A stretch of 54,305 nucleotides of DNA, filler included, from Sluysia triapertura (Eukaryota), in assembly GCA_046118255.1 (NCBI GenBank). It is 4 parts of 4 records of this genome, joined end to end, with 100 filler letters (N's around TTAATTAATTAA, not from the genome) between each part and the next. Parts side by side here need not be neighbours in the genome. Positions count along the whole stretch, not along the records: positions 40,500 to 54,305 come from JBJNIA010018964.1; 3 more parts are not named here. The stretch is one strand, 5' to 3'. The notes beneath the pieces were generated by a model that ran no database searches, had not been told where the DNA came from, and worked only from the letters and a program-made list of their open reading frames with translations. Shown here one piece after another: positions 1-54,305 of the stretch. The position numbers and the translations under genes were made by a program. The number at the start of each line of letters is the position of its first letter. The stretch's first letter is position 1.

Positions 1-54
1 AGTTCTGACCTCCAATGATAAAAAAACACAAAAAAATTATATAAATATATAAAA

Positions 55-121
55 ACCGGGACATTTTTAACAACCGGGACGCCGGGACAAGTTCTTAAGA
101 CCGGGACTGTTGGAAACCCTA
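55..121. mobile_element. hAT-like DNA transposon terminus with subterminal CCGGGAC repeats
   Basis: Ends in TTGGAAACCCTA (110-121; reverse complement TAGGGTTTCCAA, a TAGGG-type hAT TIR). CCGGGAC occurs at 56, 74, 82 and 101. The same 12-mer ends a similar element at 29591-29602. Confidence 0.6.
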
Positions 122-310
122 CAATAAAAGAAAATAATTTATAAATTGTTTTATAAACAATTGTTCATTTGTTTTTGTAAATAATTGATTTAAATATTTT
201 GGAATTGTTTTAATATTTTATAATAATAATATTTATATTTAGTATTGTATTAGAAAATAATCTTTTCTCGTATAATTAATGTATTTTATTGTTTTAAATA
301 ATCGTTTTTA

Positions 311-950
311 ATCAGGAAGATTGTTTTGACAAAAAATATATGATTATGCTAAGAGTACAACAGAAGGTTAAAGATAACAATATTACACAAGAGACAGTAC
401 ACTAACGAATTTGGATCAATCACTACTAAATTATTTGGATTCGGGAATTGACACTTGATTTTCCATCATAAGTAAGATTATTTGTTAAGTTTTAGAACCT
501 TTTTTAAAGTTTTTAAACAATACAACAGGCTGAGAAAGGCGTCAGTGCGAAAAATGTAAAAGTGAATACCTATTCTAACAATAAAATCGACTCTACTATC
601 ATTTAGTTTTAATATCTTCAGAAAAGATTTACCAAATTATGGTCGCTTGAGACTGTCAATTAAATAAGGAAATTTTACGTATTAAATTGGCAATAGGTAT
701 TACAAACCCGGATTTAGTCGCACAATTAATATCATTAGATGAAGGAGTATCTGGTCGACTAACGGGAGAGATATTATACATATATAAGTGCAAAAAGGTA
801 AAAGTACAATTAAGGTCAACTACTGAATGCACAAATGAGTTACGAATACTATTTGGTAAAATAGAAACATCTCAAACCGGTAACCATCATATTTTTGAAT
901 TAATTCGCCTAAATTAAGAATGTAAAATTTAAATGCGTTTTCCATTAATA
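311..950 (+). pseudogene. Decayed chuvirus/herpes-gB-like (class III fusion) glycoprotein
   Basis: The frame of ORF 687-917, extended upstream, reads IYQIMVA*DCQLNKEILRIKLAIGITNPDLVAQLISLDEGVSGRLTGEILYIYKCKKVKVQLRSTTECTNEL. This fits the recalled chuviral G pattern LY..V...CE.ER..L...L.....P...A..L....G......GEV.....C..V.V..R....C..ELP. Upstream NVKVNTYSNNK and downstream C....P..F also fit. Stops and frameshifts are present. Confidence 0.7.
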
Positions 951-1267
951 TTTCTTTAATTGGTAAATCATGATCATATGAAATATGTATGTACTTGTTA
1001 CTTCTTTTCCTTTGCACGCTTGCTTGAAACCATTTAAATGGTGTTGAGTTTCCCAGGCGGATTTATATAATCCCAGTAAACATGTACATAACATCGTAAA
1101 GAAAAGCTGGAACTGTTTTAATATAATCATCGAAACAATAAATTATGCGATAAGTAACTTCTCTCTATTTTTATTTTTAACGGTATATGTTTCCTTTTTG
1201 ATAATTTTAGGAACATATGAAAAAGTCATAATGTGGAATATCAACAATATGAACTTTTCAATACTGT

Positions 1268-1363
1268 AGTATTGATGTTATAACGAGTTATTTGTATAAT
1301 AAATAATGATTGACATTATCAGCTGTATTTATTATACAAATAACTCGTTATAACATCAATACT
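1268..1363. repeat. Perfect 38-bp inverted repeat with 20-nt loop
   Basis: AGTATTGATGTTATAACGAGTTATTTGTATAATAAATA (1268-1305) is the exact reverse complement of 1326-1363. Confidence 0.95.
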
Positions 1364-1429
1364 CAAAAAAACAAGAGAATAAATAATAATAAGATAATTT
1401 AATAAGATAAATGATGATGATAAGAAATA

Positions 1430-1722
1430 ATAATGATAACAATAACGCAATTATTATGTTTTAAAATAATGGTATTGTAAATGTTAATATGAAAGTTATT
1501 ATGTGACAATCGTGGCAGTTATATCATATGAAAATAATTCTAATAATTTTAATATATTTTGATACGACTGGAGTTATAATAACAATAGCTATAGTTCATG
1601 ATAATTATGTACAATGGCTATGTTTGTTTTATGAATGAGTCCAGTAGTTTGTTTAATGTTTTATGTGTGTTTGAAATGTTTTTGTGTGATGAAGTGTGAT
1701 GAATTTTACATGATTCCCTACA
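1430..1722 (-). repeat. Dispersed repeat family A, probable RLE-clade LINE 3' UTR (copy 1)
   Basis: Aligns by eye to the reverse complement of 21803-22092 and to 16010-16143. Shared core AGTTCATGATAATTATGT at 1593, 16050 and (rc) 21911. An (AAT/GAT)-rich tail lies at 1380-1445. Confidence 0.8.
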
Positions 1723-1754
1723 ATATCCTATCACTTCAACGTCACCGCCACACG

Positions 1755-4370
1755 TAGTTTACACAATATGTGCAAACAATAACTACAGTGGCTCGAAAAG
1801 ATCCATGGTAGATATCACAATGAATGGTACTGGAGCCGTGGTTTTTTTGGTTAATGAAGTTTCTTAACTAAAGACGAATTAAAAAGTCTCACCCGTCACA
1901 CTTCTCATTTATCAGGAGTCACAAGAGATGCAATTAATATGGTTGGTATAATGAAGGCTATTTGTGAAGTAGGACAAAATAAATTAGAAATTAAGTTACG
2001 AGTCATGAAAGAATGTCCTGAAGAAATGATAATTGGAATGTACATATTATCACAATTAAAAGGAATCACTTTAGATTTCGCTCAAGCAAGATTGATGGAT
2101 AGTCGATCAAAAAGAGTTATTAGTGATGATGATGTGTACATAGATGAACCACTTTGGTTATTAAAAAGAAATGAATATATAATGCCAGCTAAAACAAATA
2201 GTCTGCTAACTTGCATTATTATGTTTATTGCATCAGTATTATGCTTATACAATACCTGCACATATTAATATGGTAATGAAAGACAAAAATAAGTTAGAAA
2301 ATAATATAAAATTACAACGCGAAATACAAGACGAGGATTATGGTGAAGTCTAAATCACTAATAAAAGCCTTAAAAGAAACAAATAGATCAGCTATACTAT
2401 GTTATTTATAGATAAGCAAGAGCAATACAAAAAATAAATATGATATTGGGAACTCAGTAATAATTAAATATGAAATACCATTGATAATAGACAAAATAAT
2501 TCGAAAAAAGCCATATGTAATCAAAAGGAGATGCAAGACCAAATATATAATGTGAAAAGGCCAGAATGATAAGACCACGTTTCTCTCCGTTTTCATCTCC
2601 AGTTTTTTAGTTAAAAAGAAGGATGGCGCAATGAGATAATGTATAGGGAATTAAATAAAATTAGCAAGAAAAGATGTATTCCCATTGACACGAATAGATG
2701 AAATGTTAGATAAATTAGGAAATGGGACATATTTTACAACTCTTGATCTATAAAGTGGTCATTGGCAGATAGAAATTGCCGAGAATGACAAACACAAAAT
2801 TGCATTTATATGAATTATATGAATGCGAGAAAATACTTTTGGATTGACTGGTGCACTTACAACTTTTCATCAGTGCATGGATTTCGTATTATCTGGTTGT
2901 AAAAATGTCATGGTATATATCGACGGCACAATAATATTCTCTAAAGATTTTGTAAAAGATACTGACAATATTTAAAATAGACTAGAAATAGCTAGATTAA
3001 AAATCAAACCTACCAATGTGTCTGGGCTGAGGAGAAAGTTGCATTTATAGGACATATAGTGTCGAAATATATAAAAGGTGGTTAAATTCCCACATCCAGA
3101 CAACGTAAAAATGATACAACGTTTTTTGGGTTTAGCTAATTACTGTAGAAGATTTGTTAAGAATTTGCTAAAATAGCATAACCATTTAGAAAACTGACAA
3201 GGAAAGATGGGCGGAGGAACAAACAAAAGCCTTCAAAGAATTAAAAGAACGGCTAACTACCATACCAATATTAATCTTTCCAGACGTAAATAAACATTCA
3301 TACTCACTAAGGATGCTAGAAATTATGCTATCGGAGCAATTTTGGGATAAGAATAACTTAGAAGCGGTAATTTCTTACGCTAGTCGACGTTTAAATAAAG
3401 CCGAAATGAATTACGTACGATAGAAATGGAGTGTTTAGAAATAGTGTATGCATGAAAATTGTTTAGACATTATCTATTGGGACAAAAAGTCTATTTATAT
3501 ACAGACCACAAACCATTGATGTATCTGCATAACCATAGGGATAAAGTTAGTAGATTAAATAGGTGGTTTAATAAACTATCAGAGTTTGACTTAGAAGTTA
3601 TGTATAAACCAGGTTCACAAAATAACGGCGCTGACTGTATGTCACGGTTGACAAATGTAGACGATAAAGGAAATATTAACTTTAAACAAATTATTCAATA
3701 TCGGGTAAGGTACACGATATTAAAGAAATTATCAGAAACCAAAGGGAAGATAAGGAAATTTCATCCATTATCGATTCATTGGCGAAAGAGACATTAATCG
3801 AAAATCAGGCAGAGATTAGTTATTACAGATGGAATTCTTCGATTCAGAAATTCAAAAGAAGATTGGAAAACAATAGTTCCCAAATCACTAATAACACCAA
3901 GTTTAATACAGTTTCATGATGGCACCTGTCTATGAGAAAAACACTATCAGGTATGAAAGACAAATATTGATAGGAGGATGTGAAAGAAGATATTAGAAAA
4001 TGGTGTAAAGATTGTTAAATCTGGTGTAGAAGAAAATCCACAGGAATAAAGAAAACAGTATCATTAAAACTTATGCCTGTACCATTATCACCAATGGAAT
4101 TTACAGCGATGGATATAATGGGGCCGATACCAGAAACATTACATGGAAATAAGTATATTATTGTATTTGCAGACTATCTAACTAAATGGCAGGAAGCTTT
4201 CCAATGCCAAATCAAAAGGCTGAAACAGTTGCACAGATACTTGTTGAGAATATAATTTACAGATGCGGTACACCACGAAAATCACTATCTTTATCGGAAA
4301 TGTTAAAAAATGATGCAACCCTGTTAATATTAATATTAGCTGCAATACTATTTATCATCGCTTAATCAAA
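1755..4370 (+). mobile_element. Degenerate Ty3/gypsy LTR retrotransposon pol (protease-RT-RNase H-integrase)
   Basis: Protease region (TGAVVF...GQNKLEIKLRV); RT (SPFSSPVFLVKKKDG, FPLTRIDEMLD, FTTLDL*SGHWQI, VYIDG); RNase H (DARNYAIGAIL, YASRRLNKAEMNY, YTDHKPL...YKPGSQNNGADCMSR); integrase (H...C..C, AMDIMGP...GNKYIIVFADYLTKW). Domain order is gypsy. Many stops and frameshifts. Confidence 0.93.
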
Positions 4371-7300
4371 AGTTATACTAACAATTATTATATTTGTATC
4401 AAATAGATGTAGATATCCATGTTTACCTCCAAATACTATTCCACAGAGAGGTAACTTTGAAGTCCACCAGGATTTCCAATAGAACCATCTCCTATTTACG
4501 AATAGGCAACAGGTAATCATTCACCATTAGTGTACGGTGGTTGGCAAATGACAAGTTTGCAGTTTGTTATGTTAATATTACCTGTATAATTAATGTTCAT
4601 ACAAAATTAGTAATAATATTGAGACCATGGATTACACTTAAATCACTTTGGCGAATTATATATGCAAAAATATAGAGTAATACTGTTAAAATCACTAATA
4701 TCTCTACACGTTGCTGTTTGATTAAATAGTGAAAGTATGGATCGGACATTAGTAAATATACAAAATATTAGATAGTATTAGATTAGATAGAAAATCAGTT
4801 ATTTAATATTACTCTAATTTTGGAAATCGAATACGAACCAAATCAAAATTCGAGAATTATATTAATACATAATTATAAACCTTATGCTTTTGATCAACTT
4901 TTGACGACTATTAAATTTCCAATGTTATTATGTAGGGAAAGTAATCATCCTTTAACGGAAAATACTATATTAATCGGTTACGAATTTGATAAAGAGGATC
5001 ATTATGCACTAATACTCCCAACGCTAGTATTCATCTACTTTTTGTACCAAGACATAATCTTACATTTACTGAAGTTTGGATTCTACGTTATAATGAAATT
5101 GACGATACACTTGGATTTTGGCCGGAATATAATGTATGCGACTTAATCGTACCAATTTTAGATAAATCGGATGGTATTGTTACTTCAATACCAATTACTA
5201 GCATTTTAAATAAAATAAATATCACATATAATACTACCACTATATGATTTTCTATCAAACTAGAGAAGAATGTAAATGTAACGAATAAATATCATTTACA
5301 GGAATACGCAACAAATGACTTTATAACAAACCTCTATCACGTCATATTTAATTACTACATTTTGACTTCGTTTCTTTTTCTTAAATCAACAATGTACGTT
5401 ATATTTCAAGATCATATGTTTTTTTTATTTATTAGGTATATGAACCACTTGTTTACTAAAATTTAGAATATATAGTATGAGTGATGTCTTCTGTTCACTG
5501 ACCATATGTGACGGCTGTCAACTGTCCATTTTCGGTCATGAAAAGAGTGATGTTGGAACTCATATTTTATTAATATAGTTACACTAACATTGTTTTATCA
5601 AATATTGTGTTAATTTATTTTAATATAATTAATTATTCCTATTTCGTTTTAAATCTCACTACTAAAACTTTCTCTCTACTTAACATTACGATAAATTTTG
5701 CTTATATTTTCAGAATTTACGTTGCGTTTTTATATTATGTATATTTGTGAATATTATAAAATTTTAATATTATTATTTTTATTATATTAAATATTAAAAA
5801 CATTTTAAAAACATTAAATATATTAAAATAAAATAAAAATAAAGAAAGTAATTACGAAATTATTGAAATTATTTTATTTAGGAAAAGAGTAAAGGAATTT
5901 AATCATTTATTTAGGTCAGGAAAAAAGAAATTAAATAATTAATCATTTAAGAATTAAAATAAAATATTTAGGTAAGTTAAAATGGCCGATGCAGTTTAAC
6001 ATAAATAGAGCAAGAATTTGAAAATAAGACTCAATAATATTAGCACAATAATAATAGTAAGAAGTTAAGAAGAAAGTTTAATTATCAGCAGCGGCTACCT
6101 TCTAAAGAAAAAAAATATTTTTGAAGATTCATGTCTAACGAGTAATTTTTTCTTATTAAGTTTTCGTATTCACCTTAATTTGGAAATAATAAAATACACT
6201 CAAAGTTTTTAATATTGTTTCGTACCAACACCTTAAAGAATGTTGGATAATTTATATTTAAAATCCGAGAATGATCAATTTACAATTGAATTATTGTAAA
6301 ATCATTATTATTATTATTACATTTCTATCTCTATATTTGTACATTATTTGCGATAATTAATATTTGTCCTGTACACTTTTTACGATAATTAATATATTGA
6401 ATAAGTTTGATTTACTTATTTTACTTTAAAATATTAAATTTATTTTCTAAACAACACTTTAACAAAATGGTTATGGAATTTATTAATTTACCGAGTAAAA
6501 TATCTGTTTTCTAACAACACCTTAGTAAAAGGGTTGTATAATTTGTAAAATCCGAAATTAAAATTAATTCTTATTTTATATTTGTCACGTTTCATCGTTT
6601 AAGTTCAGTTTTTGATTAACTAATTAAATTGCATTTTAGCTTAAGTTAGATTGCAAGATATAAGCAAAAACTTCCTAATTTCAAGTTATAAAATCCTAGT
6701 AATACAGTGGTATAAAGCGTATATATTAGGTGGACCGACTCCTCAGATAATTTGGAATTAAGATTAAGATTTTTTAAATTTTCAATAGAAACACTTGCAA
6801 TATTAAGTATGACTGTTGGCTTATATATATATATATATATTAGACAAACCTCACCATCTTTACTTCGCTTCACTTTATGCTCGATCTGCAGACGCTCTAT
6901 TCATAGATACTATGCTTTAACTTTACCTTATTGGCATAATTTTCATTTTTGTTGTCTTTATTTCTTGTTTGACACAAGCCCAACTCCTTTTTCTAATTTC
7001 ACAAATAGGGAATGCGAAATTTTTATAAAAAGGTTTTTTGCAGTTCGTACGAGTTCACCATTAAATATGCTATACCCGGCTCTTCTACAATGGTTTCACG
7101 AAAACTCCAATGTAGGCATTTTCCAGCCTGTCAATACAACAAAGATTCATGTCTTGTATAATGGATTTCGGGTACTTAAACCTGATTATCCGCCGGGACG
7201 TACTAAGTCTCAGAGACGAAATTATCGACGACAATTAAGAAAATTTTATAAATTGAACAGACACTTGGTTAATAAACCTATTTTCAAGAAATAAAAAATA

Positions 7301-7919
7301 TTTGCTTCGTAAATATGATCGTTTAATTATAGTAGCAGGTCACAGATATAAAAATTACTTTAAATATATTTTCTTTTGTATTTATTTCTTCTCTTTTTTA
7401 TAATTTTATGTATTAAGAGAATATCGATTGACGACTCCCAACAAACAAACATCTTATCTCAAAGCCAAGCTCATTTCCCAGCTTAAATCTTTTTATATTT
7501 CTATAGATAAATTCTCTTCTAACTTGACTTCATCAGTCTTCTTTCCGACTCCTTTTCGACTAATTGTCAGTTGAAAAGTGAACTTACACAGAATTTGGCT
7601 ATACATCTCTTCGCACTAAACCCCATCTGCCCGCATATTTAAAGATATTAAAGGTACGGCGAATGCCCCTAGTGAGTTTGATACTCTCTATATCGCGGTC
7701 GCACGAGAAGTAGTCAGGGTGACATTAACCGTTGACATTGTCCCACTTTTTCTACGAGTTGAAGGCCTTCGAATTCCCACAATCTTTCACTACTCTAGAT
7801 ATGCTTGTAAATGCATGACAGACGTTAAAGATGTTTTACCCCGTCTGTCCTAAGTTTTCGTGCAAACAGTTGCCTACTGAGTTGGTTGTTGGCCAACTTT
7901 TCACTTAGAATTTAAACCA

Positions 7920-8290
7920 TTAATCTACACAAAATATCACATTTTCTTACTTCTTACGTCTCATTTTCTCCGACATATTAAAATATTTTTGCATTTCAAA
8001 ACATTTCAAAGTCACAATCTTACATTAAAACCTTACTTACATCCAAAACCATAGATCCAAAATCATTAATACACATTTAAACTTTATTTAGGACGTTTTA
8101 ACTCATAATCTCATAACGTTAAAATTACAGTTTGCATGTTAAACTATCAAATACACATTTTAAACTAATTCAATACATCTTCAAGTTCCAATCGTCTACA
8201 TTCAAACCTTACTTTCTTTCAAAAACATCAAATTATATTTAAAAAGTTCCTAAAAAACATTTTATTCAGAATTCTTAATACTTATCTATG
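7920..8290 (+). repeat. Dispersed repeat family B (copy 1)
   Basis: Homologous to the reverse complement of about 36310-36830, e.g. TTAAACTATCAAATACACATTTT vs TTAAACTATCAAATATACATTTT, and CAAAATCATTAATACACATT vs CAAAACCATTAATGCACATT. Confidence 0.7.
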
Positions 8291-8405
8291 TTAAGAGTTT
8301 CAAACATGTCTAGAAATATAAAGAAATTTAAATATTAGCAAGATTATGTAACATTTACAAGATTTATGCGGTTTATAAAAATAATAATAATAATAACATT
8401 ATTGC

Positions 8406-8407
<2 letters not shown>

Positions 8408-8452
<45 letters not shown>
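8408..8452 (+). repeat. (TTA)n microsatellite / probable LINE tail
   Basis: Directly visible; lies at the 3' end of the RLE relic. Confidence 0.95.
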
Positions 8453-8453
<1 letters not shown>

Positions 8454-11400
8454 CATCATCATTTTTATTTAACATTAATTTCATTTTATTCAAATAACTA
8501 ATTTTATTAACTAGTAATTACGACTATCAATGGTGGCAATGTTGGTTTCAACGTATAGATTGGTAGTGGTTGATGGTGGTTGCCCTCATTATTTTTATCA
8601 CTCTGGTTAAACGTCCAATGAGGACAGTTTAACAGAACTATACTAAATATAGTATCAATTTTCTATAGTCAAAATAGTAATTTGACATTTAACAAGCATA
8701 TTGTTTTTTATTCTAATACTGATGTATTAAATAGAATATTCAATCCTTTAAATCCTAATGTCGATGAAACAAATTCAAATAGAATAATTGCTAAAGAACA
8801 TTGTAGACAAGAAGAAATCGAAGCTGTGAAAATTAAATGATCGATTAGAGATATTGACTAAATTAATTGCAAAAGAGCTCAGATATACCAACTAATGGGA
8901 AAACACAATGATAGTCAAATGAGAATTAATGATAAAGAATATTTTGTAACGACTATTCTATTATTTGATGTTGTAACTTATGGCCACAGATTACAAGGTA
9001 AAATTATAAAGTATAAAGAAATAAATGCCGAAAGAAGTGATTTAATTATTAACTATTTAATTTCAGATGAAAACAATATTACTTATGATCAATGCATTGG
9101 CACTAAAGATTTAGAAGATAATGTTAATTATTGATCATATTTTGGTAAAAATTCTGAACACGCAAGTTTATAAAGATAAATTAAGTTTAATAAGGGACTA
9201 GTCAAATATAAAACCAAGGTCATGAAAACGGTAGTGAAAAAAGATTTGCAAAAAAAATTATCTAACGAATGTCACATTAATCTGAAGGTTACAGTTCACT
9301 CGTCTGTGGTGTACGATGTGGAAGTGCAATCTTATCTAACAAGTTTAAAATTCAGATCCTCTTTTTTTAAAGTGAAATAAACTAGATCAACTAAAGATTT
9401 ATTTATTAAATGGTAAAATGTCTAATAATACAGTGGTTTATTAAATCGTAAAACAGTTTACTGAATAATAAAATACTTTAAGTGATGAATTGATTAAAAA
9501 TGGAAACACCAGATCATCCGAGCGTGTTTTACTCCATATCATTGACTTTTCAACTCGGATACATTTATAAGACCAAGAATGAGAATTAAGAGTTTTCTTA
9601 CCATGGAACAGAGATTACGTGAGAATGACTTGAAAGACGCAAAATAGTACGGAATTTCGAAAATTCTGGCTAACATCATTATAAGACAAACTGCTTATAG
9701 CCTGCCTTCCAGAATTCATTATTGGAACATTCCAAACGCCATATGGTTGGTTACGAGGTATTATTAATCTCACCTGCACCAACTTGATATCATATTCATC
9801 TTTTCATCCATCTAATCATGATAGGAAAGCTCTCAAAATTTTATATATATTTCCACCAAGATTTTATTGTCCTCATTTATTTAGGGATTATATACCAATG
9901 TTTGACATCATAAAACAAAAAGATACATCATTTCTGGCGCAATTAATTTCTACTTCTAATTCTAATCTTTTTCTGACATAACACATTCTGCACAAAATTT
10001 ATTACATAAACGCATAAAACAGAAATATATTGTTAACAAATATTGATATTTAATGTAAATTTAATCGTTGTCTTTTATGAGTACCAAATAATAGCATTTA
10101 TGAATATCAAATAATATCGTTTACGAATGAGAATCATTTATTTATATTACTTAACTTTTCTATAGTAACATTAATTTTTATATTGTACAGTAAGTATAAT
10201 TTTTTATTATATGATGAATTATTTCTATATTTTCATTAATTCATCTATATTAATAATTAGACTTTGTTCTCTTATTGCACAATGAATAACAATAGCTCCA
10301 TTAATAACAACAGTTCCATTAATTCATTTAATAATAATTATTATTTTATGGTTTTAATTTAATTTATTTTAGTTTTACCTTTTAACTTTTACTTTGGTTT
10401 AAAAATAAAAATGGTAAATTCTACTATTATTATTATTATGATTATTATTACCATTATTATTATTAATATTGCAATGGTTTTACTTAAAAAGAAATTTAAC
10501 TTGCAAAATGAGAAAATTGTGGAGGTGAATTCGCCTAATAGATACGACTTAAATCTGGACGAAGGCGGTCTGTTAGGATTTTAAAATTATTCACGTAATA
10601 ATTAAACTTAAAGACAAGTAGTAATCTGCCACGTAATCTTTAATTTTATTCAATTTAGAAAATATCAAATTTGGTCAAGTATTGCCACTATCTTGAAATT
10701 AAAGTTTCGGTTAAATCAATTACAAACATATTTACTTTAATGATATTTGAGTTAGCCTTTTATATAACAAATCATGAAAAATTCAGATTTTAAGCTAGCC
10801 TTTAATGCTCTAGGAAACAATGTTATATTTTAAAAATTAATCTAGCCTTATTACGGTCTGGCAGGGAAACGATAATTTTAATTTTTTGAAATAACAATAA
10901 TGTTTTACACAAATTGACCAGAAAATTTGAAAAATACTCATAATATATTATAATATAAATATTCAATTTACCACTTGAAATAAAATTTTAGTGGATATTA
11001 GCCATATTACGGTCTAAGTGTAAAAATAAAATGTGATTTTGAGTATATTTTAAATTCTCCCAGTTACGGTGAGAATTGAAAAACTTAATACAAATATTCT
11101 TACCTTCATGGAATGGATTTTGGATTTGTTCGATGATCAATAATTAATTGTTGTTATGACTGCTAAAAATTCAGCACTTATATACTGAATTTACAGCAGC
11201 CATATTTGTTTTCCTTCCGTTAATTTTCATTTGATTGGTATAAACAAAATTTAATTCATTTAAACAAAATTTTTATATTCTAAATAAAAATATTTATAAT
11301 TTGATTTAATTTATTTAATTTTTTTATTTTTATTTAATTTAAAAATTTAATAAATTTAATTCATTTTAAAATGTTAATATAATTAATATGGAATTTAAAA

Positions 11401-12499
11401 TATAAAAATATATAAGATTTAAATGAAAATAAATAATAAATCAAAATTTAGTAGAAACACAAAAATCAAATGAAGTTAAAAATTATCCTTACAATTTTTA
11501 TATTACCACTATAACTATTATTATGATTATTACTACCATTATTATTATTAATTTTATTATCATTATTATTATTGTCATTTCTTATATTGCCCATCCACAG
11601 AACATCATGATAAATAATAATAATAAATTATAAAATCATAATAAATAATAAATTGTTTTTCATTGTGATTTTTTTGGGAATTCATTATTAAATTCACATT
11701 TTAAAATGTTATTACTACTACTATTACTGTAACTGCTGTTTCAAATTTTATAACGAGGAATTTATTAACTTATTTGTATTTTAAGAGAGATAAACCGACC
11801 GAGTCGAATTGGTGGAACGAGTATCGTTAAAAATCCAGCATTGCAATGACAACGATGATGATGATGATTGTGAGACTGTTTGACTGACAATAAAAATACT
11901 ATATTGTGAAGAAGATATATTTTCAGTTGAAATCAATTTTGTTTTACCGCATTCGATATTTATATCGATTATCATTATTATTATTATTATCGTTATTATT
12001 ATTATCACATATTGCAACAATGAAAACCCTAAACCATATACACAAACATTTCAACGTTCAAAACATTTTAAACCTTAATATAACTATTAAATTAAGGTTA
12101 TAAAATTAAATTAAATAACATGACAGTTTTTCTAATTTGAGGTTTCTGTATTCTTTCTTTTACAAATGTATTTTCTAATTAACTGTACTTCTAAAATCAA
12201 GCCTACTAAAAGTTGCTCAACATCAAGACTCACAACAGAATATATAACCAATTAAAAATTCGTCAAGAACAATTTAAAGTAGATAAATTTAAATGAAGTA
12301 TTAATAAACGTGAAGAAGCATGATTGCCTTAGAACATTCCACACTATATTACACTTTGATAGAGAATAATAAATTAACTAATTTTCACATTTTATGCTGT
12401 TTTATTGAAAATTCATGAAAAATTATACATTTTTTAATTTTGAAATTAACTCTAACGCAAGTGGCGCCAGCTTTTTAATGGCCTTTCTCACATACATTT

Positions 12500-12560
12500 C
12501 ATATAATCTCAAATAAATTTATGTTCGCAAAAATGCGCTCATCTGCAGTTAAAGGGTTAA
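12500..12560. mobile_element. piggyBac-like terminus
   Basis: ...GCGCTCATCTGCAGTTAAAGGG followed by TTAA (12557-12560), i.e. a CCCTTT-type TIR with a TTAA target site. No partner end found. Confidence 0.5.
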
Positions 12561-24598: not shown

Positions 24599-25850
24599 TT
24601 GGACTCAAATGATGAATTAAAAGGACTTGCAGATCATCTATCCGACCTCGCAGGAATTACAGAAGATACTATAAATATCGTAGGAATAATGAAGGCTCAT
24701 TGTGAATTTGGTCAAAATAAATTTGATATTAAACTAAAAGTGACGCAAAATTGTCCAGAGGATATGGTTATATTCTGTCAAAATTTAAGGGAATAGTATT
24801 AGATTTTTATAAAGCAAAACGTAAATTTTATAAAGATCGTGACAATCTCCGGAAAAGTCGAAGACCTTAAGCAAATTATAAAAAACCAACGAGAAGATAA
24901 AGAAACTTCTTATTTATTAGAAGCGCTGGCTAAGGGAACATTAAATGAGAATCAATCCGAACGGTTAGCAATTACAGATGGAGTGTTAAGATTTAAAAAC
25001 GCTGAATATGAATGGAAGACTTTTGCCTCTTAATAATTAATCACACTAATTCTAATTCAATTCCATGATAGACAATTAGGAGGACATCTATCAACAAGAA
25101 AAACAATTTCCAGAATTAAAAATAAATATTACTTGGAAAACATAGAAGAAGATGTTAAAAAATGGTGTAAAGAATGTGAAATTTGTTCTCGCAAAAAAAA
25201 TGCAATGTTCGTGCCATTGTCATCCATGGAGTTTACGGCAATGAACATAATAGGTCCACAACCGAAAACCATTAAAATGGCCCGAAGCGTATCAAAAGGC
25301 AGAGACGGTAGTCCAAATGCTTGAAAATAATTCACAGATACGGTACACCAAGGAATGAGGTAATTAAGTCCGTTGCGAGAATCTTCGATATATTACGAAT
25401 TTATATGTCGCCCTATCATTCTCAAACAGACGGATTGATTGAACTTTAATAAATATGTAGCAATCGTACTTTAATGATAGACTAAATGATTGGGATTTAT
25501 ACACATGCCTCCTGCATCACAATATTTAGAAGTTGTTGAATATGTAACAGACATGGGAGAGAATTTACAAGATGCCTGGAGAAGAGCAAGTTTACAAATA
25601 AAGTACTCTCAAGAAGCCTATAAGGATGTGTTCGAGAAAATGAGATAAAATTGGAGATAAAATATTAGTTGATTATCCATAATCTAAACCAGGACACTCC
25701 GAAATTACACAAACCATTTAAAGGTCCATACGAAGTAATAAAAACTACATCGACTAACTTATTCATCAAAGACCCTAACAAAATCATCGCTGAAACATTT
25801 GGGTGCACTATAACCGATTAAATTGCACCAAAAGAGGAGTATACTTGAGA
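24599..25850 (+). mobile_element. Second copy of the 1755-4370 gypsy family, with RT/RNase H deleted
   Basis: Protease end INIVGIMKAHCEFGQNKFDIKLKV matches INMVGIMKAICEVGQNKLEIKLRV. It is joined directly to QREDKE...AITDGVLRFKN, FHD..LGGHL, W.KEC..C, PLSSMEFTAM, and the integrase C-terminus (PYH.QTDGL; PFKGPYEV). Confidence 0.9.
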
Positions 25851-27699
25851 AATAGGAAAGTTGAAAAGAAAACTTTAAAAGTTAAACCGAACCGCCATAT
25901 TATTCAGAAACAAGTAGTAACGATGATAAACTCCTAGCTAAATTTTCAAAATCATATATTTCAAAATGAAAGATTGATCTACCGCGTCAGTGGCTTTCTA
26001 AATATATGGGGATTAAGTTTAATAAATGAATCAAATACCGCAGTATTCAAGGTTAATAAAATGCCTCTAAAAATTAATGGGATGTTAGTGTGTAGTAAAA
26101 CAAATTTAGGAGAATGCGTAGTAGTGCTGATAAATGTATGATCAGATGTCATTAGAAATTTCGACGATATTAGTTTCACAAATCATCGTTCCCCATGTTG
26201 GAGATGAACTGCAAATACCTATTTCAAATCCGGCACACCAACCCCTATAAGCAACAACTAATGTATCAATTCTGGAACTATCTAGTCTTCAGGAAATAAA
26301 TTCCGCGTTCGAAACTTCTAGTGTATCAGTAACGTCGACCGATGAAAACTCACATTCATCAGGATTAGGTTCAGAACATAACAATGTGATAATGTATATG
26401 AACACCACAAAAATATATCAATACAAGGATCTTTTATAGAATATAGAATATAAGGAAGAAATTCTAAATATGAATATATTTATTATAATGGAAGAAAACA
26501 AGTGGTAAGAATTTACTAACATTTATAATATGGATTAGAAAATAGAATTTATTTCAAAGAAATTTATTTAAGACAGACTTTAGAGGTTTATTGTATTTAT
26601 TTGAATCCGTTAATCATTGGAAAACTATATCATATAGATAGCGTTCCACATTGTTTACATTATACCTATCGCCCTAAGTTAATAGGTTTCACTCTGGATA
26701 GTTCTGAAAATTCGCGAGCTGTACCAGAATTCATAAATCAAACTAAACAATGTAACGTGGCCCGGTTAAGTAATAAATCAAATTGCACAAGGGAACTTAA
26801 CGCAGATTCGCTGAAATATGTCTTAAATAGGCACTCACCGATTTGCGAAAAGGTAAAATAAACGAGTAAGTTTTTTCTTATGCTTCTAGTAATCACAGTT
26901 GCTTATGTAACAGGAACTTTCGTATTCCTAGAACTAATAGGAACTCAATACCCATGGTAATTTCTGTAACACATTGTTACAAACAAGTTTATAAATCTGA
27001 GTATTTCGAATTTCACAATTTGGATACAGAAGTAAAAGTTAAATTATTATATTCGAGTCAAACTACTTGTCTTCAACCCGTGAGATTAAATTTTAGCACT
27101 TGGATCATTTCAGAATACCATATTGTTGAAATTGTAATAATAACTTTTAAATTGTTATGCAATTAAATGTGTGAGTTCCTTATGATCTTGGACTTACTCA
27201 CTCAAGGGCCAGTTCGTAAGTGTCAACTGAAGATAAAATTGGAAGAATTGAGATCAATTAGAAACCGATGCTAAATGGATGCTCGTAGACTACTAATGTT
27301 TTTTATTTCTGCTTTTAATGATTTTATATAGGATCCTATTATTTAAAAGGATATGTAAACAATGAAATTTTAATCTTTTATTATAATTTATGTAGTATTT
27401 TAAAGTTGTAAATGTTAATAGTAAGAATTGGGATAAGTGAAAACTTAATTACTTTATTAAAATTTAGTTTTTTATTAAAAAATCGAAAATTAAATTTATA
27501 TTTCGTTATGATGATTACAAGATACATGATTTATCAAAAAAATAACAATTTACACACAACAAAAAATTTATTCACGATATTATAACTAAAAATGTTAATT
27601 TTAATGAAATTTAATCTCTGTATGTCTTCCTGTGGACCATGTGTCACTATCAAAATAAACAAAAATAATTAAAATGTCTTCAATGTAATTACAATGAAA

Positions 27700-28095
27700 A
27701 ATTACTTTATTGTTGTTGAGAAGACCATCGTTGCATTGTAGAACAGTTGATTGTAGTCTTGCCAGTTTTAGTACTAACATCTGCAATTAAGTGAGCTATT
27801 CTATTTAGTGAGCATCTCGAACTGTTTGATCGACATAAAATTCTTCTAATGGAATTCTTCATTAATGGAATGTAGATATTTACACTTTTAGCCAAATCTT
27901 ATACATTTTTCATCCTTGATTGTTGCATACGGACAAAGAGCTGTTTTACAACGCATTCAAGCTTGCTGAATTAAAACCAATTCTACGATTGCAGAAATCG
28001 ACGATTTTTGATTCGTTAAACTTTAGATTTGTAAAAAATCTTCTGCCTCACATGTATTTCTTGATTCTGAAAAGTTTGTAGTGGCCAACTCCGTA
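27700..28095 (-). pseudogene. CCCH-finger family copy 2 (degenerate)
   Basis: Minus strand reads RCKTALCPYATIKDEKCIRFG*KCKYLHSINE (finger at 27870-27935), with a TIS11-like KT.LC lead-in. Confidence 0.65.
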
Positions 28096-29355
28096 ACTCA
28101 AAATTAAAAATAATTCACTAAAATAAAATTCACCACAATCACAACACTCACAACTACAATCTTAACATCTCACCAAACTACATCTCATAATAAATTAAAT
28201 CACATCTGAACATTGCCAACTCAATAAACTTTCACATCCATTTCAACAACTCAAAACACTCACTCACCAAACACCTTATCAAATCCACAACATTAATTCA
28301 TCAAACACTTCACTAACCAACTCACAACCATCACATAAACCCCAAAAAGCATAAACACAAGGATATACAAATCATACTTAAAACCATTTCAGAAACAAAG
28401 ACTATCACACCTAAAACAAGAAGCAATAATAACAATTAAAATCCACCTTACACAAGCATACTCACAATCTTTAATCATTTCAATAACAACATAACTCATA
28501 CAAAATTATTTCGCAATAATCATGCAAAAATCAAACCAACTCCAACCTCTGTAACAAACATTCTAGACTCAAATCTTTTTTAATAAACCTCCACTAAACT
28601 TATTCCACATTTCCATCCTTCTTTATCACGTTCAATCATACTTTTATTTCACCGTTCTAAATATGTAGAAAAACTAAGACAGAAAGAGAAGATCTTGTAT
28701 TTTAGGAAAAAGACAAAGAATTTATGTATTAAATCACAATAACTATTATCATCATTTTCTTGTTATTATTATTACTATTATTATTGTTAATTTGGCTATT
28801 ACTCTTTATTATATTATTATTATTTTCTTATCAGTGTTAATTATGTTATTATTATTTAAGCATTTATCATTATCATTATCATTCTTATTATTATGCATCA
28901 CCACGACTAGTGAGATGCGTCGATACTTTGATTATTACGTAACGATGACATAATAATCATTAATACAAAGGCAGATGGCAGCCACCTACGAAAAAACTAA
29001 TAAGTGCTAGAAGCTAAAAACAAATCAATAGCACAATGAATCAACAGAGGGATTATGTACAGAAACACCCAATCAGAGTTAAGTTATTACATACAAGTTA
29101 AAAATACTCTGATTGGGTAACCAATAAAAAAAAGAGAATTAAGAATAAAACATTAATTTTTTGGCAACCAAAAAAAGTAGCCATTTTATTTGAAACGTAA
29201 CAAGAATAGCAGACCTTACTATTGAAAAAGATTTAATTCAGTTATTTTTGGCATCCAAATTGGCAATAAAATAAAAGAGACAAATTAATCTGACAAATTA
29301 AGCAGACAAATTTTCATCGTCAGAACTATTATCTAGTATGAATTCTCAAGCAGAA

Positions 29356-29455
29356 NNNNNNNNNNNNNNNNNNNNNNNNNNNNNNNNNNNNNNNNNNNNT
29401 TAATTAATTAANNNNNNNNNNNNNNNNNNNNNNNNNNNNNNNNNNNNNNNNNNNN
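29356..29455. other. Artificial assembly gap/spacer
   Basis: 44 N + TTAATTAATTAA + 44 N. Confidence 0.98.
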
Positions 29456-29504
29456 TCACGCGAAATGTTTTATACGATTTAACTAAAATTTTTTAAAAAT
29501 TTTC

Positions 29505-29602
29505 TGCTGATACCGAAAAACCGGTATTTTGTAGCTGCGAATACCGGTATTACGAAATCGGAAAAAATCCGATATCCCGGGTTTCCGGTATTGGAAACCC
29601 TA
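29505..29602. mobile_element. hAT-like terminus with subterminal (A)CCGGTAT repeats
   Basis: Repeated ATACCG/CCGGTAT motifs ending in TTGGAAACCCTA (29591-29602), identical to 110-121. Confidence 0.65.
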
Positions 29603-32600
29603 TACATAATACTCTTTAATCAAATCTTTGTAATATATTATTGATTGTTTGACCTTGAAAATATTAGACAATGTTTTATTAATAATGCTTTATAATAATA
29701 ATGAATTATTATTAATAATTTGATAAACGAGAAATAGGAATGATGAACAGTAAATCGACCATCACTCTACTAATTCTAATGTTATTAATAATTTAAGCTG
29801 ATGTTAATATATCTGAAAGTATTGTAAATGACTAATACAAACATAAATATCTAAAAATACACTAATTTTATATGTATAATGATATTGATTTTATTCATCC
29901 ACAATCTAAAAATGGAATCTATAATCATTAATTTTATTGTTTATGAAATTTATTGATTTTACGTATATTAATAAAAAAGCTTTATTTAATTTGAGAAGAT
30001 TTATTTTATTTCGAAATATTTATTTTCGGGTTATTTTGTCTTAATTAATTTTTTTAACGTATATATCAAAGTAGTAAAATTTACTATAAATATAACAAAT
30101 ATTCACAAGATACCATACAACAATAATATACAAAAGCTGGTGATAAATCTAAAAAATTCGATAAAATCTGTATTCGTTAGTTTATTTTTATTTACGTTTT
30201 GCACTTTTCATGTACAGTCTGTAAACTACACTTAAAATCATTTGTTAAAGTTTTTAATAGAACTGTTTGGGCAAGAATAAATTTAAATTATATTAAGCGA
30301 GTGCATCAGTCTTTAATGCTTATGTTTAATGGAGTTTTATCTTCAAGGAAAACTATTATTATATTCTGAAAAATACTTTAAATATAATTAGATTTTACTT
30401 CGGTTTTAAATAAACCGTTTACAAAAATTTAGTATTTTACTTTGGTTCTTAAAATGAACCAGAAAATTAAACAAGATTATAGTTATTGTACTTAGGTTTC
30501 GCTTTATAAGACATCGAAAAATATTTAATTTTAAATCAATTACAAAAGTTAATCTTTATGTCTTTTATATCTTTTAATCTTAATATCTTCTTTTGTTTAA
30601 TTTATCTTAATTAAGAAAAACTTTATGCAGATGTAGTAAATAGATTATTTTTACAATAATATTCTTCAAATCTTTTTAGTTTATAAAGTTGTTTACTTAG
30701 GTACTTTGCTTAAATAGTAGATGGAAAAATTTTGTAAAAAGATTGAGTCTATTCTAAACATTCCTAAAACCTGTATAAAGTTAAACCAACGGTACGATAA
30801 AGGAAGATCCGGATTCTTTTCAATAGTTTTCCGTCAATGAATTAACTGAGTTGATTCTAACGTTTTAATGATTAATGATTAAAACGAAGTATTAATGATC
30901 AACGATTTAAATTTTTCTTGCGTGAAAAGTTTTATGAAATTCTTGTTTTATATATTACAAAAATAACCTTGAAGGTCAAAATTTAAACAAAATTTAGATA
31001 AATATTTGAATTTTTTGCATTTCCAATTATTAATTGACTTTGTATTTATTAAATGACTTCTTAATTCATTATTCTTTTAATTTATTATTTAATTTATTAT
31101 AACTTAAAATAATATGATTACTTAATTAAATAATTTCATTAATTCAAAATAAATTTATTAAATTTAACATTTTTTTATTGCAAAAATAAACTAAATCAAT
31201 AATTTATGTGCTTATAATTTTTCAGTAAAAACAAAGTGTGTTATTTACAGTATTTACATTTACACTATCATTTAAAATGTTCTTAGTAAAATCTTTTAAT
31301 AAAGATCAATTAACTATTTGGATTTACGGCAACGACCTTGATATATTTTATAAATTGTATTAAATTTTTCATTGTTATTTAATACATTTATTTAAATTTA
31401 AATATTATTTTAACACTGAATAAATAATACGATCCTATTTTAAAAGGATTATTCGCAACTTATATAGTTTTAATTTAATTAAGCTAATTTTTTCCAAAAA
31501 GCCGAATGTTCTCATCGGATATCGTAAATTATCTAGTTTATAGATCATATTTAAGAATGCTCTTTCGAAAAATTTGATCTGAAATAATTTAAACGAATTC
31601 TAAAAGATTTTATTTAATAATAACTCGACGATTTAAACTCGCTAAGATAAAAGTTTTTAAGAACTAGAATTTGTTAAAATTTTTTTAGTTTAATAAATTA
31701 TAAAAGTAAGATTGTATGCGTATCGCAACCATAGGCATTGCTAAAAATAACCTCCAGTAAATCATTTTTCTTTTAAAATCCAATGGTCTAGCCATAATCT
31801 GTAAGCCTAGATACGTTGATGAACTCACATACATACTTTGTACTGCAAGATTAAATAATCATTTTAATAATACTTAACAGTGTTACAAAAGTAATTTTTA
31901 AATTCTAATTTAACGCTATTAATCAAATGTAATACAAAATGTATGATGCACATTAAATTAAAATAATTAGTTTATAAAATAAAGTCATTTGTTATTTACA
32001 AAACAGTACAATACTTATATGATATTAATTCTCAAATTATTCGTGTTACTTATGGTTACAATATTGTTAATATTAATTCTCAAATTAATATTATTTCTCA
32101 AATTTTTATTTCAAAATTGAAATTTTTTTGTAAGTAAATTTTACAAAAAAATTGATGAAATTTAAGTCTAGTTTTTATTTTTATAAAAATTATTATCTTA
32201 ATAGATAAAAAACTAACGATTTAAATACAAAATTATAAATTATATTGATCCAAATTTTATGATAATATATGGTCTGCTTGGTCCAAATTAACAGATAAAT
32301 TATCCCGTCAGTAAAAATGATAAAAATAACAGCGTTTAATAATTGTATTTCTTCTTGTATCTAGTTTTTATAAATGCTATCTAGTATTTATCAAGTATGT
32401 GTTTCTGTAGACAAATGATATTATTGATATTAGTTATTTTATTACCATGACAATAATAATATTTTTTATTTTTAATGATGTTATTTTGTTAAATAATAAT
32501 AATAATATTGTTAAATAAAAACAATAATTAATTTATGACATTTTCAATTTATTTTGATTTTCAAACTTCTAATAATTACTTTATTTTAGTTTTTTAATTT

Positions 32601-34881
32601 TAAATATTTAGTTATGATCATTTTACATATAAATTATAATTACGATTAAATTATAATTAGCTATTTATTAAATTATATTATCATTTATTATTTCTTTGCA
32701 CTTCACGATAATAAATATAAGGAATAGATTTTCTGATTTGTAGTGACTTAAAATTCGAATTAGCAATTTTATTTGGTTTATGCGATTTAAAATAAATCGT
32801 GATTTTAGAAAGTCGGATGGTTCCGACCAACCACATATTGTTTTTTTGTTATTTTCAATGTCCATAATCATAGTAATGCATTTTCTAACAGAATGATTGG
32901 CTGCGAAAACTGTCATCTTCCTGCCAGATCTAAATCCTTTGCTTTTTTGCGTATACAATAATGGGCCTTCACCCACAAACCATACTTTTTGATGGCAAGA
33001 TTCTGTTCACGTACACTCTTCAGAAATTGATGTCTGCTTTCTATTAGAGGCTAATATGAATAACCGTGATCCATTAAGAGTGTGTATGTGTGTGTCATTT
33101 TTGATTTCTTTATAAAGATTATAAAACGTGAAAAATTATGTTTTATTTATGAATACACCATGTTTGAAATCTATTTCAAGAACAGATTCAAAAATAAAAT
33201 CGAGGTGTTTTAGAAAAAATTAATGTAGCTAAAATGGCATAGAATAAATTTTATCGTCGATTATTTTTAGCACATCTATTAATCGATCTATATGCGCATT
33301 TTATAAATCTTAAATTTAATCCTTTCTTTTATTTTAAATGTGAAATAATCATGACGAATTCAACTACTTGGTGCCAATATAAACATAATCCTTATATCAA
33401 GACTCTGAAAAATGAAATGTGTAAATGATCCTTCAATTTTTTCAAATGTGGCACCGAATAACAAATCAGATCAACTTCTGAAAAGTAGTTTGTCATGTAA
33501 TTCTTAATTGCACATATGGCACAAGTGCTATTATTGAATATGATCTACTTTATCTTGATTAATCGCTAAATGTGACTTTTTAAATCTACCGTATTTCTAA
33601 TCCGTCGGAAGAATTATTCGTTTTTTAATGTCCATACTTCTTACCACTTCTATCAGGAAGGTATAAGTTCAATACTTACATTAAATCTTGCATTATTTTA
33701 AAATTTTTAATATCTTATTTTTTTACTCTAAATTTATAATTCACTAAACAACTGTAACATATATGTTAATAACGTTCGATTTTTTATAAAATTTTAAACA
33801 CACACACACACACACAATTATTTATAATTACGTTTATTGCTAATTGTTTAAGTTTTCTTTAATCTAAATTATTAATTAAAATCAACACCAATAAGATAAT
33901 GAGTCATTGAATGATGAAATAAGTAAAACTAAGCGAATCAGAATACGAATTTCCCATTGATGAGATTCACAGGATATTAATTATAAATACAATACAAGTA
34001 ACTATTGCAGTTTACTAAAATTAGTATTGGAAATTTTTAATAAATTCTCAGAAGGTAGATATGATTATTTAGTCAACTGATTATTTTATTTTAACATACT
34101 TAAAATGATTTTTGGTGTTACGTTATTATTTTAATCCTTTTAAAAAGTTAAAAAAATTGATAATAATTTTAATAATACTTAAAAAAATAATTGTTTTTTT
34201 ATTATTCTTATAGTAAATAATTACAAATAATAACAATATTCTGCAGAAAAAAAGCTTTCTCATTAGCCTTTGGCTAAAGATCATTATTATAGAGACTGAT
34301 AAGAAAATTTTCATAATTGCAAATTTTCTGACGAAAAATTTAGTGAAAAGAGGTTTAGTGTGTATAGCAAACTTTGTGAGCTTCTTAATGAATTATGTTA
34401 ATTAAACTAGTTAGGCATCTTTATTAAGACTAAAATCGACTTAAAATCTTATGCCCTATAATTCAATATTCAAATCTTTAAAACAAATGAAACAAAAATA
34501 ATAAATCGAATAAAACACCCATTTTTATTCATAAAATCATGATATATATAACGTTTACCTAATAGGGCTGTTGCTAGTTCTCGACTATGGCGAGGCGATT
34601 GTCTAATAGTGATAATATTAACTTTGTTTGATGTGGATAACGATGGATAACGATGACATACACTCTAATAATATTAGTTTTATTATTAAACATTAATACA
34701 CCTTTATTAAAATTTAAATTAGAAAATTGAAAATTACTTATTATACACTTTATTGCGAAATTAAACTTAATTTTTTTTAAATTCAAAAAAATTGCAAAAG
34801 TAAACAGTACATCGATTTATTTTTACTACTTTTATGTATAAAGCATACATTTAAATATGGATAGTGTTCTTCACGAATATG

Positions 34882-35900
34882 TCAAAGTACATTTTGAATA
34901 ATAGATCTAAACAAATAAAAATATGAAAATTGACTTTTATCAAGATATATATAAATACATTCAAAAATTACTTCAAAATCTTTTCGAAAAACTGCATTAA
35001 TTGATATTGCTGTTAAGTTTGCAAAAATAGCCTTTATTCGCACATAGTGTTTATGGTGCTCTGTCGGATAGCTGGAAATATCTTGAATTTCGTTGAAACT
35101 GTGGGAAGATAGACAAACCTTGCCATATTTTGAGCATTCGCCAGAAGATGCGGTTTCGAATGGGCAGAGAGCCATATTATAGTGTTTGCTACCTTGAATA
35201 TGAATTGATGGACTTATGTAAAAAGATTTATTTCCGCCATAAAAGAATTTGAAATAGATAATTTTCAATACCTGATTTGACAAGTTCGTCCTATATGATG
35301 TAGCTTTATTTGTAATAACTAAAGAAACTAAATCTAATAATTCGTGAACCATTAGAAATACGTTAATGGATTTTTATCATTTATCTATCAAAGTCTTCAT
35401 CTTGCATTATTGACTTGCATTTCGAAGAACAAACATGATTCAAACTTAATAATTTAAGTTTATTGTCATTGGTACTAATCATGATGTATACATTAGCATG
35501 AAGTTTATGTATTCGTTTGATCTGGTACGATTATTTTGTATTTGGATTAATCTAACATAGATTTCATTAATCTTAAAATTGGAAAAATTTGTGACTTTCG
35601 GTAACGATATATGTGATTGATGAAACATAAAGGCTAAGACTAATTTTTTATTTGTGATTACTGGATAATTCTTGTGATCTTTAGAATATTGTAATAAGTC
35701 ACAACCATCTTCTCATATTCCATCTTTTATTTGAGCGCTAATGACAGGGTAAACAATATACTCACTTTTTAAATCATGTGTTTCAATTAGGTTGAATAAA
35801 GTATTTTTGAAATCATATTTAGCGGAGATATAATAAAGAAAATTAATTGTTTTTCGAATATCTAAATCGTTTAATATAAACATTGAAAATTTTCTCCTTA
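34882..35900 (-). pseudogene. CCCH-finger family copy 3 (finger intact; upstream coding-like region interrupted)
   Basis: ORF 34882-35352 contains PSIHIQG.....ALCPFETASSGECSKYGKVCLSSHSFNEIQ. A long upstream minus-strand frame (about 35480-35900) has a single TGA. Confidence 0.6.
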
Positions 35901-36309
35901 AATTTTATCTTTTAATTGTTGTGTTATTGTGAATAATGTTCTAACAAAATGGCATTTAAATGTTCATTCAATAATTTTTTATTGGTAGACCAATTAATAC
36001 ACAATAAATCTCTTTTTCTGTTTCATGAACTTACTTTTATTGAATCTCTTTCTCGACATAAATAAAGTTCTTTAAAATTGCTTTAATATATAAAAATAAA
36101 ATCTTTCAGCTTAATACCTTTAATAAAAGTTATTTTTAGTTCTTTTATTTGTTGATTATGTGGATACTTGGTTTCTTTCTTTAAATTCTTTTGAAATATA
36201 AGTTGTAATTCGTATTCCTTTTGGAGAGACTTTATTTGGTAATTACAAAGGTACGGATTGTGGAAAGAGCTGCTAAAACAATGTTTAATAATGGACCACA
36301 AAAATGTTA

Positions 36310-36830
36310 TTTTGATTGAATGTCTGAAGTGGTTTCAAAGTGTTAATTTAATATTTTTCGGTGTTAAATGTTAAGAATTGTAAACTTCAGATGTTTTGCA
36401 TGGCTTATAAAATGTATATTTGATAGTTTAAGATGTAAATTATAATTCTGAAGTTATGAAATTGTGGATTAAAATGTTTTGAATGATATTTAATGTGCAT
36501 TAATGGTTTTGAATATAGAAGTGATTTTAGTGTTGTAAAATTGTAAATTTAAAATGTTTTGAAATAAGAATAGTTTTCGTGGATCTAAGAAAATAAAATA
36601 TGAAAAAGGTTTTGATAGAAATATAGGTAAAATGTTATGGAATGTGCGATATGTTGAATTAAATTTAAAATGTTTTAAATTAATTTTTAAGTATATGTTT
36701 GATGGCTTTCGATGTCGAATATGATTTTGATGTTGTGAAATTTTATGTTTGAAATGTTTGAAGGTTGTGAAGAGTGATTTGTTATATTTTGTTACTATAA
36801 AATTTGAATTGAATTTGGTTTAGATTTTGA
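36310..36830 (-). repeat. Dispersed repeat family B (copy 2)
   Basis: GT-rich segment, inverted homolog of 7920-8290. Confidence 0.65.
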
Positions 36831-38284
36831 TAAATAGTTTATGTCGACTACATTTCAGCGAATTTCTGATGTTATGTATTTCGAATTGTGCCATTTATAC
36901 TCGGGATTCATATTTACATATTTAGCATAATTAACATCATTTGCAACTTGTGGTGATAGTCAGAAATTTGAGTTGGATGATGTATTTTCAGATACATCAT
37001 GCAGGTTATGTGTCTATTCATGTGGTTCGTAATATCCGTTAGGAGAATTGTAAAATTGCAGAAGAATTTTAAGACTAATTGATGATTTTTTCATGTTTTT
37101 ATACTACTTCTTATTATCAAATAGCAATTCGGACAGTTTCCTTGTGAGCATTTGATTTTGTCTCCATCAGTTTCGAAATGAAAATTTGACTTTCTTTCAT
37201 GACTGTCTAGATCTACGGGCTGAAGTTTAATTCGTATGTTGGCATATTTGGTCTTAAGTCTATTTGGTTAATAATTTCATTATTTTTCTTCTTCGCTTAT
37301 TTATTCCTGTACTATAGTTACTAGCTCGTTTGCCATTTTGTTGATTTTTTTTGAGAGTATGCTTTTGAAACAATATCAGTTTTTGATGCTGGGAATTCGA
37401 GAGAATGTTCTTCAAAATTTTCCATTATTTCTTTCTCAGAAACTTGTTAATGCAGTTTGCCTCTATGTGCTGTTTTGCTTAGTTTTTTTCATATTTTTAT
37501 TAATGTTTTACTGAAATTACTGAAATTTGAAAATGATAGTTTGCAATATGATCAGAATTTCTGCTTGTGGATAATTTTGCTTTGAATGTGTCCTATGGTG
37601 AAAGAATTATCGGAAATTTCTCTTGGTGGTTGCGATCTACATCTAAGTTCCTTACTTATACTACTTTCGTATTCCATATTTTATAATAAAAAACTTAAGA
37701 ATTTGAGTTTGATTAATTTTATTCTTATTTTACTAAAAAATAAATTATTATTCGCAATTTAGAATATTTGCCATAAGTGATTTTAAATAGGTGAATCACT
37801 TAGACAATATATCAAAGACACACCAATTTTATTAGTATTGTTAGAAAATTTTTATTTTGGTTTTTATATGTAAATAAAATTAAAGCCCAAATCTATCTCA
37901 TCTAGAGTATTGAACTCAAGTTTTTGCTAGTCGAATTCTAACACTTAATAAAATGTACTGGATGTTACTGTTCACTCGTCTCTGATATAAGAGGTGGAAA
38001 TGCAATTTTGTTTAATACTTTTAAAATTCAAATTTTCTCCCTTAACTCAAAAGTAACTAGACTGACTAAAAATTTATTTATTAAAATAACAAAACTTCTA
38101 ACAATATGCTTATTGAGCACACCAAAAATGTTTAACAATAGTTACCACAGGTAATTATGTTATATCACTATTATCGAGATTTTAAAATTAGAAATAATTA
38201 AACTGAATTTTATTCCGATATAAATAAAGCAATTAATGTTCCATGTAAGTGTTTAGTTAAATGTTATTTTAATTAACAAATTAT

Positions 38285-38484
38285 ACCTCTTCAAATCTCG
38301 TGAGTGAATAGCTTTCTTTTCGAATTAATTATTTGTATTTATACTTGATTGTTTTGATGATATTTCTCTTCGAATCTTCACGAGTGAATACTTTCAAATT
38401 AATTATCTTCGTAAACAAATACCAAATAATACCTTTTCAAATTAATTATGTGTATTTATACTTGATCCTTTTGATGATATTTCT
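38285..38484 (+). repeat. Degenerate local tandem duplication
   Basis: A 51-bp unit at 38317-38367 is repeated at 38434-38484 with 4 mismatches; CTCTTC.AATCT...GAGTGAATA is also duplicated. Confidence 0.85.
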
Positions 38485-39224
38485 ACTTTTGGAATGGATA
38501 CAATTTTTATATTATTAATGATTACTTTTGGTAATCATTTATGTCACCAATAATAATTAATTTGTTATAATAATAACTGATAATTTATTCTTTCTAATTT
38601 ATATTATTATTTCTACGCCATTTACATAATAACAATAATTCTTTTATTTGTTATGTTTAAATTATTTAATTCTTCTATTTATCACATTTTATTCTCTTTA
38701 TTACTATTGTTTCGTCTATTAACAAGCTTCATTGTTTTACATAAGTGTTTTATTTTATGAACAAATTATTTCAAAATTTTAATAAAATTTATTTTTAAAT
38801 AATTAAATAATTAAATTTATTCTAATAAAATTCTTAATTCATATTTCTGCAATCAAATTCTAAATTTTTTATATCTAGATTTTTCTACAATATTATTGTT
38901 ACTCATTTATCTTCCAATGGTGTACCAATCAATTCTTCATTTATTTCATTATTCTGATGATTGGATTTGTGATTGCCAAAAGAGTTTGGGAAGATGTGAT
39001 TTCCTTGCACACTAACATTATTCCATTAAAGGCATCGATAATTATTACCTTGTAGATTAATGTAACCAAAATTGGGAGCATATTATTGTTACGAATGACT
39101 TGGATGACTGAATTTATTGCCACAATTTTGTATTTTATTTGTAAGAAAAAAGTTGAGCATCATTTGAACTACGAAAGTCTGAATGATATGGATTGAAGAT
39201 ATCCAGATCATTTGAAATTTCAGC

Positions 39225-39400
39225 ACCAACAAATTTCTGACAGTGTTTCCGACGCATAGTTGTACATGATAACACGGTTACTATAGCCATTGGAAATGTA
39301 TCTCGATCATAAAAATTATTTCGCAACTAAGTAGAATTTGTCATAATTGAACTATAACACAGAAAAGTTCTTACAATCTTCAGAGATAAGACAAGTTCTT
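39225..39400 (-). pseudogene. Possible degenerate nuclear-receptor DNA-binding-domain fragment (HR96/NR1J-like)
   Basis: CLISED...FNYD...LSCE...FYDR...SCTTMRRKHCQKFVG across frames; most Cys residues are lost. Confidence 0.35.
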
Positions 39401-40330
39401 CTGTACCCAATCTGATGCGCCAGTTTATCAATTTGTGTAAAATTGATTTAATTTTCAACTCAACACAAAAATATTTTCTTTGAAAATCTCCCTCATAACG
39501 ACTGGCAGCAATTTCAAAATTTTTTCATCTAATCTTTTTAATTCGAGATTTTACAATTTTTTGTTAATCGCGCATAGTCATTTTTTATTATAACTCAAGT
39601 AAAGCTATGGTAATGCTGAATTAAAAAACTATACCAAATTAGAAAAAGCTTTAATTCCCTTACTAAATTTAATTAAAATATAAGTTCATTAAAATATAAA
39701 TAAATATAAAGCTGGAACTACTCTTCATTTATAATTTGAAATAAATAGGAAATAATTCACGATTACACAAAATTATATTCATTTTAAAGTTATTTTTTTG
39801 AATTTGCAGTGTCCTTTACCATTAGTAATTTTTCTTTTTTTGAAAACAAGCCCCCAAGTAACAGTAAAATGTTTTGCATAAAAATAATATAGAACTTCGA
39901 GTCAAATAAATCGTTTTTTGATTCACGATTTTGTTTAGTTTCTATTACAATTCTTTCGACAAATCCAATCGAAGTTTACCATTGAGTTGTTTATCTTGAA
40001 AATTTGAATTTGGATTATGTCAAATAAAATGCATTTCGTACTTATCTTGAAATCTTTCATTTTCGATTGATTAGTTTCGATTAAATGGTTTATCTAACAA
40101 CAATGTCAGTGTTTAACCTTTACATGTGGCCCTTAATAATGAAAATGTTTATTTTAGGAAAAGTAATCAACAGTGAACTGTGAGATGATGGAAGCAACGA
40201 ACTGTATCTTTTTATTATGTATTAATAGATAATTTTAAAATAAATCAAATGAATAAAAACATTCGGCGCGAAAGAGTTTTTGAAATCACTAGGTACGTGT
40301 TAATCTAGGGTTACTTTGCTCGCAAGTGTA

Positions 40331-40399
<69 letters not shown>
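40331..40399 (+). repeat. (AAT)n microsatellite at contig end
   Basis: Directly visible. Confidence 0.98.
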
Positions 40400-40499
40400 N
40401 NNNNNNNNNNNNNNNNNNNNNNNNNNNNNNNNNNNNNNNNNNNTTAATTAATTAANNNNNNNNNNNNNNNNNNNNNNNNNNNNNNNNNNNNNNNNNNNN
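40400..40499. other. Artificial assembly gap/spacer
   Basis: 44 N + TTAATTAATTAA + 44 N. Confidence 0.98.
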
Positions 40500-41449
40500 A
40501 ATTAGAATATCAATCACACGAAACATGTAATTTACTGCGCCCCTGAATTGAAAAAAGAACCTTTGCGTTTATTCAATTCGAATTTTATAATTCCAATTAT
40601 GCAATAATCAATAGTTAATTAAAATATTTTAACTTCGAATGGTTAATTTATGGTGTACGATAAATTTGTAATTTAATAGAGTGTGATGCGACAATAATAG
40701 CAAAATACATCATTAGAATATAATTACCTAGAGAAAATAATTAACCAAGATTATTGATTAGTAAAATTGGTAGAATAAACTACTATATTCTACAAAAGTT
40801 TTTTATGTTTCAGAAATATTATAGTGAATGATTTGTTTTAAGCGTTTTTGAGTAGTTATTAGTGCAATATAAATTAATATATTATTATATAAAGTGTTTT
40901 TCACCGTAAAATTTATTTTAAACATTCATTGCAAAAATTTTCATACTCGTTGACAAATAGATTTTAAATATTCATTGAATTTATAAATATTCTTTTGGAT
41001 CGAGCATTTTGATAAAAGGGTCATTATTAGCATGATAACCCAAATGATACTTTAAAATTAATATAATATTGTAAAATTAATATAAACTTGCAAGTGGTTC
41101 GTTTTATTTTCGTCTAAATTATAGTTTGGTCACTCCATATTTCATAGTTTATATATTCTGTTTGGTATTAATAAATGAGTTTAAAATTTATTTTATTTAG
41201 ACATGTTTTAAGAAAAGATATCAGTTTAAGATTTTATATATAAAGCATTTTTTTAGAAAAATACACTTTCATCCTTTACAACGAAGGTAAGAACTCCAAT
41301 TTCCAGATAACACTTAATAAATACACTTAGATTGATTTTTAAGAAAAAAAGTTAGTAAACTAAAAAGATTCTAACAGACGAATAATTTATAACCCGATAA
41401 AGGATTGACAAATATTGTAATAAAATAAAAAATCAATAAAGGTACTTAC

Positions 41450-41624
41450 TCGAAGAAGATTTTGTAACCATCATTTAACCTAAATTGAAGAAAGAAACCC
41501 AAAAATGGTTTGCGACTGCTATCACCACCAGTCAGAATTTTATGAATAGTCATGAAGCAATTATATTTCATCGAATGTACAAATTTAATATCAGAAATAA
41601 TTTTTCGTTTTTCATCTTCAATAT
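41450..41624 (-). CDS. HUWE1: HUWE1 N-terminal-region exon
   Basis: ttcag acceptor and GTAAGT donor. KYNCFMTIHKILTGGDSSRKPFLGFFLQFRLNDGYKIFFE resembles [38 protein letters not shown]. Phase-compatible with the 44417 donor. Confidence 0.75.
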
Positions 41625-41660
41625 CTGAATTTATAAATTTATATTTTATAATTATGTGCG

Positions 41661-41721
<61 letters not shown>
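41661..41721 (+). repeat. (ATT)n microsatellite (intronic)
   Basis: Directly visible. Confidence 0.98.
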
Positions 41722-41725
<4 letters not shown>

Positions 41726-42157
41726 AATCATCTAAAATTTGGTCAATAATTAAAAAAGCGTGCAAGGTATGTAAATATTAATCCTTTCCCTCAACATTTC
41801 GCATTGACGAATGTGGTACACCTATTTTTAGTGATTTGAAAAAATTTAAATGGTAACATGATTAAGACCATAAGAAAGCTAATGTACAAACACTGATGTT
41901 CAATCATATCAATTTACTAGTTTGCTGAGACTAAAAATGGCTTCATTATTCCGATTTATAACTTGCGTGAAGAACATTTTTAGTGAAATATAATTTTATA
42001 ATATCAAATTTTGAAACAAAGCTTTGGTTCACCAAGGTTATTTTGACATTGTGTTTATAATTATTTCATATTTAATTACGTAGGGTTACTATTACTGGCA
42101 TCATTTTCTTTTGCTAAAACTTATAGAAATAAGAGTTTTTATTATAAACTTATCGAA

Positions 42158-42580
42158 ATGAAAACTTATCAGATAACGGATAATGAATCGAGGATAAGTG
42201 ATATGGAACCATGTGATAACGAAATTGAAAAAGAAGAGGAAGCCAGTGGAATTGAAGCCAGTAAAGATGTAGACTTCGTAATATCGAGATTTCTGATTCT
42301 GAAGGTGAAAATTAAATAGATCGTAACCGTAAAATGGTACTTTTCGAGAAACCATGAAAGAAGATAGATTACTACGCCTTATCACATTAAAAGATGGCTC
42401 AGGTCCAATTGGCTATACGACAAGGTTATTATGATCGGTTGAGTAAGTATTATGAAATAAATAAAATTATGTACAGAACTTGATACTCGTAAAATGTTGA
42501 GTAAGAAATTAACAGTTACAAAATCCCAATGATAGGCCTTTGTAACAATTTTGTCTTCCTGAAAAGTGCATAAAGCCAAA
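42158..42580 (+). mobile_element. Possible piggyBac transposase remnant in a HUWE1 intron
   Basis: Acidic N-terminus, ISDSE, NGT, then LKDGSGPIGYTTR (cf. GPT.YA.R) and a CNNFV remnant. A degenerate TTAATCCTTT end lies near 41778. Confidence 0.35.
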
Positions 42581-42890
42581 AAATTAATATGTTCATAATT
42601 TTAAAACCTACTTCGATACAAACGTTTTATCGGAAAATGAACGCGATCACAATTTAAAAATGCAGTACACAATTTATTAGATACTCAAAAAATAAAATAT
42701 AGATTACAATTGTAAGTGCTCAAGAATTCGTAAGTCACTTAATATAATATTCATCTGGCCATTGGCGATTTCTTATGTTAAGGTGCTTATTAATACAATA
42801 ATAAAAAATTAATATATAATAAACTATTTATAATAAATAAATAAAGTTTAATGGTTGAAATATCATAATTTATAATAAAGGTAATAATTT

Positions 42891-42903
42891 AATAATAATA
42901 ATG

Positions 42904-42960
<57 letters not shown>
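42891..42960 (+). repeat. (AAT)n microsatellite (intronic)
   Basis: Directly visible. Confidence 0.98.
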
Positions 42961-44416
42961 TCAATTGTTAGAAATACTTGGCACTTAAATAAAAGCACGA
43001 GATAAATAGTGAAAAATTCAAGTGAAATCGTGATAAACATAAGATTCTTAAACCGATATAAATTTGTAAAATATTGACGAAAACAAATTTAAAATGCATC
43101 GTTTGACAAAATTTAATAATCAGAGATTTGGTCGAAATAGAATAATCTTTTTGAAAATAGATTACAAAAAGTTCTTATCACGCAAGAAAAGTTTATAACA
43201 ATTTACTTAAATTATATTTAACGAAGATTTACTGAATCATAATTTGACAATCTTTATTTAAAAATAGAAATGCTTTGATTTTAAAAATACGAAATATTTT
43301 TTATCGTTTTTACGATCATAATTTAAGTTGAAATCATGATTATGTACAATTTTTTTTGTTTCTGATACATATTGTGCATTATTTTAAGTACTCCTTGTGA
43401 TTTAACCAAGTAATCGTCCAAATCATTAACGAGTTAATAATGTATTTCAAATCTTCGTTAATCACTCCCGAATAACGACCAAATCTTCAGTGATGAATTC
43501 ACCAAAAGCTCCAATAAGATTGTGTTAAATTCTTCTTTTTCATTACAAACTATCTCTTTATAATGTATTTTTAATGATATTTGATCAATAATTTTTTCAA
43601 TTTTATTCTATAATCAATTTTTCTCTATTAATTTCATTACATAGCCGATTTTATTCTATAATTAAATACATACACATTTAGTCTTATTCTATATTAAAAT
43701 TCATTTACATCTGCTTTGTTAATTCGTATTAATTTGTGAATGCTAATGTTTGTTTTTCATTTCTATTTTACAAGCATGACATTTTTGTATTCCTGTGATA
43801 TTTCTATACAATCTGTAGCATTTCCTTTTTGCTAATTAAATGTAGTAGATTCAATTCTTCATTATTATTCCACTTTCATTTTGTTTTCTTCTTTTAAGAA
43901 TTACTTTCCATTTTCCGATTTTAATCTATTCTTATAATTTATGTTTTATTTAATTTACATACAATTTAAATACATTTACTAAATAAATTTTAGTACAGAT
44001 TATTAAATTTTTATAATTTGCTACTAAGGTTATTTAGATTTAAACGCTAGAACTTTCAAAATTACGTATTACTAACAAAGAATTACTAACTTCAAATTTT
44101 ATTGTTTTTGCCGCTATAATTCATTTTACTTAAAAATTTCTAAATATCAAAATGTGTTATATTTATTCAGTTAAATTGTTTATAATAATTAGTTTACAAT
44201 TTATGTTAAAATAATTTATTTAAGAATTAGTTTTATTTAAGAATTTGGTTTTATTGATTTATCGTCCCATCTTATAATTTTATTTTTTCTTTTATTATTA
44301 TTCTTATAGTATTACTATTCTTATAATAATAATTATTATTTCTATTATTATATAATGTATAATACAATATATAATGCAAAATATAATACAATACAATATA
44401 GTATATATAATAATAC

Positions 44417-44662
44417 TAGTTTCAGTATATGGACTTTTCCATTTCAGTAATTCTCGACAATGATCAGCAATTATGTTTAGCATTTCAAATTTGTGACTAC
44501 CACTAGGAATATTCCCTTGTGCTCGATTATAGCGAACTCGAACGACATATGAATAGTCTGGTTTAACACAACAAAATTTAGTTAATGTTACCATAAGATC
44601 CACGAAATCTGTAGCAACTTTCTGGATTGTACAAAGCATTTTTTTAATGATCTTTTCACTTC
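44417..44662 (-). CDS. HUWE1: HUWE1 N-terminal-region exon
   Basis: tatag acceptor. KIIKKML...DLMVTLTKFCCVKP...LLKWKSPYTET resembles KQIKPLL...ELFGLLVKLCVGSP...GLSWQPPPYTPT. Phase 1 at both ends. Confidence 0.75.
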
Positions 44663-47636
44663 CTATAATTAAGTAAATAATATTTAAAATAGAAAACAAA
44701 AATTTCAATAACAATTGAAATGCTTTATATAACTCGTACATAAATAAAATTTTTTTTGTAAAACAATAAATTAATCAGTCAATAAGAATCCAAATTTCTA
44801 AAACCAATTAGAACCTTTTGAGTAATTTTTTTGAATTGTGTCTTTTGTTAAATGGCGTTGATTAATACTTAAAGTATGAGTTGTTTCCAGGTTTTTTGTA
44901 TACTTTCTATCTATTAATATGAACTCTTGATAACTTATACAACTGAATGCAACTTATGCAAAATACATATTAAATAGTTTAGAATAATTTTACTTAATTT
45001 AAAATACAATTAAAATAAAACTTAAATATCTTAGTAATCATGGTAAATTCAAAATAAAGTACACTTATTTAAGAAACAAATAGTGTAGCTCCATGAATGC
45101 AATTAGCAAGTAGCAAAAAAACAAACTATTTCAGTAAAATGAAAATGAAAATTTCAACATTACTGACGGACTAATACAAACCCACACATTACTACGTGAA
45201 TGTACATAAAAGAATAACTACATCATAAAATTAATTATTATAGAAAATTAATTAACATATAAGTAATGTAAATTTATTTTGTAAATATAAAAATAAAAAG
45301 TTATTGTTAATAGAAAATATTTTTTCTAGTCACTATAATAGAAAATAATTAGTGAACGATATTGTATGTATTAAAATAATTGTCAATAATATTAACATCA
45401 TTGTTAATAATGCAGAGCTATTCTCTTATTGGAAAATCATGAAATAGACATTAATAGAAAATTTATTTAAAAAATAATTAATACTTTTGAGTACTCTTTT
45501 AACTGGTAATGCAGTAGAAAATTATAAAAAATAATCATCATTAATAAAAATTTATTAAAAAATAATTAATAGAACAAGAATATAAAGCAAACTACAATTG
45601 TTATGACAAAATAACTAAGCTAAATACCTAAAAGTAATAACATAATCGGAACAATATTTTGGATATAAAAATAATAATGCAGAGACTATTGAAACAAAAA
45701 AGTATAAATAGGCATCACAGTTTATTGAAGGTATTTTTAGAATATTTGATCACAGTTTATTGAAGAAACATTTCACTGCAATTTGTCCAAGAAGGAATAC
45801 ATAAAACATAATTTTTAATAAAAACTTTTGCTAAATCTAGATTTTCTAAACATAATTTGGTAATATTTTAATTCTCCTATTACGAATATTGAGATCAATT
45901 AATTTATTACTTCGAATTTGGAGTCTTGATTGTTCAATAAATTCAAATTTCCCTAAAAGTGTTATGCCTTGAAGGTTGATACATAACTAAAAATTAAATA
46001 AATAAATGATAACTGATAATGGCGATCGTGAGGACTTGTGTAACAAAAAGCATAATATTAACATATTTGGTTATTATAATTTGATATAGTTATGTTGATT
46101 TCATTATAAGATTTTGAAGTTTTATAATTCACGAATTGTGTTGAGTACAAAGAATTAATATTGTCTAACGTTTATTTGATATAATATAATTTTGTGTTTT
46201 AGCGGTTAATGACTTAAATATATTTTATTGTAAGATTTTTGTATTGGGTATACTGAAATAGCGATATGTAGAAAATGTTTTACATGTAAATTATGTAGGA
46301 CTTGAATTATGACTTTGCATGAACTTACGCATGAGTGACGTGATTAGTGTGTGATTCAAACACCACAACGATAATACATATATAAAATCATTTACATGAT
46401 TTTAACTACAGTAAAGCTACTTCAGATTGGAATTCAAAAAATTATTGGCCATGATATATAATAGAGTGGAACTTTCCACATTAAAAATAATTTTTTGTTG
46501 GCTTTTAAACTAAATTTAAAAATTTAGAATTAATTTTGATTATAAAGATATTTTGGTTACGTTCTAGAAGTTTCTTGGCTATATGTACAAGAAATACTCT
46601 GGTTATATTTTGGTTTCAAATATAATTTTGATACTTTACGAACTTATTGACAACTTCTTAGGCATATATTACGCGAGTCCTTTATTGGTGAATAGTGATT
46701 TAGTAAGTACAGGATCTAAATTTATATTGTTAATATATCTTAAATTACATGTGGTCCCTTTTATTACACTGTACATTTATGTTTTGTTACTAAATACATC
46801 TTATTGGATTAAAGATTTAATTTATTTTGAATATAGAAATTTGAAGAAATTTTATTGATTTGTACTAGTCTCTACCATCCCAGAGAAGTTCAGATGATCT
46901 CCGCCATAGAAAGACTAATTATAAATTCATATAATATAAGTATTATCCATCATAATTTCAAGTTTAAAATTCAATTCACATTTAAATATTACAAGACTAG
47001 TAAAGTTGTGGAATAATGTGAGGCGCAATCACCAGTAGATTTAAATTTACTACCTACCATTCGAATAACAAAGCGGGTAAATTTTTATTACAAATTTGGA
47101 AATCAAAATCAAGTTTAAAAAGATATTTATTACATAGTTAATACACAAAATAAAATAAAATTGATACGAGATAATATTAACCCATGTAAACTCTCACTAT
47201 TTTTGTTTTATCCAAAACGTTAGTATAATTAAAATGATTTCGTACTCTGAAGACAATTCCAAAAATGTAATAATAGTTTGTTATGGATTAATATTAGTCT
47301 AAGTAGTATTATGAATATTTATGTCGCTACCTTAGATTGGAATTACATAAGAAAAGTTCTATTATACACGTACTATATATTTTGCTATCAATTAATTATT
47401 TTCAGCATTCAAGATCTAACGTAAGAATAGAATCAAGAGTTCTAAAAATGGTTAAGCCATAATCCAAGGCAAACTAAATAAAATTTTAAACCATTTTATG
47501 TAAGAGAATTCTTAACTTCTACAATACTCAATACTTGAACAAAAGTAGTTCTACCTAAAGTATAAATCATATATTTATACATCTTATATTTCATGTACGT
47601 ATAAATGTGATTTTAGCTAAATATTTTAAAACTTAC

Positions 47637-47842
47637 GTGGATTATCGTTAAATAACTGTTGGCATGATGATATAGAATCTAATTTATTATCTGTAAATGT
47701 ATCATCTCCGCTTACATCCATTACAACACTGTTCCTTTCATATAAACATAACCGTTTCAAATCTTCCAAACATGCTTCTTCATTTTCAAACAACAAATTC
47801 ATTAAAACCATCCCATCCCAATGGAAAAGAGGTAATAAATTT
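47637..47842 (-). CDS. HUWE1: HUWE1 N-terminal-region exon
   Basis: ttttag acceptor and GTAAGT donor. FHWDGMVLMNL...EDLKRL resembles LVWESTVLLSL...ADMQKL. Confidence 0.75.
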
Positions 47843-48829
47843 CTAAAATAAAATAAAATCCAAAATATTCCCAAAAATCTATGAAAAGTTTTTGGTAACG
47901 AATTTTGTACAATAATCATATAATTATTTTATTATAATTTCAGTTTAAAATGTTTTCAACTCAATAAACAAAAACTTCCTCAATTTGAATTCAAGAAATA
48001 ATGTTAAGATATTTTACAATTGTGAAGCTCCATTTGTTTTTATTCTTGTACATTTGTAGTGGTTCTAAACCAGACTCGTAATTTTGTTACATGAACTAAC
48101 ACACTCCAATTATATTATCTTATATTATTTTGACACATCAAATGAAATATATTTAATGTATCGCCTTTGTCACAGCATTTGTACTTTAGTGACACAACTA
48201 ATTAGTTGATAAATCTCAGCCTTTGTGAACCAATTTTATTGAAATCGATTTGGATCTATCGTCGATATATAGTATCTACTAAATGTTATTTTATCTGTTT
48301 TGCGAACTGTTTTATATAAACACGTTTTTCATGCATTTTATGCTATCTTCCAAATTCCATCTTAAAAGTGCAAAAAACGTTCCGCCTGTTCTTATTATAA
48401 ATTAATATTTACTATATATTAAATACATTCAGGTACGCATTAAAATGTGTGTTTCTGTTCAAAACCACTTAAACAATTGAAATATAAAAACAAATAGAAA
48501 ACATCGTTTATTTACAAAATGGAATTGTGTTAATGTTAATGTTAAAAAATAGGAGAATGAGACAACAAAATGCAATTAAATGCTACATATACAATAGAAT
48601 GACGAATTTATAGGAATGGGCAAAAAAAATTTAGAGTAAATTCGGTATGTAATGAGATGCAGCATAACTGATCCTTTTAAAATATGCATACTAATTGAAA
48701 ACATACAAATAAGTTTTTGAAATTATAAAAGGTTAAAAATATTTCATTTTTATATTAGAAAGCTAGATTTAGAAAACTAGAGTTTAATATCATTTTAATA
48801 ATTTTATTAAACATTAATAATCAACTAAC

Positions 48830-49103
48830 GCATGTTTAATAGGACCATTGAGTAAAATTTCTAATAAACTTTGCCTTAGATTACCTGGTAAACGGTCAGT
48901 TATTTTATCATAAATCGATACAATACTCGATAAGATAACTAAATCATGTAAATAACATACTCCATTAATTAGCCATAACTTTTTCTTCAAAACAGTTTGA
49001 TGTCGAGGATCACTACTGATTAGACGTAATGGAATATTAAGTTCCATAGGTTTGAAAGAATTATAGTAACTTTCATTCCGTGTTACATAACCTTTTAAAA
49101 ACA
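48830..49103 (-). CDS. HUWE1: HUWE1 N-terminal-region exon (boundaries tentative)
   Basis: Within ORF 48814-49104. YLHDLVILSSIVSIY..R...LRQ resembles LLHALTAAHAYIMMF..R..EIRS. ttcag acceptor and GTTAGT donor keep the frame. Confidence 0.6.
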
Positions 49104-49198
49104 CTGAATAAAATTGAGGCTAAACGCAAGATAAGCGTTTCGTTATAAAAAAATCTGTTTGTGAAATAATTTATAAAAAAGTCTTGTTTCAGATTCAC

Positions 49199-49538
49199 TA
49201 GCAAAACTTAACAAATATTCGAATATTTTCTGCAAGGAGAAACATGCGGCTGAAGTCAGAAAATCGTAAGGCAAAGCCGGTAGAGTAAATACTTCTAATA
49301 AAAGAGAAAAACCTAATTTTGAATATATTTGTGATTTTAAGTTTGCTTCCGGATTTTGTTCAAATATAAAGCGTTCAAAAAATTTACAAACGTTACATAA
49401 ATAATCCATGAAGTAAATTTCATCTTGTTCAGTTATTTCAGTACCTGGTTCATTCGCAACATATGTTGAATCTAATAAATGTATAGAAAATACATTTAAC
49501 AACTTCTGTGTTTCTAAATCTACATCCAAAATTTCATT
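49199..49538 (-). CDS. HUWE1: HUWE1 N-terminal (armadillo-like/DUF913-adjacent) sequence fused in frame behind the HECT domain
   Basis: [13 protein letters not shown]...[23 protein letters not shown] matches the recalled LMDYILNVMKFVE...KGL.[21 protein letters not shown] of the HUWE1 N-terminus. Confidence 0.85.
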
Positions 49539-49871
49539 GTGAGCTGCTGGTAATTGGTTTGTGCTAGTCGATGCTTGACTTATTTGAAATTTTGTAGGAC
49601 CATTCATTCCTTCTAATTTAGAAAACCCTCCAAAAGGTACTTTACTTGTACCTGTGACAAACTGAATGAAACACGCTCGATCTTCTGATTCAAATGATTC
49701 TAATGCTTGCCAGAACCATTTTATCTGATCTGAATTAGCATGATAGCGAGTATAAACAGTGTTAGCTTTTAAATCTGCTAAATCTATATCTGGAAGTCCG
49801 CAAATTAACAGTTCTAGCTCCTTTTCATTAAAGATTGATATTAATGACTTCGGTATTATTTCATAGAATCC
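49539..49871 (-). CDS. HUWE1: HUWE1 HECT C-lobe, truncated just before the catalytic Cys
   Basis: [27 protein letters not shown]...IKWFW...[29 protein letters not shown]......NQLPAAH; no TCFN follows. Confidence 0.95.
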
Positions 49872-50070
49872 CTTAATAATTATTTTTAATAATACATTTT
49901 CAAATTCTGTGAATAAGAATCACATTATAAATTGCGCATCAATATCACAAATCTAGAAATTTTACTTTAGACGAAATAAATTAAAATAAATTAACAAATC
50001 TCTTATTTTTCCTTGAAATACATTTTAAATTAAAATAAGAATAAACTATAAAAGTAATTTTTCTTCACAC

Positions 50071-50295
50071 CTGCAAGAAACTAGCGAGCTGTTGTCGGAT
50101 AGCTCCGGTCATTTTCTGTTGACATACCAATCGTACATAATCTCGCTTATTTTCTTCTGTTACTAGTATCTTGGAACCATCTGGAAGAAGTTCTCTAGTT
50201 TCCGATCGGCCAAATTCATTTATCTGTATAGTAAACGTTTGATCTGACAAAGCAAACATTGAAGAAACGTCATTGTTTAATAAAAATTCCAAACC
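50071..50295 (-). CDS. HUWE1: HUWE1 HECT exon
   Basis: AG/GT bounded, phase 0; [11 protein letters not shown]...NEFG...[42 protein letters not shown]. Confidence 0.95.
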
Positions 50296-50903
50296 CTGTA
50301 CAAATAAACAATTTATAATTATATGAAACTTTATACATTAATAACATTTCATTTTAGTTTTCTCATTATATAAATTTAACACAAATTATAATTACTTATA
50401 CTCAAAAATAAGAATTGATTAATGTACTTTAGAAATTCAGAGAATATAATATATTATGTTTCTATTAAGTTGTTCGATAGAAAACTATCAAATTTAGAAC
50501 ATATAAAAAGATGAAACTAAAATGCATTTATTTAAATAATATTCATCTGACTCTAAATATTGTTCTTATTGTGTGATTTACTTAATTGTCACTAATTCAT
50601 AGAAACCAGATTTGAAATTAAGTCTAATCTAATAGTAGTTATGGATCGAAGACATTATATTATATTAGGGATTTTCTCATTTTTGTAATAAGCTTTCGTT
50701 TAGGAATTATATCATAATTCAATTTGAAATATAACTAAATTACATATAATGCAAAAATTAAATTGTATGTCATGTTAATAATAATAAAAATAATATATTA
50801 AATTTGAACTAAGGTCTTAATGATTTTGTAATTTATGAATTAAACATTTAAACGTCTTCAAACGTTTGATTTTAATAATTCAAGGTTGGTAATATAACTA
50901 AAC

Positions 50904-51119
50904 CTGAAAAAATTGATAATCTTCTTTCTCTAAGTCTGTATATCGTATTGGTAAACCTAAGATATGTTTATAGATGGCTCTAGTAAAATAACACTGAAGC
51001 AATTTCTGATCAAAAATAGCTTTTGCTATAAAACGACCAACGAATTTGAAATAGCTTAGATGATTACTGTTGATATATGATGACGGATTGATTGTGTATG
51101 TAACTCCATCAGGGGATAC
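50904..51119 (-). CDS. HUWE1: HUWE1 HECT exon
   Basis: AG/GT bounded, phase 0; [55 protein letters not shown]...[11 protein letters not shown]. Confidence 0.95.
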
Positions 51120-51824
51120 CTGAAAAAAGATTAAAATTTAATTAATTGTAACTTATTGATAATTATTTATTAATTATTGTCGATAATGTTTCGGATTTAT
51201 TTTACGTTAAGGCAGAAACAATTATTTCTTCAACTATTCAAATTTTTAAAAAACAAAGCTTATTATTAAAAATTATTGTCACTGATTCATACAAGTACAT
51301 TATTCAAATGGGTAAATTACTAATAAAATTCAGGCACAACAACTGTGAAACCTATAGACAATTTATTTAATTCTGTAAAATTTAAAATATTATTTTAATT
51401 TCTATAAAAATAAGTTGTTTCTGAAGAATAACGCAATTCATTCATTATACATATTTAATATTAAATCATTAGTTTAATATCGATCATCAATGAAACTAAT
51501 ATTTTCATGTTGAGATTATTTTTCGATATAAATGCATTTGCGCAACACATTTTTCTATCATCAAAAACATTAATGTAATACGAAGATCTATCATTGTGTT
51601 TTCTTAATAACATCAGTAATATTGAAGAACAAAGAACTTGATAATACTTTTGCATTATTCAAGACAAAATTCTAGATTTATAGCAACTTTTTTTAGCTGC
51701 ACGTACAGGATGAGTGTAAAGTCATTGTCGGTTTAAAAATGTGTATTTATCTAAACCATTAGTATGTATTATGAAAATTTTTTGCAAACAATAATTGAAT
51801 TTGATGTTTGATTTAAATGTACTA

Positions 51825-52052
51825 CAGTGGATCCCCGCATAACGTGATAATAAAATTTCGACAAACGAGCAAATTTAGCCCCTGTAAAGCGTTAATGAAA
51901 CTTTTAATTTTATTATTATTCACAGCGAGTTCGACATCTATCGTTACCATTCTTTTAACGCGATAGTTCCCTACCGCCTTATGTAGGAGTCCCCATGTAA
52001 CACGAATTCCAATACGCAGTACTTAATTATTGTGTTACGCGGGAATCTACTG
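51825..52052. mobile_element. 228-bp Tc1/mariner-pogo-type MITE in a HUWE1 intron
   Basis: TA target duplication on both sides. TIRs CAGTGGATCCCCGCATAAC and (rc) CAGTAGATTCCCGCGTAAC are 16/19 identical. Confidence 0.85.
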
Positions 52053-52972
52053 TATCTATAAAATTTTTATGAAACTTATTGTCAATGAACGATAAAATTA
52101 ATATTTTTAAAATTAATTTTAAAAAATAGCAGGGAGAAAATCAAAACCCAACCATTTCATGAAATAAATATGTTTTTAAAATTTGAAGAAACTAGATGCT
52201 TACGAAATAGAAAAAGTCGAAGAACATCTATCAGTGACACTCATGTTAATCAAGCAAAGCAACACTTTGAATGATATTTACGTTTTTAAGATGAGCGTCA
52301 GTTGATTTAGAAATAGGGCATTCAAAACTAACGGAAAACTTAAAATATAAAATTGTAATGAAGATATTTATACTGAAGGGCACTTCTTATTGACATTTTA
52401 AATATATTTTAAGCATAACTTAAGTATTCGATTATTGTATTCCACGTACGTATGTGTGTATCGGATGTTTACCAATTTCTGGCGAGAATTAATGATAAGT
52501 AACGTCTATAATGCGGAAATTATAATAAAAGAAATTTATTGATCATTTATAAATTCATAAATTTTTTGATCATTTACTATTTATATATTTAAAATGAATA
52601 TTTTCAACACCTTGCATTAGCAGTTAAGTAATATATCATGTAGAGGTGTCAAAAAATTTGTTTGCAACTTTTAAATTGCTGTTTAAACTTAGTCAAAAAT
52701 GTAATGTTTTGAAAAGAAAACTAATGAAAACATTAAATTAATTACGGTGTAAACTAATGACATTGAAACATTTATGATTGAATTGATACTATAAATAAGA
52801 GCCACTTTTGGAAAAGTTATGTAGTAAAAATGAAAACAAAATAAAAAATAACAATTCATAAAATATGTTTTGTTATGTGATTGATAGAAAATAAATCCAG
52901 CTTGATTAATAATTAAATGGTATACTGTATAATTATTTTATGGATATTAAAAAATTATTTAAAATATCTAAC

Positions 52973-53968
52973 CTGAAATAACACATAATTTGGATTAAAT
53001 ATTTCTTGACTCATTTTTAAGTACCATTCGCGAAGTAAACCACCACCATCTTGACCTTCTTCGTTATTAAACTTGATCGAAAATCTTTGTTTCCATTCAT
53101 CTGGTGTTTTACGATGTAGGCGTCCGTAGCTGTCTTCAAATAACCTTGTTCTAGATACTTGAATCAATTCTTCATCGTAACGATTATCAACTTCTTGGCG
53201 TAACTGGGCTAATTTAGCTTGGAAATAACGTCGCTTTATATCAAAATCAAGTAAAGACGGGTTGTGAAGAACGCAGCGCCATATGTGTGAATTATCAAGT
53301 ATTGATTGAATCGATGAAGCACGGTTTCGCAATATCATGTTAATAACATTTCTATGTGTATGTGTAAAGTGAAATAAAGCCGTTTTAGGATCTGTAATAT
53401 CTGTAAAAGAAGTGTGAACATTGGATGGCAATGAACCAGTGCGTAATGAATATTGATTTGAAGAATTAAATTTATAAGTTACACACTGTGAAGACATTGA
53501 AGAAGAGGGCGGTGATGAAGGTAACATGAATATATCTGGGTCTTGATCATCGTACTCGATATGAGATACAGTCGATTGAATATTGGGTGTTACAGATGAA
53601 TTTTGCGGTATCGGAGTAGTATCAACATTTGGTTCCTGAACTGCACCACTAACTTGTTGATTGGAACGAATTTTTTCATTGTCTTCGGTATTGTGGCACA
53701 ATAAAAATGCTTCTACTAAGCTTTGTAACAAAAGTACGAGATCAGATTCAGGATTAGTTTGTTTTAAATTAGTAAGAGCATCACTGAGTAAATTCCAGAA
53801 TGGTAATGCTGTTGGACGATTAGCTCGAAAACACTCCAAGTAGGAAGGACCACTTATTTTGTACAAAAGCATTAAGAAATCTATCAAATTTCCGTGATCT
53901 GTCCAATTTAAATCAGTGAAACAACGCAAACTCGGAATTGAACTAGGAACGCGACTAACCAAATGAAG
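52973..53968 (-). CDS. HUWE1: HUWE1 pre-HECT and HECT N-lobe exon
   Basis: FWNLLSDAL...LLLQSLVEAFLLCH, F..THRNVINMILR, LLDFDIKRRYF, VSR..LFEDSY, F..EEGQDGGGLLREWY..MS.EIFNPNY.LF; bounded by ttcag and GTTAGA. Confidence 0.96.
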
Positions 53969-54305
53969 CTGAAATTGTTATTTTTATAATCATATACTAA
54001 AGATGATATTGTAATGTTATTTGTAATTTTTATGCATAAAATTGTATTTTGAAATTCATTATCATATCGATTGAGTTTAAATTCAAAAATTATGAACAAT
54101 CCTTAAAGCCAATGGATCCTATTTAGGACAAATAAAACTATTATTTCGTATCTTAATCATTTCATCAATATAAATAAAGAAATTAAAATGGCATTAAGTT
54201 TTTCTGATACATTAAAGGTTACAACAGTAGCCAAAATACAAACATCTGGGGATAAAAAATCACTTGACAAGAATAGAACGATTACTTAAAGTTAACGGGT
54301 AATAC

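Follow-up and report, generated by a model that had tools for sequence, protein, structure and literature searches.

A HUWE1-type HECT domain ending just before its catalytic cysteine is joined in frame to the N-terminal region of the same gene on a contig of Sluysia triapertura

How did a HUWE1-type HECT domain come to stand in front of the N-terminal part of HUWE1 in one uninterrupted reading frame? This order is found on the minus strand of a 13.8 kb, AT-rich contig of a flatworm-like animal, which forms the last part (positions 40,500 to 54,305) of the window, i.e. the whole stretch of 54,305 nucleotides from Sluysia triapertura analysed here. In a collinear HUWE1 gene the N-terminal solenoid comes first and the HECT domain lies at the extreme C-terminus. 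Here, the HECT domain precedes the end of DUF913 within a single open reading frame. The permuted order within the contig is certain: the equivalent of HUWE1 residue ~4337 runs into that of residue ~531, with strand and frame unchanged (numbering of Dicrocoelium dendriticum HUWE1). One stop-to-stop reading frame of 258 amino acids (49919..49146, minus strand) passes from one half to the other without a break, reading GFYEIIP...NQLPAAH and then NEILDVD. The last HECT codon, a histidine, occupies 49541-49539, the next codon begins at 49538, and the DNA across the joint reads ...GCTCAC/AATGAA. This links a downstream point of a gene to one lying upstream in it, with no change of strand, as expected of the joint of an intragenic tandem (head-to-tail) duplication.

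The gene model around this joint comprises eight exons, which were searched one by one; the joined model was checked for phases and split codons. Its elements, in the direction of reading, are:

52973..53968, minus strand: exon A, pre-HECT region and start of the HECT N-lobe; open reading frame of 332 codons, phase 0 to 0
50904..51119, minus strand: exon B, HECT N-lobe; 72 codons, Pfam HECT 21-88 (E 6e-12), GT-AG
50071..50295, minus strand: exon C, HECT N-lobe; 75 codons, Pfam HECT 104-164 (E 1.4e-12), GT-AG
49539..49871, minus strand: HECT part of the junction exon (exon D), end of the N-lobe and C-lobe up to ...LPAAH; Pfam HECT 165-272 of 306 (E 4e-35)
49472..49538, minus strand: 67-nt stretch after the cut, open in frame (22 residues), unattributed
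49199..49471, minus strand: HUWE1 N-terminal exon part with the end of DUF913, in the same frame as the HECT part
49104..49198, minus strand: intron of 95 nt, phase 1; donor A/gtgaat, acceptor ttattcag/
48830..49103, minus strand: exon E, collinear HUWE1 N-terminal exon; residues 57-85 of its reading frame match residues 649-677 of Dicrocoelium HUWE1
47637..47842, minus strand: exon F, probable next HUWE1 exon; GT-AG, correct phase, weak collinear match
44417..44662, minus strand: exon G, putative; open frame in the required phase, GT-AG ends
41450..41624, minus strand: exon H, putative; open frame in the required phase, GT-AG ends

All eight exons have AG acceptors, GT donors and consistent phases, and their lengths total 3011 nt. 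The codons split across exon joins (ATG, GCA, CGA and AAT) are all sense codons, and the model contains 0 stops. Indeed, a stop-free frame of about 1000 codons over eight exons, as proposed in the preliminary description of the locus, is recovered with fitting splice ends, phases and split codons. A homology search with exons G and H detected no relatives, and both are placed by reading frame and splice sites.

The first half is a HECT domain of HUWE1 type. Pfam HECT falls on exons B, C and D, with 58-72% identity to HUWE1 of the trematode Dicrocoelium dendriticum (CAH8630885.1, 4372 aa; P0122), and the best full-length relatives carry the HUWE1 name. Exon B is 72% identical to Dicrocoelium residues 4077-4152 and the HECT part of exon D 70% identical to residues 4220-4337, the overall figure for the N-lobe and most of the C-lobe being 70%. 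The two proteins have the common flatworm-type signature FQISxAS...LPxAH. Exon A (acceptor cag/, donor /gttaga), which covers the less conserved pre-HECT region, matches residues 3800-4080 by tblastn (E 9e-39, 36% identity); the local tblastn was run with 52094-52130 masked. Of the 114 columns with at least 95% conservation among homologues, the HECT part keeps 108, as would suit recent copying of a functional gene. An intact HECT domain is equally expected of a single normal HECT in a chimeric contig.

What this domain lacks is its catalytic end. Canonical giant HECT ligases of the HUWE1/Tom1/UPL1 kind have the catalytic cysteine, LDLPxY and a C-terminal tail, and the present piece has none of the three. 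Neither TCF nor FNxLDLP nor the GFGF tail motif occurs in any frame of its coding strand, no TCFNxLDLP exon was found, and Pfam HECT stops at position 272 of 306. The last ~35 residues are absent together with the cysteine of the (H)TCF motif that an active HECT carries. Small hidden introns near the joint were considered as well, and none of them restored a TCFN reading. A HECT domain without catalytic cysteine and tail would hence be unable to form the ubiquitin thioester. In related flatworms the matching exon ends AHT-TG/GT (DNA GCxCAYACxTG followed by GTATGT or GTAAGT), and in Dicrocoelium the penultimate exon likewise ends at about AHT-C. The cut observed here, ...LPAAH/NEILD, therefore precedes the ancestral donor of the penultimate HECT exon by 4-5 nt and falls immediately before Thr-Cys, just where the preliminary description had placed it.

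The second half belongs to the N-terminal region of HUWE1. Pfam DUF913 is represented by its last ~55 profile positions alone (328-382 of 382, on 49538-49146, minus strand), with an E-value of 1.5e-5 that lies exactly at the gathering score. In BLASTP, residues 42-109 after the junction match residues 531-599 of Dicrocoelium HUWE1 (E 7e-12, 40% identical), and about 30 further HUWE1/Tom1/UPL homologues match the same block at their residues ~550-1050 (domain E <= 0.001). The homology continues collinearly in the following exons, with exon E matching residues 649-677 (E 2.5e-4, 48% identity) and exon F more weakly residues 699-720 (E 0.38). Reading frame, domain and protein matches thus all agree with the earlier proposal of a fusion that keeps the frame and leads into the gene's N-terminal region, followed by further N-terminal exons. 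The 95-nt intron corresponds in position to the Dicrocoelium intron near residue 612, and the 3' end of exon E to the intron at 691/692. The conservation of these two positions argues for genomic DNA and against a cDNA copy. The best full-length relative of both halves is the same trematode HUWE1, which we count toward a duplication within one gene.

Where exactly does the second half begin? The preliminary description stated that the frame switches without a splice site, which is correct; the right-hand breakpoint is given here as an interval. The 67 nt after the cut are intron-like in GC content, at 22% compared with 30-36% in exons, and end in ...catttattag, a possible native acceptor. Their codon score is 2.8, where exon windows have a mean of 6.3 and stop-free intron windows a mean of -4.6. 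The 33 residues beyond the cut show no match to the HECT tail or to the HUWE1 helix upstream of the loop, so that the right breakpoint is bounded only to ~49538-49440. A degenerate HECT tail had been suggested by BLAST and tblastn alignments reaching 24-30 residues beyond AAH, and was ruled out by an HMM of 200 HECT tails, against which these 33 residues score -1.7 bits (1438 of 2000 shuffles were as good). The reading of NEIL... as the DELxRHxPxLK helix of DUF913 was rejected in the same way (-1.5 bits, equalled by 1124 of 2000 shuffles).

A head-to-tail duplication is the simplest origin for the permuted order as read from the DNA. We tentatively favour, at close to an even chance, an intragenic duplication joint that does exist in the DNA sampled, be it a germline or a somatic structural variant. 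The contig would then carry the novel joint between the end and the start of a duplicated segment inside HUWE1, with the left breakpoint 4-5 nt short of the donor that ends the penultimate HECT exon and the right breakpoint at most about 100 nt upstream of the conserved block at the end of DUF913, either within the exon of that block or among the final 67 nt of the intron preceding it. The equivalent points of the Dicrocoelium gene are 80 kb apart; here, also judging from the local exon density, the distance is probably tens of kb. A single tandem duplication yields just this combination of one gene, one strand and a separation of probably tens of kb. Since the joint is in frame, a transcript would pass from a HECT domain lacking cysteine and tail straight back into the armadillo solenoid, and if the duplication is a simple tandem one, a second, complete HECT domain beyond the sequenced piece would supply the activity. 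We infer the presence of the joint in the animal, the tandem nature of the duplication and its transcription. An RNA-mediated origin (retrocopy or back-splice) was rejected, given that the junction exon is flanked by introns on both sides and that the cut does not coincide with the exon end but falls 4-5 nt from it.

The same contig may instead be a product of the library or the assembly, the animal having the canonical HUWE1 only: two distant parts of one normal HUWE1 gene would have been fused, either by an assembler misjoin or in a chimeric molecule (from template switching in whole-genome amplification, from circularisation or ligation of a long fragment in vitro, or as a chimeric long read). 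We regard this as a serious possibility, although it too falls short of an even chance. The contig is short, roughly of read length, and belongs to a fragmented assembly, the setting in which chimeric molecules tend to persist. A single sequencing run contains the stretch (736 Mb, with 85% of its words) and may be the source sample. The HECT domain is fully conserved save for its missing end, as expected of a sole working copy, and all relatives examined have the canonical arrangement, including AHT-C and a tail exon. Multiple displacement amplification (MDA), if the sample went through it, can give rise to as many as about one chimera in every 10 kb (PMC11660948), and phi29 MDA chimeras likewise fuse non-adjacent parts of one chromosome region in a single molecule. 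However, such chimeras are mostly inverted, with parts 0-5000 nt apart (peak 250-300 nt) and overlaps of 5-8 nt (PMC4595205), whereas the two parts joined here have the same orientation and probably lie tens of kb apart. Random ligation would rarely meet the same gene, strand and frame, and repeat finding over 40500-52050 revealed no repeat at the joint able to mislead an assembler. When DNA is joined at random, whether in the animal or artificially, a breakpoint that is exonic or nearly exonic on both sides, and in frame as well, has an a priori chance of ~1-2%, and the in-frame character of the joint may merely reflect what drew attention to this locus in the preliminary description.

Other origins appear far less probable. 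A separate, retained HUWE1-derived gene, with a catalytically dead HECT and solenoid serving as an E2- or substrate-binding decoy or regulator beside a canonical HUWE1 elsewhere, would account for about 1000 open codons in eight exons with good splice sites and for the conserved HECT residues. We consider it unlikely, as this conservation is equally explained by recency or artefact and nothing shows age or selection; moreover, exons G and H are without homology support and no RNA run is listed among the runs containing the stretch. Still less probable is an extrachromosomal circle derived from HUWE1 (~530-4337 equivalent), sequenced at its closure point and possibly enriched by rolling-circle amplification. 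Circle closure gives precisely an end-to-start joint on one strand, but the circle would need about 50-80 kb, as estimated from local intron density and the Dicrocoelium gene, and nothing supports circularity. Nor did our analysis lend support to the suggestions, made together with the first reading of the locus, of a giant ring-forming E3 that carries a dead HECT in its interior, an E2-binding decoy or a reintegrated circle. That the joint is real, fixed and expressed, giving either a HUWE1 of about double length (solenoid, Cys-less E2-docking HECT, solenoid, active HECT) or a dead-HECT paralogue acting as a regulator, seems improbable to us.

Are comparable sequences known? Homology searches with the junction reading frame, the HECT part alone and the N-terminal part alone returned no match above 74% identity in the protein collection searched, which indicates that the species is absent from that collection. 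Two exact-pattern scans of metagenome contigs gave no match. A predicted NEDD4-like protein of 566 aa (P0121), known as a prediction alone, has a first HECT copy that halts just before LPRSHTCFN and continues directly into a second HECT N-lobe. It belongs to another HECT subfamily and its repeat is confined to the HECT domain; internal repeats of this sort are thus on public record among predicted HECT proteins. Within genes, partial tandem duplications that keep the frame are known, for example KMT2A-PTD in leukaemia and exon duplications in DMD. The likeness lies in the head-to-tail repeat of an internal segment with the frame kept at the new joint. The breakpoints of those duplications are usually intronic, and splicing makes the connection, whereas here at least the left breakpoint is exonic and the reading frame continues across the joint in the DNA, a joint that may be genomic.

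In summary, we would expect the favoured duplication to be a neutral or mildly harmful variant rather than an adapted new enzyme. If the joint is an artefact, it serves as a warning that short contigs of fragmented or low-input invertebrate assemblies can mimic rearrangements with perfect frames. If it is real, it would be a natural in-frame internal duplication in an E3 ligase that ranks among the largest and most constrained, with one HECT copy truncated exactly before the catalytic cysteine, and would offer a natural test of the tolerance of the HUWE1 ring and of the role of a Cys-less HECT domain inside the ligase.

The DNA at 40500-54305 is AT-rich and eukaryotic (GC 18-36%) and holds one gene, on the minus strand, in which we found the parts of HUWE1 in permuted order.

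Exons of the permuted gene and the junction reading frame; P0122 is the HUWE1 of Dicrocoelium dendriticum
53968-52973, 51119-50904, 50295-50071 and 49871-49539, minus strand: exons of the pre-HECT region and HECT domain (reading frame, Pfam, alignment)
49919-49146, minus strand: stop-to-stop reading frame of 258 codons with the last HECT exon and the junction
49103-48830, minus strand: exon E (alignment with P0122, residues 649-677)
47842-47637, minus strand: exon F (weak collinear alignment with P0122, residues 699-720)
44662-44417, minus strand: putative exon G (good splice sites, required phase)
41624-41450, minus strand: putative exon H (good splice sites, required phase)

All eight exons carry AG/GT ends with consistent lengths and phases, and none of the four split codons is a stop, which bears out the eight-exon open frame of the preliminary description. 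Indeed, the 258-codon frame passes from HECT into N-terminal sequence just after a His codon (49541-49539) without stop, shift or splice signal, as had been noted there. Pfam assigned its first half to positions 165-272 of the 306-position HECT profile (E 4e-35) and its second half to the final 55 DUF913 positions (E 1.5e-5). No TCF, FNxLDLP or GFGF motif occurs in any frame of the coding strand of this piece; thus, the catalytic Cys and C-terminal tail are absent, rather than displaced.

Searched against 1.84 billion representatives, the 242-residue junction frame matched full-length HUWE1/Tom1/UPL proteins, in two separate stretches in 69 of the 150 matches listed. The closest full-length relatives were the HUWE1 proteins of D. 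dendriticum (trematode) and Sparganum proliferum (cestode), and a partial HECT ligase from another cestode, Rodentolepis nana (1268 aa), was comparably close. The HECT exons align with residues 3800-4337 of the 4372-residue Dicrocoelium protein, while post-junction residues 42-109 align with residues 531-599 (E 7e-12), followed by exon E (E 2.5e-4) and, weakly but collinearly, exon F. In searches run separately for each exon, exons G and H gave no detectable homology; this region is weakly conserved within the HUWE1 family. Mapping the exons of the 98-kb Dicrocoelium gene, we found that its intron near residue 612 matches the 95-nt intron 49198-49104, previously only assumed, and that its intron at 691/692 matches the 3' end of exon E. 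Collinear homology and two shared intron positions identify the post-junction part as genuine genomic sequence from the N-terminal region of HUWE1 and rule out a cDNA or a chance reading frame. The proposed arrangement, a HECT without its Cys joined in frame to the gene's own early exons, is correct for the contig. Three features indicate that the organism belongs to Platyhelminthes or close to them and has a genome very rich in AT: its best relatives, the shared introns and an FQISxAS...LPxAH signature.

In related flatworms (Logan and NCBI contigs), the corresponding reading frame ends in ...LP(S/C)AHTW..., and the DNA reads GCxCAYACxTG/GTATGT or /GTAAGT (slash, exon end in these relatives), i.e. 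a phase-2 intron within the catalytic Cys codon; Dicrocoelium has the same intron, with the exon ending at residue 4338. The window reads GCT CAC A/AT GAA, so the HECT-derived sequence stops 4-5 nt short of the ancestral donor, which is lost. Past the cut, HUWE1 homology starts only at about residue 31-42, and in other species a variable, acidic, presumably disordered loop occupies this place. The first 33 residues scored below 0 bits, no better than shuffles, against HMMs of 200 HECT tails and of the conserved DELxRHxPxLK helix; where BLAST carried the HECT match beyond AAH, we therefore rejected the extension as spurious. The first 67 nt have an intron-like GC of 22%, end in ...catttattag and give a codon score of 2.8 (mean 6.3 for exon windows, -4.6 for stop-free intron windows). 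Thus, the right breakpoint falls either inside the N-terminal exon itself or within the final 67 nt of the intron that precedes it. No direct or inverted repeats involve the joint.

The Cys-codon intron (AHT-TG/GT) was seen at flatworm HUWE1 loci L001 (3261-3300), L003 (1270-1300) and L009, the Dicrocoelium gene (98024-98560). It spans less than about 0.7 kb in L009; no tail-exon motif was found in 3.4 kb (L001) and 4.8 kb (L003) of downstream contig, so there it is probably longer than these stretches. Within the window's own introns, a 228-bp element (51823-52054, minus strand), lying between the first two exons and without a reading frame of its own, looks like a Tc1/mariner-type MITE: TA flanks it on both sides, and its terminal inverted repeats of 21 nt, TACAGTAGATTCCCGCGTAAC and GTTATGCGGGGATCCACTGTA (the latter reverse-complemented), agree at 18 of 21 positions. 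From an early point on, searches covered the piece apart from 52094-52130, which lies in the same intron. Two long microsatellites, (ATT)n and (TAA)n (41661-41731 and 42890-42965), form inverted arms about 1.16 kb apart in the intron between exons G and H; between them local GC reaches 30%, GC skew is positive, and a 103-codon reading frame (42412-42104, minus strand) has no Pfam or HUWE1 match.

Is the joint a feature of the animal or an artefact? We put its presence in the animal at about an even chance, and its being real in the DNA a shade below that. In its favour, if indirectly, the two sides belong to the same gene and strand, and the joined points probably lie tens of kb apart (80 kb in Dicrocoelium; about 50 kb estimated from the exon density here), which is the exact signature of a single tandem duplication. 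A chimera of a normal HUWE1 gene is a serious contender, if somewhat short of an even chance. Random ligation would rarely stay within one gene, and typical phi29 chimeras look different: most are inverted, and they join parts 0-5000 nt apart with a peak at 250-300 nt (PMC4595205); yet the contig is short, about as long as one long read, and belongs to a fragmented assembly, and an in-frame, exonic or near-exonic joint is improbable for any random break and may merely explain why it drew attention. One sequencing run (736 Mb, 2024, contigs) contains 85% of sampled words of 48817-50295 and may be the source sample. Metagenome scans gave no match, and a protein collection searched with the junction region gave none above 74% identity, which means that it does not include the species.

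Of 114 alignment columns whose conservation in HUWE1-type homologues is 95% or higher, the HECT keeps 108, and of the six that differ, the H-to-S change in FQIS is common to other flatworms, in line with the earlier impression of almost no decay. Such intactness argues against an old unconstrained relic and fits a recent copy, a constrained copy or, if the joint is an artefact, a working HECT that ends elsewhere; a fully conserved HECT is just what a chimera of a normal gene would show. We regard a retained paralogue as unlikely and an extrachromosomal circle as very improbable. A predicted NEDD4-like protein, P0121 (566 aa), repeats a HECT segment of about 280 residues head to tail, its first copy ending just ahead of LPRSHTCFN, like the cut described here; as a public prediction only, it is an independent instance of the same joint type.

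By established HECT biochemistry, a HECT lacking its Cys and tail is unable to form the ubiquitin thioester. Accordingly, the HECT at the joint is predicted to be catalytically dead, while its N-lobe, with the E2-binding surface, is complete. If the duplication is a simple tandem one, the transcript would run on through another solenoid and reach a normal HECT beyond this piece. HUWE1 is described, e.g. in PMC8476073, as a closed ring with the HECT on top. The readings offered previously, a decoy or a giant ring-forming E3, find nothing beyond the open frame in their favour and stand unsupported; a doubled HUWE1 would probably be a tolerated or mildly harmful variant, not an improved enzyme. 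If true, the joint would be one more case of a mutation type already known, the partial head-to-tail duplication that keeps the frame, and the gene it affects is unusual.
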